From a virus (Duplodnaviria > Caudoviricetes), in the IMG/VR virus record IMGVR_UViG_3300028888_000001: DNA of 64,000 bases; one strand, written 5' to 3'. Both the position numbers and the translations under genes were made by a program. Within the stretch, counting starts at the first letter, position 1; each line of letters begins with the position of its first letter. The notes under the pieces were generated by a model. That model had not been told where the DNA came from, did not search any database, and was given only the letters and a program-made list of their open reading frames with translations. Of the stretch, positions 1 through 64,000 are shown one piece after another.

Positions 1-1
1 T

Positions 2-2260
2 GATATTAGAGACGGACTAAAACCAGTACAAAGAAGAATCTTATATTGTATGTGGGAGGATGTTAAAGCAGTTTCCGAAGCCACAAAAAGAAAATCTGCA
101 AACACTACAGGTATGGTTATCGGTGCTTATCATCCACATAGTGCAGATGCTGTATATGGAGCTATGCAAGTAATGACTAACCACTGGGAAACAAAAGTTC
201 CATTACTTGTTTATGCATCATCATCTGGATCTATACAGGGTGGTCCTCAAGCTGCAAGTAGATATACAGAATCATATTTATCTCAGTTTGCATTAGATGT
301 AATTTTTGGAGATCTTATAGAGAGTCGAATGTCAGTAGACTGGGCTAAGACATTTGATAATCATACTACAGAGCCAGAGTTCTTACCAGTGAAAGTACCG
401 CTGCTTTTAGTGAATGGTTGCTTTTCAGTTGTTATTGGTAGAAAAATTGAGGTGCCAAAGCATAGCTTAAATGACGTTATAGACGCTACATTAGCAGTAC
501 TTCGAGATCCAAAAGCTAAAGTTATACTGATTCCTGATCCATGCCAAAAGTGCGAAGTGATTGACACTGATTGGAAGAAAATTTCTAATATGGGATTTGG
601 ATATTATACTCAGAGAGGTATAATAAAAATCACTCAAGATGATAGAGGTATTTATATAGTACATCTATTATCAATGCCAGATTTAATTACCGCAAACTCT
701 GTAGTTGATAAAATCCAATCTCTCATTAAAGAAAATAAATTACCACAAATTGCAGATATACAGGATCATTCATCTGCAGACGAATTGGATATATGGTTAG
801 TCTTAAAGAAAGGCTCAGATCCAGAGTATGTAAAACAAGTTCTTTATAAGCAGACAAGTATCCAAGACACAAAACGAGTAAATATGGAGGTCATCGATGA
901 AAATGAAATAAAGAGAGTTAGCTATAAAGCATATATAGCCTATTTTATTGAAAATAGAAAGATGGTAAAATTTAGAATATATAATGCTAGGCTACAGAAA
1001 GTAGAAACTCGCTTACATACTATAGAGACCTTTATTGCTATACTCGAAAGTGGTGATGTAGAAAAAATTATTCACGCTATAAGAAATCAAAAGCCGTCAG
1101 AGGAAGCTCAGCTTATAGATTGGCTTATGAAACGTTTGAAAATCACAGATCTTCAAGCTAAGTTTGTACTTAATACAGAGATCAAGAAACTCTCTAAAGG
1201 AAGCTTGAATAAATATAAAGAAGAGAGAAAAAATCTATTAGCTTTGAGAGAGCAATATATAAAGATGATTACGATCCCAGAGCTTATAAATAAAGAAATT
1301 GAAGATGAGCTTCTAGCCATCAAAGCTAAATATGGCAAACCTAGAAAGTCTATCGTAATTTCAGAAGCAGAGGCTTCAAATATTCCTCAGGGCACATTCA
1401 AGATAGTTGTTTATGAATCTGGTTATCTAAAGAAAATGGAAATTCAAGCACCTATCAAATCTTATAAAGGTGACAATCCAAAATGTATCACTGTAGGTGA
1501 TAACGATAAAGATCTACTGTTATTTGACGAAATGGGTAAAGTATTTAGATTACCAATACATAAAATCCCATTTACAGATAAAAATTCTCCGGGCGTAGAT
1601 ATTAGAATGATATTAAAGAAGCTTACAAGTAATATAACTTCAATTATATATCATCCAATACTAGAAACTCTTGCTAATAAGAAGTCTAAATACTTTATTA
1701 TCTCTATAACAAGATCTGGGCTTATAAAGAGAATGGACTTAGATGATATATTAAACGCTACTCCATCTGGTATTGTATATTCTAAGCTTAATAAAGATGA
1801 TTTTGTTAAAGACATCGTGGTTGCTAATATAAAATCAGATATTGTAATATATACGAAATCTAAAGCTCTTAGAATACCAATAGAAAATATACCTTACTTA
1901 AAGAGGTCTACTCTAGGCGCAGCATCTATGCGTGGGAATGATCCTATAGAGGGTATTAGCGTCATAACCTCAGATACTAAAGACGTTGTTATAGTAACCA
2001 CCAAAGGCAGATTTAATAGAATAATCCAATCTGCGCTTGAGCGTTCTCAACGTGGTAAAGGTGGATCTAGAGTAATTAAATTAGCTAAAGGTGATAATAT
2101 AATCAATGTGTTTACTTGTAGCCACGATACGTTAATTAGATGCGTACATATGGATGGTACAGTAACAGAAATTCAATCTTCTGCAGTAGCATTAGGATCA
2201 TCAGTATCTCAAGGGGAAAAACTTACTAAAGAAATAATTAAAGCAGAAGTCATATCATAA
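2..2260 (+). CDS. gyrA: Type IIA DNA topoisomerase subunit A (GyrA/ParC family), 5' end outside window
   Basis: Frame open from base 2 (DIRDGLKPVQRRILY), YHPH helix motif, catalytic AASRYTE, C-terminal beta-pinwheel-like repeats. Confidence 0.93.
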   Translation, partial: DIRDGLKPVQRRILYCMWEDVKAVSEATKRKSANTTGMVIGAYHPHSADAVYGAMQVMTNHWETKVPLLVYASSSGSIQGGPQAASRYTESYLSQFALDVIFGDLIESRMSVDWAKTFDNHTTEPEFLPVKVPLLLVNGCFSVVIGRKIEVPKHSLNDVIDATLAVLRDPKAKVILIPDPCQKCEVIDTDWKKISNMGFGYYTQRGIIKITQDDRGIYIVHLLSMPDLITANSVVDKIQSLIKENKLPQIADIQDHSSADELDIWLVLKKGSDPEYVKQVLYKQTSIQDTKRVNMEVIDENEIKRVSYKAYIAYFIENRKMVKFRIYNARLQKVETRLHTIETFIAILESGDVEKIIHAIRNQKPSEEAQLIDWLMKRLKITDLQAKFVLNTEIKKLSKGSLNKYKEERKNLLALREQYIKMITIPELINKEIEDELLAIKAKYGKPRKSIVISEAEASNIPQGTFKIVVYESGYLKKMEIQAPIKSYKGDNPKCITVGDNDKDLLLFDEMGKVFRLPIHKIPFTDKNSPGVDIRMILKKLTSNITSIIYHPILETLANKKSKYFIISITRSGLIKRMDLDDILNATPSGIVYSKLNKDDFVKDIVVANIKSDIVIYTKSKALRIPIENIPYLKRSTLGAASMRGNDPIEGISVITSDTKDVVIVTTKGRFNRIIQSALERSQRGKGGSRVIKLAKGDNIINVFTCSHDTLIRCVHMDGTVTEIQSSAVALGSSVSQGEKLTKEIIKAEVIS

Positions 2261-2373
2261 AAAATTATAATTTTACACATGATATAACAATATTGTAATC
2301 GGCCGAGAATAATTATGATACGTATAGTTGATTAATTATTCTCGCCGACCTTCCCCCGAAATTAATTTTTTAT

Positions 2374-2445
2374 AGGGCATTCGCCAAGCGGTAAGGCACA
2401 GCACTTTGACTGCTGCATGCACGTGTTCGAATCACGTATGCCCTG
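2374..2445 (+). tRNA. tRNA-Gln(TTG)
   Basis: AGGGCAT/ATGCCCT acceptor stem, GCCAAGCGGTAAGGC D-arm, CAGCA-CTTTGAC-TGCTG anticodon arm, GTTCGAATC T-loop; no encoded CCA. Confidence 0.95.
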
Positions 2446-2446
2446 C

Positions 2447-3067
2447 TAAGAGACATGAGATAAGATAATAAGATTTTTGCCAATAGGCGTCCGGTTAATT
2501 GGAAGCTTTATGTGTATAAGCTTCAGGGGAAATTGCCGGGCGATAGTAGGATTGGATGAATCGAGTTGAAGTTTTCTAATTAACTACGTGAATATTAATT
2601 AGAAAGTCATTTTGGTAGGATTGCAACTCTTTACAAGTAAAAACTAAAAGTCTTGACAGCTATGGTATATATTTGTCGAGTGAGGGCCGTAGTGACGAAA
2701 CGAAACTCATAGTCGACGTTGCCAAACAGCGAAGTTTGTGTCTTATTATAACTGCATGAAAGGCGTCATGTAAGTTAAAATCGCGAAGTAAGCGCAAGAG
2801 TGGCTAGGCAACAAATTAGGGTGTATACTATCTGAAGTAAGAAATACTATATAATAGGAAGTTAAGTTTTGTTCAAGATTTTGGTTGTCTTCCGCTGACT
2901 TGTATCGTATAAATAAATTTAGTTGGTTCTAACGGATGATATTCAACTTTCAGTCACGTACGTAAACGACATAAAGATACATTAGCTGTAAGGTGTTATA
3001 TCACGTAACAATAATGTATCAAGTTCGAATAGAATTCTACTGGTTATTGTCTTATCTTGTTCTCTTA
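2447..3067 (+). ncRNA. Large structured non-coding RNA, ROOL/GOLLD-like candidate
   Basis: No ORF; 5' end 2447-2471 complementary to 3' end 3044-3067; several hairpins and long-range complementarities; flanked by tRNAs. Confidence 0.6.
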
Positions 3068-3151
3068 AGACAGCTGTCTTTTTGGTGCGGTTGTGATAGA
3101 CAGCAGTGAGGCTAATCGCACGCGGGGCGAATCAAATGAATCGCCCCATGC

Positions 3152-3235
3152 GCCCGATTGACGGAATTGGTATACGTAACGGACTTAAAATCCGTGGTCC
3201 TATATGACATGTGGGTTCGAGTCCCACATCGGGCA
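3152..3235 (+). tRNA. tRNA-Leu(TAA)
   Basis: GCCCGAT/ATCGGGC acceptor stem, ACGGA-CTTAAAA-TCCGT anticodon arm, long variable arm, GTTCGAGTC T-loop. Confidence 0.95.
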
Positions 3236-3272
3236 TTATAAATATCATTTGTTTGTTTTTATTCTCCTAAAT

Positions 3273-3309
3273 TCCTCTAGGCTTTTATAGCCTAGAGGAG
3301 TTAATTTTG
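3273..3309 (+). terminator. Intrinsic terminator of tRNA/ncRNA transcript
   Basis: TCCTCTAGGC-TTTTATA-GCCTAGAGGA hairpin followed by a T-rich tract. Confidence 0.7.
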
Positions 3310-3387
3310 CTTTTAGTTGTATATTATAAAATTGATGCTAATATAATAATAAATATATTTACATGATTAAACTCTTTAGGAGGGAGT

Positions 3388-3564
3388 ATGAAATTCAAAA
3401 ATTTTACTTATAAGATGAAAAAAGAATTATCTAAAAAGCTTAAAGATATTAACTTAGATGATTATGGGTATTCTAAAAATACACCAGAGTTTATTGAACT
3501 TATAAACAGACAAACTGGAGAAAGAAAGGTGATTTATAAAGATGCTAATTCCATTAGAGTCTGA
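3388..3564 (+). CDS. Small hypothetical protein (58 aa, not in ORF track)
   Basis: AGGAGG RBS before ATG, early-type promoter at 3317; MKFKNFTYKMKKEL...NSIRV. Confidence 0.6.
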   Translation: MKFKNFTYKMKKELSKKLKDINLDDYGYSKNTPEFIELINRQTGERKVIYKDANSIRV

Positions 3565-4330
3565 AGATGGTAAGGTTAAACTATTTAACGATAAACAAAA
3601 GCACACTATATTATTTTGTAGCAGCGGAGTAATTAGTACGTATCTAATTAAGAAAACTTTCAAAAAAATAAAGCGAGAAAAAGAACCGTGGAATCATTAT
3701 CTTCATATAGTAATATGCAAGAATGACATTACTGATGATAATGTAATCTCTATACAATCAGAAATAAATAGATTAAAAGAGCACTTTGGAGAGAATATGT
3801 TTAATCCTAAAGTAACTCTCATAGGAGAATCCTTTAGAGATGTAAACGATTGGTTAGCTAAATTTGTACACGATTATTATAGCGATTTATCAATAGCGAA
3901 TTTAAATATTATTGTAGGGCTCACAAAATTCGGTTTCGAAGAAATTAAAACCGGAGATGAAGCTATAGATAAGAGTATAGAATATCCATTCAAAGATATG
4001 TGGCGTCACGATGTTTTAAGAAAAATAATCACCACAGAAAGAGATATTCTCGATAGAACTATCATATGCGAAAACCCTAAGCAAGATAAAAAGTTCTGCG
4101 GTGAGTGCAGAACTTGTAGAAATCTAGAATTGGATTTAGCAATGATTTATGCTGAGCAACCAAATGATGAAGTTATAGCTGATTTTGTTAAAGATTATTA
4201 TAAGAAAATCTTTAACAAGCCTCTAAGACATATGCAAGCAGCATACACTGAAGCTAGAGGACCATTTTTAATAGATTATCAAAAACAGCAAACACCAAAA
4301 ATCAAACCAATTATGAATATGAGGAATTAA
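3542..4330 (+). CDS. Divergent QueC-like (PP-loop) protein
   Basis: ILFCSSGVIST resembles the LFSGGLDST PP-loop; C-x9-CGECRTC resembles the QueC zinc site. Confidence 0.55.
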   Translation: MLIPLESEDGKVKLFNDKQKHTILFCSSGVISTYLIKKTFKKIKREKEPWNHYLHIVICKNDITDDNVISIQSEINRLKEHFGENMFNPKVTLIGESFRDVNDWLAKFVHDYYSDLSIANLNIIVGLTKFGFEEIKTGDEAIDKSIEYPFKDMWRHDVLRKIITTERDILDRTIICENPKQDKKFCGECRTCRNLELDLAMIYAEQPNDEVIADFVKDYYKKIFNKPLRHMQAAYTEARGPFLIDYQKQQTPKIKPIMNMRN

Positions 4331-4334
4331 TATT

Positions 4335-4973
4335 ATGCCAAATATAGTAAACTGGACTATAGCAGCTCAAGGTAATTTTAGAAATGTAGACCAATTCATA
4401 CAGATCTTAAACAATGATTATGATAAAATCCATATGTATAGAATATTTTCAGCAGATGTTGGAATTAATAATACATATGGATTACAGCGTAAAGTAACAA
4501 TTTATGGCGAATGTGCATGGAGCGTATATGTCTGCATGTTTGAGGGCCCATTCTCGTATTATACTGAAGACTTAGCATGGCGAAAGAAAAATAAAGATAC
4601 CACTCCATTTACTGGAACGACGTTGCCTAGACTGGCGAAAATGCTATGTCTAGATATATCTGTATATTCACAAGAGCCAGGTATGTGTTTCTGTGAAGCT
4701 TATAGTATAAATAGATTAGGCCAAATACTAGTTAACAAAGAAGGCTACTTTGAATCTTATTATATAGAAGACCCAAACTATTCTTTTGATGAATTCTGTG
4801 AAGATTGGAATTATGATAAAGAAAAGCTTCCATTCAATGAGGAGCAATATAACTCAATGGTTCAAAATGGTCAAGAATGCTATGAACGTGCAGAGTTTGA
4901 ATTTGAAGATTTTTATCGATTTCCAAGAAATCAGATGATTAATCTAGTAATGACAGAAGGGATAAAAAAATAA
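4335..4973 (+). CDS. Hypothetical protein (possible YubB/DUF1281 ferredoxin-like fold)
   Basis: MPN start, CAWS and YSQEPGMCF motifs. Confidence 0.55.
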   Translation: MPNIVNWTIAAQGNFRNVDQFIQILNNDYDKIHMYRIFSADVGINNTYGLQRKVTIYGECAWSVYVCMFEGPFSYYTEDLAWRKKNKDTTPFTGTTLPRLAKMLCLDISVYSQEPGMCFCEAYSINRLGQILVNKEGYFESYYIEDPNYSFDEFCEDWNYDKEKLPFNEEQYNSMVQNGQECYERAEFEFEDFYRFPRNQMINLVMTEGIKK

Positions 4974-4974
4974 T

Positions 4975-5580
4975 ATGCTTGTTAAAGATCAAATACTTGC
5001 AAACGATAGAATTAAAATAGACAATATAGCGTTGACTATAAATAGAAAAGAATTGGAGTATGCACAGTATATCCAATACCACAAGTACAACGTGAGCTAC
5101 ATGTGGATTAAATATAGAGACGCTATATCTTCAGCATTAGAGCTTACTGATACTGATGAAGAACGAGTTGAAATGAGAGTCATATTCCACGATAATTCTA
5201 AATTTGGAGTAGAGGAGTTTAATGGTTACAGAATGGCTTTCTATCCTATACTTGAAGAATTCACTGCTCTTGAGCTTAATAATCAAAAGAACGTAGATAA
5301 AATTTTACAATCTGCATGGGAGCATCACTATAAGCACAATGATCATCATCCAGAATATTATGTCGATGATAATGGAGTCGCTAGTGAAATTCCCAAGGTA
5401 GCTGTCGCAGAGATGATACTTGATTGGTTAGCTATGGCGTTCCAGAACAGCACTAAGATTTATATATGGTGGGAGATAGTTAAAAATACTAAGTTTATTC
5501 TTCATCAAAACAGCAGAGCGCTTATAGAAAAAACAATTAAAGCCATTAAAGAATTTGATATCTATATAGGCGAATATTAA
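4975..5580 (+). CDS. DUF5662-like HD-type protein
   Basis: HDNSKF..EEF, AWEHHYKHNDHHPEY, EMILDW motifs. Confidence 0.75.
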   Translation: MLVKDQILANDRIKIDNIALTINRKELEYAQYIQYHKYNVSYMWIKYRDAISSALELTDTDEERVEMRVIFHDNSKFGVEEFNGYRMAFYPILEEFTALELNNQKNVDKILQSAWEHHYKHNDHHPEYYVDDNGVASEIPKVAVAEMILDWLAMAFQNSTKIYIWWEIVKNTKFILHQNSRALIEKTIKAIKEFDIYIGEY

Positions 5581-5717
5581 ATATATAATACTGCTGGGAT
5601 TACTCCCAGCAGTATTATTTTTTGTAAAAGTATTATAGTTTAATTATATACTATATCGGTAACAAACAAGAGAATGGCAACTGGATAAGCCAATAAACCA
5701 GTAGAAAGGAATATAAA

Positions 5718-6113
5718 ATGAAGAAGTTTATGTTTATGGTTATGATAGTTCTTATGTTTGTAGCTATTACGTCAGTAGGTGATAATAGCGTAGTTGAGCA
5801 GCCCACGTACAAAGTAAACGCGGGACGTGGAATCCTTTGTCTCCAAGCAGCTTGGGACGGGGATAATTATTATGAGGTTGCTCCGTGCATGCAGTGCGGA
5901 GCTGGCGCAGACAGCTTAGTATTGCCGGCGCACGTATATTATGACCTTGAGAAGGGAACAATCAAATTTAACGAAGATCGTTTCAAAGGGATCGAATCAC
6001 ACATTCCCAACATGATCATTGCGTGGTGCGATGAATGGGAATTAGTAGAAAATCCTGAGCTTATTAGAGAGCTTAGGAATGCAGCTGAATATTTCGCTGC
6101 ATATTACTGCTGA
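5718..6113 (+). CDS. Hypothetical secreted/membrane protein
   Basis: RBS, N-terminal hydrophobic signal, own promoter and terminator. Confidence 0.7.
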   Translation: MKKFMFMVMIVLMFVAITSVGDNSVVEQPTYKVNAGRGILCLQAAWDGDNYYEVAPCMQCGAGADSLVLPAHVYYDLEKGTIKFNEDRFKGIESHIPNMIIAWCDEWELVENPELIRELRNAAEYFAAYYC

Positions 6114-6120
6114 TTGTGTA

Positions 6121-6162
6121 GGGGGCTTTCGAGCCCCCGCCCTTCGGGGTTATTTATTTTTT
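6121..6162 (+). repeat. Dispersed tandem-hairpin terminator repeat
   Basis: GGGGGCTTTCGAGCCCCC-GCCCTTCGGGGT-TATTTATTTTT; identical copy at 9718, variants at 7672 and about 49362-49398 (minus). Confidence 0.85.
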
Positions 6163-7337
6163 TATTTATTTGCTTTCTGGGTGACTAAACTGAAGTATGC
6201 ATTTATAGCTCTATAATATGCTGATTCTGTTGCTAGTCTGGATCTTCTTCTAGTAAAGTTTTCTGAGTTGTTTACTAGAATTTTATCAAGCAAGTCTTTC
6301 TTCTTTAATACATATTTATCTTTAGAATTTGGTGTTGGTTTTATGCTATAGGATATAAATGATATGTCTCTAATGTCTTTAGACTTGCTATCTCTAAAGT
6401 ATAAGCTTATGAGTATAGTAATATATTCTTTTATCAAGAGCTCATTATCTTTATTAGAAAATATATTCTCTAGTATACTTTTAAGCTCATCAAATTTTAT
6501 ATACTCATTACAAGAAACTTTACAACTTGGGTAATCTATACCTTTATTGGAGATATACGATAAAGCATTATCTAAAGCTCGTTGAGCTTTAAAAGCATCA
6601 TTATCGGCAATATGATAATTATCGTCAGATACATCATCAGTGTCATAAGCGATATAAATATTTTTATCCTGATATGCCTTATAGTATACAGTAGCAATAT
6701 TATTCATAAATGAATTAATTCTATTCCTAAGTTGTTGTAATAAATATGTGCAATCTTCATCGTTAAAACTATTAAATCTCTCTGGATAGGCTGTTATCCA
6801 TGTATTAGTAACAGACTTTATAGCATTAATTACATTCCCGTATTTAATGATATCATACTTATTACTAAGCATATTGTTGATCACATAATCCATTACGTAT
6901 TCAGCTGGCTCAAATCTAAATGATTTATAGAACACGCTAGGATACATTTTACCAGAAAATGACATATTTATTTCTGATATTTCTAGTTCTTTATCCATTT
7001 TATTTTTTATAAAATATCTCACTACGCATAGCAATGCTATAGTAGATTCATCTTTAGCGTATGACGGATTAAAGTTTGGTATCTTATAATAATAAGTATT
7101 CTTGATTGCTTCTTTTATGACTTTCTTATCTACTCCTGAAGATCTGAAGAAATTTTCTACATCTTCATTCGAGTAGTATATCTGTTTTGATGGCATATAA
7201 GAATATAACTCTTTTTGTTTCTTCTGTATAAACTTGCCAACGAATTGTTTATACTTATTAATATTATTTTTATTACTAAACGCTTCTTCTATTTCTTTAT
7301 AAGCCATATCTAATATAGCAGTCGTTTCTGTGTTCAT
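6162..7337 (-). CDS. Hypothetical protein, late-promoter gene
   Basis: 391-aa ORF, GGAGG RBS, GACA-N6-TAAT motif at 7361-7374. Confidence 0.8.
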   Translation of the reverse strand: MNTETTAILDMAYKEIEEAFSNKNNINKYKQFVGKFIQKKQKELYSYMPSKQIYYSNEDVENFFRSSGVDKKVIKEAIKNTYYYKIPNFNPSYAKDESTIALLCVVRYFIKNKMDKELEISEINMSFSGKMYPSVFYKSFRFEPAEYVMDYVINNMLSNKYDIIKYGNVINAIKSVTNTWITAYPERFNSFNDEDCTYLLQQLRNRINSFMNNIATVYYKAYQDKNIYIAYDTDDVSDDNYHIADNDAFKAQRALDNALSYISNKGIDYPSCKVSCNEYIKFDELKSILENIFSNKDNELLIKEYITILISLYFRDSKSKDIRDISFISYSIKPTPNSKDKYVLKKKDLLDKILVNNSENFTRRRSRLATESAYYRAINAYFSLVTQKANK

Positions 7338-7360
7338 TCTCTATGATCCTCCTGGATATT

Positions 7361-7374
7361 ATTATAGGAATGTC
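7361..7374 (-). promoter_or_regulatory. Late-type promoter motif ACA-N6-TAA (representative copy)
   Basis: Also at 2286, 9773, 15031, 18473, 23378, 29937, 37555, 61072 (+) and 34106, 34291, 48539, 49328, 52816, 56357 (-); matches the AR9 late consensus AACA-N6-TA. Confidence 0.75.
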
Positions 7375-7493
7375 GAGCAGATAATGTAAAATTTATTTAT
7401 AATAATTATATATTACTCATGAATAAGCAAGCAGAAAGCTTATTCATAAATATTTGTTCAAGGGCCAAACGAGCCCGGAAAGGTAGGAATAAA

Positions 7494-7661
7494 ATGATCA
7501 ATCTTAAGAAAGAAGAATTTGTTGAGGTAACTTCAAAAGCAGCAGGAAAAGCATTCGATGCGGCTGAGTACGCATATCGCAAACTCAGCACTGTAATGGA
7601 CGGTGTCCAGAAGACTGCTAAGAAGCAGGTAGATGCCATCGAGCGCCTTACCAAGAAGTAA
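7494..7661 (+). CDS. Small hypothetical early protein (55 aa)
   Basis: Start reassigned to ATG 7494 after GAAAGGTAGG; own promoter, leader hairpin and terminator. Confidence 0.7.
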   Translation: MINLKKEEFVEVTSKAAGKAFDAAEYAYRKLSTVMDGVQKTAKKQVDAIERLTKK

Positions 7662-7839
7662 TTCAACAAATTGGGGAGCTTCGGCTCCCCCGCCTTCGGG
7701 CGGTTCTTTTTTAATAAAAATATTATATACCCACACTAGTTCGTCTCATTTTTTATATAAATTCGTTTTTGACGTTTTATACCTATTTATTCATACCATT
7801 TTTAATATGATTAGGCTTTGTGTTTTGTTTAAAAATCAA

Positions 7840-7851
7840 TTATATATTATA
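7840..7851 (+). promoter_or_regulatory. Early-type promoter motif TTRTATATTATA (representative copy)
   Basis: Exact or near copies at 3317, 5644, 7406, 8154, 16838, 34078, 44344, 52859, 61824 (+) and 40749, 49744, 61026 (-), intergenic and upstream of genes; resembles phiKZ early TATATTAC. Confidence 0.7.
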
Positions 7852-7897
7852 ATAAAGAGTAAGTAAATTACTCAAATATACTTAAAGGAGAATTAAA

Positions 7898-8083
7898 ATG
7901 CAGGAAAGAGAAAAACTAATCAACAGATTTAGCGGATATGAAAAAATAATCTCCATCAAGCAGGAAATAATGAAAGAGAAAGAAATAGATGATTTAGAAT
8001 TTTTCTTTCATCATCTTGCTTTGTTGGAGTTATATGAGAAAGAGATAGAGATACTCTCTCTTATCTGCGGCTTTAAAGAATAA
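7898..8083 (+). CDS. Hypothetical protein
   Basis: AAGGAG RBS, promoter and terminator flanks. Confidence 0.7.
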   Translation: MQEREKLINRFSGYEKIISIKQEIMKEKEIDDLEFFFHHLALLELYEKEIEILSLICGFKE

Positions 8084-8237
8084 AAAGAAGGGAGGTATAA
8101 AAACCTCCCTTCTAAGCTTTAATTTATTTTATTTTTAGTAAATTTAGTTTTGGTTATATATTATATATTTAGATAGATACGGGAAAATCTATCATACTAT
8201 CAATCAAAGGGAGTAAAAATAAGAAAGGGGAACAAAA

Positions 8238-8816
8238 ATGAAACTTATTAATCTTATTTCAAACAACAAAACCGAAGAAAAGAAGCATTACATTATCTCA
8301 AAAAGACTTGGCATCGAAGAGTGGGAGATGATGCTAAGACTTCAGCAGTATTTTTCAGAAGAAGACGCAGCGGCAATTATTCGGAAAGCTAAAGATCGAA
8401 ATGAAAGTAATTATACGTTTAACAAATTCGCTGTAGTATATAGCGAAATCTATATGTCATATAGCGTATTCGTTCTGGATAAAAAATTTAATAAGCTTGT
8501 GGAAGACATTGAGCTTCCAGGCAATTCAGTTAGACCGCCAAGAACCGTTAGGACATTCGTTGAAGAGCTTGTAATGTATAATGGTTCTAGGCTTGAAGCT
8601 GGAGATGTGGATTATCTGCTTAATTGTAGATTGATCTCTAAGAGAAGCGATGCGAATAAAAATTCCACCGCTAATCTTATTTGGACTTTGGTCAGAACGC
8701 TCATTGATAATCAGAGGGAAAATCGTAATCTTAAGCGTACTGTTAAAGGTTGCGAATTCCAGATTGAGAGAATGAAAGAGCAGATCAAAGAATTGAAAAA
8801 GAAAGGGGAACAATAA
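8238..8816 (+). CDS. Hypothetical protein with C-terminal coiled coil
   Basis: RBS, 192-aa ORF. Confidence 0.75.
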   Translation: MKLINLISNNKTEEKKHYIISKRLGIEEWEMMLRLQQYFSEEDAAAIIRKAKDRNESNYTFNKFAVVYSEIYMSYSVFVLDKKFNKLVEDIELPGNSVRPPRTVRTFVEELVMYNGSRLEAGDVDYLLNCRLISKRSDANKNSTANLIWTLVRTLIDNQRENRNLKRTVKGCEFQIERMKEQIKELKKKGEQ

Positions 8817-8819
8817 ACA

Positions 8820-9326
8820 ATGAGAGTGTTTGCATTAACAAAATTCGGTGAAGTAAATCTTGCTAGACGTATTGTCGGCGGCTTGAGAATAGTTGACAAT
8901 TTTATGGTGTTTAAAAATAAAGAATCTTTGATGAGATATTATAATAACCAAGATTCATATGCTTTAAACAAATATTATATAGAGCACTTTGATGTGAATA
9001 CAGATTATGGACGAGTAAAACAAAATACCATTTATATTAGCAGTCTGTATCTTGGTTATGATTATAATTATGCTAGCGGCAGTATATACGACGTTCAGTA
9101 TAAAGATCCAAGATTCTATAGCTCTATCATAGGACTGAAATCTGAATCTCATCTATTTCACAAAGCCCAGATTATGAGGAATAAATCTGAGTACAAGATA
9201 AACGAAACTGATGACCATATTTGGATTGAAGACGATATATATGGTAAGGGGTTAAACGGCATATTCTTCGATGATGTGATGGCCGGAAAATTCAAATATG
9301 ACATATTAAAAGTTACTATAGTTTAA
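8820..9326 (+). CDS. Hypothetical protein
   Basis: Operonic with upstream ORF, AGGGG RBS. Confidence 0.75.
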   Translation: MRVFALTKFGEVNLARRIVGGLRIVDNFMVFKNKESLMRYYNNQDSYALNKYYIEHFDVNTDYGRVKQNTIYISSLYLGYDYNYASGSIYDVQYKDPRFYSSIIGLKSESHLFHKAQIMRNKSEYKINETDDHIWIEDDIYGKGLNGIFFDDVMAGKFKYDILKVTIV

Positions 9327-9417
9327 ATGTAAATTTCCTCTTTTTTAACTATATAATATATACGTAGATAAGCAAGGGGAGCTTATCAAAATATAATAAA
9401 TAAAGGGGAATAAAAAA

Positions 9418-9711
9418 ATGAAAAAAGAAAACAAGTATATGGCGAAGATAGATGAAGCAACCTACAGAAAAATAGTCCGCGAATATTATCGCAGAAAAAG
9501 AATTCGTAGAGGTTGCGAAATAATCTCTAAAATCACAATGGGTTTGGCATTTCCAGGATTAGTGGGAATGTACATGTTCATGTTTTCAAAGATATTCCTG
9601 GTATACACGCCAGAAGAAGAGTCAATGGCGTGTATAATCGGAATCATCGCGTCTATATTAGGCGTGGTGTCAATCATCATCGATCCCAACAGGATCGATG
9701 ATGAGCATTAA
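9418..9711 (+). CDS. Small two-TM membrane protein
   Basis: Basic N-terminus then two hydrophobic segments. Confidence 0.7.
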   Translation: MKKENKYMAKIDEATYRKIVREYYRRKRIRRGCEIISKITMGLAFPGLVGMYMFMFSKIFLVYTPEEESMACIIGIIASILGVVSIIIDPNRIDDEH

Positions 9712-9830
9712 TTCCCAGGGGGCTTTCGAGCCCCCGCCCTTCGGGGTTATTTATTTTTTACTAAAAAGCGTGCACATTTTAGTAATTTCATATATTATTT
9801 TTTATTCTCTATAGGAGGTGTATTTTCTCT

Positions 9831-10571
9831 ATGAACCAGCAAAGGCTAGAATGTGAACGATTAATTTATAAAGTAATGGAGACACTTGATGATCCTAAGC
9901 ATCATAATAATTCAGCTCCAAATGTAGAATACTGGATCAATAAATTCTCTAAGATGTCTGATAAAGAATTTGAAGAATTTGTGTGCAAGCCATTAAGCTT
10001 ATATTATCAAACTGAAGGGTTACGCTATGAGCCATCTATGCTACAAATTAATAGAGCTTTAGATGTGTTAAACGTACCTCTACTAGAAGAAGTATATATG
10101 CCATATAAGTATAAAGATTCTAATGGTCGTCCTATGAAGACTAAGAAATGCTTAGTATTTTATCTTCATATTAAGAGAATGAAACAATTATTAACTAAGA
10201 AGAATGGTATGTCTATTTATACTAACACAAGAGATACTCGCACTGGGTTATTATCTGGTGTAGATAAGAATGGTAAATCTTCTGATCATGAGTTTGAATC
10301 ATTTGCTGTATCTGGACTATATAACTCTATGAAAGAGTTCTCTGGTATACGTGGTGATGCTATGAATGATAAATCTAGAGCTAATCAACAAATTAAAACT
10401 CTTGGTCAAGTACGTTTAGATGATCTAGCTAATGATAAAACTGATAGCTTATCTAAGAATACATTATCTGTATATTTTATTGGAGCACAAATTAATTCTA
10501 ATCTTGTAGATACCGATTATCTTACTCCATATACTTTAAAGCAAAAGAAACTTAGAATAGAAAGAGTATAA
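9831..10571 (+). CDS. Phage RNA polymerase beta-like subunit, C-terminal piece (probably virion RNAP)
   Basis: FYLHIKRMKQLL..R..RTGLLSG..K.G..SDHE aligns with the RpoB C-terminal YMLKL.H..R..TQQP.GG..GEME region; late promoter at 9773. Confidence 0.65.
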   Translation: MNQQRLECERLIYKVMETLDDPKHHNNSAPNVEYWINKFSKMSDKEFEEFVCKPLSLYYQTEGLRYEPSMLQINRALDVLNVPLLEEVYMPYKYKDSNGRPMKTKKCLVFYLHIKRMKQLLTKKNGMSIYTNTRDTRTGLLSGVDKNGKSSDHEFESFAVSGLYNSMKEFSGIRGDAMNDKSRANQQIKTLGQVRLDDLANDKTDSLSKNTLSVYFIGAQINSNLVDTDYLTPYTLKQKKLRIERV

Positions 10572-10905
10572 TTTTTATAAATATTAAATTGTATAGACCA
10601 TAAATTGAAGAGAGGTTTTTAGGAGAGAGCGAGACGGAATCTCCATTGGAGATGAAGTCTCAACGCTCTCTCCTAAAGATATTTTTGTTAAAAAATAAAG
10701 ATTTTTGTCAAAAAATATTATTTTATTTGCAACTTAACACAATAAGTAATCAGATTTTTCTGAGTAGTCAATATAGTTATACTCCTTGGTACTGATGGAC
10801 CAGACGACCTCGTTGACCGCCTCGCAGAGTAGGGCCCCGTACGCACGGAGGGGCACTATACTATTATTCATTAAATTAATAAATTGTATTTTTTAGGAAA
10901 ATATT

Positions 10906-11919
10906 ATGATAGAACGGGATTTAGAAAAAATAGAAGATAACTTGTTATGCAGCATAAAATATAATATATTTATGGACTATGAGCAATTATCAAATTGCCA
11001 ATATAAGTATATAATGTATCCAGATAAAGACAATGTAAATATAGACACATGGAGAATAAGATATAATAAGATGGATATCGTTGAGTCAATGGATGATTTT
11101 ATGCTTAGAGCCATTGATCAATTTCCTATATTTATTGATAAGCAATATAAAGTATACTACAACGTTTTGTATAAGAGTACACATAAATTCAGCTATGGCG
11201 TACCATACTATCTAAGAAAAGTTTCAATCTTGTCAAATAAGAAGAATGACAAGAATGATAGTGGTAAATTAAAAGAAAAAGCTTTTGTGTCATTGAGAAC
11301 TCCAACGACACAAATAACAATGCCAATGTATAAATACAAAAAATTAAATACTCAAATATATGATCCATATTACCCGACGATTTTCAACAAATGCGCTTTA
11401 GGAGATATAAATCCTAATGAATATTTTGAGGAATTAAAAAGATGGTTTATTGTTGTACGACGATGCTATGATAGATCATATTGTCATTATAGATATTTTG
11501 GTGAAATTGGAATGACTATGCCAGATGCAATGTATTATAATATCAATGGTAAAATAAACAATTTTGGCTCTATGAGAATTTTTAAAAACTACATTAAGCT
11601 TACTAAGTATTGTAGAGAAAATGGTGTTATACCGATATATGGTTATATAGAACCTAATGATTATAATATGTATTGTCATATGAGATATTCGTTTAATAAT
11701 GAAGATAAGCTTATGATATCTAGATTTCCCACCGAAGTACAAACGGATATTTCATTTTCTCAAAATGCTAAGCAACTCGGTATGCCGTTTAATGATAGAA
11801 TAAACTATACTCCAAGTAAAGCCGGCCGTCCTAAAGGATCAGTTAATAAAACTCATAGAATGATTACTATCAAACAAGAGTCTAGAGATCCGTGGGATAT
11901 TTGGAAAGATAAATATTAA
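10906..11919 (+). CDS. Hypothetical DNA-binding protein (HNH-associated RC..Y..YG motif remnant, AT-hook)
   Basis: RRCYDRSYCHYRYFGEIG and KAGRPKGS motifs. Confidence 0.6.
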   Translation: MIERDLEKIEDNLLCSIKYNIFMDYEQLSNCQYKYIMYPDKDNVNIDTWRIRYNKMDIVESMDDFMLRAIDQFPIFIDKQYKVYYNVLYKSTHKFSYGVPYYLRKVSILSNKKNDKNDSGKLKEKAFVSLRTPTTQITMPMYKYKKLNTQIYDPYYPTIFNKCALGDINPNEYFEELKRWFIVVRRCYDRSYCHYRYFGEIGMTMPDAMYYNINGKINNFGSMRIFKNYIKLTKYCRENGVIPIYGYIEPNDYNMYCHMRYSFNNEDKLMISRFPTEVQTDISFSQNAKQLGMPFNDRINYTPSKAGRPKGSVNKTHRMITIKQESRDPWDIWKDKY

Positions 11920-12026
11920 ATCAAAAGTTGGTTATATAATATAAAATTGTATCTAAGAATAAACTTATAATTAATAAAAGTAATTTGTTCTTAAAGATAC
12001 AAATAAATATAAGGAGGATAAATCAA

Positions 12027-12188
12027 ATGGCAGACAAGCAGTATACTGTGTTACATGAAATTGGTGACTATTTCAGGGGTAGCAATCTAAACGAAACAGA
12101 TAACAAAGCATACAATGAACAGATGAGAGAAAAAACACAGAAAAACGAAAAAGACTTACCGAAAAAAGATAATAAAAACAATTTCTAA
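12027..12188 (+). CDS. Small hypothetical protein
   Basis: AGGAGG RBS before ATG 12027; terminator follows. Confidence 0.65.
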   Translation: MADKQYTVLHEIGDYFRGSNLNETDNKAYNEQMREKTQKNEKDLPKKDNKNNF

Positions 12189-12258
12189 ACGAAATACTAC
12201 ACTGAGGGAGATTAATCTCCCTCAGTGTATATTATGTACAATAGGAGGATAAAAACAC

Positions 12259-13605
12259 ATGTTAAATATGACTATTTTTGGAGTTGGAGCTGCAGGTAAT
12301 AAAGCAGCTATCAATCTTATCGAAAATGGAATTGTTGCTCCTGAATATATCAAGCTTTTAAATACGTCAAGCAAAGATATTCCAGAGGAGTATAAGAATT
12401 CAGATATATTTGTAGCATTTAGTTCTGGCCTTGGAGGATGTGGTAAAGAATCTTCCAAAGGCAAAGCTGCTATAGTAAATGCTATGCGTAAAGGCACAAT
12501 TGATTTTGGAGATTTATTTAATGAAGATTCACAAGAAGTAGTATTAGTATCTTCCGTTGAAGGTGGAACCGGATCTGGGTCTGTACCTCAGATTGCTAAG
12601 TTCTTTATAGAAAATAATGTACCAACACATGTATTCGCATTGATAGGATTCCAGGATGAAGCTAGAGGTATCAATAACACTCTTAAGTTCTTTAAAGAGC
12701 TTCCAGATGGAGTTATTCTTCATACTATAAATAATGGATTTTTCTTGGATTATACTAAGAATTATTCCAAAGCAGAACAAGCAGCGAATGATGAGTTCGC
12801 TACAGAAATTGAAATTCTTAGGGGATCTAAATTGATCAACTCATCTCAGATTATTGATGATGCAGATTTATTGAAGATCAATACAGCTCAGCCTGGATAT
12901 ATGACTATCAATCATATCAATTTGGCTGGGATTAAAAATGTATCCGGATTCAATCAAGCAATTGTTGAGTCATTTGATAACAGCTGCTATCTTGAATCAT
13001 CTAACACGTGTAAGCTTATAGCTGTAATCGTGAACGGCGGTAGAAGAGTAAAAATGTCTGTTGATAACTCCTATGAAGTGATCAAGAGATACACCGGTAT
13101 GCCGCAAGAGCTGTTTCAGCATATTCAGCCAGATAATGATGAAGAGTATATTAATGACGAGTATATTGATATCATTGTTGCTGGAATGAAATATCCAGAA
13201 GAGTCTATACTGGATATGAGCAATAAGTATAAAAAACTTAAAGAACAGATGTCTGCTAAGAGAAAATCTTTTGATGATATCTTCGCTGACATCGATATTG
13301 ATGAGATGGATGATATTGATGCTAGTACATCTATAAAGTCTAGACTTAAATCATCTAAATTCAATAAAGATATCTTCGCTGATATACCTGAGATGGCAGA
13401 TGAAGATGATGCAGCAGTAGAAGAGAACCCCGCTACAGGGTATAAGAATACTAAGAGAGAAAACGCTGTCTCTAGAGTAAAAGAAAACCCTATGAGTCCT
13501 CCACAGGAGAAGAGCTTCAAACTCAAGAGTGGAGGAAATGCAACAGGCCGACTAATCGGATCATCGTCAACAGATTCAACTTCTGATGATATTAACAATT
13601 TTTAA
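12259..13605 (+). CDS. Tubulin/FtsZ-family GTPase (PhuZ/TubZ-like)
   Basis: GVGAAGNK, GLGGCGK, tubulin signature SVEGGTGSG; long acidic C-terminal tail. Confidence 0.92.
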   Translation: MLNMTIFGVGAAGNKAAINLIENGIVAPEYIKLLNTSSKDIPEEYKNSDIFVAFSSGLGGCGKESSKGKAAIVNAMRKGTIDFGDLFNEDSQEVVLVSSVEGGTGSGSVPQIAKFFIENNVPTHVFALIGFQDEARGINNTLKFFKELPDGVILHTINNGFFLDYTKNYSKAEQAANDEFATEIEILRGSKLINSSQIIDDADLLKINTAQPGYMTINHINLAGIKNVSGFNQAIVESFDNSCYLESSNTCKLIAVIVNGGRRVKMSVDNSYEVIKRYTGMPQELFQHIQPDNDEEYINDEYIDIIVAGMKYPEESILDMSNKYKKLKEQMSAKRKSFDDIFADIDIDEMDDIDASTSIKSRLKSSKFNKDIFADIPEMADEDDAAVEENPATGYKNTKRENAVSRVKENPMSPPQEKSFKLKSGGNATGRLIGSSSTDSTSDDINNF

Positions 13606-13633
13606 TCAATATATCCAATTAAAGGAGACCAAG

Positions 13634-14602
13634 ATGTTACAAGCAATAGAACAATACTTTAAGGAGAAAGAGGCTTATGATAATAGTAGGCCAGCTCCAG
13701 TGGAGGTGAAACCAATGGAATCACCATTGTTCAATCATAGTATTCTGTTTAAGAATATTGAAGACAGAGATACAATGTCTGACAGTGAGTTAAGATATTT
13801 TATTCAGCGCAGCTTCCAAGCTATTATGAATAATGTATTCGACTCTTCTGTAGGTCAAAGATATATTCTTGCATTCCAGGATGAAAGATTTCTGGATGCA
13901 TTTATTGATGTATTATTACAGATGCAATTCTATGATAGTGACGTAATAGTGAGATTGAACTTGATTTGTTATCATTATCTTACATTGCCAGAACAGAGCA
14001 AACGTGCTGAAGTATCACAGCGTTTGCTAAAAATTTCTGGAATTATCAACCGTAATAAATTAATACAGATGAAGAAGTTTGGTTTGCAGCCTAACTTAGA
14101 GTCTTTGTTAATTATTGCAAGATTTTCAGATTTTGACCTAAACATCTGTGAGAAGAGAGTTAATCTTATGATGGTAACATCCCCGCAGATTTATAACAGA
14201 CTCGGGCTTGACGATCCATATGACGTAGCATCGGATGAAGCAATCCATTGGTTGGCTACATTGTTATTGGAATTATATAGAGTTGAAGATTGGACTTTTG
14301 TCCTTGGATATTTCATGCTCGACGTACTTCCAGAACACGATGAGTATAACAACCAGTGGGTAACTCCTGAAGTAGAAGCAGTTGATTCTGCTATGACTTT
14401 GGCTATACTCAAGATACTTGATGAGATGATTGATAATTCTGCTAAGCTTAGGGAAATCATGGTAACATACGCTGAAGGCTACAGAATTATCAATCAGAGA
14501 GCTCCGATTAAATTCAGTTTTCAGTCTATATCAGATGAATATCAGAGACTTAAAGCTGTTATAAGATATCTAGCTGAAGAGGAAAATATTTATGTGCCTT
14601 AA
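13634..14602 (+). CDS. Hypothetical protein
   Basis: AAGGAG RBS before ATG 13634; helical 322-aa ORF. Confidence 0.8.
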   Translation: MLQAIEQYFKEKEAYDNSRPAPVEVKPMESPLFNHSILFKNIEDRDTMSDSELRYFIQRSFQAIMNNVFDSSVGQRYILAFQDERFLDAFIDVLLQMQFYDSDVIVRLNLICYHYLTLPEQSKRAEVSQRLLKISGIINRNKLIQMKKFGLQPNLESLLIIARFSDFDLNICEKRVNLMMVTSPQIYNRLGLDDPYDVASDEAIHWLATLLLELYRVEDWTFVLGYFMLDVLPEHDEYNNQWVTPEVEAVDSAMTLAILKILDEMIDNSAKLREIMVTYAEGYRIINQRAPIKFSFQSISDEYQRLKAVIRYLAEEENIYVP

Positions 14603-14648
14603 GAGTTAGATTGATTATAAAACTAATATATCCAAGGAGGTTAATATT

Positions 14649-14930
14649 ATGACTATCACACATCTTATTCATAATGATCCGGATAAAGAGCTGAATATCG
14701 ACATGGACAAAGAGCCATGGGTATTTCAGAAAAAAGATGACGAGGTAGCACAGATCGCGCTTAAAGTAGATCATGACAGTATCTATATTAAAGACACAAA
14801 TGGTAGAGACATCGATGGATTCACTATCGTTTGCAAAGATGAGGATAGTGTGAAGATCATTTATGATATACTGAAAAGCGATATCGAAACGATAACAGCA
14901 GTATTTCCGAAAAAAGTTCTAGAAGATTAA
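14649..14930 (+). CDS. Hypothetical protein
   Basis: AAGGAGG RBS; terminator after. Confidence 0.75.
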   Translation: MTITHLIHNDPDKELNIDMDKEPWVFQKKDDEVAQIALKVDHDSIYIKDTNGRDIDGFTIVCKDEDSVKIIYDILKSDIETITAVFPKKVLED

Positions 14931-15084
14931 GAGATATTATAGCTTGATATTCTACAGAGGGTGGAGAAATCCACCCTCTGTATTATTTTTAATATAAAAT
15001 TATCAAAAAATACATTTTTACAAGCCAGATTACATTCTTATAATGAAATATAAAGAGCAAATTATCCTCAAGGAGGTAAAAATA

Positions 15085-16317
15085 ATGTCTATATTAGCAG
15101 CTGCATTTAGGGAAGCTGTAAAGAAAACAAAAGACTATTCTCAGATAAATGAGATGAATTATTCTATAAGCTATCCTACAGGGTTTTTGAACCTTGATTT
15201 TGCAAATGGATATATACAAAATGTAAACGGTAAACTTAGATATGAACTTGGAATCACAGATGGATCTATTAATATGATTATCTCTGATTCCGGTTTAGGA
15301 AAAACCACATTAGCAACTCAGATAGCTTGCAATATCGCTAGACGATTCAAGTCGTCTACCATATTTTATGAGCAAGCTGAGGTTGGCACTAATATACAAA
15401 GAATAAAAAATCTATCTGGTTTCCAGACAGATGAAGAGTTTCGTAATAGATTTGTAATTAGAGACGCAGGTATTACAACAGAATCAATATTTGAGCGTAT
15501 CAAGATGATTCACGATATTAAATTAGAGAACAAAGACGAATACTTATATGACACTGGTCTTATAGATATGGCTAGTAAGCCTATATTTAAATTCGAACCA
15601 ACGATAATGATAGTTGATTCCCTTAAGCTAGTTATGTCAAGAAAGAATACTGAAGCAGATGAGACTAATAATATGACTGGAGCTACCAATGCCAAAGCCA
15701 ATTCAGAGTATTATATTAAGATGGTTCCATTATGCCGTGAAGCTAATATTATTATGCTTATCATAAATCATATTACGGTTGACGTTAATACTGGTTTTCT
15801 TCCAAAGAAATCAGAATTCCCATACTTAAAGCAGGGTGAGCACATTGCCGGTGGTAAAAGTGTGGTATATATTCAAAACAATGTATTCCGTCTTGATATT
15901 AAATCTAAGCTGAAACCAGAAGAGGGCTTTGGGATTACTGGATCTGTAGTAAATGTAGATATAGTAAAATCTAGAAGTAGCAAAACATCAAGAGCTAAAT
16001 GCTGTCTAGTGTTTGACCAGCTTACTGGATTTGATCCTGAGCTAAGTTTATTCTATATGCTCAAAGAAGAGAAACTTATTGAAGGCGCTGGTGTAAGCTT
16101 AAGAATCCCAGGGTGTGATATAAAATTCTCACAGAAGAATTTTAAAGAGAAGCTCTATAATGAACCAGAGTTATACAATGCATTTTCTAGTTTATGTGTA
16201 GAATATTTATCAAATATGCTGCTAGAAGAATATAACCAAGCTAGCAAAGAAGAACACGTAGGTGATTCTAAAAAGTCAGTATATGAAAACATGTTAGACA
16301 GGCTAAACTCCAATTAA
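15085..16317 (+). CDS. RecA/UvsX-like recombinase
   Basis: YPTGF..LD, Walker A DSGLGKTT, Walker B MIVDS, IINH, GGK motifs. Confidence 0.88.
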   Translation: MSILAAAFREAVKKTKDYSQINEMNYSISYPTGFLNLDFANGYIQNVNGKLRYELGITDGSINMIISDSGLGKTTLATQIACNIARRFKSSTIFYEQAEVGTNIQRIKNLSGFQTDEEFRNRFVIRDAGITTESIFERIKMIHDIKLENKDEYLYDTGLIDMASKPIFKFEPTIMIVDSLKLVMSRKNTEADETNNMTGATNAKANSEYYIKMVPLCREANIIMLIINHITVDVNTGFLPKKSEFPYLKQGEHIAGGKSVVYIQNNVFRLDIKSKLKPEEGFGITGSVVNVDIVKSRSSKTSRAKCCLVFDQLTGFDPELSLFYMLKEEKLIEGAGVSLRIPGCDIKFSQKNFKEKLYNEPELYNAFSSLCVEYLSNMLLEEYNQASKEEHVGDSKKSVYENMLDRLNSN

Positions 16318-16345
16318 ATTAAATTTATCATAGGAGTGCAATCGC

Positions 16346-16693
16346 ATGATACAGGATAGGAATATATTCAAAAACGTCAATAGACGTAAAACTCCAGAAG
16401 AGAAGAAAAAAGAATTAAACACACCACCAGCTATCGTTGAAATAGATGGTTTATGTACTATGCTTAACATTGGAAAAAATACGGCATACAATCTGCTTAC
16501 ATCAAATGAGATAGATTCTTTTAAAGTTGGTTCTGTATGGAAGATACCAGTATCTTCAATAAACGAATACGTAGAAAGAAAATGCAAAGAGACCAAACTT
16601 GTGAAGATGTATGACGTAGTATCTAAAAATCGTGATCTTCATTTCGAGAGGTATGGAAGGATACCTATGATGTATCATGATCCTACAGATTAA
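16346..16693 (+). CDS. Excisionase-like helix-turn-helix DNA-binding protein
   Basis: LCTMLNIGKNTAYNLL..EIDSFKVGSVWKIP pattern. Confidence 0.8.
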   Translation: MIQDRNIFKNVNRRKTPEEKKKELNTPPAIVEIDGLCTMLNIGKNTAYNLLTSNEIDSFKVGSVWKIPVSSINEYVERKCKETKLVKMYDVVSKNRDLHFERYGRIPMMYHDPTD

Positions 16694-16924
16694 ATTTTAT
16701 CACGTTAGAAATGCCATTATTAAGAGGGATTTCATTATTCATTCAGCTGCAGTAAGATATTGTTCATGAATACCTCCTTTCTAATATTATTAGTCTCTCA
16801 TTAATAATGGCTTTCTATATATTAAATTTTTTGTCGATTATATATTATAAATTTGAATGTAAAAATAACAAGCATGATATTATAAAATTTTACATTCAAA
16901 TTTATTTATAAGGGAGTGATAAAA

Positions 16925-18020
16925 ATGGCTTTTAATCTAGAGAATCAGATTCAAAATAATATTAAAGATTTACCGGATTACAACTATATGCTAGGTAGAA
17001 CTTTAATGCAGCCTTTTAAGCCTAGTAACTCTGGATCACGAGCATTGATGTCAGCTATACATGTTGAGCATTTAATGGTTCCATCAAAACCGGAAACCCC
17101 ATTAGTTCAAACCGGATATGAAACTGAATTTGGCGAGATGTCTACTAGTTATATCGAAGCTAGTGGTAATTGGGAAGTAATTTATAAAATAAACAAATTT
17201 TCATTTAACAACAATCATTATTATCTCATAGTAAGAAATCTAGAGACTGGTATATATGATGTGATTGAGAGAGTCACGTATAAACATAATACAGAGTCTT
17301 ATGGATATATGTGGGATAACAGTCGTATTGATGCGTTGAATATCGGAGACGTTATTAAAGATAAATCCATCATTAAAACTTCTAAAGGCTTTGACGAATT
17401 TGGAAATAAAATGAATGGAGTTAATCTATTAACGTTATATTTAAGCTGTGGACAGAATATGGAAGACTCGATCATTATATCTGAATCTGCAGCGAAAAAA
17501 CTTGAGACTAATCTGATAGAGAATACGTCGATCACCATAAATGATAATGATATACTATTAAATCTGTATGGTGATTATAATACGTATAAAACATTTCCTG
17601 ACATTGGGCAGAAAATAAACAACGGCATATTCTGTGCAATAAGAAGATTAGAGAATGAAAACTTATTATTCTCTCTATCTCAGCAGAGATTGAGAGATAT
17701 AATGATTTCAGATAGAAAAATTATAATGGATGGATATGTAGCAGACATCGATGTCTATTGTAACAATGTAGAAGCTCTTGGAGATTCTACTTATAATAAG
17801 CAGCTTTATAAATATTATCAAGAAAGAATTAATTTCTGTAGACAAGTATATGATCTTGTTGGCCCAATAGCATTAAATAACCAGATGACTTATGATCTAC
17901 AAGAGTTATTTGGAATTGCTAGAGATACCATTACAGGAAAGCAGTTTTTTAAAGAACGACAGTTTAACAATGTCATCATGGAAGTTACAGTAATGCATCC
18001 ACTGCCAATAATGGACGGAG
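16925..18020 (+). CDS. Phage (non-virion) RNA polymerase beta-like subunit, exon 1
   Basis: NSGSRALM, GQNMEDSIIISES RpoB motifs; ends ATG GAC GGA G just before the conserved GDK motif. Confidence 0.88.
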
Positions 18021-18466
18021 AAACTATATAGTTATCTCAGCGCATTTAGTAATAAGTGCGTTCCTACGGGGTTAATTGCAGGTAATTGGTAAAGCCTCGC
18101 ACCAAAGCGGAATCTGAAAAGATAGACGTAAAGGGACGAAAGTAGAAAAAACGCGAGGATGGTATATGGTTAAATGAAAAGTAAAGTGTATAGTCGGTAA
18201 TATACTTTACCCCTAAGTACTATTTAAAAATCCATGTTCTTGCAGCGAAACACCTAAAAGATTTTATCTCATGGTGGACGTTCAACGACTATCCGATGGC
18301 ATCGGAGTAAAGCCGCAAGCTAAAGGCGGAAGAAAAATCCCGGCCCTATTCTTATAGGGATGATAAATAGTCTATGCACGTTTCGAAAGAAAGTGACTTG
18401 GAATTGACCAAGCAATATATGTTGCGAATATATTGAAATCTGGCTCCCGTTTTAAATAAATACAAT

Positions 18467-18512
18467 TTTCTCAACACCTCGGTAAATCTTAACTCGGAAA
18501 GGTGGTGAGAAA
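18467..18512 (+). promoter_or_regulatory. RBS-sequestering hairpin with embedded late promoter upstream of tnpB
   Basis: TTTCTCA-A-CACCT pairs with AGGTG-G-TGAGAAA; AACA-CCTCGG-TAAA at 18473-18486. Confidence 0.7.
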
Positions 18513-18516
18513 TATC

Positions 18517-19722
18517 ATGAGTAATTCTACTTATATAAAAGGGTTTAAATATCGAATTTATCCAAATGATTGTCAAAAAGAAATTATAAATAAATTTGTG
18601 GATATGTATAGATTTGTTTATAATTGGGGTCTAGCTCTTGAAGAAGAGACATATCAAAAGTTCTTAAATGGAGAATCGGAGAAACGATTTTTATATTTCT
18701 TTGATCTATGCGCCGAATTTAAAAAGTTCAAATCTATAGAAGAAAATTCTTGGGTTTGTGAGCTTCCAAATACAACTGCGCGTTTAGCATTAAGAGATGT
18801 AATATATTCATTTCAAAAATTCTTTAAAAAGATAAATAGGTACCCAAAATTTAAATCTAAAAAGCGAAGTGTAAAAACTTTTAAAACTAGATCGGATAGA
18901 TTTTCATTTAATGATGATGGGAAGCTAAGATTTGAAGGCCTTCCTAAAGCATTTGTTGATGCTGCTTCCGATAGAGTTGATTTGCACTTCGATTGTGGAT
19001 TTAGAGATGAAAAATTTATACAGCCTTCTATTTCTATTGATAATCTTGGACGATATTGGGTTTCATTTTCTGTGGAAACTGAATGTGAAGTTCTTGACAC
19101 TCCAAAAACAGAACCAATAGGTATCGACTTAGGAGTTAAGACTACAATAACACTTTCTATAGGAGAGAAATTTAATAAACCCAAAGAAAAGTTAGAAAAA
19201 ATACAGCGTCAAATTAAGAAAGCCAATAGACGCGTTTCTCGTGATATTAATCGAAGATTTGCCGAATCAAGACGTACGAAAACCAAGTACGAAGATATAC
19301 CCAAAAGTAACCGCGCTATTAAGCGACAAGAAAAACTTTCTAAGTTATGTAAAAGACGGTATAATATCAAACGCAATTTCTATCATGAAACTGCTAAAAA
19401 GATAGTATTAAGGAATCCTGAAGGCATTGTGATGGAGACTATTCCAGTTCTTGAAACTATGAGAAAATATAAGAAAACAGCGAAATTTTTAGCTGACGCT
19501 GATTTCTATTTAATTACTCAAATTTTCAAAGAAAAATGCACGAAGTATTCTGTTCCGTTTATGCAAGCTGATAGATCATTTCCTTCATCGCAAATTTGTT
19601 CTAATTGCGGGTCAACTAGAAAAATTGGCGGTTATCATACTTATATTTGTCATAAATGTGGTATGAGAATGGATAGAGATATCAATGCTGCTATAAATCT
19701 TAGAAATCTATTCTTCGCTTAA
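18517..19722 (+). CDS. tnpB: TnpB RNA-guided endonuclease
   Basis: N-terminal KYRIYP HTH, RuvC GIDLG / VMET / DRDINAAINL, zinc finger CSNCG..CHKCG; catalytic D-E-D present. Confidence 0.93.
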   Translation: MSNSTYIKGFKYRIYPNDCQKEIINKFVDMYRFVYNWGLALEEETYQKFLNGESEKRFLYFFDLCAEFKKFKSIEENSWVCELPNTTARLALRDVIYSFQKFFKKINRYPKFKSKKRSVKTFKTRSDRFSFNDDGKLRFEGLPKAFVDAASDRVDLHFDCGFRDEKFIQPSISIDNLGRYWVSFSVETECEVLDTPKTEPIGIDLGVKTTITLSIGEKFNKPKEKLEKIQRQIKKANRRVSRDINRRFAESRRTKTKYEDIPKSNRAIKRQEKLSKLCKRRYNIKRNFYHETAKKIVLRNPEGIVMETIPVLETMRKYKKTAKFLADADFYLITQIFKEKCTKYSVPFMQADRSFPSSQICSNCGSTRKIGGYHTYICHKCGMRMDRDINAAINLRNLFFA

Positions 19723-19729
19723 AGCTTTA

Positions 19730-19955
19730 ACGGTTTATACAAATAGCTGGGTAGGTGTTGTATGAACTTTTGTACCGGGCACTGCTCTCGGGAATTTAAG
19801 TTCGTGGAGAATTGTATTTTATATTATAGTATTTACTCGGTATTTCGGAGCCGAGACTCTATTCTCCTTATTGGGAGGATAGGGGTTGCTATAGTATAAA
19901 TTAGTTTGACGAAGCGAAAAGGCGGGAGCCAAAGCAGATAAACTTTCCGATCGGT
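19730..19955 (+). ncRNA. Predicted TnpB omega-RNA scaffold with guide from exon 2
   Basis: Hairpin-rich 3' region with TACCG..CGGGAATTTAAGTTCGTGGAG and GAAGCGAA (TTCG/CGAA pairing) like TnpB-element right ends; boundaries approximate. Confidence 0.6.
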
Positions 19956-21082
19956 ATGGCGGTAAAGGTGTAGTTTCAAAAATACTTCCAGATAACAAAA
20001 TGCCAATACTTGAAAATGGTGAAGTTGTAGACATTATTAAGAACCAGAGTACGTGTATTAATCGTGAGAATATTGGTCAGCTGCATGAGCAGTCATTGAA
20101 TTTCATTGGTATGAGAATTCTTGACTTCTTTAAAACAAATGTGCTGACATACTCTGAGATGGTTCAGATGTGGTATAAATTCGTTTCTATGGTTGATCAA
20201 CCTCAAGCACAGATGGGCGCTGGGATGATTGACTTCTATGACGAAGAACAATGCAGATTGTTTATAGAGTCTATCTATGACGATGGTGGTATTATATTAT
20301 CATCTCAGCCGTTTACGACTCCTATAAATCTAGATACTATAGCAGAAATCTATAAAGAATTTCCATTCATTAAACCCTATAAGGTAGCTATGCCTATAGA
20401 AGACAGTAATGGTAATATAAGATTTGTAAAGTCCAAAAGAGACTTAGTTGTTGGAAAAATTTATAATTATAGACTCAAACAATATGCAGAGGAGAAATTC
20501 TCTGTAACGTCTTTATCGGCTACCAATCTTAAGAACTTAAATACTCGTTCTAAAGCTAATAAAGCGTATGAAACTAAGTATGCTAAGACACCGATCATGT
20601 TCGGTACCATGGAATCTGGTAACCTGTCTCATCTAGGCATGCAATATGTGGTAATGAATCTCATGCTATATAGTAGTAGCCCTAGAGCTAGAAGACTGTT
20701 TGAAGAGCTATTAATTGGAAATCCATATGATATCAATATAGTATTGGACAAAGACAGCAAAAATAGAAACGCTGAAATCATCAATGCTTTATTGAAAACT
20801 ATGGGTTTGAAATTAGTATTTTCAAAAGAACCAAAAGAAAAGAAAACCATGATGAATAATATTATGTATGAGCTTGTAAGTGCTAAAGACTTTAAACCTA
20901 AAACTAATATTAGACAGATCATGGACTTTTATGATGATGAAATAGAGCTTAAATATGCTGGAGCTCTTCATCATAAAAATAATAAACCAATGTATAATCT
21001 TATAATGATGGAGGATGTCAACAATGACGAACCTCAAACAAATATTAGAGCAATCATTGAAGAATCTGACGGAGAAGAATGA
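19938..21082 (+). CDS. Phage (non-virion) RNA polymerase beta-like subunit, exon 2
   Basis: (D)KLSDRYGGKGVV, MPILENG..DII.N..INRENIGQ, YNYRLKQ, FGTME motifs. Confidence 0.9.
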
Positions 21083-23351
21083 TCCTACAATTGCTCTTTC
21101 TATAGACTTTGGAGTAATGGTTTCGCAAGAAACTGTAAATCTAATTCAACGACAACTTAACTGGAATCAAGACGACATAGATGAAGCTAATATTATACTT
21201 CATATTTCTAATATTCTTTATAATAATTCCAGTGTTAATATCCTACCATTAGATGATGGATTATATGATCAGCTTCTGGTAGCATATAAACGCTATAATC
21301 CGCTTGGTTATCAAGTTGGAGCTGAACCTATAAAGCTTCAAGAGATAGTTCAGCCAGAATTTGAAGAAAAGAGATATATGTATACTTGTATAACTAACAA
21401 CGAATTAGATTCAAAAATGTATACTAGAGATATATTAGATCAACATACAAAACTCAATGAGTATCGCCCTGTTGAAATGATGTATCTTGTACAAGATCCA
21501 ATTACAAAAAGACTTATAAACACAAAGCATAAATATCCTGAGCTAGTTGGCACTCTAGATAAATGTAAATTTGTCTTAAATGATGAGGCTGCATCTAGAG
21601 GAGCTATAGACAATCCAGCTGTACAGGTGTTTGAAAGAGACTTCATACAAAAGCACATCACGCAAGGCGTTATCGATCCATATAGACCGATTAGCATGAT
21701 AGGCGAGCTTAAGTATGATGGTGTTTCTGTTGAGGCTGAAGTTTGTGGAGATAGAATACTCTCTGCATATTCTAGAGGTGATACAGCAGAAGACATAGCA
21801 ACTGATTTAACACCTATATTTAAGAACTATAATTTCTATAGAGCTAAGAATGTACCTAAAGATGTAGCTTTTGGTATTAAATTCGAAGCAGTGCTTACTC
21901 ATAGAAATTTAGAGCTCTTAGGTCAGATGAGAGGTAAAGAATATAAAAATGGTAGAAACGCAATCATTGGTCTGCTCGGAGCATCTGATGCTTATATGTA
22001 TACTGATATGATTACGTTAATACCGTTATCGACATCGCTAGATATGGATAGAGTTAGCGAATTGAAATTTCTCAATAAGTATTATTCTACTGGAGAATTC
22101 AATAGATTCGTTGAGTTTTATGGAGATTATATCTCTATCCTTTATCAGGTTAACCAGTTTACACAATCAGCTGAGTTGGTAAGAAAAGTATTACCTTACA
22201 TGATAGATGGCGTAGTTATCTCATATACAGACCCAAATATCATTAGGCTTCTTGGCAGGGTTAATTCTGTCAATAAATATCAGATGGCTATAAAATTCAA
22301 CCCAAGAAGTGTACGTACTATATTCTTAGGTTATACTTATAATATCGGTAAATCTGGTGAAATAATTCCAATGGTTCATTTCAAACCAGCAGAATTTATC
22401 GGTACTATACATACTAAACAGACTATCCACTCTCTACAGAGATTCAATGAGTTGTCTCTTATCAAAGGTCAGGAGATAGACGTAGATTATGTAAATGACG
22501 TTATATCTTATGTAACCAAACCAGATACAGCTCATAATAGGCAATTACAATCTCAATATAGACCAGAGCCATTTATACAGATTTGTCCATATTGTGGTTC
22601 TAGGATAGAAATATCTGATACAGGTAAATCCGCTAGGTGTCCGAATGTTCATTGCCATGAAAGAAAAATTATGAGAATGGTTGATATGATATCTAGGTTA
22701 GGATTTAAAGATTTCTCTGAAGAGACTGTAAGAACATTAGATTTGACCGAGTTTTGTGATCTAGTTAAAGTTTATAACTATGATGAGTTATTAAATAAAC
22801 TAGGCCCAATAACAGCAGACAAATTTATCAACTATCAGAAAGAGTTTCTAGCCAACCCAATAGAAGATTATAAAATCATGGCAGCATTAAGCTTTGAAGG
22901 GATGGCTGAAGAAAAATGGAAAACTATTCTTAAAGTATTCGATCTTCATACTTTAGCTGGAATGAATAACGCTATGCTAATAAACAGTCTTGTTTCTATA
23001 AACGGCATAGGGCCAGCTATAGCAAATGCTGTTGCTAATGGATTTGCTGATTATTCTAACGATATAAACTTCATACTTAATAATATAAAAATTATAGACT
23101 CTAAATACATGGCTAATAAGCCTAAAGTTGCTCTCACTGGAACAAGAGATCCAATGTTGATAGACATTATCAGGTCTCAAGGTTACGATTGTGATGAAAA
23201 ATATGGTGTTACCAAAGACATAGCTTTGCTAATAACAACGGATTTAAATTCTACGTCTGGTAAGATGGATAAAGCTAGAAAATACGGAATACCAATACTG
23301 ACTCCAGAACAATTCTATCAGTCGCATAACATTCAATTTGGCGCATTTTAA
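21015..23351 (+). CDS. ligA: NAD-dependent DNA ligase
   Basis: ELKYDG adenylation motif, SRGD, DGVV, AIKF, zinc finger CPYCG..C..C, BRCT C-terminus; exact start uncertain. Confidence 0.93.
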   Translation: MSTMTNLKQILEQSLKNLTEKNDPTIALSIDFGVMVSQETVNLIQRQLNWNQDDIDEANIILHISNILYNNSSVNILPLDDGLYDQLLVAYKRYNPLGYQVGAEPIKLQEIVQPEFEEKRYMYTCITNNELDSKMYTRDILDQHTKLNEYRPVEMMYLVQDPITKRLINTKHKYPELVGTLDKCKFVLNDEAASRGAIDNPAVQVFERDFIQKHITQGVIDPYRPISMIGELKYDGVSVEAEVCGDRILSAYSRGDTAEDIATDLTPIFKNYNFYRAKNVPKDVAFGIKFEAVLTHRNLELLGQMRGKEYKNGRNAIIGLLGASDAYMYTDMITLIPLSTSLDMDRVSELKFLNKYYSTGEFNRFVEFYGDYISILYQVNQFTQSAELVRKVLPYMIDGVVISYTDPNIIRLLGRVNSVNKYQMAIKFNPRSVRTIFLGYTYNIGKSGEIIPMVHFKPAEFIGTIHTKQTIHSLQRFNELSLIKGQEIDVDYVNDVISYVTKPDTAHNRQLQSQYRPEPFIQICPYCGSRIEISDTGKSARCPNVHCHERKIMRMVDMISRLGFKDFSEETVRTLDLTEFCDLVKVYNYDELLNKLGPITADKFINYQKEFLANPIEDYKIMAALSFEGMAEEKWKTILKVFDLHTLAGMNNAMLINSLVSINGIGPAIANAVANGFADYSNDINFILNNIKIIDSKYMANKPKVALTGTRDPMLIDIIRSQGYDCDEKYGVTKDIALLITTDLNSTSGKMDKARKYGIPILTPEQFYQSHNIQFGAF

Positions 23352-23451
23352 GTGCTGTAACTTTTTACAATACATTAAACAAATTTATAATTGCATACTA
23401 TATATTTGTATGCACTAGACATACGTACAAAATTTAGGAGGAGATGTTACT

Positions 23452-24162
23452 ATGAATAATAATTTTACGCACAACCTTATGATGATGAATATCGACAAGT
23501 TTATCATGCCGCTTTATCATCATGCACCACAGGCAAACAAGAGCTACGAGGAGTCTGAGCTTCATCAGGCACTCGTTATTAATGCCGATAGCATCGGCTA
23601 TGATATTGGAGACAATGACGACAGACCCGAGAGGCTGGTGAAAGCATTCTTTGCTGGCATTTCCAGCTATCTATCCAAGAGGAAAGTTAGCAAGCCGGAC
23701 GAAGCAGTAGCGCTTGTTCTTCAGGATACATCTGGAGTATTCAAGTTTGCAGCTATTGTTGAATATTTCGCTAACGTAGAAAACCCAGACGAGGCAGGAA
23801 ACTGGGGATACTCATTTACGTTCTATGAGGAAGATCTTAAAGATCTCGAAAAGAGAAAGACTGTAAAGAAACTGCTTGCCGGTGATGATGCGTTTAAGAG
23901 TATTATGTACAAGGCAGCTTATGATGTTGGAGGCTTTGTATTCAAGAAAGACGTTTATATCTATGACGCTTGTATCTTGGTAACTGATACTATTTTGCAG
24001 GTGCTCGATCATGAAGCCATTGACGGACAGGTAGTTGATATCGAAATGCCGGGATATTTCAAAGCCAGCGTAGGTGTAGAAAATGGCGAGAAAGTTTTCA
24101 GCATTGTTCCTGACGGGCATATGAAAGCACTTGTAAAGTCTGATATCGATCTGGATGATTGA
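23452..24162 (+). CDS. Hypothetical protein
   Basis: AGGAGGAG RBS, promoter and terminator. Confidence 0.8.
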   Translation: MNNNFTHNLMMMNIDKFIMPLYHHAPQANKSYEESELHQALVINADSIGYDIGDNDDRPERLVKAFFAGISSYLSKRKVSKPDEAVALVLQDTSGVFKFAAIVEYFANVENPDEAGNWGYSFTFYEEDLKDLEKRKTVKKLLAGDDAFKSIMYKAAYDVGGFVFKKDVYIYDACILVTDTILQVLDHEAIDGQVVDIEMPGYFKASVGVENGEKVFSIVPDGHMKALVKSDIDLDD

Positions 24163-24244
24163 TTAAACGATTATAATAGACTAATCCTAAATAGGGTGGA
24201 GATTGCTCCACCCTATTTATTTTTAATAAAGAGGGGAAGATACA

Positions 24245-24877
24245 ATGAAAAAAATTGAAATCGAACGGAGATTATATAGCGTTGTTTCTCCTGAAGAATA
24301 TTCCCAGAATAAATCTAGTTGTAATGCTAAAACTACTGCTGTGTTAGTTGGTGAAACGGTATTGCCAATTAGAAGTAGCATTGAAAATTCACCAGGAATT
24401 TATTATAACAATGGTTGTGAGACAATGGCAGATGTCATCAAGCCATCTAAACAACAAGCACATGAATATTCTGCCGACAAAATTATAGACTTCACAAATG
24501 CTGATAGTTTGGGTGAAGTAATGAGAAAGAACGAGCTTCTTAGGAATATACAGCAAGACTTGATGGTTTCCGGTAAAGACAATATTCTCTGCCTTCCGCA
24601 ATCACAAGAAGATACTCCTGAGATGAGAGCTCTTAAAGGCGCTATCAATAGCAAGCAAATAGATAAGAAACAATATGAAGATAGATTCCCTCAATATCAA
24701 AACAACATGAGGCTTCTTAAAGGCCATTCGATCACTTTATCAAAAATGATTGAAATATGTACTGGGTTTGATATCGCATGTGAGCTTACATTAAGAGACA
24801 AGCCAGATGCAGTCAATCCAATGAATACAGAGATATCATTAGATTTGACAGAAGGGAGGCCGCTTAAGAAAGAATGA
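24245..24877 (+). CDS. Hypothetical protein, possible C-terminal HTH
   Basis: RBS; ATGA overlap with next gene. Confidence 0.8.
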   Translation: MKKIEIERRLYSVVSPEEYSQNKSSCNAKTTAVLVGETVLPIRSSIENSPGIYYNNGCETMADVIKPSKQQAHEYSADKIIDFTNADSLGEVMRKNELLRNIQQDLMVSGKDNILCLPQSQEDTPEMRALKGAINSKQIDKKQYEDRFPQYQNNMRLLKGHSITLSKMIEICTGFDIACELTLRDKPDAVNPMNTEISLDLTEGRPLKKE

Positions 24878-26706
24878 AACAGAGAGAATTTATACATGAG
24901 TATAACAAACAAAACAGACCTAAATTTAATAGAAAATTCTTTGAGCGGCACGATGAAGATTTAATCAATGCACTTAGATACGTTGTATACTCATGTGAAA
25001 GAGATAATGTTTTTGTCATAAAAGTATTATCTTTTGAAGTGATAGATAGCTATGATGATGTTAATCATGTCTTATGGGAATATGAAGATTCCATTATGAA
25101 TAAGACAAAAACGAAACGTGAAGAAAATGCCGCTGCAGCGAAGAAACAGAATAATGCTGTAAAAAAGAAAGATAATCAGTTTGCTTATATCAATCTTAAA
25201 GGATCAGCACTTAAAGTTATTAAAGTAGTATACTTCATACAGATAAATGAAAAGAAAAATGGACTTGTGTCTGATACTGTAACAGTATACATTGCAATTC
25301 CAAGAATAGTAGATGGATTCTATTACAAGCTCAACGGTAACATTTATTCTGCTATATATCAAATTGTAGATGCATCTACTTATAATAACTCCGCCGCGAA
25401 GAATACCAAAAAGCAATCTATTACATTCAAAACTATATTTATGCCCATAAGAGTTTACAGATATCAGAATAATCTTACAGATATAGATGGAAATAACGTT
25501 CAGACTATATATTTTATAGCAAATATGTTTAGAAAGTCATTGCTGCTTATAAAATATATGCTAGCAAAGATGGGTCTTTATAATTGTATGAAATTCTTAT
25601 ACATCGAAGGTGTATATTTTATACAAGAAGACCAGCTGAATAAATTTTCAAAAGAGCAGTTTTACATATTCCCAATAAATCCAATTAAAGATATTTATAT
25701 AGTTTGTAATAGAATGATGTTTGACTCTGTACAGATTGTTCAATCATTTGTATACACTGTACACCATATTATTTTGCTTAATAAAGATTTTACATTTGGA
25801 GATTTATTCGGTGAAAAAATGTGGGTTAAATCTTTAGGTGCAGAATTCACTTCAAAAGATATAGATACGATATATGACAAAGGTAAAAACATTTTAGCAT
25901 CATTAGAATTTATCTACGATATGATGACTATGCAAGATCTTAAGTTATCTATGGAAGATAAATCTGACGTTTATAGAGTATTAAGGTGGATGATGTATGA
26001 GTTTAACTCATTACGTCAAAAAGACAATCTTGATATCTCTACTAAGAAAGTTAGATATGCTGAATATCTTGCTATGTACTATGCTGCTAAACTAGCTAAA
26101 GGTATTTACAGAATATCTGATAAAGACAATAGGGCAGATCTTAATACTATAAGAAAAGCTATACAAATACCACCAATGTATTTGATTAATGCTATAACCA
26201 CAAAATGCCAGTTGGTGAATTATAAGAACTGTGTTAATGATCTTGATAGTCTTATAGCATTAAAATACACATATAAAGGTATATCTGGTATTGGAGAACG
26301 CTCTAACGCTATCTCAGGAGCATACAGAAATGTACATCCATCTCATCTAGGACGAGTTGATATAGACTCAAGCTCAAACTCAGATCCTGGAGTAAGTGGT
26401 ACAATTTGTCCATTGGCTGAATTATATGACGGCCATTTTACCGAATATGAAGAGCCATCTACTTGGAATGAAAACATGGTTAAAGTCCTAGATATTTATA
26501 GAGCGGCTAAGAGCAAGCAAGAAATGATTAGACTCTTAGATGACACCGAAGTTTCAAAACACAAAAGTAATATCAAAGAAATATTAGAACAAGAAGTTGT
26601 AGCAGCAAGAAATCTTTTATCTGTTGAATTATACACTACAGATGAAGAATATATTAATGGCTATGATATTTTTGGTGACGGATATTTCTTTGTGGAGAAC
26701 GAATAA
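24874..26706 (+). CDS. Phage (non-virion) RNA polymerase beta-like subunit, N-terminal piece
   Basis: IPRIVDGFYYKLNG and YRNVHPSHLGRVDIDSSSNSDPG match RpoB [20 protein letters not shown]. Confidence 0.88.
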   Translation: MKQREFIHEYNKQNRPKFNRKFFERHDEDLINALRYVVYSCERDNVFVIKVLSFEVIDSYDDVNHVLWEYEDSIMNKTKTKREENAAAAKKQNNAVKKKDNQFAYINLKGSALKVIKVVYFIQINEKKNGLVSDTVTVYIAIPRIVDGFYYKLNGNIYSAIYQIVDASTYNNSAAKNTKKQSITFKTIFMPIRVYRYQNNLTDIDGNNVQTIYFIANMFRKSLLLIKYMLAKMGLYNCMKFLYIEGVYFIQEDQLNKFSKEQFYIFPINPIKDIYIVCNRMMFDSVQIVQSFVYTVHHIILLNKDFTFGDLFGEKMWVKSLGAEFTSKDIDTIYDKGKNILASLEFIYDMMTMQDLKLSMEDKSDVYRVLRWMMYEFNSLRQKDNLDISTKKVRYAEYLAMYYAAKLAKGIYRISDKDNRADLNTIRKAIQIPPMYLINAITTKCQLVNYKNCVNDLDSLIALKYTYKGISGIGERSNAISGAYRNVHPSHLGRVDIDSSSNSDPGVSGTICPLAELYDGHFTEYEEPSTWNENMVKVLDIYRAAKSKQEMIRLLDDTEVSKHKSNIKEILEQEVVAARNLLSVELYTTDEEYINGYDIFGDGYFFVENE

Positions 26707-26724
26707 TTGGGAGGAGAGTAAAAG

Positions 26725-26961
26725 ATGCCTAAAACGACTGTACAATCGTTATATTATCGTTATTTTGTCTATTCTTCTGAAGAAGAAAACTTAAGGATAA
26801 AGTTATACGGTAATAATGTTTCTTTCGGAACTGTAGTGGTTAGAGGTGTGCCTAAGAGATATACTTCTATTGTTACAGATCTTAAAGATACTAAGCCAGA
26901 TGCAATTGTCGTTACTAAGGGCGATATCCGTAAAATTCAATACACTCCACCCAAGCGATAA
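26725..26961 (+). CDS. Hypothetical protein
   Basis: GGAGGAG RBS; terminator after. Confidence 0.75.
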   Translation: MPKTTVQSLYYRYFVYSSEEENLRIKLYGNNVSFGTVVVRGVPKRYTSIVTDLKDTKPDAIVVTKGDIRKIQYTPPKR

Positions 26962-27024
26962 AATTAAAAATGGTGGTGGAAAAATACCACCACCGTTTTA
27001 TTTTTTTGTGTGAGAGGTGTTAGG

Positions 27025-27342
27025 ATGAGCCAAGAGATAATGACAGTTTTACCAGATGGATGTTGCCCAGTATGTGGTCATAGTCAATTTATTGTTAAAG
27101 AGATAGAATCTAATTTATTTTTAACTAATCAATTTGGAGAGATTATTGATAGTAGAGAAGAAAAATATGCTTGCGTTGGTAAATGCTTGATGTGTGGTAA
27201 AGAATATTCCATGTATTCAGCGCCCAATAAGTTTATACCTTTGACTCCAATTAGAAAAATTCTATATGAGTATTCAAAAGAATATTTAGAAAGCAAAGAG
27301 CCAAAAGAACAATATTTAACAAATCCTATGTTTAAGGAGTAA
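27025..27342 (+). CDS. Zinc-ribbon protein
   Basis: CPVCG and CLMCG pairs. Confidence 0.75.
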   Translation: MSQEIMTVLPDGCCPVCGHSQFIVKEIESNLFLTNQFGEIIDSREEKYACVGKCLMCGKEYSMYSAPNKFIPLTPIRKILYEYSKEYLESKEPKEQYLTNPMFKE

Positions 27343-27347
27343 ATAAA

Positions 27348-27998
27348 ATGTATGCAGCATTTGATATATCTCCATTATGGGAATTATACAATGCTCTTCA
27401 GGGCGAAATAGACTGGATGGTAAGAGCTAAGCCACTTCCAAATTTCCCATGGGGTAAAGAATTAAATAAAGATAATGTTTTCAAATTAATATTACAGAAC
27501 AATGGATGTGCGTTTGCTAATGATCCTGTATTTCATGAAAATACTATGACGTTTGATGAAAATTATAAAATAATATTTTTATACGGCGGCACTGGAAATA
27601 ACGTAAATAATTATTTTGATTACGTAGAATTTTTTGGTGCTAAAACTCTTGTTATTTTCATGGATAATTTTCTAGACATAGATAAAAAACTAGAAACAGA
27701 AGACGAGCTTTTTATTGGTAAATCTTTATATGTAGAAATGATAAGAAAAATAACAGATGTTTTCTTAGCTTCCACAGTAAACTTTGCGGAATTGAATTCG
27801 TCTATATTATCGACCACTGCAGCTGGTAATGCTTATAGATTTGCAGGAATATTTATTGCAGCAAAAATAATTCAGCCTTACTGTAAAGATGGTGAGATAA
27901 CTGAAAATGATATAGACACTATAGATATCGCTGATCTAAAGCAAATGCTTAAAATACCGATAGAGCTTTTGGTAAGCGGTGTGAAGTATATGTCGTAA
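27348..27998 (+). CDS. Hypothetical protein
   Basis: AAGGAG RBS, 216 aa. Confidence 0.75.
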   Translation: MYAAFDISPLWELYNALQGEIDWMVRAKPLPNFPWGKELNKDNVFKLILQNNGCAFANDPVFHENTMTFDENYKIIFLYGGTGNNVNNYFDYVEFFGAKTLVIFMDNFLDIDKKLETEDELFIGKSLYVEMIRKITDVFLASTVNFAELNSSILSTTAAGNAYRFAGIFIAAKIIQPYCKDGEITENDIDTIDIADLKQMLKIPIELLVSGVKYMS

Positions 27999-28038
27999 GA
28001 ATTTATATAATGAATTACATCCAAATAATCTAAAGGAT

Positions 28039-28332
28039 GTGATGATAATGATAGCAGAAAAGAAAACAATGTATGAGTTGATACATCCATATAGATGTAA
28101 AAACTGTGGGCAAGATATGTTATTTTTTACCACAAATAGTGGAACTGTAATAGATTATAAAGAATTTTTCAATCGCGGTAATACGCTATCTGAAATGAAA
28201 AGATACTTAGAAAGACGCAATATTGGATTTCTTAAGTGCCTCTGCTGTAATAAGCTATATATCATTGATTGGACAGACGATTGGCCTCAACAAGTGATAG
28301 ATAAGAAAGTGCCAAGAGAATTTGGTATTTGA
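28039..28332 (+). CDS. Zinc-ribbon protein
   Basis: CKNCG and CLCC motifs; start uncertain. Confidence 0.72.
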   Translation: MMIMIAEKKTMYELIHPYRCKNCGQDMLFFTTNSGTVIDYKEFFNRGNTLSEMKRYLERRNIGFLKCLCCNKLYIIDWTDDWPQQVIDKKVPREFGI

Positions 28333-28353
28333 TCTAACTGAGGGAAATAAGAT

Positions 28354-28539
28354 ATGGGAATATATATTTCTGAGCCGAGTTATGAAGATAATAGCTATGA
28401 TATATGCGGGAATGCTACATATAAGGTTCTAAAGATGGGTTATGGGGCTATTAGGATTTGTTTATGTGAAGAATGCTTTAAACAGCTATGTGAGAATATA
28501 GAACCATTTTTAAATAAAGATGAGGACAATTTGAAATGA
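28354..28539 (+). CDS. Small hypothetical protein
   Basis: GAGGG RBS, LCEEC motif. Confidence 0.6.
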   Translation: MGIYISEPSYEDNSYDICGNATYKVLKMGYGAIRICLCEECFKQLCENIEPFLNKDEDNLK

Positions 28540-29033
28540 TTCGTTTAAGATACTATAAAGATGATGCTGTAAAATTTATTATCTATGGATTATATAGAAG
28601 TAATAAATTTATGGCATTAGATGAGTTTATTGGTACTCCTGAACATGATACTGTTAAGGAAGCCATAACTGAGTTATATAATGATAAGATTTATAAAGAA
28701 ATAAAAGAAAGCGGAATAGACGATGTTAAAATCGTTATTCTAATGCAAGTTGATCCATCTAAGCAACGTACAGGTGATGACACCAATATTCTTTATTATT
28801 GCAAATCTGCAGAATTTTACTTTGATATTAATCTTAAACTAGAAGATGTACATTTTAGTTTTAAAGACATCGAAGGAGATTTTGAAGAGGCTAAGTTTGA
28901 TAATAAAGAAAATATAACTACATTTGGTTCTGGAGCTATGGATGCTAAAGAGTGGTTTGAAAATGAGTGTCCAAATGCTAAGTTAGCTGATCTATTAACT
29001 AAGCTATACGGTGCTGAATGGATTAAATATTAA
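28536..29033 (+). CDS. Hypothetical protein
   Basis: ATGA overlap with upstream gene, GAGG RBS. Confidence 0.75.
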   Translation: MIRLRYYKDDAVKFIIYGLYRSNKFMALDEFIGTPEHDTVKEAITELYNDKIYKEIKESGIDDVKIVILMQVDPSKQRTGDDTNILYYCKSAEFYFDINLKLEDVHFSFKDIEGDFEEAKFDNKENITTFGSGAMDAKEWFENECPNAKLADLLTKLYGAEWIKY

Positions 29034-29059
29034 TAAACACTTTTAAGGAGGGTAATGAA

Positions 29060-29137
29060 ATGGCTAAATCTGCAAGGGAAAAGAATCTGCACAAGAAGAA
29101 GCTTATTAAGGAAGCTAAGAAGAGAAATAAGAAGTAA
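29060..29137 (+). CDS. 25-aa highly basic peptide (not in ORF track)
   Basis: AAGGAGG RBS; MAKSAREKNLHKKKLIKEAKKRNKK; terminator hairpin follows. Confidence 0.65.
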   Translation: MAKSAREKNLHKKKLIKEAKKRNKK

Positions 29138-29278
29138 CAAACATAACCCCAGTGGGATAACTCCCACTGGGGCTGGTAATTATATTTTTAATTATATATC
29201 ATAAAATTGACATCAATAGCAAAGGAGATAGAAGATGCTCTTAGACATAGTGCTAAGACAATCTTTAAATAAATTAAT

Positions 29279-29878
29279 ATGTTTATATATGAATATGCAG
29301 CTAAGGCTAATACCGAATGGGAATATAGAAAAGACGAATATATTGTAAACGATTTTATTCATGGTATAGCATTATCTTTCGATGAAGCTATTGAGAAATA
29401 TAATATCGCTTATAGAGAAGTTGGATGTTATAGAGATTATTCTCCTATAATAATCCAGCATAATACAGAACCAATTCCATATAGTAATATAGACATGAAT
29501 CTTAAAGGGTATGATCTTATTAAAGAGATGCCTAAGATGTGCTATAAAATAATTTATACTCTAGATAATGATTTGAATATTATAACTAATGATGTTTTCT
29601 TTAATATGTACTCGTATATTATTTTTCATGATATTGAAAAATCTCTTTACGATAAGTATAATAAGTTTACTAAGGGAGCTATAATTCGTAATAAGAATAA
29701 TGGTAGACTATATAAGATTCTATCTGGATCTGAGTCTTATCCATTAGTAATGAGTGACATAGTATTCAATGAGAAATATAGCAATTTTGCACAGATTCAG
29801 CGTATTGATAAGAATAATAATCTAATTGGTAAGGTGAAGAATATAGATCATATTACTATAAAATATGAGTTAGCATAA
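29279..29878 (+). CDS. Hypothetical protein
   Basis: 199-aa ORF between terminators. Confidence 0.65.
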   Translation: MFIYEYAAKANTEWEYRKDEYIVNDFIHGIALSFDEAIEKYNIAYREVGCYRDYSPIIIQHNTEPIPYSNIDMNLKGYDLIKEMPKMCYKIIYTLDNDLNIITNDVFFNMYSYIIFHDIEKSLYDKYNKFTKGAIIRNKNNGRLYKILSGSESYPLVMSDIVFNEKYSNFAQIQRIDKNNNLIGKVKNIDHITIKYELA

Positions 29879-29956
29879 TTGTATATATAATATGGGAGGG
29901 ATCGATCCCTCCCATGTTTATTTTTAAATTATATTTTACAAGCAATTAAAGGAGAT

Positions 29957-32659
29957 GTGATATATATGAGATATAAAAGTATAGAGCTTATAAATTATGC
30001 TGGTATATACAACGGCATGCAACTTACACAAATAAATATAGATTTTACTCAATGCGTATCTAATAAGATTATCATTAGAGGGTCAAATGGTTCTGGTAAA
30101 TCTACACTTATAAATGCTATAAACCCCAACCCAGATTCTAATGATAAATTTATTCCAGGAGCTGAAGCTAGAAAAACTTTAGTTTTATCTGATGGCTTTA
30201 CAGATTATGTAATTAGATATATCCATCCAGTAACACAATCTGGTAGAGGTACAACTAAAGGTTATATATCTAAGACTATAAATGGGCAGTTAGTAGAATT
30301 AAATCCAAATGGAAATATATCTTCCTGTAAAGATATTTTATATGATGAATTTGGTTTAGATTCTTCATATATAAGCTTATCACAATTATCATCTGAAGAT
30401 CGTGGATTAGTAGATAAAAAACCAGTAGAGAGAAAAAAGCTTATAAATAGTATAACAAATTCTCTTGATACTTATAATAATATTTATAAAGCTGTGAGTA
30501 AAAAATCTTCTATATTAAAGAATCTTATTAATAATATAACTAATAAGATCGATATGATAGGAGATGAAACCAAAGTTATAGCAGCTTTAAATAATATAGA
30601 ACAGAAGATTCAAATATTAGAGCAAGAACGAGATACTACCATAGAAGCTATAGCGTCTGTAAAATTAAAGCTAAACGAGGCTCAACAGAATTTAGATGAT
30701 AATAAATATGATGAAATAGTCACAGAGCTAGCTATGGTAGCAAAAATGGTTAATTCTTCTATGAAATCTATACAGGAATTTTTAAATAAGCATTCTATAG
30801 AATCTATAGATAAATTAATAGCTTTTTTAGCTTCTGTAGATAAAAATATTATAATCTTAGAATCTGAGATAGATGCATTAAATTTAAAAATACCGGCTTT
30901 GTTGTTGGACAGAGAAAATGAGCTAAAGCAATTACAAGAAAAACAGCATAAATTAAATTCTCTTCAGGGAGAATATAATTATGCTGAGCTTAAAACGGCT
31001 ATAGAAACATCTGAAGAAAAATTAAAAGAATATGAATCTATATTTACTCGAATGGGGTTAATGAATATAGATATAATAACTAAAGATGAATTTGATTATG
31101 CTATGGAGTCTTTAAAGTCTCTCAAAGAAATGGGCATTGCTCTCACATCATTATATGATAATCAATATCTAGTTAACTTTATAAGTAATAGAGCAGAGAT
31201 ATTAAACCTAATAAGTCAAATTCCATCTTTAAAACAGCAAGCAGAATCATTACAGCAATCATTATCTAATCTAGAGAAAACAGAAATAGAAGCAAGAGCA
31301 AAACGAGACATAGCAAAAGCATTATCTAAACGACCATCTGGGTGTACTATAGATGATTGTCCATATATATCATCTGCAATATTAGCCGAAACCGAATGGT
31401 CAGAGGAAAGATATATTGATTTAATAAATAAAATAAAAGAAAATGATAGTGCTTTAACAAGTATAAACGATAATTTATCTAAAGCGTTAGTATATCAGGA
31501 AATCAATCTCAGAGTTACAGCAATAGAACGTGAGCTTAATTCAAAAATAAAAATGATATTAAAGCTTCCGATAAGAAAAGATTTTCAACATACATTTATA
31601 CAAAGAGTAATTAGCGGAGATAATTTCAAAGATATAGATGATTTGTATAAATTTATAGATTGTGGTAATATGATAGAAGAATACAAACTAGAGAAGAAAC
31701 AGTTTGAAGTTTATATGTCTGAATTTAGTATTTATAAATCTAAAAATGACATAATTGAATCTATCATAAGTGATATAGAAATTCTTCAAAATAAAATAGA
31801 AGATATTGCTAATAGCATCAATGCGGCTAATAATGATATACTTGAAAAGAAAACTAAAATAGAAGAATTGAAAAGTGTAAAAACTGCTCTGGGGAATACA
31901 TTATCCAAATACAATGATGTATATCAACCAAATAAAAACAGGCAAGATGAGTTACAGCATTTAAAAGAATCGTTAGATTTTGCTGTAGTGCAAATGCAGA
32001 CTTTAAGACAACAACAAGATCAGCTAAATAAAAATCTAGGCTCTGTAAATTCTGATATTAAGAATCTATCTGAAAGGAGAGACAGTCTTAAGCATTCTTT
32101 AGTTATGCTTAATGATTATAAGATAGAGCTGGATAAATACAATAAAGAGTACATGCTAATAGAGAAAGTTAGATATTATGCAAGCCCAAACACTGGTATT
32201 CAATCTATCTTTATAGGGCTTTACATGAATAAGGCTTTGTCTTTAGCAAATGAATTATTATCTATGCTTTTCAATGGTGAATTTATATTGGAGCCATTTA
32301 TAGTAAATGAAACAGAGTTTAGAATTCCATGTCGTGGTGAAGGCTTAAGCCATGATGATATAAGCTCTATGTCAACTGCACAGAAGACAGCTATAAGCAT
32401 GATTATATCATTTGCTTTATTGCATCAATCATCAACTAAGTATAATATAATTTGCTTAGATGAAGCTGATGGTGGATATGATTCTTTGAATAGATCTCAG
32501 TTTATTAATCTATTGGATAGATTAATGAGTATATTAAACTGTGAGCAAGCTTTTATGATTTCTCATAATAATGAGATAGATACATCTGCTTGCGATATGA
32601 TTTGTTTAAAGAATACATCATCTGAGTTGATAAATGGTCATATTATATGGAAATTTTAA
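29957..32659 (+). CDS. sbcC: SbcC/Rad50-like SMC ATPase
   Basis: Walker A GSNGSGKST, long coiled coil with central C..C hook, signature MSTAQ, Walker B LDEAD, ISH. Confidence 0.9.
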   Translation: MIYMRYKSIELINYAGIYNGMQLTQINIDFTQCVSNKIIIRGSNGSGKSTLINAINPNPDSNDKFIPGAEARKTLVLSDGFTDYVIRYIHPVTQSGRGTTKGYISKTINGQLVELNPNGNISSCKDILYDEFGLDSSYISLSQLSSEDRGLVDKKPVERKKLINSITNSLDTYNNIYKAVSKKSSILKNLINNITNKIDMIGDETKVIAALNNIEQKIQILEQERDTTIEAIASVKLKLNEAQQNLDDNKYDEIVTELAMVAKMVNSSMKSIQEFLNKHSIESIDKLIAFLASVDKNIIILESEIDALNLKIPALLLDRENELKQLQEKQHKLNSLQGEYNYAELKTAIETSEEKLKEYESIFTRMGLMNIDIITKDEFDYAMESLKSLKEMGIALTSLYDNQYLVNFISNRAEILNLISQIPSLKQQAESLQQSLSNLEKTEIEARAKRDIAKALSKRPSGCTIDDCPYISSAILAETEWSEERYIDLINKIKENDSALTSINDNLSKALVYQEINLRVTAIERELNSKIKMILKLPIRKDFQHTFIQRVISGDNFKDIDDLYKFIDCGNMIEEYKLEKKQFEVYMSEFSIYKSKNDIIESIISDIEILQNKIEDIANSINAANNDILEKKTKIEELKSVKTALGNTLSKYNDVYQPNKNRQDELQHLKESLDFAVVQMQTLRQQQDQLNKNLGSVNSDIKNLSERRDSLKHSLVMLNDYKIELDKYNKEYMLIEKVRYYASPNTGIQSIFIGLYMNKALSLANELLSMLFNGEFILEPFIVNETEFRIPCRGEGLSHDDISSMSTAQKTAISMIISFALLHQSSTKYNIICLDEADGGYDSLNRSQFINLLDRLMSILNCEQAFMISHNNEIDTSACDMICLKNTSSELINGHIIWKF

Positions 32660-32750
32660 AATAATAAATCATTCCAGTGGGGTTTAACCCCCACTGGTTT
32701 TGTTTAGCATAATTTTTATTTAACTTAACAATAAGCAGGAGGATAAAATT

Positions 32751-33050
32751 ATGCAAACAAAGAAAATTTTAACCGCAAAAGCGGTAGATAAATTAAAAAT
32801 AAAAAAAGCTGCATTGCAGCAGCAGATCTATATTTGTAGAGCCGATAAATCCAGATTAAATACGTGTTTAGATTTAGCATTCAAAAATAAAAGTTATTCA
32901 CATTTATCAAAAGAAAGTCCTATTAAATTAGTTAATGAGTTATATCAAACAAATCAAAAGCTCAATAGCTTAAGAGACCAGGTTGATACTATAAATAAGA
33001 AATTATATAATAGAGAGGAAGCTATAAAATCTGCAAATTATAATACATAA
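32751..33050 (+). CDS. Hypothetical coiled-coil protein
   Basis: AGGAGG RBS. Confidence 0.7.
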   Translation: MQTKKILTAKAVDKLKIKKAALQQQIYICRADKSRLNTCLDLAFKNKSYSHLSKESPIKLVNELYQTNQKLNSLRDQVDTINKKLYNREEAIKSANYNT

Positions 33051-33100
33051 TGATATGACAAAATATACCGGTAGGGATAACGCCCCTACCGGTATATAAT

Positions 33101-34063
33101 TTAAAATTTATTTATTGTAGAATCAATGCCTGAATTGTTAATAACTATTAAAGGATAAGTGGCATTTCTATGCTTATCAACAGCAACACCATTTCTAACA
33201 TTTAGATCTAGCTCATATATATCATCATTGCTAGGAACTTCTATCCCTTGAAGCGGTTGCCCTGTAGATTTATCTATACAAGCATACCATCTATTGCCTG
33301 TAGATTCATCATAATAAACCACAGTTTCAATTAATCCTTGAGATTCATATAGCATTCTCTTTCCAGCTGGATCTAATGATTGCTCCCATGAGCCTGTATT
33401 ATCAGCATAACCACCGATTACAGCTCTATCATACATTTGACCTGCACCCACCATAGTTGTGTCCATAATAGACGGTCCTAACGGTGTTGTTTGTCCTATA
33501 GGAGTAGAAATGAAAGCATTATACATATTAGCAATTCTTGTGTTATCATCCTCTTCAGATTGCTGAAGCATCTTTAGGTCTTTGATTCTTCTAATTTCCA
33601 TATTATTAATATCATTAATAGTCTTATTCTTTTCTTTAATTGCAGAAAGCTTAGCATTGATAATACCAACAGCGTTTTCTGTCATATCATTTATATAATT
33701 ATATTTATTTTTTAGAGTCTTGGAAGCTCTAATCATCTGCAAGTCGCTAAGAGTTTCAGCTCCAAGCATATCTAGTTGTCTAATAGCATCATCTAATTGC
33801 ATATTAGTCTCTGTATATGCAGTTTGATATGGTATATTTTGTTGAATATATGACATAGATGATTCTGGCTTTATTGGAGTTAAAATTTCTACAGAACCAT
33901 CATCTGATTTCTTTTTTGTTTTAGCTCTAACTGGCTTTATAGATGTACTTGTATTATCGTCTATGGTGATTAGTTTATTATTCTTTTCTTCGGCTGAACC
34001 TTTAATGAATGAATTTATATTAAATCCAATATCTTCTTCTTTCTTTTTAGCCATTTTATCCAT
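33101..34063 (-). CDS. Hypothetical protein, late-promoter gene
   Basis: GGAGG RBS; AACA-N6-TAAT at 34106-34119. Confidence 0.8.
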   Translation of the reverse strand: MDKMAKKKEEDIGFNINSFIKGSAEEKNNKLITIDDNTSTSIKPVRAKTKKKSDDGSVEILTPIKPESSMSYIQQNIPYQTAYTETNMQLDDAIRQLDMLGAETLSDLQMIRASKTLKNKYNYINDMTENAVGIINAKLSAIKEKNKTINDINNMEIRRIKDLKMLQQSEEDDNTRIANMYNAFISTPIGQTTPLGPSIMDTTMVGAGQMYDRAVIGGYADNTGSWEQSLDPAGKRMLYESQGLIETVVYYDESTGNRWYACIDKSTGQPLQGIEVPSNDDIYELDLNVRNGVAVDKHRNATYPLIVINNSGIDSTINKF

Positions 34064-34402
34064 AAACCTCCTAACGATTATATATTATAAAAATGCAAGC
34101 AATTGATTATATCAATGTTTTAGGAGGTATATTAAAAAACAATACTTATACAGGTGCGGTCAGGCGCACCTGTGTATGAAAGGTTTGGGGTTGTTATATC
34201 TGGAACAGAGGAAGTTTCACTATGAAAATAACACACTTATCATGGCAAGTAATAAGTTTACATTATGCATATACCCTGACATATATTGCATTTATAATTA
34301 TGTTTCTACGATAATAGAAAAATAATATATGGAGCACATCTATATAAATTAGATGATAATAAGAAGTTTAATAATAATAAATAATGTAATATAAAGAGGT
34401 AA

Positions 34403-36334
34403 TTGAAAATGGATTTTAAACCGATATTAAAGAATGTTCCTCTTGGAGCTAATGTTACATTAGTAAATACAGTATATATAAGACCACAAAAAATAATAGA
34501 CGAACAGACTTCTAAACCAAAGTACACTGATGATTTTCTATATATTGTGTATAGGAATCTAGACACTGGAGAAAAATCACATGAGTTAATTAGATGCCCT
34601 GAATATACATATTATCTTACTAACGAGGGAGTCTCATATGGATATAATAGACTCTTTACAGATAAATCTGATGTACATCCAATAACATGTAGATTTACAG
34701 ATTTAAAACGTTCAATAGCATCAAACACAAATAATCTAGAGTGGTTTAAAGAAAATCTACAAAATGGTAATTATAGATTAAACGATAAGTTGTTACAATT
34801 ACCGTGTGTTTTCTTAGCAGATATGAATATCGAAGATCACTATAGATTCTGGTTCTCTTTACAGTATAAGAATGAACCATATACGCCAACTAAATTATAT
34901 TTCGATATTGAAGCAGATACTATAAAAATGAAAGGAGACTTTCCTGAACCTGGTGAGTGCCCTGTTAATGCGATTACATTAGTAGATGATACTAATTTCG
35001 TTGTTTATACGTTATTATTAGATAATTATAATAATGATCAAATCTATCCATTTATGGAAAGAGAGAATCTTTCTGAAGAAATAAAAGCATTTATTAGGGA
35101 GCATGTTGGTGGCTGGAAAGAAGAAATCAGATATGGACTAGATAAGTTTCAATATAAAATAGCTTTATTTGATGAGGAGATTAAACTAATAAAAATAGCT
35201 TTCGATATAATCAATAAAGTTAATGCTGATTTTACATTGGCGTGGAATATAGCATTCGACTTGCCATATTTAATACAGAGAATATATAATCTTGGATACG
35301 ATCCAGCAGAGATTATTTGTCCTAAAGACTTTGAAATTAAATATGTGCAATATTTTATAGATAGAAAAGCTGACAAGTTTGCAGAGCGTGGTGATAATGC
35401 TATTATAACTTGCGAAACTGTTTATATGGATCAGCTTATATTATTCGCATCTCGTCGTAAAGGACAACGAGATTTAGGATCTTTTAAGCTTGATTATATA
35501 GGCGGCGTTGTAGCCGATGTTGGCAAATTAGATTATTCTGATATTACTACAAATATATCTAAATTACCATATTTAGATTATCATACATTTGTGTTTTATA
35601 ATATCGCTGATACTATAGTGCAACTATGCATAGAGCATAAAATAAATGATGTTGATTTTGTATTTACAAAAGCTTTATCTGTAAACACAAGATATTCTAA
35701 AGTACATAGACAGACTACATATTTGATCAATAGAGGTATATATGATTTTTATAATATGGGTTATGTGATGGGCGCAAATGTCAATAAAGATAACCCTAAA
35801 GAAAAATTTCCTGGAGCATTTGTGGCAGACCCATTATTAGTATCAGACAAAGCAAAACTCAAAGTTAATGGAATTCCTGTAAATATAATTCCAAATGCAG
35901 ACGATTTCGATTTTAAAGCACTATACCCCTCAATTATTGATCAAAATAATATGGCTCCAAATACTATGCATGGGAAGATATTCTTACCTGAGCAAGTAGA
36001 TCCTAAAGAAGATAGGTTTAATAATGAAGATTTTGATAGAACGTCATGGTTTATCGAAGACCTTATATCTGGAGACGTAATAGATTTTTGTGTTAGATAT
36101 TTGTCTATGGCTGGATATGAGGAGTTGTATGATGACATAATAAATTATTATATGAATAAGATGAATGCATATGATGGTTTATTTGAATCTAATACGTTAA
36201 CTCATAAACGTTATATGATAGATCCTATAGTGGATAACACTAAAAAACGTCCTATGATAGAGCTAGTAGATAATTCTAAAAACCGTGAGATGATTGTCAT
36301 ACAGGAGAAAATACCTAAATGGGAGCAGAATTAA
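34403..36334 (+). CDS. Split family-B DNA polymerase, 3'-5' exonuclease plus motif A subunit
   Basis: ExoI YFDIE, ExoII AWNIAFD, ExoIII YNIAD, motif A DFKALYPS. Confidence 0.9.
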   Translation: MKMDFKPILKNVPLGANVTLVNTVYIRPQKIIDEQTSKPKYTDDFLYIVYRNLDTGEKSHELIRCPEYTYYLTNEGVSYGYNRLFTDKSDVHPITCRFTDLKRSIASNTNNLEWFKENLQNGNYRLNDKLLQLPCVFLADMNIEDHYRFWFSLQYKNEPYTPTKLYFDIEADTIKMKGDFPEPGECPVNAITLVDDTNFVVYTLLLDNYNNDQIYPFMERENLSEEIKAFIREHVGGWKEEIRYGLDKFQYKIALFDEEIKLIKIAFDIINKVNADFTLAWNIAFDLPYLIQRIYNLGYDPAEIICPKDFEIKYVQYFIDRKADKFAERGDNAIITCETVYMDQLILFASRRKGQRDLGSFKLDYIGGVVADVGKLDYSDITTNISKLPYLDYHTFVFYNIADTIVQLCIEHKINDVDFVFTKALSVNTRYSKVHRQTTYLINRGIYDFYNMGYVMGANVNKDNPKEKFPGAFVADPLLVSDKAKLKVNGIPVNIIPNADDFDFKALYPSIIDQNNMAPNTMHGKIFLPEQVDPKEDRFNNEDFDRTSWFIEDLISGDVIDFCVRYLSMAGYEELYDDIINYYMNKMNAYDGLFESNTLTHKRYMIDPIVDNTKKRPMIELVDNSKNREMIVIQEKIPKWEQN

Positions 36335-36942
36335 TAATACCAGTAAGCGATATATTTTATATACTAGAGATTTCTAAAGCACTTAAGCAGAGAACCATCA
36401 TGTGGTATCAAGATTATGTAATTGGAATGGATTCTGATGATTACATAATTTATTATAAAATAGATTCTACTAAGATTAATGTAAGGCCTATAGTGGGCCT
36501 TATAGTTAATCAACGTGAATTATCAGCATTTACAAAAACTATAACAACAGAGTTTGAGTTTAAGATAGATATTATAGCAATAAACTTTAGTACTCTATTA
36601 ACGACTTTAAATGGAACTCTAAAGGTTGATGTGAATACTTCATTTATAAATAATAAGATGATGTTTATCGGATTTAATAATAGATTCATTAATTCTAAAG
36701 AAGATGATATGAGTAATATTATAGATTTTATGTATAGTATGAATAAATCATCCGGAGTAAGATTGTTTAAGTACGATGATAATCATATACTGACTTTATT
36801 TGGTGGGCTATTACCATTAACCAAATCAGATAAGATTTTCTTAAGTATAATAGATGATATCAACGAAACATTCTTAGCTCGATTTAGAATTAAGAAAAAG
36901 CTAGGTGACGTAATAATAATTTTAAAATATATGAAAATTTGA
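36319..36942 (+). CDS. Hypothetical protein overlapping polymerase end (possible replication accessory)
   Basis: AGGAG RBS inside pol gene, beta-rich. Confidence 0.7.
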   Translation: MGAELIIPVSDIFYILEISKALKQRTIMWYQDYVIGMDSDDYIIYYKIDSTKINVRPIVGLIVNQRELSAFTKTITTEFEFKIDIIAINFSTLLTTLNGTLKVDVNTSFINNKMMFIGFNNRFINSKEDDMSNIIDFMYSMNKSSGVRLFKYDDNHILTLFGGLLPLTKSDKIFLSIIDDINETFLARFRIKKKLGDVIIILKYMKI

Positions 36943-36957
36943 TTTGGAGGGCTAGAA

Positions 36958-37518
36958 ATGGAACAGGAAAAAATTAATGCATTAGTAAATTCTATAAATG
37001 GTATTATTAAAGAAATAGCTTTAACAGCTAAGTCTCAAGAGTATAATATAATTCAAGTATATAATAATTCATTTCTAGCCCTACAAGCATTAAATGCTTG
37101 TATATTAAATTTATTACAAAATAATCCAAAAGATAAACAGCTTATTTTATATAAATTAGTTACAGATGATCTGATAAAAAGCTATACGCTTATAACAGAA
37201 GAGAACCAAAAAGCTAATTCTGTTGTTACATATAGAATATCTAGATATTGCGAAGAGTTTCTTAAATTTGTTTTTACGGAAAATGATAATATAAGATGGA
37301 TGATCAAATTCAGAACTCAATATTTAGATAACGTTTTATCTACATCTGATTTAATACGAAATTGTGTTAAAGAACGTAGAAAATTGAATATAAGTGATAA
37401 TGAAGATAAATATAAAACTGCGTTTATAAATATTTATCTTGATGGCGAAGATATCACTAAAGGCAATGAATTTAGAATCGAGATGGTCATGAATTATGTG
37501 ACTGACATACAACTTTAA
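36958..37518 (+). CDS. Hypothetical protein
   Basis: GGAGG RBS. Confidence 0.75.
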   Translation: MEQEKINALVNSINGIIKEIALTAKSQEYNIIQVYNNSFLALQALNACILNLLQNNPKDKQLILYKLVTDDLIKSYTLITEENQKANSVVTYRISRYCEEFLKFVFTENDNIRWMIKFRTQYLDNVLSTSDLIRNCVKERRKLNISDNEDKYKTAFINIYLDGEDITKGNEFRIEMVMNYVTDIQL

Positions 37519-37593
37519 ACGAGTGTATTTCTTTTTGTTTAATAAGTACCCCGAAACATGAGATTAAATTACACTCGAAAGGAGCATTAAAAT

Positions 37594-39942
37594 ATGGCTG
37601 ATGATAAGCAAATTAGATTAGGGCCAATTAAAAGGCTCGCTAATCTTATTCAGGGTAATAACGATGCTCTATATAAAACAACGTATTATTCTGATCCTAC
37701 AAATAGACAGCAGCTGCAGGCGTTGAAAACAGATATCACAAATACAATTAAAGATATTATGACCAATAGTACAGATAATACTGGACAACCAAATATCTCT
37801 AAATTGTATGAAAGATTATTGCTTGGGTTTCAAAACGATAAGAGCACTGTAGATGATTTTGAACGTATATTTAGCGATAATGATTTTGTCAATAACCTTA
37901 CGGCTTCTTACCTAGACAATAGATGGGTAAGAGCAGTAGATATGGAAATCGACGAGATACTAAAATATATGCCAAAACTACAAGAAGCTTTGGATACTAT
38001 TACAGATAACGTTCTCTCTGCAGATAGCTTCTCTAAAGACTTTTTAAATATAAAAAATACTCTTAGCAATGGTGATACTACAACAGAGCAATTTGATAAG
38101 AATGTAGAGGATCTTAAAAAAGATTATAAACTTCTTAAGTTGATAAAAGAAATATATGAGGACACCAGCAAATATGGTGAATGCTTTATATACTGTGTGC
38201 CATACGACAAAGCAATACAGAAATTGTTAAATAAGAAGTTTGACAATCGTAATGTAGTTGTTAAAACTAATTTCGGCGAGGGTACGATTATAACTGAGTC
38301 TGCAGAGATGGGAAAATCTAAAGTAGATATACCGGATGGATATCAATTAGATAATTCTGTAGACAATTTTAATATGAATATCACCATAGAATCTGGTATA
38401 ATTTCTTCTGTTGTAAATACAGAGAAAGCCGCTAGAGAAAAACTACAGAAAGTTAATGAGCAATCTATTTATCATGAAGCTATAGACAGCTATGATAATT
38501 TAGGAAGAACAGCATGGGCTTATAATAGAACAATGGATGTAGATGCTAATCTTGGTTCTAAATATCCTAAGCATACTAGATTTGATCAAACCTTAGGAGA
38601 TTCTTTAGAATTGCCAGATGATGCAAATATTTCAGCACAAGATGGATTAACAATGACAAATAAAAATGGAAAAATAAAATCCATGAATGGTGTTATTGTT
38701 AAGAAGCTTAAAAGAGACCGTGTAGTTCCAATTATTATAAATGATATTTGTCTTGGATATTACTATTTTGAATTTGATAATGATCTTCAATTATTTGATG
38801 AGAAGCAATCCTCCACTGGTATGGTAAATACTATTACTGGTTTAAGATCCAATGGAAGATCAGAAGCTTTTGATTCAATGGAGCGTCGTATGCAACTATT
38901 GAGAAGTATTGCTTCTCAGCTTGCGGATAAGATAGATAACAAATTTGTAGACAATAACCAAGATCTTAAAAAAGAAATTTATTATATTCTTAAGTATAAT
39001 GATGATTTTGCTTCAAATGCTAGTGCTTTAAATAATATTAGGGTATCATATATTCCACCGGATGATATTCATCATGTGTATTTTGATATCAATGAAGATA
39101 CCGGTAGAGGAGTATCAGATCTTATGCTTTCTCTAGTTCCGGCTAAATTATGGGTTGCTATTTATGTAACTAATTGCTTGGCTATAATGACTAGAGGCAA
39201 TGATAAGAGAGTTTATTATGTCAGACAATCTGTAGAATCTAATATAAGTAAGACTCTATTGAAGACTATAAATGAAATTAAGAAATCTAACTTTGGTATT
39301 AGACAGATTGAGAATATCAACTCTGTTCTTAATATCACTGGTAGATTTAATGACTATATTATTCCTAGAGGCGCAGATGGGCAATCTCCAATTGAATTTG
39401 AAGTTATGCAGGGTCAGCAGATAGAAATAAAAACAGAATTATTAAATCTGCTAGAAGAATCTGCAATTAATCCAACTGGCGTACCAATAGAGATAATTCA
39501 AAATAGACAATCTCCAGACTATGTTATGCAGCTTACAATGTCTAACTCTAAATTCTTAAGATTTGTATATGATAGGCAATCTCAATTCCAAGAGATCATT
39601 AGCCCATTATTAACAAAGATTTATGATTTAGAGTACGCTACCAAAGACATGGTAACGTTATTACTACCACCGCCATTATTTATCAATGTGACTAACACTA
39701 ATCAGCTTATAGTTAATACTAACGAATATTGTGATAATATAGTTAATATTATATGTGCTGATGAGCAAGATGATCAAGTTAAGAATAAATTTGCTAAAGA
39801 ATTAAAGATTTATTCTCTTGGATCATATTTAAATATGGCTAACATTATGGAGATTTATAACAAAGCTAAACAGAATGTTACAATGGATGCCATGAAGCAG
39901 AATATAAATTCTGATGACGTAGGTGGCGATGACAATTATTAA
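37594..39942 (+). CDS. Portal protein (T4 gp20-like)
   Basis: P.LQEALDTITD, YGECF, IMTRGNDKRVYYV resemble T4-type portal motifs; late promoter at 37555. Confidence 0.75.
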   Translation: MADDKQIRLGPIKRLANLIQGNNDALYKTTYYSDPTNRQQLQALKTDITNTIKDIMTNSTDNTGQPNISKLYERLLLGFQNDKSTVDDFERIFSDNDFVNNLTASYLDNRWVRAVDMEIDEILKYMPKLQEALDTITDNVLSADSFSKDFLNIKNTLSNGDTTTEQFDKNVEDLKKDYKLLKLIKEIYEDTSKYGECFIYCVPYDKAIQKLLNKKFDNRNVVVKTNFGEGTIITESAEMGKSKVDIPDGYQLDNSVDNFNMNITIESGIISSVVNTEKAAREKLQKVNEQSIYHEAIDSYDNLGRTAWAYNRTMDVDANLGSKYPKHTRFDQTLGDSLELPDDANISAQDGLTMTNKNGKIKSMNGVIVKKLKRDRVVPIIINDICLGYYYFEFDNDLQLFDEKQSSTGMVNTITGLRSNGRSEAFDSMERRMQLLRSIASQLADKIDNKFVDNNQDLKKEIYYILKYNDDFASNASALNNIRVSYIPPDDIHHVYFDINEDTGRGVSDLMLSLVPAKLWVAIYVTNCLAIMTRGNDKRVYYVRQSVESNISKTLLKTINEIKKSNFGIRQIENINSVLNITGRFNDYIIPRGADGQSPIEFEVMQGQQIEIKTELLNLLEESAINPTGVPIEIIQNRQSPDYVMQLTMSNSKFLRFVYDRQSQFQEIISPLLTKIYDLEYATKDMVTLLLPPPLFINVTNTNQLIVNTNEYCDNIVNIICADEQDDQVKNKFAKELKIYSLGSYLNMANIMEIYNKAKQNVTMDAMKQNINSDDVGGDDNY

Positions 39943-40009
39943 TAAAAATAAAATTTTCAAAATATATAGAGGGTGGATTTCTCCACCCTCTATTAAATAA
40001 TCAATTATG

Positions 40010-40690
40010 TTAAATCTTATCTTTATCTGGAAGCATCTCGTATGCTTCAATGATTTTATCGTTAATGACTAGATTAACGAATTTATCTTGTGCTGCAATC
40101 TCAAGCTTTCTCTCTTCGTTTGCTTTGATGAAGTCTTGCGGATTATCTATGTCTAGGCTATAATCAGTACCGTGATCGAATTCCCAGTATGGTGTTCGAT
40201 CTATTAACTTAGATAGAGTTTCAGCTTCAAAGATTCCAGTTTTTATAGTTTCATGAGTTCTCATAAACCACGCAAATCTCACTGCTGCTTTAAGACAACT
40301 AATTTCTGTATAACCTTTATTGGATGTCCTATCTAAAAGCTTATACCGACATTCGCCGTTCCATTTTTCTTTATTAAACTTCTTATCAAAATAATTATAT
40401 AACTGGAGAACTTGCTCTGAAAGCAGACTATTGAAAAAATCATTACATAGAACCACTATAGACTGCTTTTGTTTATAGTCGATTCTTTCATAATACTCTT
40501 GCCTATATCCAATTGTGTCGATAAACGTTATAGCGTCTCTCACTGCAGGTAGATTTTGTCTAGTATAAAACGATGGCTGGCTAATCTGGTCTATATAATC
40601 TTGCAGTTTATCAATTACGGTTATGTATTCGCTGTTGATAGATTTTAATAATGAATCGATTATAATATTGTCTTCCCATTTGTTATCCAT
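40010..40690 (-). CDS. Hypothetical early protein
   Basis: AAGGAG RBS, early-type promoter at 40749. Confidence 0.75.
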   Translation of the reverse strand: MDNKWEDNIIIDSLLKSINSEYITVIDKLQDYIDQISQPSFYTRQNLPAVRDAITFIDTIGYRQEYYERIDYKQKQSIVVLCNDFFNSLLSEQVLQLYNYFDKKFNKEKWNGECRYKLLDRTSNKGYTEISCLKAAVRFAWFMRTHETIKTGIFEAETLSKLIDRTPYWEFDHGTDYSLDIDNPQDFIKANEERKLEIAAQDKFVNLVINDKIIEAYEMLPDKDKI

Positions 40691-40926
40691 CTTATTGCTC
40701 TCCTTTAATTTTTTATTTATATATAATGCACATGAAGTGTATCATGTTTATAATATATAAATAAAAAATTAATTACTTAAAAGCCTTCATTATTAAGCTT
40801 TATCTCCAGTTCCGCCACCATCCAATTGATTTGATATTATATACATCAATAATATAGAGCACGGATCATCACACTTTAATAATTTTTTACCAAGTCAATC
40901 TACTTGTTTCTACTTAAAGCCTGCTT

Positions 40927-42750
40927 TTAGTCATTAAGATCTGTCAGATAATCACTAGTAACAATATCAATACCGAGTGAAAACCATTCTTTGACATTGC
41001 TAGCACTATTAACAGAGTATACGCTACAAAACATGCCGGCTTTATGAATAGTATCGATCAGTTCATGCGTTATACCGGCTCCAATATATCTATCAAAATC
41101 GATACCCCAATTATCAATTTTTGAACCTTTTACGTAGTTTATTACTTTGTTTGCGTCATCGACCGAAGCGACTACTTGCATCGTTGGTGCTTTTGTTATT
41201 CTCCTAAGAGTATCAGAACGCATCGTATCGCCGATGAACATATAATCACTATCGCAAAAACCATACTCATTGAGGATCGATACTATTTCTTTTACTTGTT
41301 CAACCGATGGTCTGATCTTCCATTCGATCAATGGAACACAGTTATAGGTTTTACAAATTTGTAAGTATTCTTGAAACGTTAGAATTTTTTGATCTGATAT
41401 GACACCAGTAGTCTGATTTACGTAATACAATTCCTTGATCTGAGCGAGCGTTAACGCGCTTACGTTGCCGGTACCGTTCGTAAGAGTATCAACTGATATG
41501 TCGTGGAAGCAGACCCATTTATTATCAAAAGTCAATCTTATATCTGTTTCTATAGCCCATGCCTTATTAATTCCGGCTGTTCTGAATGATAACTCACAGT
41601 TTCCTATCGGTTGTGAATCTGATCTCATGCCTTGATGCATTGCAAATTTAATCCTGCCATTATTCCACCATGGTAATTTATTAAATAATGTTACAGATAT
41701 TTCATCTTTCAAAGCATAATCGGTTCCAGACTTGTACGGAATAAAAGGTTTTACATAATTACTCTGTCGTAGTTGAAATTTCCTTATATGCCATGTATTT
41801 CCACCTGAACCACTTGCAGCCGCAATCGACACCTTACTTATAGTTTTATTTATATTACTTGTAAGACTAATTTCAGTCCACGATGAAGCACTATTTTCGA
41901 TGTATTTCGACATCGTACTTTCGTCGGTATAATCAAAATATATTCTAAATCCATTGCCGGTTTGAGTAGTTTCTCCGTCAGTGTATCCCTCAAACGAAAT
42001 CGTCCAAACTTGATTTTCCGAAAAAATATTTTCTAATATGGTCTTAGCGGGAATCGAATTGGAAAGACCATGGTATACATAAAATCCGTCTACTAACTCT
42101 TTTGTCCATCCTCCAAAATCAAGAAGAAAATCTTCGTCGAGTACATTTCCTGTGAATTTTGTTGTCTGTTGGATCAAATCGTTTGTATTTTTTGCCATTT
42201 TTCTTGCAATTTCATCGACGTACACAAACGACGGAGTAAAAGAAGATTCAACAGTCCCCTTATTCATCATTATATTTTTAAGGTAAAAGTTGTTATTTGT
42301 AAACGATCCAGCCTGAAAATAAATGCCTATAATGGTTTTATTAGCAGTAGATGTATACACGGTATGTGTATAAACACTTGCTCCGTTACCAAGACTTGTA
42401 CGCGAAGCAGTATTATCGGAATATACAAAGCCAATATACAATCCGCTCCCTGTTGTTCCAGCAGCGCCATCGCATAAATAATCTAACGATAACGTATATC
42501 TAGTATTAATTTCTCCATTGAATTGCATTGGCGAAGCCTGCGGGAAGCCTTTTTGGGCACGTAATGCTTGCGTTTTTACAGATCCATCACTTTGGAGCAC
42601 GAAAATATTCTCATTAACTAATGTCAAAAATGGGAAAAGATTTGTATCACTTTTTTCTGTCGATATGACCATATTCCCATTATAAGTGCTCTTTAAGTCA
42701 TCAAAAGACTGTGTTAAATCTTCCTTTAAATCTTCAAAATCGTTAGAAAG
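40927..42750 (-). CDS. Glycerophosphodiester phosphodiesterase cassette with N-terminal carbohydrate-binding-like domains (no clear native start)
   Basis: AMHQG, ETDIRLT.D...VCFHD, IEWK motifs; frame stays open 78 nt upstream of the listed ATG to the repeat site (LSNDFEDLKEDL). Confidence 0.8.
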   Translation of the reverse strand, partial: LSNDFEDLKEDLTQSFDDLKSTYNGNMVISTEKSDTNLFPFLTLVNENIFVLQSDGSVKTQALRAQKGFPQASPMQFNGEINTRYTLSLDYLCDGAAGTTGSGLYIGFVYSDNTASRTSLGNGASVYTHTVYTSTANKTIIGIYFQAGSFTNNNFYLKNIMMNKGTVESSFTPSFVYVDEIARKMAKNTNDLIQQTTKFTGNVLDEDFLLDFGGWTKELVDGFYVYHGLSNSIPAKTILENIFSENQVWTISFEGYTDGETTQTGNGFRIYFDYTDESTMSKYIENSASSWTEISLTSNINKTISKVSIAAASGSGGNTWHIRKFQLRQSNYVKPFIPYKSGTDYALKDEISVTLFNKLPWWNNGRIKFAMHQGMRSDSQPIGNCELSFRTAGINKAWAIETDIRLTFDNKWVCFHDISVDTLTNGTGNVSALTLAQIKELYYVNQTTGVISDQKILTFQEYLQICKTYNCVPLIEWKIRPSVEQVKEIVSILNEYGFCDSDYMFIGDTMRSDTLRRITKAPTMQVVASVDDANKVINYVKGSKIDNWGIDFDRYIGAGITHELIDTIHKAGMFCSVYSVNSASNVKEWFSLGIDIVTSDYLTDLND

Positions 42751-42824
42751 TGAATTAGGCTTACGCCTAATTCTATTATTTTTTGATTAATGACGTATTT
42801 TTCATTTGATCTTTCTAACGATTT
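42737..42824. repeat. Perfect 14-bp inverted repeat CTTTCTAACGATTT, candidate recombination sites
   Basis: 42737-42750 and 42811-42824; both in frame (LSND) with the divergent cassettes; internal hairpin 42752-42773. Confidence 0.8.
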
Positions 42825-44331
42825 AATAGATATAAATGAAGAATTACATCAAAATTTTCCTACATATGGTAATTTATTCACATTAGAAAATTTTACTGAA
42901 AAGAAAATTATTCTTAATGGAGAAATAACCACAAATGGTACTTCAGATGCTTACGGATATTCAGATTATATTCCGGTTATAAAAGGTAAAACGTATTATG
43001 TAAGTCATTGTTTATCAGCTCCAGGGGCATTATATGATAAAAATAAAAATTATATAAAAAATATATACACAAAACCAAGTAATATTAAATATGGAAATCC
43101 GATTACATTTGTCTGCGAAGCTTCTGGTTTTGTAAGATTAAATGTTGAACTAAAACATTTAAATTATTATGTATTTTGTGAAGGTACAGAGCCAACCAAT
43201 ATACTCCCTAGAAGAAAAATATATCATCCTGATTTATTAATAGATTCTTCGCAGATTAGCGATTATGAATTTGAAATTGAGCATGGTAATCTTTTTAATA
43301 GCAATACCGTATCTGAACTTGGCTATTATATAAATAAAAGCGGTAATATACAAGAATTAGAAAACTATGTGTATTCTGATTATATTCCAGTTAAAGCCAA
43401 TACACAATATATAATATATTTATGCCTTACCTCCCCAGGGGCAATATATAATACAGAAAAACAATATATAGGTCAAATACCTAACGATACAGCAACACAT
43501 GATTTTGTTTTTTCAGCACCAATAAATGGATATATCAGAATTAATATTCATAAAAATAATATCCACATATTTACAGTATATGAAAAAAATTATCAAAACA
43601 ATATACCATATGGTATGTTATTAATTAAAAATTTGATGATAGAAACATCACAGATTAGCGATTTTAATTATACAGTATCCAATAGTGTTTGGAAAAATAA
43701 AACCATTAGTATATTTGGTGATAGTAGAACATGGTATCATAGTAAAAGTTATAACGATAAAACAAAAACAGAGTGGAAAGATAAAGTATGTGTAGGATTT
43801 CAATATTATATGGAAAATATTTTACATTGTAATATTGATTCTCAAGGAGTTTCTGGCGACACATCAGTACAAATTTGTGAGCGCATTAAAGCATATGATT
43901 TTTCTAATACAGATGCTATCCTTATTGAAGGTGGTGTTAATGATTTTATAAAATCATCGTCTGTAACTATTGGTCAAATTCAACCAATATCTAGCAATTT
44001 TGATACTAATACAGTGTATGGTGCATATCAAAGCGCTATAGAATATTTGCTACAAAATTATCCAACTTTATTAATTTATATGGACATACCAGCTATAGCT
44101 TGGTCGTCTGCTGGAGTTTTCCCGTATGATATAGCAAAAATTAAGAGTGAAATAGCGCAATTATATAATTTACCATATATTGATTTATATAAAAAGTTAG
44201 GTATTAATGAGTTAAATAGGGATTATTACTATTGCGATGATGTTGAACAAACTAATTGGCGATTACATTTTAATGATTATGGTAATGAATTAATAGGAAC
44301 AAAGATAGCACAATTTATAAACACATATTAA
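42790..44331 (+). CDS. SGNH/GDSL esterase cassette with two tandem N-terminal beta domains
   Basis: FGDS, GVSG, GGVND and C-terminal LHFN blocks; duplicated YSDYIPV..CL..PGA.Y unit; no RBS. Confidence 0.8.
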   Translation: MTYFSFDLSNDLIDINEELHQNFPTYGNLFTLENFTEKKIILNGEITTNGTSDAYGYSDYIPVIKGKTYYVSHCLSAPGALYDKNKNYIKNIYTKPSNIKYGNPITFVCEASGFVRLNVELKHLNYYVFCEGTEPTNILPRRKIYHPDLLIDSSQISDYEFEIEHGNLFNSNTVSELGYYINKSGNIQELENYVYSDYIPVKANTQYIIYLCLTSPGAIYNTEKQYIGQIPNDTATHDFVFSAPINGYIRINIHKNNIHIFTVYEKNYQNNIPYGMLLIKNLMIETSQISDFNYTVSNSVWKNKTISIFGDSRTWYHSKSYNDKTKTEWKDKVCVGFQYYMENILHCNIDSQGVSGDTSVQICERIKAYDFSNTDAILIEGGVNDFIKSSSVTIGQIQPISSNFDTNTVYGAYQSAIEYLLQNYPTLLIYMDIPAIAWSSAGVFPYDIAKIKSEIAQLYNLPYIDLYKKLGINELNRDYYYCDDVEQTNWRLHFNDYGNELIGTKIAQFINTY

Positions 44332-44391
44332 ATCTTAATTCATTTGTATATTATATTAATAAGAATATACTCTTAAGGAGGTTTCTTATTA

Positions 44392-45417
44392 ATGTATAAC
44401 GATTTTAAAAATGAATTCATATCAGATTTACAGACATTAAATCTTAATTTAACGAAAGATCAAATGAATAAAATATTAGCGGTGCTTGACGGCACCGCTA
44501 ATAATTATGACATTTTAAATCGTGCTAGTGTAAATAGACAGAAAATGACAAATGGTATTCCACAATCTGTATACGACTATATTCAGTGCAAAAAAGCAGA
44601 AGGCCTTTCTAATGATACGCTTTATATCTATAGAATCATGCTTGAAATATTCTTTAGGGCTGTACAAAAACCGCCTGAATATATTGAAGCTCAAGATATC
44701 ATGAATTTTCTAAGGGACTACCAAATACAAAATAATATATCTAATCGTACATTAGATAAATACAGACAGTATATATCTTGCTATTTTGTCTTTATACATG
44801 ACTATGGATATATCTCTAGAAATCCATCACGTCAGGTTAAGAAAATAAAATATGAAACCAAGCCCCAAGCCATTCTTACAGAATATGAAACTGAGCTTAT
44901 TAGAGGCGCATGTAGATCAAAAAGAGAAATAGCAATAATAGAATTCTTTTTATCTACAGCTTGTCGTGTTGGTGAATTAGTTAAAGTAAAAATTTCTGAT
45001 ATAAATTGGGATACTGATGAGGTATTATTATTTGGTAAGGGCTCTAAATATGGCGTTTCATTCATAACTCCAAGATGTAGATATGCATTAGAACAGTACT
45101 TAAATTATAGAAAGCTAATCAACCCAAATGAAAATTCAGAATATCTATTTATACGGGAACGGTATCCATATACGTGCTTAACCGTCAGAGGTGTTCAAGA
45201 TATTATAGAACGATTGATGAGTCGTATTTCTGAAGTGCATAAACGTATAACACCTCATTCATACCGTAGAGCTACAAGCACTAATGCATATCTTAACGGT
45301 ATGGATCTTGAAGACATTAGAGGATGGTTAAGACATTCTGATATAAGGACTACAGAAATATATGTAAAGAATTCAACGACTCATATTCACGGAGAACATA
45401 GAAGATTTGTTCATTAA
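44392..45417 (+). CDS. Tyrosine recombinase (XerD/integrase family)
   Basis: Catalytic R (TACRVGE), K (GKG), HSYRR, LRHS, Y (TTEIY); N-terminal SAM-like domain. Confidence 0.92.
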   Translation: MYNDFKNEFISDLQTLNLNLTKDQMNKILAVLDGTANNYDILNRASVNRQKMTNGIPQSVYDYIQCKKAEGLSNDTLYIYRIMLEIFFRAVQKPPEYIEAQDIMNFLRDYQIQNNISNRTLDKYRQYISCYFVFIHDYGYISRNPSRQVKKIKYETKPQAILTEYETELIRGACRSKREIAIIEFFLSTACRVGELVKVKISDINWDTDEVLLFGKGSKYGVSFITPRCRYALEQYLNYRKLINPNENSEYLFIRERYPYTCLTVRGVQDIIERLMSRISEVHKRITPHSYRRATSTNAYLNGMDLEDIRGWLRHSDIRTTEIYVKNSTTHIHGEHRRFVH

Positions 45418-45427
45418 AAATAAAACA

Positions 45428-45453
45428 CCCCATAGGGATTGCTCCCTATGGGG
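45428..45453. terminator. Bidirectional terminator between recombinase and tail genes
   Basis: CCCCATAGGGA-TTGC-TCCCTATGGGG between convergent genes; similar hairpins near 5592, 12202, 14959, 24194, 29150, 33068, 39971, 49788. Confidence 0.75.
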
Positions 45454-45483
45454 TTATATTTCATCTTAATATTATTTTTTATA

Positions 45484-46575
45484 TTACGGATTGGTAGTGT
45501 TAATTGGATTACCATCACCGTTGGTATCATCAGAAATATACATAGGCGTACTATTGCTATAAGTCTGAGTATTATCACTAGCACTAAAGCTCGGATATTT
45601 AGACTTATCGGAATCAGATACACCATAATTAGTAAGAGTCTTGGTGATGATATCTGTGCCGCTATAGTTAAAGTCGTTGCTGTTGATGATAATCTGACGA
45701 GCGCCAGCATCTGTGCTAAGCAGGAAGCTAAGAATGTCTTGAGCAGCCATATCGATATATCTAGACTGTACTGGATAACCGCTAAACTTAACTGTAACTT
45801 CTTTCTTCTGGATATCGCCCTTGGTGTAGTTATACATAGAAGTATCTGCACTATTGAGCTGGCATCCAATTAACAGATAAGCAGACTCTACCTTACGCAT
45901 GGTATTGTCAGTAGCGATGAACAAGAATGTGAAAACTTCATGCTCAAAGCCTGGCTCCATGATACCGCTATGAATAAGTCCATGATAAGACTTAACCTGA
46001 GTACGAGGATCTTTAATACCAGACAGATAAAGCTTAGCAAACTTGGTAAGCGGAGAACCAGATTTCTCGTCATATGTAAGGCTAAATTCAGAAGCACTCT
46101 GCATATTAACCTTAGAAATTACATTAAGGCTATTCAGATCGTCACCTAGCGTAATTACTTCGGCTGACATATCTTCAAGCCCTTCAAAGCTCTTAAACTC
46201 ATACTCAACAATATGAGCCCAGTTACGTACAAGTTTTTCATAGCTTTGGTTTTTCTTTACAAGACGCTCAATGAATTCTGGCATCTGGCAAATGATAAAT
46301 GCAGCGTAACCAGTTTCATATGGATTAAACTGAACGAGCTGTCCAAAATCAGGAACGCCACGCATCAGCCTATAACTTGTTACATCGTTAAAAGACTTAG
46401 TGTATTCATAATAATCGTTAACAAGACCACTTGTGTTTGGATTATTAGCTAGTGTTGTATCCGTAGACTTACTAACAGATGAACGTCTAGTTGTAGATAT
46501 TTTCGTGTTAGATCTACCGTTACCATTTACGCCACTAACAGCACTGTTCTGATCAGTCGTTGTAAATTTTGGCAT
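45484..46575 (-). CDS. Probable tail tube protein
   Basis: Directly downstream of sheath gene; beta-rich tube-like pattern. Confidence 0.6.
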   Translation of the reverse strand: MPKFTTTDQNSAVSGVNGNGRSNTKISTTRRSSVSKSTDTTLANNPNTSGLVNDYYEYTKSFNDVTSYRLMRGVPDFGQLVQFNPYETGYAAFIICQMPEFIERLVKKNQSYEKLVRNWAHIVEYEFKSFEGLEDMSAEVITLGDDLNSLNVISKVNMQSASEFSLTYDEKSGSPLTKFAKLYLSGIKDPRTQVKSYHGLIHSGIMEPGFEHEVFTFLFIATDNTMRKVESAYLLIGCQLNSADTSMYNYTKGDIQKKEVTVKFSGYPVQSRYIDMAAQDILSFLLSTDAGARQIIINSNDFNYSGTDIITKTLTNYGVSDSDKSKYPSFSASDNTQTYSNSTPMYISDDTNGDGNPINTTNP

Positions 46576-46595
46576 TATATGTCACCCTCCTTTCT

Positions 46596-48473
46596 TTAAG
46601 ATATTGCAATTACTCTAAAGTACTCTTCCTGAACGAAGTTACGGAATTGTACAATGATAGTTGCATAGAAGATATTATTGCTCTCGTAAGCCTCATCTGC
46701 CATGTAGCGAATAGAAACACTCTTAAACATGGTAGAATATTGGTTAACGATATACTGAGCGTCGCGGATGTACTCTTCAAGATCATCCCCATCCAGGAAG
46801 GTATATCTAGTTCTCGGGCAACGTGTGCGAATAGCACGAATAAGATCCTGAACAAGCATAATATTGCTAAGATAGGTAAGCTGAGTATATTCTTCAGCGT
46901 TGCAGTACATGGTTTCAAGTACTGGCATACCATCATAGTAATTCAGATAGTTGATATTATTATCAACAAGCTGCTGCTTCTGATCTTCATCAGGAGTTAC
47001 TACAGGAGTAAAGTTGATTGTTCCTGTGATGATTTCTGGGAAATACATGTCATTTGCAACACCAGCAAATGGACGCCCAATTCCGGTAGAAATATATTGA
47101 ACTAATCTCTTAGCAAGCAAGAATGGCATAGATACCGTAATTTCTTTCTTGGTGTAAGGATTAATCATGTTGAAGTAGTTATGATAGATAGCTACATAAC
47201 GAGAGCTATTGATATTACCAGCATTAGCAATAATATCACCAAGAGACTCGAACTTATTAGCTGTAGTATCACACAGGTCAGCTAAGAATACGCAATCTCC
47301 ACGGAACTCGCAAAGATCGATAACAGCATTCTTAACGTCCCAGCTATACATACAGTCAATAACGCATGTCGGCTTGAAATAATCGAGATCGTAAATTACA
47401 GGATCATACTGCTGAGATGTACGATCTTTACCGAATGCACCCTTTAACAGCTCATTGTATGCAGCTTGATTTTGCCATGGTGCAGAGCCGATTGATCCAT
47501 TAGATCCATTAGCAAGAGGAATCATAGAACCGTTAAGACTATAGAATTCTGTGATATCACTTGGCTTATTTGCTACCCACGGATCGGAAGTATCTTCATC
47601 TGCAGGATCACCGGTAATAACTCCGCCAAGTGTAACACCTCTGCGGTCACAGCCATTTACAAAGTCAAAGTTAATAAGAGTAAGAGCGCTGGCTCTGTAT
47701 GTATTAGCACCATTTGTATATGTAGCCTTAGTTGCAAGCTTCTTAACCAGTGCATAAATAGAATCCTCAAACATTCTAACCTGAATCTGGTTAGAGTTTG
47801 CATTAAGCTTATAGCTGATGCTCTGAGAAATACTATCAATAACAAGATCAGGATTCATGCAGAACTTGATAGTCTCAATAATTTCCTGATTCTCCCATAC
47901 TTCAAAGTTATAACGGATATAAGAAGAAGTACGGCTGGTAGAATATTCAGGTACGATACGAACGAAAAGATTAGAAGCACCGCGACCAGATGCTGTAATA
48001 GTAAACAGCGGGAAGTCTTCGATGCTGTCAATGTCGTTCTCAGGATCAAATTCACCAAAGTCGCCATAGCCAGCTTCAGCAGCATCATGAATATTGCCAA
48101 CATTTACAGCAGAAGCGGTGTATACGTACAGATAGTATCCATCATCTCCGCCATCTACAACACGTATTTTAACGGTAGTATTTGCAAGAGTAGCATCATC
48201 TGCCACCATACGTTTCCCAAACACATATCCGCCTAAACGAAGCACTTCGGCTGCTAACAGCTGCGGAATACCATGCTTAGCAAAATTAATGCCGCCCTTA
48301 CGCTGAGAGAACTGAGATAATCCATACATCATCTCCCAGTCCTCGGAGCCTTTATCGGATGTATAAGGAATCATGACTACTACAGCAGGCTCTGATGCCA
48401 CAGAAGACACGATTTCCTGAACTTGAGTCTGATCTACAATATCAAACCTTGATCTAGGATATCCTTTAGGCAT
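46596..48473 (-). CDS. Tail sheath protein
   Basis: C-terminal sheath pattern (PFAG..LVDNNINYL..YLSN..L...I..YTF); late promoter at 48539. Confidence 0.8.
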   Translation of the reverse strand: MPKGYPRSRFDIVDQTQVQEIVSSVASEPAVVVMIPYTSDKGSEDWEMMYGLSQFSQRKGGINFAKHGIPQLLAAEVLRLGGYVFGKRMVADDATLANTTVKIRVVDGGDDGYYLYVYTASAVNVGNIHDAAEAGYGDFGEFDPENDIDSIEDFPLFTITASGRGASNLFVRIVPEYSTSRTSSYIRYNFEVWENQEIIETIKFCMNPDLVIDSISQSISYKLNANSNQIQVRMFEDSIYALVKKLATKATYTNGANTYRASALTLINFDFVNGCDRRGVTLGGVITGDPADEDTSDPWVANKPSDITEFYSLNGSMIPLANGSNGSIGSAPWQNQAAYNELLKGAFGKDRTSQQYDPVIYDLDYFKPTCVIDCMYSWDVKNAVIDLCEFRGDCVFLADLCDTTANKFESLGDIIANAGNINSSRYVAIYHNYFNMINPYTKKEITVSMPFLLAKRLVQYISTGIGRPFAGVANDMYFPEIITGTINFTPVVTPDEDQKQQLVDNNINYLNYYDGMPVLETMYCNAEEYTQLTYLSNIMLVQDLIRAIRTRCPRTRYTFLDGDDLEEYIRDAQYIVNQYSTMFKSVSIRYMADEAYESNNIFYATIIVQFRNFVQEEYFRVIAIS

Positions 48474-48585
48474 ACCTATTTACCTCCTTAAAGATTTTAT
48501 TCTTTATTTACTTATATAAATAAATAAAAGCGTCAAGCTTTATTCATATGTTTATTTAAAGCCATGCACGAAGAAGCAATGCTTA

Positions 48586-49302
48586 TTAATTCATTATAAC
48601 TTTTTCAAGCGGACTTTCAGCATTTCCTGTAGTAGTCATAGCAGCTGCAATAGCCTCATCTGGGTTTTCTGATGTAATAGCAGTGTAAGGTGAAGTGTAT
48701 TTAGGAATATCTGTAATACGGATAAATTTATAATCTAGCATATCTTCCATTTTAGTCATTCTAAATGGCTGAGATAAGTCTTTAGGGTTTCTACATAATT
48801 CTGATATTATCAGTCCCATTATTTGGTTTGATACTTTATAGTTAAAGCCATTCAATTCTGCATTCATTAATAAGTAATCTAATAATTCATTATATGGAAT
48901 ATTATCTGGTAAATTTGCTCTAGTAAGAAGATTGATAAATTTATTCACGTTAGCAATTCCCTTAGGTATAGCCGTGTTTGATAATAATTCATCGCCCTTG
49001 AGGAATTTCAATACTCTATATGAAGTTTTAGCTTTAGTCCCTTCAAGATGAAAATTATTTACCTTATCTATATATGATGGTTTACATTTTATTGTCGTTG
49101 GGCATTTAAACATTTTTATTTTATCTGGCTTACCAGATTTAGAGAATTTACAATAAGAGAATAAGCCTAAAGACTCTACATATTCTCCTATGATAGACGC
49201 TACGTTAAGATCAAAATATTTTTCTGGTATATAATAAATCAATTCTCCTTCATCATTAAACAAGACTTTATTGTCTTCTGTAGTCTTTATATAACTTGCC
49301 AT
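48586..49302 (-). CDS. Possible virion RNA polymerase beta'-like C-terminal piece
   Basis: IMGLIISELCR and SPYTAITSE...AI..A...ESPLEKVI resemble RpoC C-terminal HIEVIVRQM and SFLSAASF..ENVI; late promoter. Confidence 0.5.
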   Translation of the reverse strand: MASYIKTTEDNKVLFNDEGELIYYIPEKYFDLNVASIIGEYVESLGLFSYCKFSKSGKPDKIKMFKCPTTIKCKPSYIDKVNNFHLEGTKAKTSYRVLKFLKGDELLSNTAIPKGIANVNKFINLLTRANLPDNIPYNELLDYLLMNAELNGFNYKVSNQIMGLIISELCRNPKDLSQPFRMTKMEDMLDYKFIRITDIPKYTSPYTAITSENPDEAIAAAMTTTGNAESPLEKVIMN

Positions 49303-49406
49303 TTTTCTATGTACCTCCAAGCAATAATTTAATAAAATGTCGCAGAAAAAAATAAAAAATAATTGACCCCGAAGGGCCGGGGGCTCTTAGACCCCCGGAT
49401 GATAGA

Positions 49407-49655
49407 TTAGTTCTGAGCCTGAGCAGGCTGTACCTGCTGCTGTGCCATCTGCTGCATTTGCTGCGCAGCCAATACCTGCTGGGCCGCCTGGACCATGCTC
49501 TGATCCACTTTCTTCAGCTGGTGGTCAGTATACAGCTTGACGCCTAATGCTCCCACGCCGATACCGGCTGCCGCTGCAACTCCACCTACTAAGTAGGGGT
49601 TAACACCGTTGTTCCTGCTCATGCTCTTGCTCATAGTTGTTCTGCTTTCTGTCAT
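49407..49655 (-). CDS. Small membrane protein with Gln-rich tail
   Basis: Gly/Ala-rich TM segment, poly-Q tail; early promoter, CAAACGA leader, double-hairpin terminator. Confidence 0.75.
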   Translation of the reverse strand: MTESRTTMSKSMSRNNGVNPYLVGGVAAAAGIGVGALGVKLYTDHQLKKVDQSMVQAAQQVLAAQQMQQMAQQQVQPAQAQN

Positions 49656-49816
49656 TTCAATTCTCCTTTCGCCCGCTCGTTTGGCGGGACTTACACATAA
49701 TTAATAGTATTGAATGATAAGTATTTCTACTCTCATTCACTTCTATAATATATAATCATCTAATTAGACTTTTACAAAAATTATACAGGGTGGATAACTC
49801 CACCCTGTATATATTA

Positions 49817-50920
49817 TTATGGATTCTGAGGATCGTCAGCATTATCAGACATAGTTTCAAGCTTATTTAATATAGCATCAGTCTTTTCTTTGATTGTCTT
49901 AATATTCTGGCTAGCACTAGCAGATTCTTCATCAAGAAACTGATTATACAGATAATCAATCTTATCACTATATGGCATATTACCAAGCTTTTCAATAACT
50001 TGAGAGAATCTTGTATTGGCATCATTTGAATGATTTGTTATAGCGCTTAGAACAGTATCTTTCGCTGTATTGGTATTAGCATTAACACTTCCTACAGCAG
50101 AAATGATATTATTATTTACACTAGTTCCAGCCTCGTTAATTTTAGTAATAATATTATCAAATGGAGTTGTATCATCAAGCTTAGATATAATATAAGCCAA
50201 TTTTTGAGTTGGGTCTAATTCATTAAGCTTATCTATGATATCATCTGTATCTGTTGCTAAATTATGAATAATAATATCCAGCTTAGAATTAAAGTCTGGC
50301 ATCATATTAAGTATTATATTTAACTTTTCAGAATCAGACATTTCTTCTACATCCACTGTGGGAGGAATATAGTTTTCATCATCCTCTGGGACTTCTTCTA
50401 TAGCTCTTATTGAAGCTATAAAGATTTTTCTTTTGTCAGATTTTCCAGCTACAGAACAATCCATGCCTATCCAAGCTGTAGCGACTGTCTCGTTAAATTG
50501 TCCGATGTATCTAGTGCACGTATCTGGAATACTAGAATCGATAATCTTCAATATACCGTTAGCTACTTTAAGACCGCCCTCGGTGGTATATGTAATAGCA
50601 TACTGTTTTCCGATTTCTAATACGATATCAGTATCGTCTTCTTCTTTTAGAGCATATAGCTTAATGCGTAACGATCTAAAAGCAAGAGTTTCGATATTTA
50701 CTATACGGCTAGCGATCTCACTTCTAACAATCTGACCTTCAGCTGGATCTACAGGAGTTTGAGGTACATAAAGATGTCCATCGTCAAAAAATTCAAGATC
50801 TGAAATAAATCTTCTAGGCGGTCTTCTATGATACCAGCTTGAATTATAATAAGCTGGATATGGTTGTATGAACACATTTCCATACATATAATGACCGTCC
50901 CTTACATAAGGTCCAGGCAT
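49817..50920 (-). CDS. Hypothetical protein (probably structural)
   Basis: GGAGG RBS; third gene of late operon. Confidence 0.8.
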   Translation of the reverse strand: MPGPYVRDGHYMYGNVFIQPYPAYYNSSWYHRRPPRRFISDLEFFDDGHLYVPQTPVDPAEGQIVRSEIASRIVNIETLAFRSLRIKLYALKEEDDTDIVLEIGKQYAITYTTEGGLKVANGILKIIDSSIPDTCTRYIGQFNETVATAWIGMDCSVAGKSDKRKIFIASIRAIEEVPEDDENYIPPTVDVEEMSDSEKLNIILNMMPDFNSKLDIIIHNLATDTDDIIDKLNELDPTQKLAYIISKLDDTTPFDNIITKINEAGTSVNNNIISAVGSVNANTNTAKDTVLSAITNHSNDANTRFSQVIEKLGNMPYSDKIDYLYNQFLDEESASASQNIKTIKEKTDAILNKLETMSDNADDPQNP

Positions 50921-50935
50921 AGTTTAATTACCTCC

Positions 50936-51994
50936 TTAAAGAGAATTAATTTTATCTATTACTTTATAAACGTTTTCAAATAATTGTTTAGTTTCATCAT
51001 CTTCTAATATCGCAGGGTTAAATGTATATTTATAAATATTATCTACAAGCTTGTAGACGTATGCTAAATCATTTATATTATCCATATTTAGCTCTGTAGC
51101 GTGCTGACATATAGCGACAATAAAACGCTTATGCTCAATTTCAGGCCTCTCAGGATCATAGAGATTTAGCACATTTAATAGTTTAGAAATATCAGGAACT
51201 TTAATTTCAGTGGTATTTACTTTGCTGTTGAAATAGGATACCTCATCATTAAAGTACAGCTCAGCTCTCTTATAGATTCTTTTTCTTCTTCTAGGTTCAA
51301 GCCATCCTAATAGTCTATTAAATGATTTAGCATCATCGAATGCATTTTTAAGTTCGGTTAGCTTTTGGGCTTTTTCTGGATCTTCTTGTCCGATTTCTTC
51401 TATTTTACTAAATAGCTCATTATATGCATCTTTGAACGCATCAGATATCTCTAGATTAAATTCTCTATATGCATCGTCCATAGATTTATTAAACTCATCA
51501 AAGATAGCTTCAAATTGAGCGTCGCTGACAATATTATCAAAATAGAATCTAGCGACATGCTCTTTACCAATTAGCTGTGATTTTGGACGGCCTCTATTAA
51601 TATTAAACTTAATATCGTCTATAATTTTCTTATAGCTATCTGGCAGTCTATTATAGATAATAATATTCTTATTCTTCTTATACTCTAATAACAGCTTAAT
51701 TACAGTCTCAGCATCTTCATCAGTAATATCTGGACTTGACTCTTTAAGTATTTTCTTAAGAGCATCTTCTGGAGGCAGTTCTTCTTCACTATCAAGTGCT
51801 GGGTTGATACTTTCTATCTCTTCATATTCAGTATTTTCTGTTTCTTCTTGTGCTTGAGATAAAGCTTCCTTATCAGTGTTTTCTTTATCTAACTCATTGT
51901 AGATATAAGATACTTGCTCATCAGTAAGAGGAACATTTTCATTTACTTCTTCTGCTGCAACAATATTCTCCACATTCTCATTAACATTACTCAT
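50936..51994 (-). CDS. Hypothetical acidic protein
   Basis: Overlaps upstream gene; GGAGG RBS. Confidence 0.8.
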   Translation of the reverse strand: MSNVNENVENIVAAEEVNENVPLTDEQVSYIYNELDKENTDKEALSQAQEETENTEYEEIESINPALDSEEELPPEDALKKILKESSPDITDEDAETVIKLLLEYKKNKNIIIYNRLPDSYKKIIDDIKFNINRGRPKSQLIGKEHVARFYFDNIVSDAQFEAIFDEFNKSMDDAYREFNLEISDAFKDAYNELFSKIEEIGQEDPEKAQKLTELKNAFDDAKSFNRLLGWLEPRRRKRIYKRAELYFNDEVSYFNSKVNTTEIKVPDISKLLNVLNLYDPERPEIEHKRFIVAICQHATELNMDNINDLAYVYKLVDNIYKYTFNPAILEDDETKQLFENVYKVIDKINSL

Positions 51995-52784
51995 TTTTGT
52001 TATAGTCCTCCGTAAGCATCATAAATTCTTGAATACTAGTTTCAGCAATATTACCAACTAACCGTTGAAGTGATAGTCTTATATTTGTTATTATAATTGG
52101 CAATATTTCTGGTTGTTCTAATACCGAACAGTAGTAATCTTTAAAGAAATTTCCTTTATCAGATATTACAGAATCTAGAAATTCTACAAGCTCCATATGA
52201 GAATAAATACTTTGGAATATATTCAGCAAGCTTATATCCAATGTAGCAATATGATTTAACACCTGAGCCATATTAGCACTGATAATTCCATATTGTGCAT
52301 CGTTATACATTCTCTTGCCATATACCGAAGATGAATCTCTGGATTTTCTATAATCTTCTAAATTAAGAAATCTTGATAGAGATTCTTTATTATTAATAAT
52401 AAATGAAGTAAAGAAACTAACCATGAGATTGTTTCTATTACAAACTAAGAAGTCATATAGATAAAATGCTACTGTATAAAGATCTACATTATCATCTATA
52501 TCATTAAAATGAAGATTAAACTTATCGCATAATATATTAATTATATCTAGATATACTTGCATTCTAATAATTTTTATATTATCAGAATCTCCTGGATAGT
52601 TATCGTTCATCAATTTAAAATTCTCTTCAAATGAAGAGACTATATTAGAATCTGGCAATATTGCTGTATAATCTATATTTTCTAGCTTATCGTTTAATAT
52701 GTCGAAAATATAATTAGAATCAAATCGCTCTAGCATTTCTGTAACATTGAATTCATTACTAATTTCGTATCTTGGTGTTACCAT
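51987..52784 (-). CDS. Hypothetical protein, late-promoter gene
   Basis: AGGAGG RBS; GACA-N6-TAAA at 52816. Confidence 0.8.
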   Translation of the reverse strand: MVTPRYEISNEFNVTEMLERFDSNYIFDILNDKLENIDYTAILPDSNIVSSFEENFKLMNDNYPGDSDNIKIIRMQVYLDIINILCDKFNLHFNDIDDNVDLYTVAFYLYDFLVCNRNNLMVSFFTSFIINNKESLSRFLNLEDYRKSRDSSSVYGKRMYNDAQYGIISANMAQVLNHIATLDISLLNIFQSIYSHMELVEFLDSVISDKGNFFKDYYCSVLEQPEILPIIITNIRLSLQRLVGNIAETSIQEFMMLTEDYNKNE

Positions 52785-52960
52785 TAGAGCTTTTAACCTC
52801 CTTAAGTTATTATAATTTAATAACTTGTCCAGGGCGTTGTAATTTCTACTTTTTTTAGTTATATATTATAAAAGTGAATGAGAACAATGCGTCCTCATTC
52901 ATACTATTAATATTTTATTTAGGAAGGCTAGCCAAACGAGCTAGCGGAAAGGAGAATAAT

Positions 52961-53152
52961 ATGAAGAAAATGACAGAGTGGGAGGCCGCATTTTTGGCCG
53001 CACAGAAAACTAACACCAAGATCGGCAAAGAATATCGCAAGCTTACTGACAAGGCGATGCGTAAAGTTAACAACGCAGACCTCGGAGCAACAGCCTACGC
53101 TATTGGGCTTACAGACCCGAAGCTTATTAGGCAGATCAGGAAAAGTATCTAA
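52961..53152 (+). CDS. Small hypothetical early protein (63 aa)
   Basis: GAAAGGAG RBS after CAAACGA hairpin; own promoter and terminator. Confidence 0.7.
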   Translation: MKKMTEWEAAFLAAQKTNTKIGKEYRKLTDKAMRKVNNADLGATAYAIGLTDPKLIRQIRKSI

Positions 53153-53215
53153 TGTCAGAAGAACACACAGGGGTGAGCAATCACCCCTGTGTGTTGTCAT
53201 TATTCTTTTTTTTGT

Positions 53216-54637
53216 TTAAAAATTAAAGTTGTCCATATAGTTATAGTCTTCATCTTCTAGCATCCACGCTTGATTAGCTGGGACAGCAGTTGCTACAGGT
53301 CTATCACTGTCACTTTCAAAATTCTTATCAGTAGGATTATAGAATGATGAAAATACAGTTTCTGGCACATTGAATTGTCCATCTATAGAGACATATTTAT
53401 TCAAAGGCTGATCTTTTGGAATGCTATATAATTCTCTATATGCTTTTTCTCCAAGAGGAGTATTCAATAGAGCTTCAAATTGTTTATGCTCTTCAGTACG
53501 CTGCTTATTGAGGAATTCGTTTAGAGATGTTCCGCCTGCTTTAATAGCAGCATTTAAATCTGCTTCAATTGTTTGATCTATTTCGTCTTTGGTGCTAAAT
53601 GAGTATACTATATCTACAGTATCATCGTTAAAATAGTCTATTGGTTCATCTATATCTTCATCTGTCTTTATAGAGGTTTTCTTTATTCCATACCTCTCAG
53701 CAAGATTGATACCTTCATACCATACCCATAAAGCCATTAACCAAGAGAATATTTGGTCATCATGGGTAGAATCAGAATGCTCAACCTTACCATTCTTTTT
53801 TATTTCCATTCCTAAAAGCTCATTATAGATAATTGGAGATATAACTTTATCTTTATGACTTTCTACTCTATCTATTAATATATCTATTAATTGCTTACGC
53901 ACATCTCTGGTTGAATTCAATCCATAGACTTTAGTGCGTATTTTCTGCTTATATGCATGAACGCCATCTTGACGTTCTTCTACAGTAATATCTTTAATCT
54001 CATAATAAAGATTCTTTTTCAGTCCACCTTTAATAAGTCGGGCTATTACACTGGACCCATACCCCCCGTTCCTCTCGACATTTACGACAGCGTTTGGCAT
54101 CCAGTTTTTAACCATGAATTCAATACAGCGGGCTAAGTCAAATGCTGATATGTAATTACAATTTAAGCAGCCTAATACTTTAGTTGAGTAAGAGTCTATA
54201 ACTGTAATACATGAGCTGTCTTGCTTATAGCCAGCTGCAACGTCAACACCAATTATAGGCGGATACGTTCTAGTGTCTGCTTGTAGATAAGTTTCAAATC
54301 TATATTTACCTAATAGATATACTACAGAAATCGGTTGTTTAACAAGAGTGCTTATACTATTAAGATCTTCTTCTCTAAATGGGCTATTATCAACACCAGT
54401 AGACCACTCAAGAAGAATTTCTCTTCGAATATCTGGCCAAGAACCCTTAAGAAGCTTAGCGACTTCATTAAACCACTGCTCTGAGCAACCAAGTTGTTGA
54501 TATGTGAATTTAATATATACAAAATCAGATTTAGTATTAGCGTCTAGTATTTGCTTTAACTGTGGCCATGTAAGATCATACCAAGATTCAGAAAATGGTG
54601 TAGCTAATTCTTTAGTTTGATAGGCTTCTTTACCTTC
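53216..54637 (-). CDS. Terminase large subunit, exon 3 (nuclease domain)
   Basis: RRE..LEW, IGVDVA.G...DSS, VERN, HDD motifs. Confidence 0.9.
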   Translation of the reverse strand, partial: EGKEAYQTKELATPFSESWYDLTWPQLKQILDANTKSDFVYIKFTYQQLGCSEQWFNEVAKLLKGSWPDIRREILLEWSTGVDNSPFREEDLNSISTLVKQPISVVYLLGKYRFETYLQADTRTYPPIIGVDVAAGYKQDSSCITVIDSYSTKVLGCLNCNYISAFDLARCIEFMVKNWMPNAVVNVERNGGYGSSVIARLIKGGLKKNLYYEIKDITVEERQDGVHAYKQKIRTKVYGLNSTRDVRKQLIDILIDRVESHKDKVISPIIYNELLGMEIKKNGKVEHSDSTHDDQIFSWLMALWVWYEGINLAERYGIKKTSIKTDEDIDEPIDYFNDDTVDIVYSFSTKDEIDQTIEADLNAAIKAGGTSLNEFLNKQRTEEHKQFEALLNTPLGEKAYRELYSIPKDQPLNKYVSIDGQFNVPETVFSSFYNPTDKNFESDSDRPVATAVPANQAWMLEDEDYNYMDNFNF

Positions 54638-55031
54638 CAATTATCTTCACATAGTTCGCTATACTATGCAGTTCTCTTATGAACTTCTATAGGTGTTACC
54701 TATACGTTGAGACTATATTACTGCTCTTATTATTTTATAAGAAGCTCTATTTATTTTGAACTCGCTTGAGCTCTACTCGCATGTAGCGATAGTCGTTGAA
54801 CTTTTTATTATGATATTTTTTTAAAATCTCATAATAACTTAGCTGCTGATTATACATTGTTAACGGCTTTTAGCACCATCATTATACAATGATGGCTTTT
54901 ATTTCAGCATGAGCCATCCTCTAATTTATTTCTATCTTTCGATTCCTATATTTAGGTATAGAGGCTTTAGCACTTCCCAGCAATTAAAATAGATTTAGAC
55001 ACCGTGTCACCACGATGAATGGACAAATTTT
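54638..55031 (-). mobile_element. Group I intron 2 of terminase (394 nt, ORF-less)
   Basis: P1 GGAU|AAAAUUUGUCC with U.G; AATTGCTGGGAA, AATCAGCAGC, GTTCAACGACTA, ATATAGTCT; P9.0 AA/TT then terminal G; splicing gives TTD-EGKE in frame. Confidence 0.92.
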
Positions 55032-55504
55032 ATCCGTGGTCATGAAGCCTGGCGTGGTGGTTATTAATACACCATATGGAGCACCATTCTTTTTAGCATT
55101 TGCAGCTGCAGTTTTAAATGCAGGTGCGCCATTCAGATATACTACACCATTATATGGTAAGAAAGCATACTCGTCAAACCAAAGTAAAACTAGCGTTTTA
55201 CCACGCAAGATACTTGCAGCTCTTGCTTTATTAGTTGCTGAAGCAAATACTTTAATAGTGTTATTATTAAACGGATTTGCCATTTCCGTCATATTATCTT
55301 TACCTTTTTGGATTTTTCCATCTGGTAAGACTCTTTCTTTCATAATAAGATATGGTGGAAGCATATCTCTTAAATCTTTAAGAGTTTGAATATTATCTTT
55401 AGCACCATCCATATTCTTATGCAAGAAAGCCATTTTGGAATTAGTCGTGGCAAAATTATAAATATATAAATATCTAACTGCCGCTGAGACAGTCTTACCT
55501 TGCT
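55032..55504 (-). CDS. Terminase large subunit, exon 2 (ATPase)
   Basis: QGKT Walker A half, LRG, Walker B WFDE, TTTP motif III. Confidence 0.9.
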
Positions 55505-55909
55505 CGTTATCTTCACAGAGTTCGTTAAGCTCTGCAGTTCTCCTATGAACTTCTATAGGTGTTACCTATAGCACGAGACTATATCAGTATCCTATATGGT
55601 ATAGGATATTCTTCATTTCGATTTAAGGGGTTCTCACCCACTCACTTGAGCCCTACTCCTATAGACTATTTTTATAGCGCCATCCTATGGGATAGTCGTT
55701 GAACTTAATTTTTTATATATTAAGCTGCTGATTGTACATTGTTTATAGCTTTTAGCACTTCACATAAGTGAAGCTTTTATTTCAGCATGAGCCATCCTGA
55801 AACTTGTTTCTATCTTTCGATTCCTTATAGGCATTCAGGCTTTAGCACTTTCCAGCAATTAAAAGAAATTCACTCACAATATTACTACTATAAGTGGATT
55901 ATAAGATTA
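55505..55909 (-). mobile_element. Group I intron 1 of terminase (405 nt, ORF-less)
   Basis: Same core motifs; P9.0 GT/AC then terminal G; splicing restores Walker A PRQQGKT. Confidence 0.9.
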
Positions 55910-56330
55910 GTCGAGGCGCTTCATAAAATACATTAAGATTTAATGCTTGGCAAAAATTTAAAGCAAGATTACCTCTAGTAAGTTTATATCGCATTGGCGC
56001 ACCGCCAGGCGATGGGATTCTCACAACCTCGCGGATGAAATACCAATAATTACTGAGGCATTCTTTAAGTATTTTTTGCTTATAAAGCATATTTAGATTC
56101 GGATCATATGGATCTACACCATCTAGATCTGGATCTATTAACGTAAGCATAAACTCATTATTCTTAATACCGATGGCTTTAAGATAATGATGCATATCTA
56201 AAAACGATTTATTTTTAGTCGTTTTCTGCGCATAAATACGTTTTATTGGTGTCGGTTTTGCTATCACTGGAGGCGGCATAAAACTGCCCATTGTAGGTGT
56301 AGCAGATTGACCTGCAAACATTACAGGCAT
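55910..56330 (-). CDS. Terminase large subunit, exon 1
   Basis: EC..NYWYFIREVVRI, L.RGN, ends EAPR; spliced product 771 aa; late promoter at 56357. Confidence 0.9.
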
Positions 56331-56443
56331 ATTCTGATCCTCCTTTCATTTTAAGATTTATTATTTTGTCCAAGATGATAATTTGTAAGGATATAATAAA
56401 TAATAGACTTTTTAGTAAATTAAAAATAATAGAAAGGAGTTTT

Positions 56444-56617
56444 ATGATGTTACATTTAAATGTTTTTATCGGCGACGATTATGTTACATTCGAAGATGAA
56501 ACAGGTAGTCGTTTTTCTATAGATGCTACTATAGATGATAACAACGATATAAAAATGGATCTAGATGATTTTATGAGTGGTTTAGAGTCTATCGATATTG
56601 ATGTAGAACGAGTATAA
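56444..56617 (+). CDS. Small acidic hypothetical protein
   Basis: AAAGGAG RBS before ATG 56444. Confidence 0.65.
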   Translation: MMLHLNVFIGDDYVTFEDETGSRFSIDATIDDNNDIKMDLDDFMSGLESIDIDVERV

Positions 56618-56636
56618 TTATAGGAGGATTTAATAA

Positions 56637-57224
56637 ATGAATAAAACATACGAAGAAGTTGTAAGAGAACTGATTGAAGAGCCAAAATATTCTTCTGATT
56701 GGATTGATATTGCTGCTAAGCTCATAAGCGAGTTTAATTACACGGTAGATAAATTAGAAAAATTTAATAATAAGCAGCTTAATATTATCTATAATGCTAA
56801 TAAGCGATATGGCGAAGATAATGTAAATCCAGATGCTCCATATATTTCCGCTATAACAAATCCAAAGTTTAATGATACTCAAATGCAATTATTAGATACA
56901 GCAAGACAAAATGACATTGAGGGTGATGAGCTTAAACGTCTAATGAATCCATCATTATCATATTCCAAATTAAATTACTTAGTGCAGTCTCTAATAGATG
57001 GGTATGATATCGCTAAAGAGTATAACGTAGACAATCTCTCCATTGGACAGATATATGAGATTTATGCAGCGTTTAAATCTGGTATCGATATTTCTTCTTA
57101 TTTCTCACCTGACAATACAGAGCTTAGCGATAATCAGCTTGCTATTATGAGACATGCTGCTGAGTTAGGTCTCAATGCTAAATATGATAAATCTACAAAG
57201 CAGATTATAATTACAGAAGTATAA
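56637..57224 (+). CDS. Helical-repeat hypothetical protein (paralog of 57445-58008)
   Basis: P.Y..DWI..AA, NPKFN.TQ, Q.YEI shared with paralog. Confidence 0.8.
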   Translation: MNKTYEEVVRELIEEPKYSSDWIDIAAKLISEFNYTVDKLEKFNNKQLNIIYNANKRYGEDNVNPDAPYISAITNPKFNDTQMQLLDTARQNDIEGDELKRLMNPSLSYSKLNYLVQSLIDGYDIAKEYNVDNLSIGQIYEIYAAFKSGIDISSYFSPDNTELSDNQLAIMRHAAELGLNAKYDKSTKQIIITEV

Positions 57225-57444
57225 AAATATTTATATATGAACTATAAAATAATCAAGTAGAGTTTGCTTGTTCTTTGCTTGATTGGCTGCTTTCAACTAT
57301 TAATCAATATATAAAATTAAAACTCCTGCATGATTTTATATATTGATTAAGGTTCAGTTGTCATTCCATTTTTCATTTTATCTTTCCCTTATCCTTAAGT
57401 CGCGCCAAGTACCCTTACGGGTACTTGGGTTGCTTTTGTTTTTG

Positions 57445-58008
57445 CTAGTCTTCTTTATTTTTCTGCAGAATTTCTTTAGGCCTTACCAATAGCTCACCAG
57501 TGTCTACATTATATTTTACATCCAGCCCAGCATGTAAAGCTGTTGCTATCATATGCATGAATGGAGCTGGCACTATCGGTGAAGCATATGTATTATAATC
57601 TATTTTCATTCTATAGCCATATAATATTTCATAACACTGATCTGGATAAAGAGCAGCGAGATTATCAACTTTAGACCAATCTAGACCTTCCTCGATGCCT
57701 TGAGCTATATAATCCATAGACTGATACGGTATATCTGGGTTTGCCAGTAATAGCAGTTTATCTCTGTCAAAGCCCTTCTCTATGCAAGTTGATAAGATTG
57801 TCAACTGTGTTGAATTAAATTTTGGATTAAACAGCAACTGAGCATATGGTGTGGCTATAATACTTCTAATCTTAGCTAATTGGAATGCTGTAAATTTAGA
57901 TAAAAAAATTTCCGTAGCTGCATTATTATGTATAAACCATGCAGCTTGATTAATCCAATCCATATCATATGCAGGGTTAGCTTTGAGTTTGTTAATAATT
58001 TCTTCCAT
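57445..58008 (-). CDS. Helical-repeat hypothetical protein (paralog of 56637-57224)
   Basis: Colinear similarity over full length. Confidence 0.8.
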   Translation of the reverse strand: MEEIINKLKANPAYDMDWINQAAWFIHNNAATEIFLSKFTAFQLAKIRSIIATPYAQLLFNPKFNSTQLTILSTCIEKGFDRDKLLLLANPDIPYQSMDYIAQGIEEGLDWSKVDNLAALYPDQCYEILYGYRMKIDYNTYASPIVPAPFMHMIATALHAGLDVKYNVDTGELLVRPKEILQKNKED

Positions 58009-58098
58009 TTTTGTATCCGCCTTTCTATAAAAAATAAAATAGGGCTACCCAAAATAGGATAGCCCATGTAATAGAATTTTCCGCTTATTTTTTAATAA

Positions 58099-58749
58099 TT
58101 AATATCCGTATCTAACAACCCATACATCAGCATATTGCACGCCAAATTCTTCACAGGCATCGGGGTCTCCCAGGAATAGGTCTAGTGCCCCGTACCCGAA
58201 GCCCCCGGTGTCTTCCACTAACCATTCCCCCAGCCCAGCTATTTCAACGATAGTTCCAAATGGTAATTCGTTTGATGCACAAGTCCAATACTCTGTGGGA
58301 TAATTACCATTAGCGCATAATGATCCATCGTGTTCATATGCTGTGAGTCTTAATGTACCAAGATAATCGCCTTCACCGGTATATGAAACTGTGCCTTCTT
58401 CATTTGTATCAGTGCTTTTATCTTCTGCTTCTGGTTTATCTTGGCTTATATAATTATTATTCACATAAAAGACTGATTTTCTTGGTGTATAATAAATAGC
58501 TGTCCATTCTTCATCTTCTTCAGTTACAGATAATACTTCGATTTCATCTCCATATGCAAGAGTATCGATAATACTTGAATTGATATCGGGCTGTCTTCTG
58601 ATATTTAACCCAATATCAGCAGTAACATAATACGTTTGACGATCATCATAATATTTCAAGTATTTGTTTGTTGGTGTTGCACATACTCCGGTGTTAATAA
58701 TAAGCTCTGCTATAAAACTAACTATGGTTACCATTAATGCTTTTTTCAT
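58099..58749 (-). CDS. Secreted SH3b + 3D-domain cell-wall protein
   Basis: Signal peptide, LNIR..P SH3b motif, TAY..LPFGT..EDTGG..LDLF 3D motif. Confidence 0.85.
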   Translation of the reverse strand: MKKALMVTIVSFIAELIINTGVCATPTNKYLKYYDDRQTYYVTADIGLNIRRQPDINSSIIDTLAYGDEIEVLSVTEEDEEWTAIYYTPRKSVFYVNNNYISQDKPEAEDKSTDTNEEGTVSYTGEGDYLGTLRLTAYEHDGSLCANGNYPTEYWTCASNELPFGTIVEIAGLGEWLVEDTGGFGYGALDLFLGDPDACEEFGVQYADVWVVRYGY

Positions 58750-58769
58750 TTTGTCATTTCCCCCTTAGA

Positions 58770-60893
58770 TTATAATTTAACTATGTTACTATAATTAACA
58801 CTATCGTTATCTAATCTTTTTAAACCTATAGAATCAAGCGGAAAATTCTTAAGATTATCATTAACGATCGTGTTAATATCAACAAACTCTAATATCCAGT
58901 CTGGTACTTCTGTATCTACCGGAAACGCTATCGTTTCTAGCTTGGTTGATAGTTTCGGATGATCGAGAAGTCTTTTAATTTTCTCATATACCTCTGGATA
59001 TTTATCTTTAATTTTTTCTACATTGTTACGATTAATAATGGTTTTAACCTTGATGATTTTATTTCTTTCATCAAGATTTATCGCAGGCATATCGCCGGTT
59101 CTTAATTCATTATAAACCATACTTGCCATAACACCATTAACTCTTGTAGGATCTGCATATGAGGAAATTGATGCAATATTATCTGGCTTATAATACGTGG
59201 TTTCTTTCCTCATAATAGATTCAGTTATCTGTTTTTCTACAATGACTATCTTCTTTAATATTCCAATTTGATCTATATTATCAGCGTTTAATACATCTTC
59301 ATATAATATACGCTGGAATTGAGACTTAACTTTCTCTGGCAACGTAGATTTATTTATTGGCAGACCACTAACTCCTAAACGTGCTTTTTGGTTGTTGGGA
59401 ATTACATTGCCCTCCTGAAGAAGCTGAAGACTTGCATAATTCTTTTTGTTTGGAGTTAGCATTAATCTCTTAAATAGAAACTCATTTTTCATTATCATTT
59501 TAGAATGAGTTTTAGGCGCACTACTACCAGCACGTATGCAATATCTGTCGAGATAGTCAACGATCAAATCACTACAGATATATGCAATGATATTTATAAT
59601 AGAATACTTAAGACTATCCTGTGGAATAATATCCATCGGATGTATTGTCTGTTTGAGATGTATAATTTCGTCTGTATAGAAATCATAATCTAATCTTGGT
59701 TCTAGTATGTCCATCATTTTTAATTTTGGTTTATCTCCAAATTCATCTGCTTTGATGAGCTCCATAATATCGAATTTCTCTCTCTTTATAGGCATATCGA
59801 TATTATAGACCTTATCCAGAATAAATCTATACCAACCATCAAATGATACCATGCAGCTATCAGTATCGACTACAGCGACAACGTCACGCTGCATATATTC
59901 TATTCTGTCAAGTTTATCTATATAAAAGAACCCATAATATACATACTCCTTAATAATTTCAGTTAAGTGTGATAACTCATCTGCAATTATTTTTGGCGGT
60001 TTATTTGGATTCATAAATGGTTGATCTAGTTTCTTTAATATTTCTATTATAATATTAGATACAACTGGCAAATCACAAAAACAGAATAGATTATTCTTAT
60101 AGAATATTCTATTTATATCTTCATTAGAAAGGCCTTGAATTCTTTCCCATACTAACGACATCTGTTTTTCTGTTGGTATCCATATTGTTGGATCTACATT
60201 GTTTAGTAATCTGAAGAAGCACTCTTCTTTAGTTATATTTCTATCTAATATCATAGAGTCATCAAACTTTCGTTCTGACTTCTCTGATAGTACGTTATCT
60301 ATAAATATAATTATCTCATTTAGAGAGTTAAACTTGACATTATTCCCAATGAATGCTTCAAACATGGTTATGCTACAAGATATATAGGCTTTACCCTGCA
60401 TAGTTATTGCAGAGGCTACATATAGATTATAAAATGTATTTACATTGTTTCCGAGTACTCCATAGGTAGCGTTCCCGTTGAGTTTCTCTAATAGCTGTAA
60501 GAGATTATACTTCTCGAACATCGCTGAGCCTTTGGGATATTTAAACATCTCTTTTTTATACTTGGCTCTTTGATCTAGAAAACCCATTATCATTTTACTC
60601 AATGGGTTATCTGCTTCTTTGTGCTTTTTATATAAAACTCCAGAGGATGTTACTATTGGTTCTAGCTTTTGTATATAGTTTAATATATCTAGAACTGTAC
60701 CGTTGATTCTCTGCTTAGTATAATTATTATCAATATATGCCGGCTTATTATCATGCCTGCTGATGATGGAATCATCTATAGCTTCTTCTAATTCTTCTCT
60801 CGATAGATTTGTGAATGAACTAGATAAGCCATCTATCATTACTCTTTTATAATCCTTCACTACCTGTGTTTGTAGTATCTTGCTGCTTTTCAT
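58770..60893 (-). CDS. Split family-B DNA polymerase, motif B/C subunit
   Basis: Motif B R...K..K.NGNATYG, ITMQGK, motif C VDTDS, KKNY. Confidence 0.9.
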   Translation of the reverse strand: MKSSKILQTQVVKDYKRVMIDGLSSSFTNLSREELEEAIDDSIISRHDNKPAYIDNNYTKQRINGTVLDILNYIQKLEPIVTSSGVLYKKHKEADNPLSKMIMGFLDQRAKYKKEMFKYPKGSAMFEKYNLLQLLEKLNGNATYGVLGNNVNTFYNLYVASAITMQGKAYISCSITMFEAFIGNNVKFNSLNEIIIFIDNVLSEKSERKFDDSMILDRNITKEECFFRLLNNVDPTIWIPTEKQMSLVWERIQGLSNEDINRIFYKNNLFCFCDLPVVSNIIIEILKKLDQPFMNPNKPPKIIADELSHLTEIIKEYVYYGFFYIDKLDRIEYMQRDVVAVVDTDSCMVSFDGWYRFILDKVYNIDMPIKREKFDIMELIKADEFGDKPKLKMMDILEPRLDYDFYTDEIIHLKQTIHPMDIIPQDSLKYSIINIIAYICSDLIVDYLDRYCIRAGSSAPKTHSKMIMKNEFLFKRLMLTPNKKNYASLQLLQEGNVIPNNQKARLGVSGLPINKSTLPEKVKSQFQRILYEDVLNADNIDQIGILKKIVIVEKQITESIMRKETTYYKPDNIASISSYADPTRVNGVMASMVYNELRTGDMPAINLDERNKIIKVKTIINRNNVEKIKDKYPEVYEKIKRLLDHPKLSTKLETIAFPVDTEVPDWILEFVDINTIVNDNLKNFPLDSIGLKRLDNDSVNYSNIVKL

Positions 60894-61005
60894 CGTGTTC
60901 CTCCTTAAGACGTTTCACCTCTTCATCTATGTCTTTTATTTGACCAGGAGCGGCCTTATAAATTAAAACGCCTTTTCTCACTTCAACTTTAAGATTTTCA
61001 TCCAT
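60847..61005 (-). CDS. Small hypothetical protein upstream of polymerase
   Basis: GGAGG RBS before ATG 61005; early-type promoter at 61026. Confidence 0.55.
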   Translation of the reverse strand: MDENLKVEVRKGVLIYKAAPGQIKDIDEEVKRLKEEHDEKQQDTTNTGSEGL

Positions 61006-61142
61006 AGATATTTTACCTCCAAAATTATAATATACAATTAATCTTAAGTTTGCCATTTAATAAAATATGAAAACATATTTATAAATGCCTATAAGGTTGT
61101 AGATCTACACATTTTAATAAATTTATTAAGGAGGAATATTCC

Positions 61143-61679
61143 ATGTTTTTTAATGACTATATGCTAGAATCAGAAGATCTTGAGTCTGAAGACATTGATA
61201 AAGTAATGACACCGACTGAAGGTACGACTGAAGAAGAACAAATTATTGCTAATCAGGTAGAAGAAATTGTTCAAACAGAAGCATTTGATGCTGCTCAGTA
61301 TTTTGAGGGTGGTGCAGAAGCAATCGAACAGTTCATGGAATCTGCTGAAATGAAAGCTCAGCTTGAAGCGTTTGGGCCTTTCGGTATGAATAAAAAGAAC
61401 ACGTTCGTAAGGATGAGCCGTAAAGACGACCTTCAGAGACGTACTCATTTAGCTTGCTTGATTCTTGCTAAAAATCATAAAGACCCGCTGTTTACCAAGC
61501 TTGCTAACAATCGTATTAAAGAGCGTGCACTTCGTAAACAGATTTTCAGCAAGTATGAGCAGAAAGCTTCTAGGATCGCTCGTATTAGCCAGAAAAAAGC
61601 TCTCGCTAATAAAAAGAAATTCAACTTCCCATTCTTTAAGAAGAAAGAAACTTCTGATGAGCAGCAACCTGAAGATTAA
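61143..61679 (+). CDS. Hypothetical protein, acidic N-half and basic C-half (possible virion protein)
   Basis: AGGAGG RBS, late promoter at 61072. Confidence 0.8.
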   Translation: MFFNDYMLESEDLESEDIDKVMTPTEGTTEEEQIIANQVEEIVQTEAFDAAQYFEGGAEAIEQFMESAEMKAQLEAFGPFGMNKKNTFVRMSRKDDLQRRTHLACLILAKNHKDPLFTKLANNRIKERALRKQIFSKYEQKASRIARISQKKALANKKKFNFPFFKKKETSDEQQPED

Positions 61680-61868
61680 TTAGCCATTTTCTTTATTTTT
61701 GATTTCATAAACTTTTCACCTTCTGAAATGCTGGATGGGAAACCATCCAGCAATTTCTATTGTTTATATTAAAAATTACAATGTTAAAAACGTAATAATA
61801 ATCTAGCCTAATATTATTTTTAGATATATATTATAATATTGGACTAAAAATAAGGGAGGGTAAAATAT

Positions 61869-64000
61869 ATGGATCAAGAGAAAAGGCAACTTCTTCAACA
61901 TGTATTTTATGAAGATAATAATACCTTATATAATTACAAAAACTACTTTGACTATGCAGGAGATATTCAAAGTAGAAATACAGATATCAAAGTCTATGTT
62001 CCTAAAGCTATCAACAAGCAGAATATAGACGATCACATTAATGGAATTTATAATATTTTACTTGATGGTTGCGAGACAGATTATGTGCATGAGTTAAGAA
62101 TAAATGTCATATGGCCAGAAGCAAACTGTCATCTTTCTATAGTAGATTATTGGTACAGTCTCATGATGTGGTATATGCTAGTTCAGGTTGATACACCAAT
62201 AAGGCCGTACCATATATTCATGGGATCTAGATCCAATGTTTCAGATATAGCTAGAGCTTCAGGACAATTAGTACCATGGCAGCTTAAAAGAAAAGATATT
62301 CAAACTTGGGTTAACAAGTTTATTATTACTATAGATAACGAAATAAAGTTTGGTAACGATAAGCTTAATCATATTATCGCTACAGGATTATGGAAGTTCT
62401 GTTTAATAGAAAAATTCTCGTATTATCTTAGCAATACTATTAACAATGAAGATGATATTGAGCTTATGAATGCTAACCATTCATTTTGGGAAAAATTACA
62501 TTTTAAGCTTGGTAACACACCCATCGGTGAAGCTAAAGACGTTGCTCAGTGTGCCGCTGATGAAGCTATAGATATCATTAAAGACGCTGAATATTATATC
62601 GGTCATGAGCATTCATTATCAAATAGCTTCAGATCTTCAGAAGCTGTAAATCCAAGACAGTATCGTGAAGCTTCTATAAATATTGCTACAAAACCAGATG
62701 GAACTGGAGGTATTTTCCCGTATCCTATAGATACTAACTTTAAAATTGGTGGTGTTAACACACCGCTGTATTATTTTGAAGAATCTAGAACCGCACGTGT
62801 AGCTCAGATTTATTCAAAACAAAATGTTGGTGAGTCTGGAGACTTAGCACGTATTTTAGGATTAAACAATACAGATACAATTATCAATAATAATCCTGAA
62901 TACGAGTGCTTATCATCTCATTTCATTAAGATTGAGCTTAAAACTAAAAAGCATCTCTCTATGTATAAAAATCGTTTCTATAGATTAAATCCTAGAGGTA
63001 TGGATGCTTGTATAGATCAGTATGATGAATCTCTTATCGGTAAAACTATTTATGTGCATAGCCCTATAACTTGTGCATCTAATAGTTCCGGTAAAGGCAT
63101 TTGCCGTAGATGCTATGGTAATTTGTACTATACCAATTATAATATCAATATTGGTAAAATTGCTGCAGAGATGCTCTCAGCTCAATTAACACAGACTTTG
63201 CTTTCTGCTAAGCATCTTCTTGAAACTAGAATTGCGGCTATCACATGGAATCCAGAATTTAACGATTTCTTTAGTATTGTAGACGCAAACTGCATAAGGT
63301 TAGCTGAAGAGGTATTGGATGATGACGCTCTTCGTAAGTATACTATGATTATCGATCCAGATGATGTTAATCTAGTAAATGAAGAAGAGGACACAATCGT
63401 TACAGATGAAGATGACGATGTTGTTATTCAAGATAATGGTGTTTATAATGAATATATTACAAGCTTTATTATTAAAACACCAGATGGTACAGATATTACG
63501 TTTGGTTCTGAAGAACAGACTGAGCTTTATATATCTCATGAGCTTAACGCTGCTATCAGAAAGAAAGCTCAAAATACAGATGGCAAGGTTAACATCGCAT
63601 TATCAGCTCTAGGAGATAACCCAATATTTTTCATTAAGATTAACAATAACGAGATTTCAAAAACTATGGATGATATTATTAACGTTATTAATAAATCTTC
63701 CATAACAGAAAAGATGAATAAAGATGAGATTGTTCAAAATCTTGTAGACCTTATAATTGATGGTAATCTTACAATTGATGCAATTCATCTTGAAGTTATA
63801 TTGAGTAACCAGTGTGTTAATCCTGATGATCTTATTCATAAGCCTAACTGGAATGATCCAGCTGCTAAGTCTAGGATGATCACTCTTAACCAAGCACTAA
63901 CCAACAATCCAAGCGTGATCATATCTTTACTTTATAAAGATTTGCATAAAGTATTATATAGTCCGCTTACATTTACAAAGAATGCTCCGTCGTTCTTCGA
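61869..64000 (+). CDS. Phage (non-virion) RNA polymerase beta'-like subunit, C-terminal piece; runs off window, absent from ORF track
   Basis: ARVAQ..KQNVGESGDLAR bridge helix, SPITC..GICRRCYG zinc site, IGKIAAEMLSAQLTQTLLSAKH trigger loop, IHLEVI. Confidence 0.9.
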   Translation, partial: MDQEKRQLLQHVFYEDNNTLYNYKNYFDYAGDIQSRNTDIKVYVPKAINKQNIDDHINGIYNILLDGCETDYVHELRINVIWPEANCHLSIVDYWYSLMMWYMLVQVDTPIRPYHIFMGSRSNVSDIARASGQLVPWQLKRKDIQTWVNKFIITIDNEIKFGNDKLNHIIATGLWKFCLIEKFSYYLSNTINNEDDIELMNANHSFWEKLHFKLGNTPIGEAKDVAQCAADEAIDIIKDAEYYIGHEHSLSNSFRSSEAVNPRQYREASINIATKPDGTGGIFPYPIDTNFKIGGVNTPLYYFEESRTARVAQIYSKQNVGESGDLARILGLNNTDTIINNNPEYECLSSHFIKIELKTKKHLSMYKNRFYRLNPRGMDACIDQYDESLIGKTIYVHSPITCASNSSGKGICRRCYGNLYYTNYNINIGKIAAEMLSAQLTQTLLSAKHLLETRIAAITWNPEFNDFFSIVDANCIRLAEEVLDDDALRKYTMIIDPDDVNLVNEEEDTIVTDEDDDVVIQDNGVYNEYITSFIIKTPDGTDITFGSEEQTELYISHELNAAIRKKAQNTDGKVNIALSALGDNPIFFIKINNNEISKTMDDIINVINKSSITEKMNKDEIVQNLVDLIIDGNLTIDAIHLEVILSNQCVNPDDLIHKPNWNDPAAKSRMITLNQALTNNPSVIISLLYKDLHKVLYSPLTFTKNAPSFF

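Follow-up and report, generated by a model that had tools for sequence, protein, structure and literature searches.

A TnpA-less IStron in an RNA polymerase gene of a jumbo phage as a candidate RNA-guided homing intron

The window analysed here, a stretch of 64,000 bases, contains an RNA polymerase (RNAP) gene that is interrupted at its G-D-K motif by a putative group I intron, which itself carries an intact tnpB gene. This raises the question whether the element is a transposon equipped with a ribozyme or an intron that homes by means of an RNA-guided nuclease, as a sequence-only reading of this DNA had proposed. The window belongs to a complete genome of an uncultured phage, 313,331 bases long with direct terminal repeats. 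Its products include split RNAP subunits, a tubulin of the PhuZ type, a recombinase resembling UvsX/RecA and a protein resembling SbcC, on which grounds the phage was considered phiKZ/AR9-like, i.e. a jumbo phage; a PDB search for a candidate nuclear-shell gene gave no match. The RecA- and SbcC-type recombination genes on which the earlier reading had relied are thus present. Features of the window, together with related elements and cores found elsewhere, are gathered in Table 1.

Table 1. Positions of the features discussed in the text (window coordinates unless another contig or element is named)
Feature	Position	Strand	Details
tRNA gene	2374-2445		
tRNA gene	3152-3235		
Exon 1, RNA polymerase beta-type subunit	16922-18020	+	phrog_3295 positions 14-388; spliced ORF open
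Predicted TAM GGAG	18017-18020	+	family consensus GGNG; predicted from the flank; measured IS607 TAM AGGAG (PMC11061315)
Group IA2 ribozyme core (predicted)	18021-18435	+	weak RF00028 match; helix map; covariation in 10 cores
Core helix P1/IGS	18032-18038	+	
Core helix P7	18287-18291 / 18368-18372	+	
Core helices P2, P3, P4-P6, P7.1, P7.2, P8, P9, P9.1, P9.2	within 18021-18435	+	
IR stem, 5' arm	18441-18453	+	pairs with 19917-19931; loops out tnpB
Hairpin upstream of tnpB	18467-18512	+	would cover the ribosome-binding site of tnpB (18500-18508) in RNA read through from upstream
AR9-type phage late promoter motif AACA-N6-TA	18473-18484	+	in 5' arm of hairpin; predicted start 18484
tnpB	18517-19722	+	401 aa; RuvC triad D204/E307/D388 and Zn finger intact
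omega-RNA scaffold (predicted)	19773-19937	+	SL1, long SL2, terminal SL3; omega-G at 19937
SL1 pseudoknot loop CUGCU	19782-19786	+	pairs with last intron bases AGCAG (19933-19937)
SL3	19921-19930	+	overlaps 3' arm of IR helix
Exon 2, RNA polymerase beta-type subunit	19938-21082	+	PF00562; phrog_3295 positions 396-696
Predicted guide	19938-19957	+	first ~20 nt of exon 2; pseudoknot and P10 covariation
Related elements L054, L315			beta' catalytic motif DxDG|D
Related elements L056, L301, L304			one site in another RNAP subunit
Related element L059			nine bases away from the site of L056, L301 and L304
Related element L141			fourth RNAP subunit
Related element L313			phrog_2943 polymerase gene
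Related element L305			unannotated gene
Related elements L318, L319			another unannotated gene
R motifs of further group I cores	C1 113837, 114740, 217127, 303247	+	five more on -

The Asp codon of G-D-K was split after its first base, which closed exon 1 (...GACGGAG), and exon 2 began ATAAACTTTCC. Joined together, the exons formed 747 codons without internal stops, reading ...PIMDGDKLSDRYGGKGVV... and MDGDKLSDRYGGKG across the junction; phrog_3295, an RNAP beta family, was matched by both exons, over adjoining stretches of its profile. The motif was uninterrupted in 46 related viral loci and in 123 of 124 longer homologues, and a pattern search of viral contigs for the exact spliced junction returned 11 short matches. 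Removal of 18021-19937 (1,917 nt, 3' end ...AAAGCAG) restores a 747-aa RNAP beta subunit; that splicing does so is predicted, and the open frame and the adjacent profile positions bear out the earlier claim that the GDK motif is rebuilt. A U-ending 5' splice site and group II ends were rejected, no U-ending junction with a terminal G preserving the GDK frame.

Other interruptions of the same gene were noticed in passing. Further group I introns occurred near its codon 43 in relatives (L011, L012 and L035, near position 3700-4030). Exon-2-like RNAP beta fragments P0246-P0251 start near residue 370-388, which suggests interruptions close to the GD|K site in other phages. For fragment P0251 and for the TnpB P0017 alike, the longest contig measured 16,744 bases, a shared figure that hints at a second element at the GD|K site; such an element was searched for and not found.

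Rfam detected neither intron nor omega-RNA at gathering threshold, the core reaching 28 bits against RF00028 (E 1.3e-4, under the gathering score of 50). All helices from P1 through P9.2 could be placed, including the P7.1 and P7.2 insertions of subgroup IA2. Among 10 homologous cores, 569 out of 595 cells were paired and double-sided changes affected 28 out of 60 pairs, so that the complete group I core earlier assigned to 18021-18440 was upheld. The exon side of P1 was made of the last three bases of exon 1, with a G-C pair, not U-G, at the splice site; the final base of the 5' exon was a G paired with C in all nine elements. The IGS covaried with exon 1 position -2 (GGAG/CUC, GGCG/CGC, GGGG/CCC), while P10, which joins the IGS to the start of exon 2, gave a run total of 23 at the assigned junction and 0-9 at shifted ones. 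The IR stem would bring the 3' splice site to the core, and an IR-like helix of unrelated sequence was predicted in most relatives. To judge from its sequence, 18021-19937 is a group IA2 intron carrying an intact tnpB and an omega-RNA. It displays the features of an IStron: an IA2 ribozyme at the 5' end, tnpB located 3' of the core within the IR stem, a scaffold ending at the 3' splice site, and splice sites predicted to regenerate the host ORF.

TnpB displayed the domains HTH_OrfB_IS605, OrfB_IS605 and TNB and passed the NCBIfam model guided_TnpB. Residues D204, E307 and D388, as well as four Zn-finger cysteines, were invariant in 75 out of 75 homologues, and dN/dS reached about 0.2-0.3 at most. 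The best PDB match to the family profile was ISFba1 (8IAZ, E 7e-60), and NCBIfam ranked IS200_TnpB over IS607_TnpB, both under cut-off. The assignment to the IS607 lineage is tentative; for it speak the ISFba1 match and the G-rich flank, against it the sub-models below cut-off and the lack of a RAGATH-18 match. A single copy of tnpB was found in the complete 313-kb genome, which contained no TnpA of either serine (PF00239) or tyrosine type (PF01797), in agreement with the initial description of an intact TnpB without TnpA; the serine type was also missing from five related records. Lack of TnpA is no bar to IStron membership, because published IStrons include ORF B-only forms.

The segment downstream of tnpB, first described as omega-RNA-like and ending at G19937, folded with z = -4.6. 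Across the family, intron-terminal NNCAG is complementary to CUGNN, which forms the loop of the first omega stem; pair 4 was formed in 12 out of 12 elements and pair 5 in 10 out of 12, with several kinds of base pair among the elements (permutation p of about 4e-4 for pair 4 and 1e-4 for pair 5, values that ignore relatedness). In the CboIStron the scaffold end is marked by the same kind of pseudoknot (10.1101/2023.11.20.567912). [quoted passage not shown] Guide length was set by analogy with ISFba1 (PMC11061315).

Left flanks displayed GGNG in eight out of nine elements and AGGG in one, while right ends displayed NCAG in all 12 and were not conserved across elements except for CAG. Measured TAMs of IS607 TnpBs are AGGAG (PMC11061315). 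The flank is no independent proof of a TAM, because P1 and the pseudoknot also demand a GNG flank and a CAG end, and because an ORF-less sister intron (L312) shares the GGAG flank. A guide taken from exon 2 and a TAM formed by the end of exon 1 are nonetheless well supported at the sequence level: the former by pseudoknot and P10 covariation, the latter, still a predicted TAM, by covariation and the measured AGGAG. Discrimination between target and resident allele at position -3, predicted for this locus, fits the whole family (G in nine out of nine left flanks, C in 12 out of 12 right ends); the rule was already known from the CboIStron.

Further introns and TnpBs were noted. The ORF-less sister intron (L312:1090-1490, 5' flank GGAG|) resides in a gene which we take, by motif, to be NrdD-like. 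Its phage genome (G005, 235-kb) displayed three tnpB genes (L339, L343 and L344), each after a group I R motif and two of them followed by RAGATH-18; no serine recombinase was found in G005. The genome of the phage studied here (G000) displayed nine further group I cores, which belong to another subfamily; the 5' exons of those inspected appear to end in U, and several have nuclease-like ORFs upstream of the R element. In L042 (5676-7670) and L044, the same RNAP beta gene is split not at GD|K but at PIRFG|EME, by a group I intron whose 5' splice site is of the U type and which holds a TnpB of 29 % identity; by sequence this is an independent TnpB-intron lineage.

Two signals preceded tnpB. The hairpin around its ribosome-binding site was encountered in nine out of nine family members (z -2.2 to -5.3). 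Within it, the motif AACA-N6-TA, which corresponds to the late-promoter consensus of AR9 (PMC5449584), was exact in six out of nine members and near-exact in three. In this genome it favoured upstream positions (29/252 upstream of ORFs versus 9/252 inside ORFs), with a preferred spacer of 6. An internal late promoter is predicted from this; a transcript from 18484 could not splice, because it would lack the ribozyme and the IR arm.

About 80 TnpB homologues (41-61 % identity) were retrieved by protein search, all from metagenome assemblies. Among the matches listed for cultured phages, plasmids and species genomes, no TnpB relative exceeded 34 % identity, and no bacterial relative above about 32 % was found. 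Eleven other elements were fetched, each splitting a gene whose intact homologue is present in this phage genome; with the GD|K element, the family amounted to 12 elements at nine sites in seven genes. All sites were in phage genes, most of them at conserved motifs (GD|K and DxDG|D, for example). Eight of the other elements had a complete 5' part and displayed the same group I core with tnpB within about 100 nt of it, which leaves no space for tnpA in the nine complete elements. According to the sequence-only reading, near-identical copies at unrelated sites would have pointed to an ordinary transposing IStron. None was found, every genome searched holding one copy; the 11 relatives, at eight other sites, are diverged (TnpB 44-61 % identical at other sites), and the family holds at least nine sites in total.

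The left and right core dinucleotides differed in five out of nine elements, the GD|K element having matching AG/AG. Mismatched cores abolish TnpA_S excision in the CboIStron, and the TnpBs of these five would therefore have no donor joints to repair; they are nonetheless intact. The three elements sharing one site (L056, L301 and L304) formed a clade (support 100/97), in which identity amounted to 63-64 % between TnpBs and to 64-68 % between host exons, with dN/dS of at most about 0.25; this suggests long residence under purifying selection without a transposase. In these elements, P1 had undergone a compensatory change where it covers the Gly wobble base. Lower pS in tnpB (0.59-0.64) than in the host exons (0.80-0.88) of this trio could be read as recent transfer; this was rejected, because all tnpB pairs plateau at 0.57-0.68 and the gap reflects saturation under AT bias. 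The two beta' DxDG|D elements were not a clade (p-AU 1.7e-6; the likelihood gap of 408 is large for one constraint, and the test was used only together with tree supports). The family changes sites, and the route may be a host TnpA acting in trans, reverse splicing or illegitimate recombination. Identities of cores and TnpBs were uncorrelated (rho 0.09), so that co-inheritance of both as a fixed unit is unsupported. The core of L056 (3551-3905) was strongly AT-drifted and shortened, with 55-62 % identity to the others, its TnpB being 63 % identical to that of L301.

Intron-less alleles were abundant, but none among the viral homologues compared matched the guide. Of the intact genes, the two closest, at 80.5 % and 76.4 % DNA identity, displayed seven and five mismatches, respectively, in the 20 nt target, the best of 33 distinct viral targets displayed three, and known relatives ranged from three to nine. 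The GGNG flank was present in all 33 distinct empty alleles. For comparison, a single mismatch in positions 1-13 impairs the ISFba1 TnpB. The phage's own genome held no perfect second target; two sites matched 11 out of the first 12 guide bases, without the flank. Because relatives carry too many guide mismatches, homing would be limited to near-identical phages, outside collections; because no empty allele matches the guide, wide exclusion of competitors is unlikely. The earlier proposal of homing and exclusion thus held in part: indirect support for homing comes from the lack of TnpA, the mismatched cores, the clade at one site, purifying selection and the phage-type promoter, whereas wide exclusion conflicts with the five to seven mismatches of the nearest empty alleles. 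Of all guide-target pairs seen, the closest involves an intron-less allele of this phage's own genome (G000, position 111683 in window orientation, outside the window): flanked by GGGG, it fits the predicted guide of L141 in 18 out of 20 bases.

The element probably derives from a group B-like (IS607-lineage) IStron by loss of TnpA and now behaves as a phage-adapted RNA-guided homing intron. Read-through RNA of the RNAP gene would form the IR helix, hide the ribosome-binding site of tnpB and self-splice, so that the RNAP mRNA is intact. A second transcript, of late type, would begin at about 18484; devoid of ribozyme and IR 5' arm, it would be unspliceable, and with its ribosome-binding site freed, it would supply TnpB and an omega-RNA with the exon 2 guide. 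In a mixed infection with a near-identical intron-less phage, the RNP would cut the GGAG|ATAAAC junction and phage recombination would then copy the intron into the cut allele; the resident allele would be spared because GCAG stands where GGAG was. A rare jump to another GGNG site would yield an element able to home at once, and since the sequence just behind the 3' splice site always serves as guide, the many sites would be explained. It is an even call whether this extends to a whole clade of IStrons, which would then have abandoned transposon life to become self-reprogramming RNA-guided homing introns of jumbo phages, with TnpA lost, tnpB under a phage late promoter and a TAM that, with relaxed demands at the glycine wobble, reads GGNG. 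Separate transcripts would then serve splicing and guide, which would remove the conflict between the two in bacterial IStrons.

There is a small chance that the element is an ordinary non-autonomous IStron of IS607 type, moved by host TnpA_S in trans, with a TnpB that restores donor joints. Such movement would suit the dispersal over at least nine sites in seven genes and the separate ancestry of the two beta' elements, and ORF B-only IStrons, CsISt1-like AG|...CAG ends and the matching cores of the GD|K copy are all compatible with it. It sits poorly with single copies in the genomes searched and no near-identical ones, with the lack of bacterial relatives above about 32 % identity, with five mismatched cores out of nine and right ends unconserved beyond CAG, and with sites confined to phage genes, mostly at conserved motifs, under phage-type expression signals.

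A protein intron endonuclease of other jumbo phages has reportedly been shown to interfere with competitors. That interference is likewise the main benefit here, with TnpB destroying the RNAP gene in co-infecting rivals whose distance precludes gene conversion, is decidedly unlikely, as the RNA guide, unlike protein homing enzymes, is intolerant of wobble changes and relatives differ at three to nine of the 20 target bases; what speaks for it is the essential, conserved motif targeted, the GGNG in every distinct empty allele and the late expression signals. Intron-endonuclease interference in jumbo phages has been discussed (PMC13565253). It is highly improbable that TnpB is a leftover, or is retained to regulate splicing as an RNA-binding protein or to act as a maturase, instead of serving spread as a nuclease. 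TnpB binding does alter splicing in the CboIStron, and no guide-matching empty allele was found; but the effect there is repression, not aid, and the catalytic triad is invariant in all 75 homologues. The ribozyme itself is independent of TnpB, because an ORF-less sister intron exists.

The element is a variant of the IStrons and not a separate class. By its sequence it would belong to the group B type, with CsISt1-like ends, as a member of a phage-restricted clade. Membership in Group A (IS605-type) was rejected, the 5' exon ending in G; the group B target GG and element end CGG were replaced by AG|...CAG, as in the exception CsISt1. IStrons had at the outset been taken for transposons of Firmicute chromosomes only, which is wrong, since phage- and plasmid-borne IStrons are published; phages c-st and D-1873 of C. 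botulinum, for instance, carry CbISt3 and CbISt4 (PMC4227781). A survey of 2014 described the 5' exon ending in G, the IR stem, forms with ORF B only and AG|...CAG ends (CsISt1), and several published IStrons are single-copy (PMC4227781). For the CboIStron, a guide from exon 2, a TAM from exon 1, strict -3 discrimination, competition between splicing and guide formation, and TnpB-driven homing were demonstrated (10.1101/2023.11.20.567912), and a 2026 review suggested that TnpA-less IStrons could spread via intron homing (PMC13565253). Already published, then, are the guide from exon 2, the TAM from exon 1, discrimination at -3, a G just before the intron and IStrons that lack TnpA or reside in phages. 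The conserved late promoter with its hairpin, the mismatched cores in five out of nine elements and the same-site clade of three members under purifying selection are new; neither demonstrated homing by TnpA-less IStrons nor a phage-domesticated clade was found in the literature searched.

The family offers a clean test of homing, being TnpA-free, with a defined guide, a predicted TAM and natural variants at nine sites, and a source of divergent compact TnpBs, possibly with a short GGNG TAM. If the proposed reading is true, RNA-guided nucleases are a further class of phage intron homing endonuclease, with target change built in, and the internal late promoter is a simple answer to the conflict between splicing and guide.

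Group B IStrons (CboIStron, BcISt1, CbISt3/CbISt4) share with the jumbo-phage elements an IA2 intron with tnpB and omega-RNA, a 5' exon ending in G, an IR stem enclosing the ORF, a pseudoknot that ends the scaffold at the 3' splice site, exon 2 as guide, a G-rich TAM and the -3 difference between self and non-self; they also occur in phages and without TnpA. In contrast, the jumbo-phage elements display AG|...CAG in place of GG|...CGG ends; TnpA or remnants of it are absent from all complete members seen. They are single-copy, at conserved motifs of lytic jumbo-phage genes, carry the phage late promoter and hairpin, often have mismatched cores, and their TnpBs are about 30-34 % identical to clostridial ones. 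CsISt1 of Clostridium sporogenes, compared by description only, is likewise an IA2 element with ORF B only, present in one copy after AG and ending in CAG, but measures 2,369 bp and resides in a bacterial genome (PMC4227781). ISFba1, an IS607 TnpB with a RAGATH-18 RNA, is the best structural match and its TAM AGGAG fits the GGAG flank (PMC11061315), but it has no intron; the jumbo-phage omega-RNA gives no RAGATH-18 match and position -2 of the flank varies across the family. The portal-gene intron of Staphylococcus phages Romulus and Remus (JX846613; L316) also combines a group I core, a tnpB (annotated as IS605 OrfB transposase) and an omega-like 3' end in an essential phage gene without TnpA; its TnpB is only 30 % identical and represents a separate lineage in another phage family. 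With introns of the T4 td/I-TevI type and the HNH introns of jumbo-phage RNAP genes, the element shares an essential host gene, a conserved motif and a nuclease ORF in a peripheral loop (PMC13565253), as well as a late promoter with a hairpin occluding the ribosome-binding site; it differs from those protein endonucleases in that specificity would come from an RNA guide, which is reset at each insertion site and tolerates few mismatches.

Follow-up and report, generated by a model that had tools for sequence, protein, structure and literature searches.

An IStron-like intron in a jumbo phage RNA polymerase gene with an internal late promoter motif and leader strands complementary to its omega-RNA

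The locus described here raises the question of how a single intron can be spliced and also supply a guide RNA. Two recent papers on IStrons described the fate of these RNAs as a trade-off within one transcript. Their measurements used plasmids to which promoters had been added, and they concluded that efficient splicing may require giving up guide function. An intron that lies in an essential phage polymerase gene and carries an intact TnpB should need splicing and guide alike. The original prediction for this locus, made from the letters of the DNA, proposed that a long-range helix and the choice of promoter together separate the two functions.

The intron, its host gene and its TnpB

The 64,000-nt window, which is the whole stretch of DNA analyzed, is part of the complete 313-kb genome of an AR9-like jumbo phage. 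A sheep-gut metagenome run contains the entire window and is its possible source. The interrupted gene encodes a non-virion RNA polymerase (nvRNAP) beta-like subunit, and all features of the gene and its insert are on the plus strand. Exon 1 (16916–18020) and exon 2 (19938–21082) both match chain C of the AR9 nvRNAP (7s00_C; E values of 6e-53 and 5e-24), and intron-less relatives also support the assignment of exon 1. Excision of positions 18021–19937, a group I intron or transposase-less IStron of 1,917 nt, joins the two flanking open reading frames into an open frame of 750 amino acids with the beta motif GDKLSDRYGGKG. In a protein search, 15 related phage genes were uninterrupted at this position; a degenerate DNA search for empty sites returned no match.

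The 5′ splice site lies directly after the last G of exon 1, which ends at 18020 in GGAG, a putative TAM. The segment spanning this site (18018–18038) was read directly from the sequence. The terminal G of exon 1 pairs with a C in P1, and CAG forms the end of the intron. Registers with splicing after an A or a G two bases away were discarded, since neither P9.0 nor the terminal G would be kept. The opening ~16–20 nt of exon 2, from 19938, are predicted to guide against intron-less alleles; in the nearest such alleles found, GGAG precedes the site and three of 20 positions mismatch the guide. The ribozyme core (P2 to P9.2, with P7.1 and P7.2) is IA2-like and occupies 18036–18435, its peripheral helices being assigned by eye. 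It includes the 5′ strand of P9.0 (18375–18377) and a GAAUAU motif (18426–18431). Rfam Intron_gpI matches the insert with an E value of 1.3e-4, under the gathering score, and an Rfam search at the gathering score missed the intron in the polymerase gene. The core ends with P9–P9.2 and is followed by an 81-nt leader, tnpB and a 215-nt tail. Contigs from one sheep-gut RNA run cover, at low depth, parts of both exons, the ribozyme (18044–18446) and tnpB; none contains the splice joint, and such contigs cannot show starts, strand or level. Collectively, the host-gene insert has the features of a group I intron whose predicted splicing would restore the gene.

The tnpB gene (18517–19722) encodes 401 amino acids. 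The RuvC residues D204, E307 and D388 and the zinc-finger cysteines are invariant across 47 relatives, and the protein scores 218.6 bits against the guided_TnpB profile (cut-off of 100). It falls under both subfamily cut-offs and is closer to the IS200/IS605 model. There is only one copy of tnpB in the phage genome, and neither type of transposase was found, as PF00239 and PF01797 gave no match across the complete 313 kb. TnpB may be active and may promote homing into intron-less alleles.

Close relatives were obtained by exact-protein look-ups, and scans of IMG/VR and JGI with TnpB returned mostly distant IS elements. TnpB identity among the relatives is 33–61%; one of them, L180, was found through the intron motif instead. 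Three loci (L011, L173 and L182) are truncated within or close to the leader. From exon translations, the insertions are in phage genes, mostly for RNA polymerase subunits, with one in a helicase Walker A motif. The sites differ among relatives, all of them following GGNG, and the element is present as a single copy in the phage genome. In L010, L172, L183 and L180, exon 1 ends in CG or TG and the intron in AG; a serine recombinase would therefore find no common crossover dinucleotide. These ends fit spread of the elements without TnpA.

Several other insertions were seen in the course of this work. Related TnpB introns in L182 (1559) and L013 (1982–3908) interrupt the same beta gene seven codons downstream (RY/FGG-GKG), so this beta motif has two insertion sites. 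L185 carries an empty form of the L181 site, ~100 nt downstream of its own intron. In L190 and L194, the same gene carries ~360 additional nt around codon 45, in the exon 1 region, probably another intron. On the minus strand of the window, two ORF-less group I introns (54638–55031 and ~55505–55910) lie in one gene; splicing of the former after a U gives an open frame, and no join was found for the latter in the same frame test. Outside the window, G000 contains at least seven further group I intron cores, some holding ORFs, and four of these cores cluster 2–5 kb before the window start. By motif, the polymerase gene is surrounded by Tubulin/FtsZ-like (12259–13605), RecA-like (15043–16317) and NAD-ligase-like (21015–23351) genes, a neighborhood that resembles the early/replication regions of jumbo phages. 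The window also encodes tRNAs at 2374–2445 and 3152–3235.

The intron-closing helix and the omega-RNA

The long-range complementarity that had been proposed reads exactly as described: 18441–18453 and 19919–19931 form 13 contiguous pairs, two of them G.U, enclosing 1,465 nt. We call this helix H1. Its 5′ end lies 5 nt past P9.2 and its 3′ end 6 nt short of the terminal G (19937). The claim that it places tnpB in a loop and keeps the 3′ splice site close to the ribozyme core is supported. H1 is the strongest helix between the 5′ part of the intron and its 3′ tail (–21.7 kcal/mol), an energy reached by none of 150 dinucleotide shuffles (mean –14.0, standard deviation 2.3), and it has a pair probability of 0.95 in the full-length fold (18436–19960). 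Among 12 elements that share ancestry, the present copy and 11 relatives, a helix is found at this position in 11, with sequences unrelated between elements; L182 is the one without it. In these 11 elements it starts 3–7 nt after P9.2 and ends 3–8 nt before the 3′ splice site. Pairing of the cognate strand ranked first among 23 in eight elements and second to fourth in three. A comparison of sense and antisense energies showed no G.U strand bias for H1 (sense strand stronger in four of 12) and was uninformative on RNA-level selection.

The unpaired linker bases flanking the helix total 8–14 nt across the elements and about 11 in the present copy. Since one ORF-less intron in the window has 10 nt from P9.2 to the terminal G, H1 looks like an insertion that preserves linker length. 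The helix itself is already known: it is the inverted-repeat (IR) stem of Tourasse et al. (2014, PMC4227781), who reported that the ORFs of all IStrons follow P9.2 and a GAA-type motif, with such a stem flanking them. Splicing may depend on H1.

The omega-RNA scaffold (19732–19937), assigned from folds and covariation, consists of SL1 (19732–19768), a pseudoknot hairpin (19775–19791), a core stem (19801–19804 with 19915–19918) that encloses a three-way junction, and a terminal 3-bp GNRA hairpin (19921–19930). In 12 aligned tails, the pseudoknot hairpin, the core stem and a third short stem showed 94.8% pairing with 20 double changes. This covariation exceeds that of all 500 shuffles and all slid controls, on a score that kinship of the sequences inflates. 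The hairpin loop CTGCT (19782–19786) pairs with AGCAG (19933–19937), the last five bases of the intron, located 3′ of H1. The five-pair match co-varies in the relatives: CTGCT/AGCAG, CTGAC/GTCAG, CTGTA/TGCAG, CTGGT/ACCAG and CTGTT/AACAG. In L008 (5276–5283) one base of the loop fails to match the end of the intron, and this guide RNA is perhaps decaying. The last five intron bases can serve as the 3′ strand of the pseudoknot or in P9.0 and as omega-G, the two uses being mutually exclusive, and this is the known conflict between splicing and guide.

The pseudoknot had originally been assigned elsewhere, to the strand GAAGCGAA (19911–19918), and this did not hold: its CGAA pairs with TTCG (19801–19804) in the nested core stem, which co-varies in all 12 elements. 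Pairing of GAAGCGAA with 19714–19720 as a pseudoknot was also rejected, a full seven-pair match near the stop codon being present in only two of 10 elements. As a consequence, the 3′ strand of H1, which had been placed between pseudoknot and guide, is actually flanked by the core stem on one side and the pseudoknot strand on the other. Competition between H1 and omega-RNA folding stands insofar as that strand overlaps the terminal 3-bp hairpin; against the core and pseudoknot, the cost is only ~0.2 kcal/mol. In the present copy, H1 is retained in the full-length model when the omega fold is forced, and the local alternative to its 3′ strand is a 3-bp hairpin with a probability of 0.19–0.48. 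Most relatives have a stronger local hairpin there, and the energy of their last 60 nt reaches as low as –17.8 kcal/mol. The competition predicted for the present copy, judging from these models, would mostly involve the leader strands described below and the choice between P9.0 and the pseudoknot.

Leader strands and promoter motifs

Within the 81-nt leader, 14 bases (18458–18471) can pair with 19806–19819 on the core-stem extension (H2) and the next eight (18472–18479) with 19753–19760 in SL1 (H3). Both helices are nested, with a pair probability of 0.88 each in the full-length fold, and the probability of SL1 drops from 0.80 in the predicted late RNA to 0 in that fold. In the relatives, leader strands complementary to the conserved core or to SL1 track its base changes, with up to 21 perfect pairs (L174), and the complementarity reaches a shuffle p value of ≤0.05 in eight of the 10 close elements. 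Forcing the omega fold was costlier with the native leader than with all 12 shuffled leaders in seven of 11 elements; the effect was absent in L008, L180 and a shortened model of the present copy.

Unconstrained folding ignores pseudoknots and recovers the omega core poorly even in the late RNA, so constrained energies were used, and the shortened and full-length models disagree. In the shortened construct of the present copy, the leader imposes no penalty on the omega fold (2.8 against 3.2). In the full-length model, the forced fold costs 9.8 kcal/mol in the long RNA and 2.8 kcal/mol in the late RNA, a gap of ~7 kcal/mol; the long-RNA cost falls to 4.8 kcal/mol when a hairpin over the tnpB ribosome-binding site (RBS) is formed. 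Thus, by computation, an anti-omega effect of the leader has good support across the lineage, but in the present copy it depends on the model used.

The RBS hairpin (18468–18479 with 18500–18511) uses a 5′ strand that is common to H2 and H3, and in the present copy these pairings have nearly equal energies. A hairpin burying the tnpB RBS was computed in all 12 elements. Starting the RNA at the late position lowers the cost of opening the RBS by 6.8–12.9 kcal/mol in 11 of the 12; the maximum among 38 host genes is 6.6. In the full-length fold of the late RNA, the tnpB RBS is predicted to pair with ORF sequence.

In AR9, late promoters have the form AACA-N6-TA/G with the start at the last base, and early promoters have an AT-rich motif followed by N6-G (PMC5312081). 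An early-type motif, TATATATTAT-N6-G (16839–16855, predicted +1 at 16855), was found upstream of the host gene, in agreement with the early transcription that had been suggested for it. A late-type motif, AACA-N6-TA, is present at 18473–18484, with 18484 as its predicted +1, which would account for the proposed late transcripts from this position that lack the 5′ strand of H1. Such transcripts would be unable to splice regardless, as the entire ribozyme is missing from them. Both motif types show a spacer preference in this genome: among 45 early-motif sites, 20 have G at N6, compared to 1–10 for other spacers, and AACA-N6-TA occurs upstream of genes 41 times, compared to 7–17 for other spacers, with a density of 1.91 per kb upstream of genes and 0.40 in coding DNA.

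The late motif is exact at the matching place in eight of the 12 elements, and in the others it is one change off (two in L172); it lies 23–43 nt from the tnpB start codon. It is downstream of H1 and the anti-omega strands and overlaps the 5′ arm of the RBS hairpin, and its CA doubles as anti-SD pairing bases. On the genome's own matrix it scores 6.8, the genome median being 14.0. A sigma-70 scan of the leader gave nothing specific, with one weak 9/12 match. From these motifs we infer that the promoters fire, and the timing of the transcripts. With a conserved late promoter, the RBS hairpin and the antisense leader, the promoter-choice idea is better supported than was possible when it was first put forward.

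Two proposed transcripts, rival explanations and known systems

We suggest, with a probability of roughly 0.6, that the element produces two kinds of RNA: early read-through RNA is spliced, and late RNA yields TnpB and the guide. Transcription that starts at the polymerase gene's early promoter and reads through would give an RNA with the ribozyme and the whole leader. H1 would close off both tnpB and the omega-RNA. With ~11 linker bases left unpaired, much as in introns that lack an ORF, the last intron bases could dock as P9.0 and omega-G and not in the pseudoknot, and the remaining leader strands would block the tnpB RBS, pair with the omega-RNA core, or both. Splicing of this RNA would restore the nvRNAP subunit, and the polymerase would then initiate late RNA at ~18484, without ribozyme or leader strands. 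As the late RNA lacks these strands, its RBS would be free and its omega-RNA could fold with the guide; TnpB–guide complexes would then cut intron-less alleles and bring about homing. A fuller form of the two-transcript reading, to which we give a little less than an even chance, extends it to IStrons in general, regards the leader behind P9.2 as a built-in antisense to omega-RNA and RBS that the promoter removes, has guide production in this phage lineage wait for splicing because the late promoter needs a polymerase that only splicing makes, and takes the IR helix as the cause of the 18-nt splicing determinant and the SL5 effect of CboIStron. Promoter choice may resolve the splice-versus-guide conflict; published data show control of fate without it.

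CboIStron allows a cross-check. The IStron on NC_015417.1 matches the published CboIStron in its TGGG site and in the length of its left end (581 bp). Its helix comprises 14 perfect base pairs with the 3′ strand at –21 to –8, and the 5′ strand is followed by a sigma-A-like promoter with a perfect –35, a 17-nt spacer and four of six matches at –10. Published truncations showed that the last 16–20 nt are needed for splicing. The SL5 hairpin is required for cleavage; its stabilization abolishes splicing, explained by the authors as competition near the internal guide sequence, and one-sided changes of its 3′ strand kept splicing. The 3′ strand of the helix covers the 16–20-nt determinant and overlaps SL5, and the splicing data fit a role of the helix, which must either tolerate some mismatches or not be strictly needed, since the one-sided changes still splice. 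A search of the text of the CboIStron papers turned up no mention of an internal promoter that would separate the two fates; their figures may draw the helix. L202 (NC_015417.1) and L113 are TnpA-bearing IS607 IStrons in which the 5′ IR strand is immediately followed by a sigma-70-like promoter, and the L202 spacer can pair with the RBS.

It is possible, although we consider it unlikely, that H1 is purely architectural, closing the ORF loop and aiding docking of the 3′ splice site. In that case the RBS hairpin and the late promoter would only time TnpB as in T4, there would be no anti-omega leader, and the fate of the long transcript would be set by the pseudoknot, the terminal hairpin and TnpB binding, as published. 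The compatibility of H1 with the omega core and pseudoknot and the lack of a leader penalty in the shortened model both favor this explanation, as do published IStron data in which the stability of the local omega-RNA structure and the binding of TnpB explain RNA fate; the recurrence of leader strands that track changes in the core or SL1 (p ≤ 0.05 in eight of 10) and the 7 kcal/mol difference in the full-length fold of the present copy do not. The original proposal made H1 alone the switch, its 3′ strand being needed for omega-RNA folding. Local terminal hairpins in most relatives (up to –17.8 kcal/mol), and the requirement for an SL5 that overlaps the helix in CboIStron cleavage, agree with this idea, which nevertheless appears quite improbable here, where the local alternative has just 3 bp, the pseudoknot is outside H1, and H1 persists under a forced omega fold.

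We regard it as very improbable that the complementarity is a DNA-level inverted repeat, either a transposase site or a duplication scar, with no role in RNA. The lack of G.U strand bias in H1 would agree with such an origin, and the IR motifs of group B are presumed to be transposase sites (Tourasse et al., PMC4227781), but pairing and position are kept while the sequences share nothing between elements, no transposase of either type was found in the complete genome, the 5′ copy is 420 nt inside the left end, and the corresponding segment of CboIStron is required for splicing. Among the openly accessible papers searched, we found none that deals with an internal promoter or an antisense leader in IStrons.

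The element was compared to group B (IS607-type) IStrons, including CboIStron, BcISt1, CbISt3/4 of phage c-st and CsISt1 (PMC4227781; 10.1101/2023.11.20.567912; PMC13521648). Like these, and CsISt1 above all, it has an IA2-like intron with an ORF after P9.2 and GAAUAU and an IR stem around that ORF; its 5′ exon ends in G, and its right end forms an omega-RNA with a pseudoknot on the last bases, placed like PK-2 of CboIStron, and a guide from exon 2. Two features hold for IStrons in general and were found here, namely an IR stem after P9.2 and a GAA-type motif, and tnpB with an omega-RNA that ends at the 3′ splice site. Group B exons end in G (GG, or AG in CsISt1) and the introns in CGG or CAG; here the ends are GGAG and CAG. 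As in CsISt1, which carries ORF B only, the insertion follows AG and the end is CAG. Unlike group B, there is no serine-recombinase TnpA (whole or truncated in that group, absent in CsISt1) in the element or the genome, and the leader is only 81 nt. The long AU-rich IR stem of group B (15–34 bp, with a 3′ direct repeat) is replaced by 13 GC-rich pairs; this short stem resembles group A, while most relatives have long AU-rich stems with a local alternative. Also unlike group B, several relatives lack a shared crossover dinucleotide, the sites are conserved motifs of essential phage genes, a predicted phage late promoter takes the place of the sigma-A-like one, and the leader has additional anti-omega strands.

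[quoted passage not shown] There too, an early gene is interrupted by a group I intron that loops out a nuclease gene, the RBS is buried in read-through RNA, and a late promoter inside the hairpin leads to late translation. An RBS hairpin specific to read-through RNA was computed here for 12 of 12 elements, with 38 host genes as controls. In contrast to T4, the nuclease is RNA-guided, so that a guide overlapping the 3′ splice site has to come from the late RNA as well, and the promoter would be read by a polymerase whose own gene the intron interrupts. The AR9 nvRNAP (PMC5312081; PDB 7S00) offers a further comparison: its chain C is homologous to the host gene, and the early and late motifs match those of AR9 and are enriched in the present genome; promoter use has been mapped in AR9 and is predicted in the present phage. 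The element would work like a T4 homing intron made of IStron parts; it is IStron-like but departs from group B in transposase and long AU-rich stem.

The layout described here would be a way to have both functions, splicing and guide, in one element. It names the bases to mutate, including those in a reconstituted CboIStron, and gives design rules for splice-competent TnpB cassettes. These findings support RNA-guided intron homing between jumbo phages.

Follow-up and report, generated by a model that had tools for sequence, protein, structure and literature searches.

The DNA analysed in this study, hereafter called the window (64,000 nucleotides), is a part of the complete 313-kb genome of a phage with 32.5% GC. 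The locus described below lies in a gene orthologous to AR9 g089, which codes for the C-terminal beta subunit of non-virion RNA polymerase; the gene order matches that of AR9, and the gene is split by a group I intron carrying tnpB. The features identified are as follows.

16838-16855, plus strand: early-type (virion RNA polymerase) promoter of the host gene, with the predicted start at G16855
16925-18020, plus strand: exon 1 of the AR9 g089-like gene, ending with GGAG (predicted TAM), whose last G is an unusual base for a 5′ splice site
18021-19937, plus strand: group I intron of 1,917 nt without transposase, apparently derived from an IStron; its removal restores the reading frame
18032-18038, plus strand: internal guide sequence, able to pair with the junction of the joined exons and differing together with the exon in homologs
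18441-18453, plus strand: 5′ strand of a long-range 13-bp helix, pairing with 19919-19931 and looping out tnpB
18467-18512, plus strand: hairpin hiding the ribosome-binding site (RBS), with the arms 18467-18479 and 18500-18512
18473-18485, plus strand: core of a late-type promoter, AACA-N6-TAA by the AR9 rule, with the predicted start at A18484
18500-18508, plus strand: tnpB Shine-Dalgarno sequence, 8 nt before the ATG at 18517 and conserved in homologs
18517-19722, plus strand: tnpB, 401 amino acids (Pfam PF12323, PF01385, PF07282)
19771-19937, plus strand: omega-RNA-like scaffold, with boundaries inferred from the block conserved in homologs and its fold, ending at the 3′ splice site (CAG)
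19938-21082, plus strand: exon 2, of which the first 20 nt or so would serve TnpB as the guide (17 of 20 positions matched in the empty alleles of L011 and L015, behind GGAG)

Removal of the intron restores the protein sequence MDG-DKLSDRYGGKG within an open frame of about 746 amino acids, and the same site is empty in related phages, in which the alleles read GDK. The group I core was detected with the Rfam model RF00028 at 18036-18395 (E 1.3e-4, under the gathering score). The 5′ splice site (window 18017-18038) follows a G in a G-C pair and not the usual U.G pair, and the 5′ exon ends with GGNG, mostly a glycine codon plus G, in all 11 elements with a visible junction; for the element in this phage, the target ends with AG and the intron with CAG. 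The long-range helix (-23.7 kcal/mol) was equalled in none of 500 shuffles, and homologs form corresponding helices of other sequence, with strong support in two (L023 and L233) and moderate support in four; the 5′ strand is located upstream of the late start in every homolog tested. [quoted passage not shown] Neither serine nor Y1 transposase was found in the element or in the complete genome, and an ORF with a helix-turn-helix at 16346 was rejected as a transposase part, as it also adjoins an uninterrupted allele.

Group I core motifs were observed at 10 or more sites of this genome (gyrB, terminase, RNA polymerase beta′ and others), including 54801 and 55704 on the minus strand of the window, a stretch that precedes the window by about 1.8-4.7 kb, and 89412, -47586 and -133706 in window numbering. 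In two relatives with the empty GDK site, the same polymerase gene carries an interruption of 300-350 nt near codon 42 (L011:5001-5424 and L015:5123-5472), possibly another intron. Elsewhere in the window, a gene of the tubulin/FtsZ family (12259-13605; weak Pfam match) adjoins a recombinase-like gene (15043-16317), and two tRNA genes (2374-2445 and 3152-3235) border an ORF-free stretch of about 700 nt.

The earlier note on this DNA had described a 12-bp stem covering the tnpB RBS, and this stem was found as described, with a single A.G mismatch at A18474. The hairpin has a minimum free energy of -15 kcal/mol (z -3.58), equalled in none of 200 shuffles. For the read-through leader, opening of the RBS was calculated to cost 12.6 kcal/mol, which ranks second highest of 192 genes in this genome, whose median is 3.7, and for the RNA starting at the predicted position 18484 the cost is 3.2 kcal/mol. 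The sole mismatch of the stem, 18474, coincides with promoter position -10. As to other roles of this segment, an intrinsic terminator was rejected, the hairpin being unlisted as such on both strands, and GTG at 18502 was rejected as the tnpB start since it lies inside the Shine-Dalgarno sequence and homologs align from ATG 18517. The search for a host sigma-70 promoter for tnpB gave nothing above background.

The promoter motifs were learned from 187 intergenic regions of the genome, excluding that of tnpB, and the names early and late were assigned after the AR9 consensus sequences and the genes that carry each motif. The early promoter previously proposed for the host gene was confirmed: 16838-16855 is the top site of the genome-learned motif (20.5 bits) and fits the AR9 early consensus. 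The site inside the hairpin had been called a perfect copy of the phage late motif, and this holds for the AR9-type core AACA-N6-TA (18473-18484), but not for the matrix of the phage itself, ACA(T/A)(T/A)-N4-TAA with an AT-rich spacer. Against this matrix the site in the intron reaches 4.7 bits, less than any of the 101 trained native sites (6.3-14.7), and 1,145 positions in the genome score the same or higher. It carries CC where native sites prefer TT, and has four G/C in the spacer, as does no native late site. Within the window, the bare late pattern shows no enrichment, with 17 occurrences against 22 expected. With this weak score and no enrichment, the genome alone cannot establish a late promoter, and the significance of the intron site comes from its position and its conservation in homologs. 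It lies 43 nt before the ATG, and the median for native sites is 46 nt.

The phage encodes thymidylate synthase (ThyA) and dUTPase (L240 and L241; G000:C1:259311-262296), and its DNA therefore probably holds thymine and not uracil. The AR9-like late promoter seems to be read here on thymine DNA; because of this probable thymine DNA, the phage polymerase may read more than the AR9 core, and the longer T-rich late consensus may replace the uracil requirement of AR9.

We consider it about 75% probable that this 53-nt stretch is a two-state expression gate of a mobile group I intron carrying tnpB. The long pre-mRNA from the early promoter would fold the hairpin and keep ribosomes off tnpB, and the untranslated intron would be spliced to give the subunit of non-virion RNA polymerase. 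This polymerase would then start transcription at about 18484, and the short RNA, without the ribozyme core, the 5′ arm of the hairpin and the 5′ strand of the long-range helix, would be unspliceable; it would expose the RBS, and its 3′ part could adopt the omega-RNA fold, for which exon 2 would be the guide. TnpB would cut intron-less alleles (GGNG plus exon-2 sequence) of co-infecting phages, leading to homing. With such a gate, one transcript would serve splicing and another the production of nuclease and guide, and TnpB would in addition be delayed where the host gene is early, as it is here. Because splicing at this locus yields a part of the very polymerase expected at the internal promoter, TnpB would follow splicing. 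The same gate was found in introns of late-type host genes (virion RNA polymerase subunits and terminase), where delay alone would gain nothing; more than a mere delay of TnpB, the gate thus probably yields a distinct tnpB/guide transcript that cannot be spliced.

The RuvC residues D204, E307 and D388 and the zinc finger of TnpB are intact, and they are invariant in 40 homologs. The guide of this intron matches empty alleles at up to 17 of 20 positions behind GGAG, the best of them being mismatched at guide position 6, and no such target exists in its own genome. Several homologs, in turn, have predicted guides that agree with the empty orthologous site in the present genome at 13-18 of 20 positions, behind GGNG, the mismatches falling largely in a third-codon pattern. 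Nine or more sites, distributed over seven genes (both types of RNA polymerase, helicase, terminase and others), carry elements of this kind, intron-less alleles exist in at least 12 related phages, and the TnpB tree does not track the host gene. As judged from these predictions, the profile is that of a homing element, phage-adapted and mobile, and the element is a selfish one tuned to the phage transcription programme.

The same RNA polymerase beta gene carries further insertions in other phages. In a 270-kb phage (L238:1-5739) it contains two TnpB introns, of which the first lies at the same site as here, between GD and KL, and encodes a TnpB from a different sub-branch, suggesting an independent insertion at a hot spot. 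In L232:117-1600, a core-clade TnpB intron is located about eight codons downstream of the site in our phage, and its guide matches exon 2 of our gene at 19962 (14/20 behind GGCG).

It had been proposed that TnpB was domesticated by the phage and was not a recent passenger. Domestication was not borne out: fixed position, vertical inheritance and lost mobility, by which it would be marked, were not found, and the multiple sites, the empty alleles, the preserved catalytic residues and a guide directed to the intron-less allele speak against it. The latter half of the proposal stands in part, in that the TnpB lineage is long resident in this phage group (a branch of 16 TnpBs), but the element itself is patchy and mobile. 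True domestication, by which late TnpB would be a weapon of the phage against the RNA polymerase gene of competitors, is compatible with the gate and differs from homing in the beneficiary. PhiPA3 gp210 acts in this way on PhiKZ (PMC11620839), the gene targeted here is essential, and the well-matched empty alleles with a TAM belong to distant phages. Patchy occupancy, the number of sites and genes, and discordance between the tree and the host gene are, however, marks of a mobile element, and we regard domestication as rather unlikely.

The proposed gate was then compared among related introns. A protein search gave about 85 TnpBs of 41-61% identity, and 15 related loci with DNA were compared; in every case a phage gene is interrupted, and a group I core precedes tnpB wherever the contig extends far enough. 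In IMG/VR, neither this TnpB alone nor two DNA patterns of the intron retrieved any close family members. In the tree (IQ-TREE, quick version; outgroup mostly of distant TnpBs from a metagenome scan), 16 TnpBs formed one branch (support 100; 35-61% identical to this TnpB where measured), including a core clade of 11 to which this TnpB belongs. The promoter core AACA-N6-TA is kept in register in 9 of the 11 core-clade introns, with spacer and loop varying in sequence and length, though these members are related and do not represent eleven independent trials; the remaining two carry AACA-N7-TAA (L023) and TACA-N6-TG (L025). The motif is absent from all 38 outgroup tnpB leaders. In the homolog phages, the genes around the introns have late and early motifs like those of the present phage.

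The hairpin is stronger than in shuffled leaders in 9 of 11 core-clade members (z 1.7-4.6), being weak in L023 (z 0.7) and in L229, which is cut by the contig end, and in all members the RNA from the predicted start has a lower cost of RBS opening. Promoter positions -11/-10, at which the AR9 polymerase needs two As, are mostly unpaired inside the stem in the core clade. Closed leaders as such are not special to this clade, for 15 of the 38 outgroup leaders likewise have an opening cost of at least 7 kcal/mol. Of the five deeper members of the branch, only L111 and L238b (AACC) are gate-like, and L238a, L239 and L030 are not. RNAalifold on a MAFFT alignment gave no consensus structure, and pair covariation was not above that of shuffles; the registers shift between members. 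Conservation and covariation in related introns had been named as a check on the gate, and of these the conservation of both promoter core and hairpin was found, but covariation in this alignment was not.

One different account accepts the hairpin as a real translational damper guarding splicing, but takes the promoter in this copy as decayed or very weak, TnpB being made by leaky translation of the precursor or of the excised intron. The low score, the CC in place of TT and the GC-rich spacer agree with such decay, as does the absence or alteration of the motif in some family members. Against it, L027 has the identical core and spacer with a TnpB only 59% identical, the AA is retained as a flaw of the stem, and AR9 tolerates changes at non-conserved positions, which are less important in vitro; altogether, decay is improbable in our view.

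It is still far less probable that the promoter match is a chance by-product of a pyrimidine-rich arm complementary to the Shine-Dalgarno sequence: the bare motif is common and the arm must resemble the complement of GGTGG, but when the leader was mutated in simulation under selection only for the hairpin, the late motif was present 0.6-2.7% of the time, against 9 of 11 in nature, and TA holds its distance from AACA, whether paired or not. An equally remote idea is that the inverted repeat acts on DNA by exposing the template strand for AR9-type polymerases, which would suit the reading of single-stranded template by the AR9 non-virion polymerase and the equally good folding of the opposite strand in this copy, but the inner stem pairs vary in homologs via G.U wobbles, as expected of RNA on the coding strand; the opposite strand would have A.C mismatches at those pairs, and the stem is centred on the RBS, with most native late promoters lacking such a repeat.

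The two-state gate thus stays as the preferred reading, and the wiring proposed at the outset by likeness to T4 I-TevI, a late promoter in the 5′ arm of an RBS hairpin, is supported by conservation in related introns beyond the structure-only expectation. For T4 I-TevI, I-TevII, I-TevIII, segB and Aeh1 mobE (PMC2988022), likewise, the nuclease gene resides within an early gene, in its group I intron. In these T4-type gates, as predicted here, the RBS is hidden on the read-through RNA and the late promoter is so placed that the late RNA loses the 5′ arm (PMC2988022), and the gate of I-TevI type protects splicing (PMC2988022). The system in this phage differs in that it employs an RNA-guided TnpB instead of a GIY-YIG or HNH nuclease, with no sequence homology claimed, and a predicted promoter of a phage-encoded multisubunit polymerase, and in that the late RNA would also supply the guide. 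The host gene is early, as for the T4 gates, but several homologs lie instead in late-type genes.

Nearer precedents come from jumbo phages. AR9, a related jumbo phage, has intron-internal AACA-N6-TA late promoters for g146 and g147 in an RNA polymerase subunit gene (PMC5312081, supplement), with late starts mapped by dRNA-seq at 24-25 nt before the nuclease gene (PMC5312081). The mapped starts fall on the exact bases predicted by the late-promoter rule, and both promoters overlap predicted hairpins near the nuclease RBSs (L243:6699-9443), which by computation do not amount to a clear gate. In AR9, however, the nucleases are protein-guided and the DNA contains uracil, whereas here the nuclease is RNA-guided and the DNA probably contains thymine. 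No late promoter was seen in the leader of AR9 g271, or in those of two gyrB intron ORFs of the present phage. PhiPA3 gp210 (PMC11620839) is a jumbo-phage intron nuclease aimed at the gene of a co-infecting phage, as proposed here, but it is an HNH nickase with a shown fitness benefit, whereas the present one is RNA-guided with a predicted target.

By its predicted parts, the element is a group I intron that lacks a transposase and is akin to group B IStrons. The sequence traits general to IStrons are present: a group I core, frame-restoring splice sites, tnpB with intact RuvC and a predicted 3′ omega-RNA. From group B it shares the 5′ exon ending with G and the G-rich target, and lacks the GG-ending target, the CGG 3′ end and the serine-recombinase tnpA, which is often lost; the traits of group A (IS605), namely a TTGAT-like site, U at the 5′ splice site and Y1 tnpA, are absent. 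The group B IStrons BcISt1, CboIStron, CbISt3/4 of phage c-st and CsISt1 (PMC4227781; 10.1101/2023.11.20.567912) are alike in combining a group I intron, tnpB and a 3′ omega-RNA, and also in the G at the 5′ splice site, the G-rich target and a helix enclosing the ORF. CsISt1, an atypical member, has AG/...CAG ends and ORF B only, as does the present element. IStrons are known in clostridial phages too. Unlike group B IStrons, the element has no tnpA, carries GGNG/...CAG ends in place of GG/...CGG, and resides in conserved motifs of phage core genes with an internal guide adapted to the site. Described IStrons have tnpA and tnpB under a single promoter (10.64898/2026.03.11.711047), whereas a gated phage promoter of its own is predicted for tnpB here.

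The sister branch (L036 and L032-L034) is group B IStron-like, with CGG ends, AT-rich end repeats and a tnpB RBS that is open, and L036 and L032 show the GG target and a similar intron core (L036, 69% over 363 nt). The nearest outgroup, L036:2300-4330 and L032, consists of TnpB-only group B IStron-like elements on apparent phage or prophage contigs from environmental samples. In L036, tnpB has an open RBS (2.6 kcal/mol) and is preceded by a TTGACA-17-TATAAT promoter (host sigmaA). The phage branch has GGNG/...CAG ends, with CAG in the core clade. The simplest reading, from a small outgroup sample, is that the host promoter was swapped for a phage promoter.

The locus joins two known kinds of element, and each ingredient has a precedent; the combination of a gated internal phage promoter with tnpB was not described in the literature searched. 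For CboIStron a conflict is known, in that one RNA must both splice and guide TnpB, and binding of TnpB blocks splicing. Tentatively, and at somewhat less than even odds, we propose that this lineage dropped the transposase and took a hairpin-gated phage late promoter, that the two transcripts would thereby resolve the conflict between splicing and guide supply with the nuclease licensed after splicing, and that TnpB would serve as a self-reprogramming homing nuclease or weapon. The family may thus represent a natural solution to the IStron conflict. In it, an RNA-guided nuclease, from a TnpB branch whose TAM is predicted to be G-rich and degenerate (GGNG), would function and be regulated like a classical phage homing endonuclease, a likeness to T4 that apparently arose by convergence.

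What the first reader, a model, noticed from the sequence alone, without database searches (positions are those of the whole stretch)
40927..45417. Recombinase-linked switch between a phosphodiesterase and an esterase cassette
Seen: divergent GDPD and SGNH ORFs, neither with an RBS, both begin at the same in-frame 14-bp site (LSND). Similarity extends further (LSNDFEDLKEDL vs LSNDLIDINEEL). An intact tyrosine recombinase with an early-type promoter follows, next to the tail tube/sheath genes. Known: GDPD and SGNH domains occur on phage tail proteins that act on teichoic acids or acetylated glycans, and shufflons swap C-termini at in-frame sites. Inference: either (a) these are silent cassettes for a constant tail-protein N-terminus carrying a third site outside the window, or (b) the 60-bp spacer containing ATG-TYFSFD inverts and donates a start to one enzyme at a time. 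This would be host-range phase variation of enzymatic receptor modules in a lytic jumbo phage.
Basis: partly seen in the sequence, partly recalled or inferred. Interest (0 to 1): 0.75.

Follow-up and report, generated by a model that had tools for sequence, protein, structure and literature searches.

The report
Parking site of a phage tail-fibre shufflon
The two enzyme genes are start-less spare tips for one tail-fibre gene that lies 152 kb away in this 313-kb phage; they are one of six such parked pairs, and a neighbouring recombinase probably swaps the tips in by inverting DNA at a 12-14-bp site, which would change what the phage attacks on its host.

Summary
A perfect 14-bp inverted repeat (CTTTCTAACGATTT, read as LSND) lies at window 42737-42750(-) and 42811-42824(+). 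It heads a GDPD frame of 607 codons and an SGNH frame of 506 codons. An intact Xer-like tyrosine recombinase follows.

The 313-kb genome holds 14 copies of the site, all with identical codons (P about 6e-24). Thirteen head frames of 506-1033 aa with no start codon and no ribosome-binding site. One lies inside a complete 1116-aa tail-fibre gene outside the window, after a 391-aa constant N-terminus. Twelve silent cassettes sit in six head-to-head pairs around the same 60-bp hairpin spacer; this window holds one pair.

Relatives carry the same N-terminus on unrelated tips. Two contigs from one metagenome are 96.8% identical up to the site and unrelated after it.

Option (b), a start codon donated by a flipping spacer, is rejected: three of the six spacers have no ATG.

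No switching event was seen, so recombinase-driven inversion is inferred. It is a dispersed, enzyme-swapping variant of the tyrosine-recombinase tail-fibre shufflon (Rin type). This scan had already found the same system from other windows of this genome.

The parts
40927..42750 (-). Silent GDPD cassette. It has 607 codons plus a stop and reads from the site (LSNDFEDLKEDL...). Two CBM-like repeats are followed by a glycerophosphodiester phosphodiesterase domain. The ATG at 42672 that gives the 581-aa ORF call is internal and has no RBS.
   Evidence: Homologues (52-56% identity) are C-terminal parts of complete tail-fibre-like proteins.
42737..42750 (-). Left copy of the recombination site, CTTTCTAACGATTT. 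The 12-nt core CTTTCTAACGAT is invariant in all 14 genome copies.
42751..42810 (.). 60-bp placeholder ('parking') spacer. It occurs at six loci at about 95% identity. It holds a 9-bp-stem hairpin at 42752-42773 followed by a T-run. Its ATG at 42790 is not conserved.
   Evidence: In one search the 88-nt unit folds at -28.6 kcal/mol, z = -8.3.
42811..42824 (+). Right copy of the recombination site, inverted relative to the left copy.
42811..44331 (+). Silent SGNH/GDSL esterase cassette. It has 506 codons plus a stop and reads from the site (LSNDLIDINEEL...). Two tandem repeats of about 138 aa (414-nt period) are followed by the esterase domain.
   Evidence: (D2, D5, D11). Homologues lie at the C-termini of tail-fibre-like proteins.
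44332..44391 (+). Leader of the recombinase gene, with RBS AAGGAGG at 44375-44381. It is 98% identical to the leader of the paralog and unique to the two genes. It is a candidate promoter or operator.
44392..45417 (+). Xer-like tyrosine recombinase 1 (341 aa), with candidate catalytic residues R192, K219, H289, R292, H315 and Y324. It has no lambda-type arm-binding domain. A paralog 83% identical lies at genome 269963-270988, also directly after an SGNH cassette.
45427..45454 (.). Bidirectional terminator hairpin (12-bp stem) shared by the recombinase gene and the convergent tail tube gene.

Best explanation
Window 40927-45417 is one 'parking' junction, plus one of the two recombinase genes, of a tail-fibre shufflon spread over the whole genome. 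The phage has a single expressed tail-fibre gene (genome 277114-280464, minus strand). Its 391-aa constant N-terminus ends in ...VTGDQLTE-LSND at the site CTTTCTAACGATTT. Thirteen other copies of the site each head a start-less frame of 506-1033 aa that encodes an unrelated tip: GDPD, SGNH esterase, metallophosphoesterase, beta-helix or unknown. The sites alternate in orientation. This divides the genome into seven cassette-bearing segments and seven segments that lie between the upstream sides of two sites. Six of the latter are the 60-bp hairpin spacer, as here, and one is a 5.1-kb segment that carries the constant part with its promoter and RBS. The Xer-like tyrosine recombinases would recombine two oppositely oriented sites and invert the DNA between them. 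That fuses the constant N-terminus in frame to a new tip and leaves the old tip parked against a spacer. To express the GDPD cassette of this window, one inversion of about 152 kb is needed. The SGNH cassette needs a flip of the 5.1-kb segment first. Two successive inversions would instead swap the 5.1-kb segment with a spacer and leave the rest of the genome unchanged. Shown here: the sites, the frames, the lack of starts, the single constant gene, the recombinases, and the breakpoint at the site in relatives. Inferred: that the recombinases act on these sites, that the reaction is inversion, and how often it happens.
For: (1) The genome has 14 sites, and the reversed control pattern gives 0-1. 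All 14 are in frame and use the same four codons, although CTT-TCT-AAC-GAT is expected for only 1.6% of LSND motifs. This gives P about 6e-24 for the 13 further copies. (2) Every site heads an open frame of 506-1033 aa. Upstream, 13 of them close within 3-19 codons, and none has an ATG with a Shine-Dalgarno sequence. The one at 279278 continues into a 391-aa N-terminus with AAGGAGG before its ATG. (3) The cassettes are mutually unrelated or only remotely related enzymes. Homologues of both window cassettes occur as C-terminal parts of complete tail-fibre-like proteins. (4) Relatives: P0002 has an N-terminus 88% identical, joined at TELSND to an SGNH tip that is absent from this genome. P0003 and P0004 share an N-terminus and differ completely after LSND. 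Their contigs come from one metagenome, are 96.8% identical over 2236 nt, and diverge directly after CTTTCTAACGAT. One contig also holds a parked pair with a 58-bp spacer. (5) The only site-specific recombinases detected are two Xer-like tyrosine recombinases, each directly downstream of a parked SGNH cassette. They have a complete catalytic set of residues, and no serine recombinase was found. (6) The layout matches the published Rin shufflon: a constant RBP part, an 11-bp asymmetric site before each variable part, and an armless XerD-like invertase (PMC6109161).
Against: The genome assembled as a single isomer. Using this window's cassettes needs inversions of about 150 kb, far larger than in any described shufflon, and possibly awkward for a genome with terminal repeats. 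The two relative contigs differ by 3.2% in the shared part, so they are two strains or two paralogs and not two isomers of one clone. No binding or cleavage of the site by the recombinase has been shown. GC skew and gene orientation show no footprint of past large inversions at the sites.
Confidence: 0.7

Rival explanations
1. Local start-donor switch. The 60-bp spacer flips between its two sites and lends ATG-TYFSFD to either the GDPD or the SGNH frame, so each pair is an independent two-state switch.
For: The spacer is flanked by perfect inverted sites and in this window carries an in-frame ATG. A recombinase gene is adjacent.
Against: Three of the six copies of the spacer read ATA ACG, with no start codon, and one has the ATG shifted by a codon. 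There is no RBS, and TGA lies two codons upstream. The spacer carries a terminator-like hairpin and no promoter above chance. The same site sits inside a complete tail-fibre gene, and relatives fuse tips to that N-terminus.
Confidence: 0.04
2. An archive with no programmed switch. The site is a conserved module boundary at which tips are exchanged only on evolutionary time scales, for example between co-infecting relatives. The two recombinases would serve another role, such as integration or dimer resolution, and the parked cassettes would be rarely or never used in one lineage.
For: No isomer was observed. The distances reach 150 kb. The relatives' shared region is 3% diverged. The recombinases are Xer-like, and the best family hit is XerA, below its cut-off. 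An XRE-type regulator lies beside recombinase 2.
Against: Twelve identical bases are too few for homologous recombination, yet they are kept at synonymous positions in 14 copies here and in a relative whose N-terminus is only about 50% identical. About 32 kb of intact frames without starts would decay if unused. The strict alternation of site orientation and the conserved spacers fit an inversion system. Both recombinase genes sit directly after a cassette.
Confidence: 0.15
3. Independent expression. The cassettes are made as free enzymes from internal or non-canonical starts, and LSND is only a shared structural motif of a paralog family.
For: ORF callers give 581-aa and 513-aa proteins, and clusters with such truncated starts exist in databases (P0123).
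Against: None of the 13 cassettes has an SD-preceded ATG in its first 200 codons, whereas the constant gene and the recombinases have AAGGAGG. The identity at the nucleotide level goes beyond what the peptide needs. The cassettes are not paralogs of each other.
Confidence: 0.06

Closest known systems
Rin shufflon of Bifidobacterium prophages (Mavrich et al. 2018, PMC6109161)
   Same: Both alter a phage tail receptor-binding protein. Both have one constant N-terminal coding part and several start-less variable C-terminal parts, each behind a short asymmetric site (rix, 11 bp, TTCCCTAACCC; here a 12-14-bp site that shares CTAAC). Both have an XerD-like tyrosine recombinase without an arm-binding domain encoded beside the variable parts.
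   Different: Rin is a compact locus of a few small, related Rv genes in a temperate siphophage, and isomers were seen in induced virions. Here there are 13 silent cassettes of 506-1033 aa from at least four unrelated enzyme families, spread over a 313-kb genome in seven slots. There are also conserved 60-bp hairpin placeholders and two recombinase paralogs, and no isomer has been observed. Homology of the recombinase to Rin was not tested.
R64 / IncI plasmid shufflon (Rci recombinase, sfx sites, pilV) - from my own knowledge
   Same: A multiple-inversion system run by a tyrosine recombinase. Its short sites are conserved on one side only and lie in alternating orientation. One constant N-terminus is joined to alternative C-termini.
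   Different: It acts on a plasmid pilus adhesin, not a phage fibre, and is a compact locus of about 2 kb. The recombinase here is not a close Rci relative: the best plasmid hits are XerA-type proteins of Firmicutes at 27-32% identity.
Gin/Cin/Min tail-fibre inversion systems of Mu, P1 and p15B (as summarised in PMC6109161)
   Same: Phage host range is varied by inverting DNA so that alternative tail-fibre C-termini join a constant part. Min uses multiple crossover sites.
   Different: Those systems use serine invertases, and none is present here. In them the variable parts flip inside one small segment. Here the segment that flips locally (5.1 kb) carries the constant part and its promoter.

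Membership tests
Shufflon / multiple-inversion system with a tyrosine recombinase (Rci-sfx, Rin-rix type) | Several copies of a short conserved site, in both orientations | tested here: met
   There are 14 copies, 7 on each strand, strictly alternating, with a 12-nt invariant core.
Shufflon / multiple-inversion system with a tyrosine recombinase (Rci-sfx, Rin-rix type) | One constant N-terminal coding part that ends in the site, with its own start signals | tested here: met
   Genome 279292-280464(-): 391 aa, AAGGAGG before the ATG, and the site in frame. It lies outside the window.
Shufflon / multiple-inversion system with a tyrosine recombinase (Rci-sfx, Rin-rix type) | Alternative C-terminal segments that start at the site, in frame and without their own start | tested here: met
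   There are 13 cassettes of 506-1033 aa. Upstream frames close within 3-19 codons, and none has an ATG with an SD.
Shufflon / multiple-inversion system with a tyrosine recombinase (Rci-sfx, Rin-rix type) | A dedicated tyrosine recombinase encoded at the locus | tested here: met
   PF00589 at E 1e-24; R192, K219, H289, R292, H315 and Y324 align with XerA. A second copy also lies directly after a cassette.
Shufflon / multiple-inversion system with a tyrosine recombinase (Rci-sfx, Rin-rix type) | Isomers: the same DNA found with different segments joined at the sites | tested here: inconclusive
   No reads were available for this genome. In relatives, one N-terminus is joined to different tips with the breakpoint at the site, but the shared part is 3.2% diverged, so they are strains and not isomers.
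Shufflon / multiple-inversion system with a tyrosine recombinase (Rci-sfx, Rin-rix type) | A compact, contiguous locus | tested here: not met
   The sites lie at 27-35 kb, 127 kb and 267-296 kb of 313 kb. Segments between sites reach 92 and 140 kb.
Serine-invertase tail-fibre switches (Gin/Cin/Min) | A serine recombinase (Resolvase, PF00239) | tested here: not met
   There is no PF00239 match in the 313-kb genome, while the control found it in 12 of 14 reference genomes.
Xer recombinases (XerA/XerC/XerD equivalogs) | A score above the NCBIfam equivalog cut-off | tested here: not met
   The best hit is XerA_Arch at 170.5 bits against a cut-off of 220. XerC and XerD score 119 and 115 against about 330. 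It is Xer-like in architecture and is not an ortholog.
GDPD (PF03009) and SGNH/GDSL (PF13472) hydrolases | A full-length domain match above the Pfam gathering score | tested here: met
   GDPD scores 80.8 bits (cut-off 23.6), covering profile positions 10-241 of 244. GDSL_2 scores 50.0 bits (cut-off 32.9), covering 1-178 of 178. Catalytic residues were not checked one by one.

The most novel reading that the evidence does not exclude
The seven segments that lie between the upstream sides of two sites (six 60-bp spacers and the 5.1-kb segment with the constant part, its promoter and three more tail-fibre-like genes) are topologically interchangeable. Two successive inversions swap the 5.1-kb expression module with a spacer and restore everything in between. 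The phage would then move its whole fibre-expression module among seven docking slots around a 313-kb genome. This would be an intragenomic recombinase-mediated cassette exchange, giving 14 enzymatically different virions without lasting genome rearrangement. The slot in this window lies right beside the tail tube and sheath genes.
Probability: 0.25. Interest if true: 0.85.

Novelty: new variant of a known kind. Interest (0 to 1): 0.7.

Why it matters
If the system is active, this would be the largest and most scattered host-range switch described for a phage. One tail protein could carry any of 14 tips from at least four enzyme classes that act on phosphodiester-linked or acetylated surface polymers. 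The phage would then change how it degrades the cell envelope, not only which receptor it binds. It would also show that a site-specific recombinase can use sites up to 150 kb apart in a viral genome. The short, exact site makes the claim directly testable by junction PCR or long reads. The site and spacer also give annotators a way to recognise 'headless' enzyme ORFs in jumbo phages as fibre cassettes and not as free enzymes.

Tried and rejected
- **Near-DNA search of the phage collection:** the 6-kb region gave no match.
- **Pattern scans of viral contigs:** the spacer-site junction gave nothing. The constant-site junction gave one hit (L014), which is a chance TELSND in a coiled-coil protein with a single site.
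- **Related loci in viral contigs:** four queries were tried. The constant N-terminus matched only a generic fibre motif. The recombinase and P0003 found nothing. The tail sheath found one 4-kb fragment.
- **Closest phage-collection recombinase:** MT836842 (36% identity) shows no comparable site system.
- **Footprints of past inversions:** GC skew and coding-strand bias per inter-site segment show no footprint of past large inversions.
- **Promoter scan:** the sigma-70 scan found no more sites than chance, so the 'early-type promoter' could not be supported.
- **MITE reading of the 88-bp unit:** rejected, because its terminal repeats are the first codons of long frames and also occur singly inside the fibre gene.
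- **Stop-codon recoding to read through the spacer:** considered and dropped, because other genes read normally in table 11.
Full report
**What is in the window**

Reading the sequence confirms two divergent frames that both begin at the same 14-bp word, CTTTCTAACGATTT (Leu-Ser-Asn-Asp in frame). One copy is at 42737-42750 on the minus strand and one at 42811-42824 on the plus strand, with 60 bp between them. The repeat extends weakly to 36 nt at 83%.

- The minus-strand frame (607 codons from the site, stop at 40927) ends in a GDPD domain.
- The plus-strand frame (506 codons, stop at 44331) ends in an SGNH/GDSL domain.
- The next gene (44392-45417) is a tyrosine recombinase with AAGGAGG before its ATG.
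- A tail tube gene and a tail sheath gene follow on the other strand.

The ORF-caller starts are artefacts. These are the ATG at 42672 for GDPD and the ATG at 42790, inside the spacer, for SGNH. Neither has a ribosome-binding site.

**The site is a genome-wide element**

The window is bases 105541-169540 (minus strand) of a 313,331-bp virus record with direct terminal repeats. That genome holds 14 copies of the site: 11 exact and 3 with one or two mismatches in the last two bases. The 12-nt core CTTTCTAACGAT is invariant.

Twelve copies form six pairs with the same 74-bp start-to-start spacing and nearly the same 60-bp spacer, at genome 27678, 34531, 126717 (this window), 266877, 272827 and 296337. 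Two copies are single, at 279278(-) and 284430(+).

Translated from the site, all 14 give open frames of 506-1033 aa. All 14 LSND motifs use the codons CTT-TCT-AAC-GAT. Under the genome's own codon usage, these codons are expected for 1.6% of LSND motifs. That gives P about 6e-24 for the 13 further copies. The constraint is therefore on the DNA, not on the peptide.

**One expressed gene and thirteen headless cassettes**

Upstream of 13 sites the frame closes within 3-19 codons. No ATG in the first 200 codons has a Shine-Dalgarno sequence.

The site at 279278 is different. It lies inside a complete 1116-aa gene whose 391-aa N-terminus (MAKTLSNYDPLVQVP...AAADAKVTGDQLTE) has AAGGAGG before its ATG. 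That N-terminus has tail-protein matches and sits among other tail-fibre-like genes.

The cassettes are not paralogs of one another. Their domains are as follows:

| Domain | Cassettes |
|---|---|
| Metallophosphoesterase | 3 |
| SGNH esterase | 3 |
| GDPD | 2 |
| Beta-helix (weak match, 22.5 bits, below the Pfam cut-off of 25.9) | 1 |
| No Pfam match | 5 |

Homologues of both window cassettes occur in other phages as the C-terminal parts of complete proteins with tail-fibre-like N-termini.

**Evidence from relatives**

Searching with the constant N-terminus found three informative proteins.

- P0002 has an N-terminus 88% identical, joined at ...TELSND to an SGNH tip that has no counterpart in this genome.
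- P0003 and P0004 share a nearly identical N-terminus (about 50% identical to ours). They continue after ...ITELSND with unrelated tips.

In the alignment, conservation stops exactly at LSND.

The contigs encoding P0003 and P0004 come from one metagenome (L060, L061). They are 96.8% identical over their first 2236 nt and share nothing after CTTTCTAACGAT. L060 also holds a parked pair of cassettes (730 and 642 aa) behind slightly degenerate sites, with a 58-bp spacer.

So the core site survives at the nucleotide level in a lineage whose fibre N-terminus is only about 50% identical, and it is the point where tips are exchanged. The 3.2% divergence means these are strains or paralogs, not isomers of one clone. 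This is evidence for exchange at the site, not for its rate.

**The recombinases**

The genome has two PF00589 genes and no serine recombinase. Both are 341 aa and 83% identical, and each lies directly after a parked SGNH cassette. Their 60-nt leaders are 98% identical and occur nowhere else in the genome. The duplicated block runs from the cassette stop to the recombinase stop, at 78% nucleotide identity overall.

The protein aligns with XerA structures, with R192, K219, H289, R292, H315 and Y324 in place. It scores below the Xer equivalog cut-offs and has no lambda-type arm domain. Its nearest plasmid and phage relatives are XerA-type proteins of Firmicutes at 27-36% identity.

The 60-bp spacer is the same element at six loci. 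Its hairpin half is identical in all six. The other half varies, and three copies read ATA ACG where this window has ATG ACG. A TGA lies in frame two codons upstream.

The hairpin (9-bp stem, then a T-run) scores as terminator-like, and the 88-nt unit folds at z = -8.3. The spacer is therefore not a start donor. It is best read as a placeholder that keeps two parked cassettes head to head and probably insulated from transcription. That last role is inferred.

**How it most likely works**

Site orientation alternates strictly around the genome. This divides it into seven cassette-bearing segments of 5.9, 6.4, 6.8, 11.9, about 45 (across the ends), 92 and 140 kb. Between them lie seven segments that sit between the upstream sides of two sites: six spacers and one 5.1-kb segment (279292-284429) carrying the constant part.

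Any inversion between two oppositely oriented sites keeps this pattern and changes which tip is fused to the constant part.

- Flipping the 5.1-kb segment alone toggles between a metallophosphoesterase tip and an SGNH tip.
- Tips in the 264-299-kb cluster need inversions of 6-20 kb.
- The GDPD cassette of this window needs one inversion of about 152 kb.
- The SGNH cassette needs the 5.1-kb flip first and then an inversion of about 158 kb.
- Two successive inversions would exchange the 5.1-kb module with a spacer and restore the rest of the genome.

All of this follows from the geometry of the sites. That the recombinases catalyse it is inferred from their position, their family and the analogy below.

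**Comparison with known systems**

The closest described system is the Rin shufflon of Bifidobacterium prophages. It has a constant RBP part, an 11-bp asymmetric rix site (TTCCCTAACCC) before each variable part, and an armless XerD-like invertase, and isomers were seen in induced phage (PMC6109161).

The present system shares that logic, and even the CTAAC centre of the site, but it differs in several ways:

- the scale (13 silent cassettes, about 32 kb);
- the content (whole enzyme domains of unrelated families);
- the dispersal over 313 kb;
- the conserved placeholder spacers;
- the two recombinase paralogs.

The 'compact locus' feature of shufflons is not met. Literature searches found no shufflon reported in a jumbo phage.

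**Relation to earlier work in this scan**

Earlier notes of this scan, made on other windows of the same genome, describe the same system and name the same closest relative. I re-derived here the count of sites, the single expressed gene, the cassette domains, the spacer and the two recombinases. For this window I added the evidence against the start-donor idea, the fused homologues of both window cassettes, and the L060/L061 breakpoint.

**Limits**

Switching itself is therefore unobserved. GC skew and gene orientation show no footprint of large inversions. The host is unknown. The enzyme classes and the recombinase's nearest relatives hint at a Gram-positive host, which is inference only.

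Noticed in passing
window 44605-44616 (+), inside the recombinase gene: CTTTCTAATGAT, an 11-of-12 copy of the shufflon core, is read in frame as LSND (AEGLSNDTLY). The paralog has LSKD at the same place, so this is probably chance.
   Followed up: partly
window 42958-43663 (SGNH cassette) and the GDPD cassette: Both cassettes carry two tandem copies of a module of about 135 aa before the enzyme domain. In the SGNH cassette the repeat has a 414-nt period (D2, D5, D11). These are likely carbohydrate-binding repeats.
   Followed up: no
genome 269309-269908 (+), beside recombinase 2 (L012 811-1410): A 199-aa XRE-type HTH regulator (phrog_8, E 1e-7) lies next to the second recombinase. It could regulate switching or hint at a temperate lifestyle.
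   Followed up: no
genome 275126-277003 (-) (L010 13126-15003): A 625-aa protein lies between two cassettes. It has a lysozyme-like N-terminal part and SH3-like C-terminal repeats, judged by eye only. It is a possible endolysin or tail lysin inside the shufflon region.
   Followed up: no
genome 284330-284429 (L011 about 3330-3429): The far end of the 5.1-kb expression segment ends with a strong terminator hairpin. It is followed by ...AAGTTACTGAA before the site, which copies the last 9 nt of the constant part (ACTTACTGAA). This may be a remnant of a second constant end.
   Followed up: no
L060 1-2236 and L061 1-2237: Both metagenome contigs begin at exactly the same base. This suggests another assembly branch point (a repeat or a junction) upstream of the fibre gene in that relative.
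   Followed up: no
window 40705-40772: A 31-nt inverted repeat, 90% complementary with a 6-nt loop and very AT-rich, lies in the gap between the 226-aa ORF and the end of the GDPD cassette (I2).
   Followed up: no
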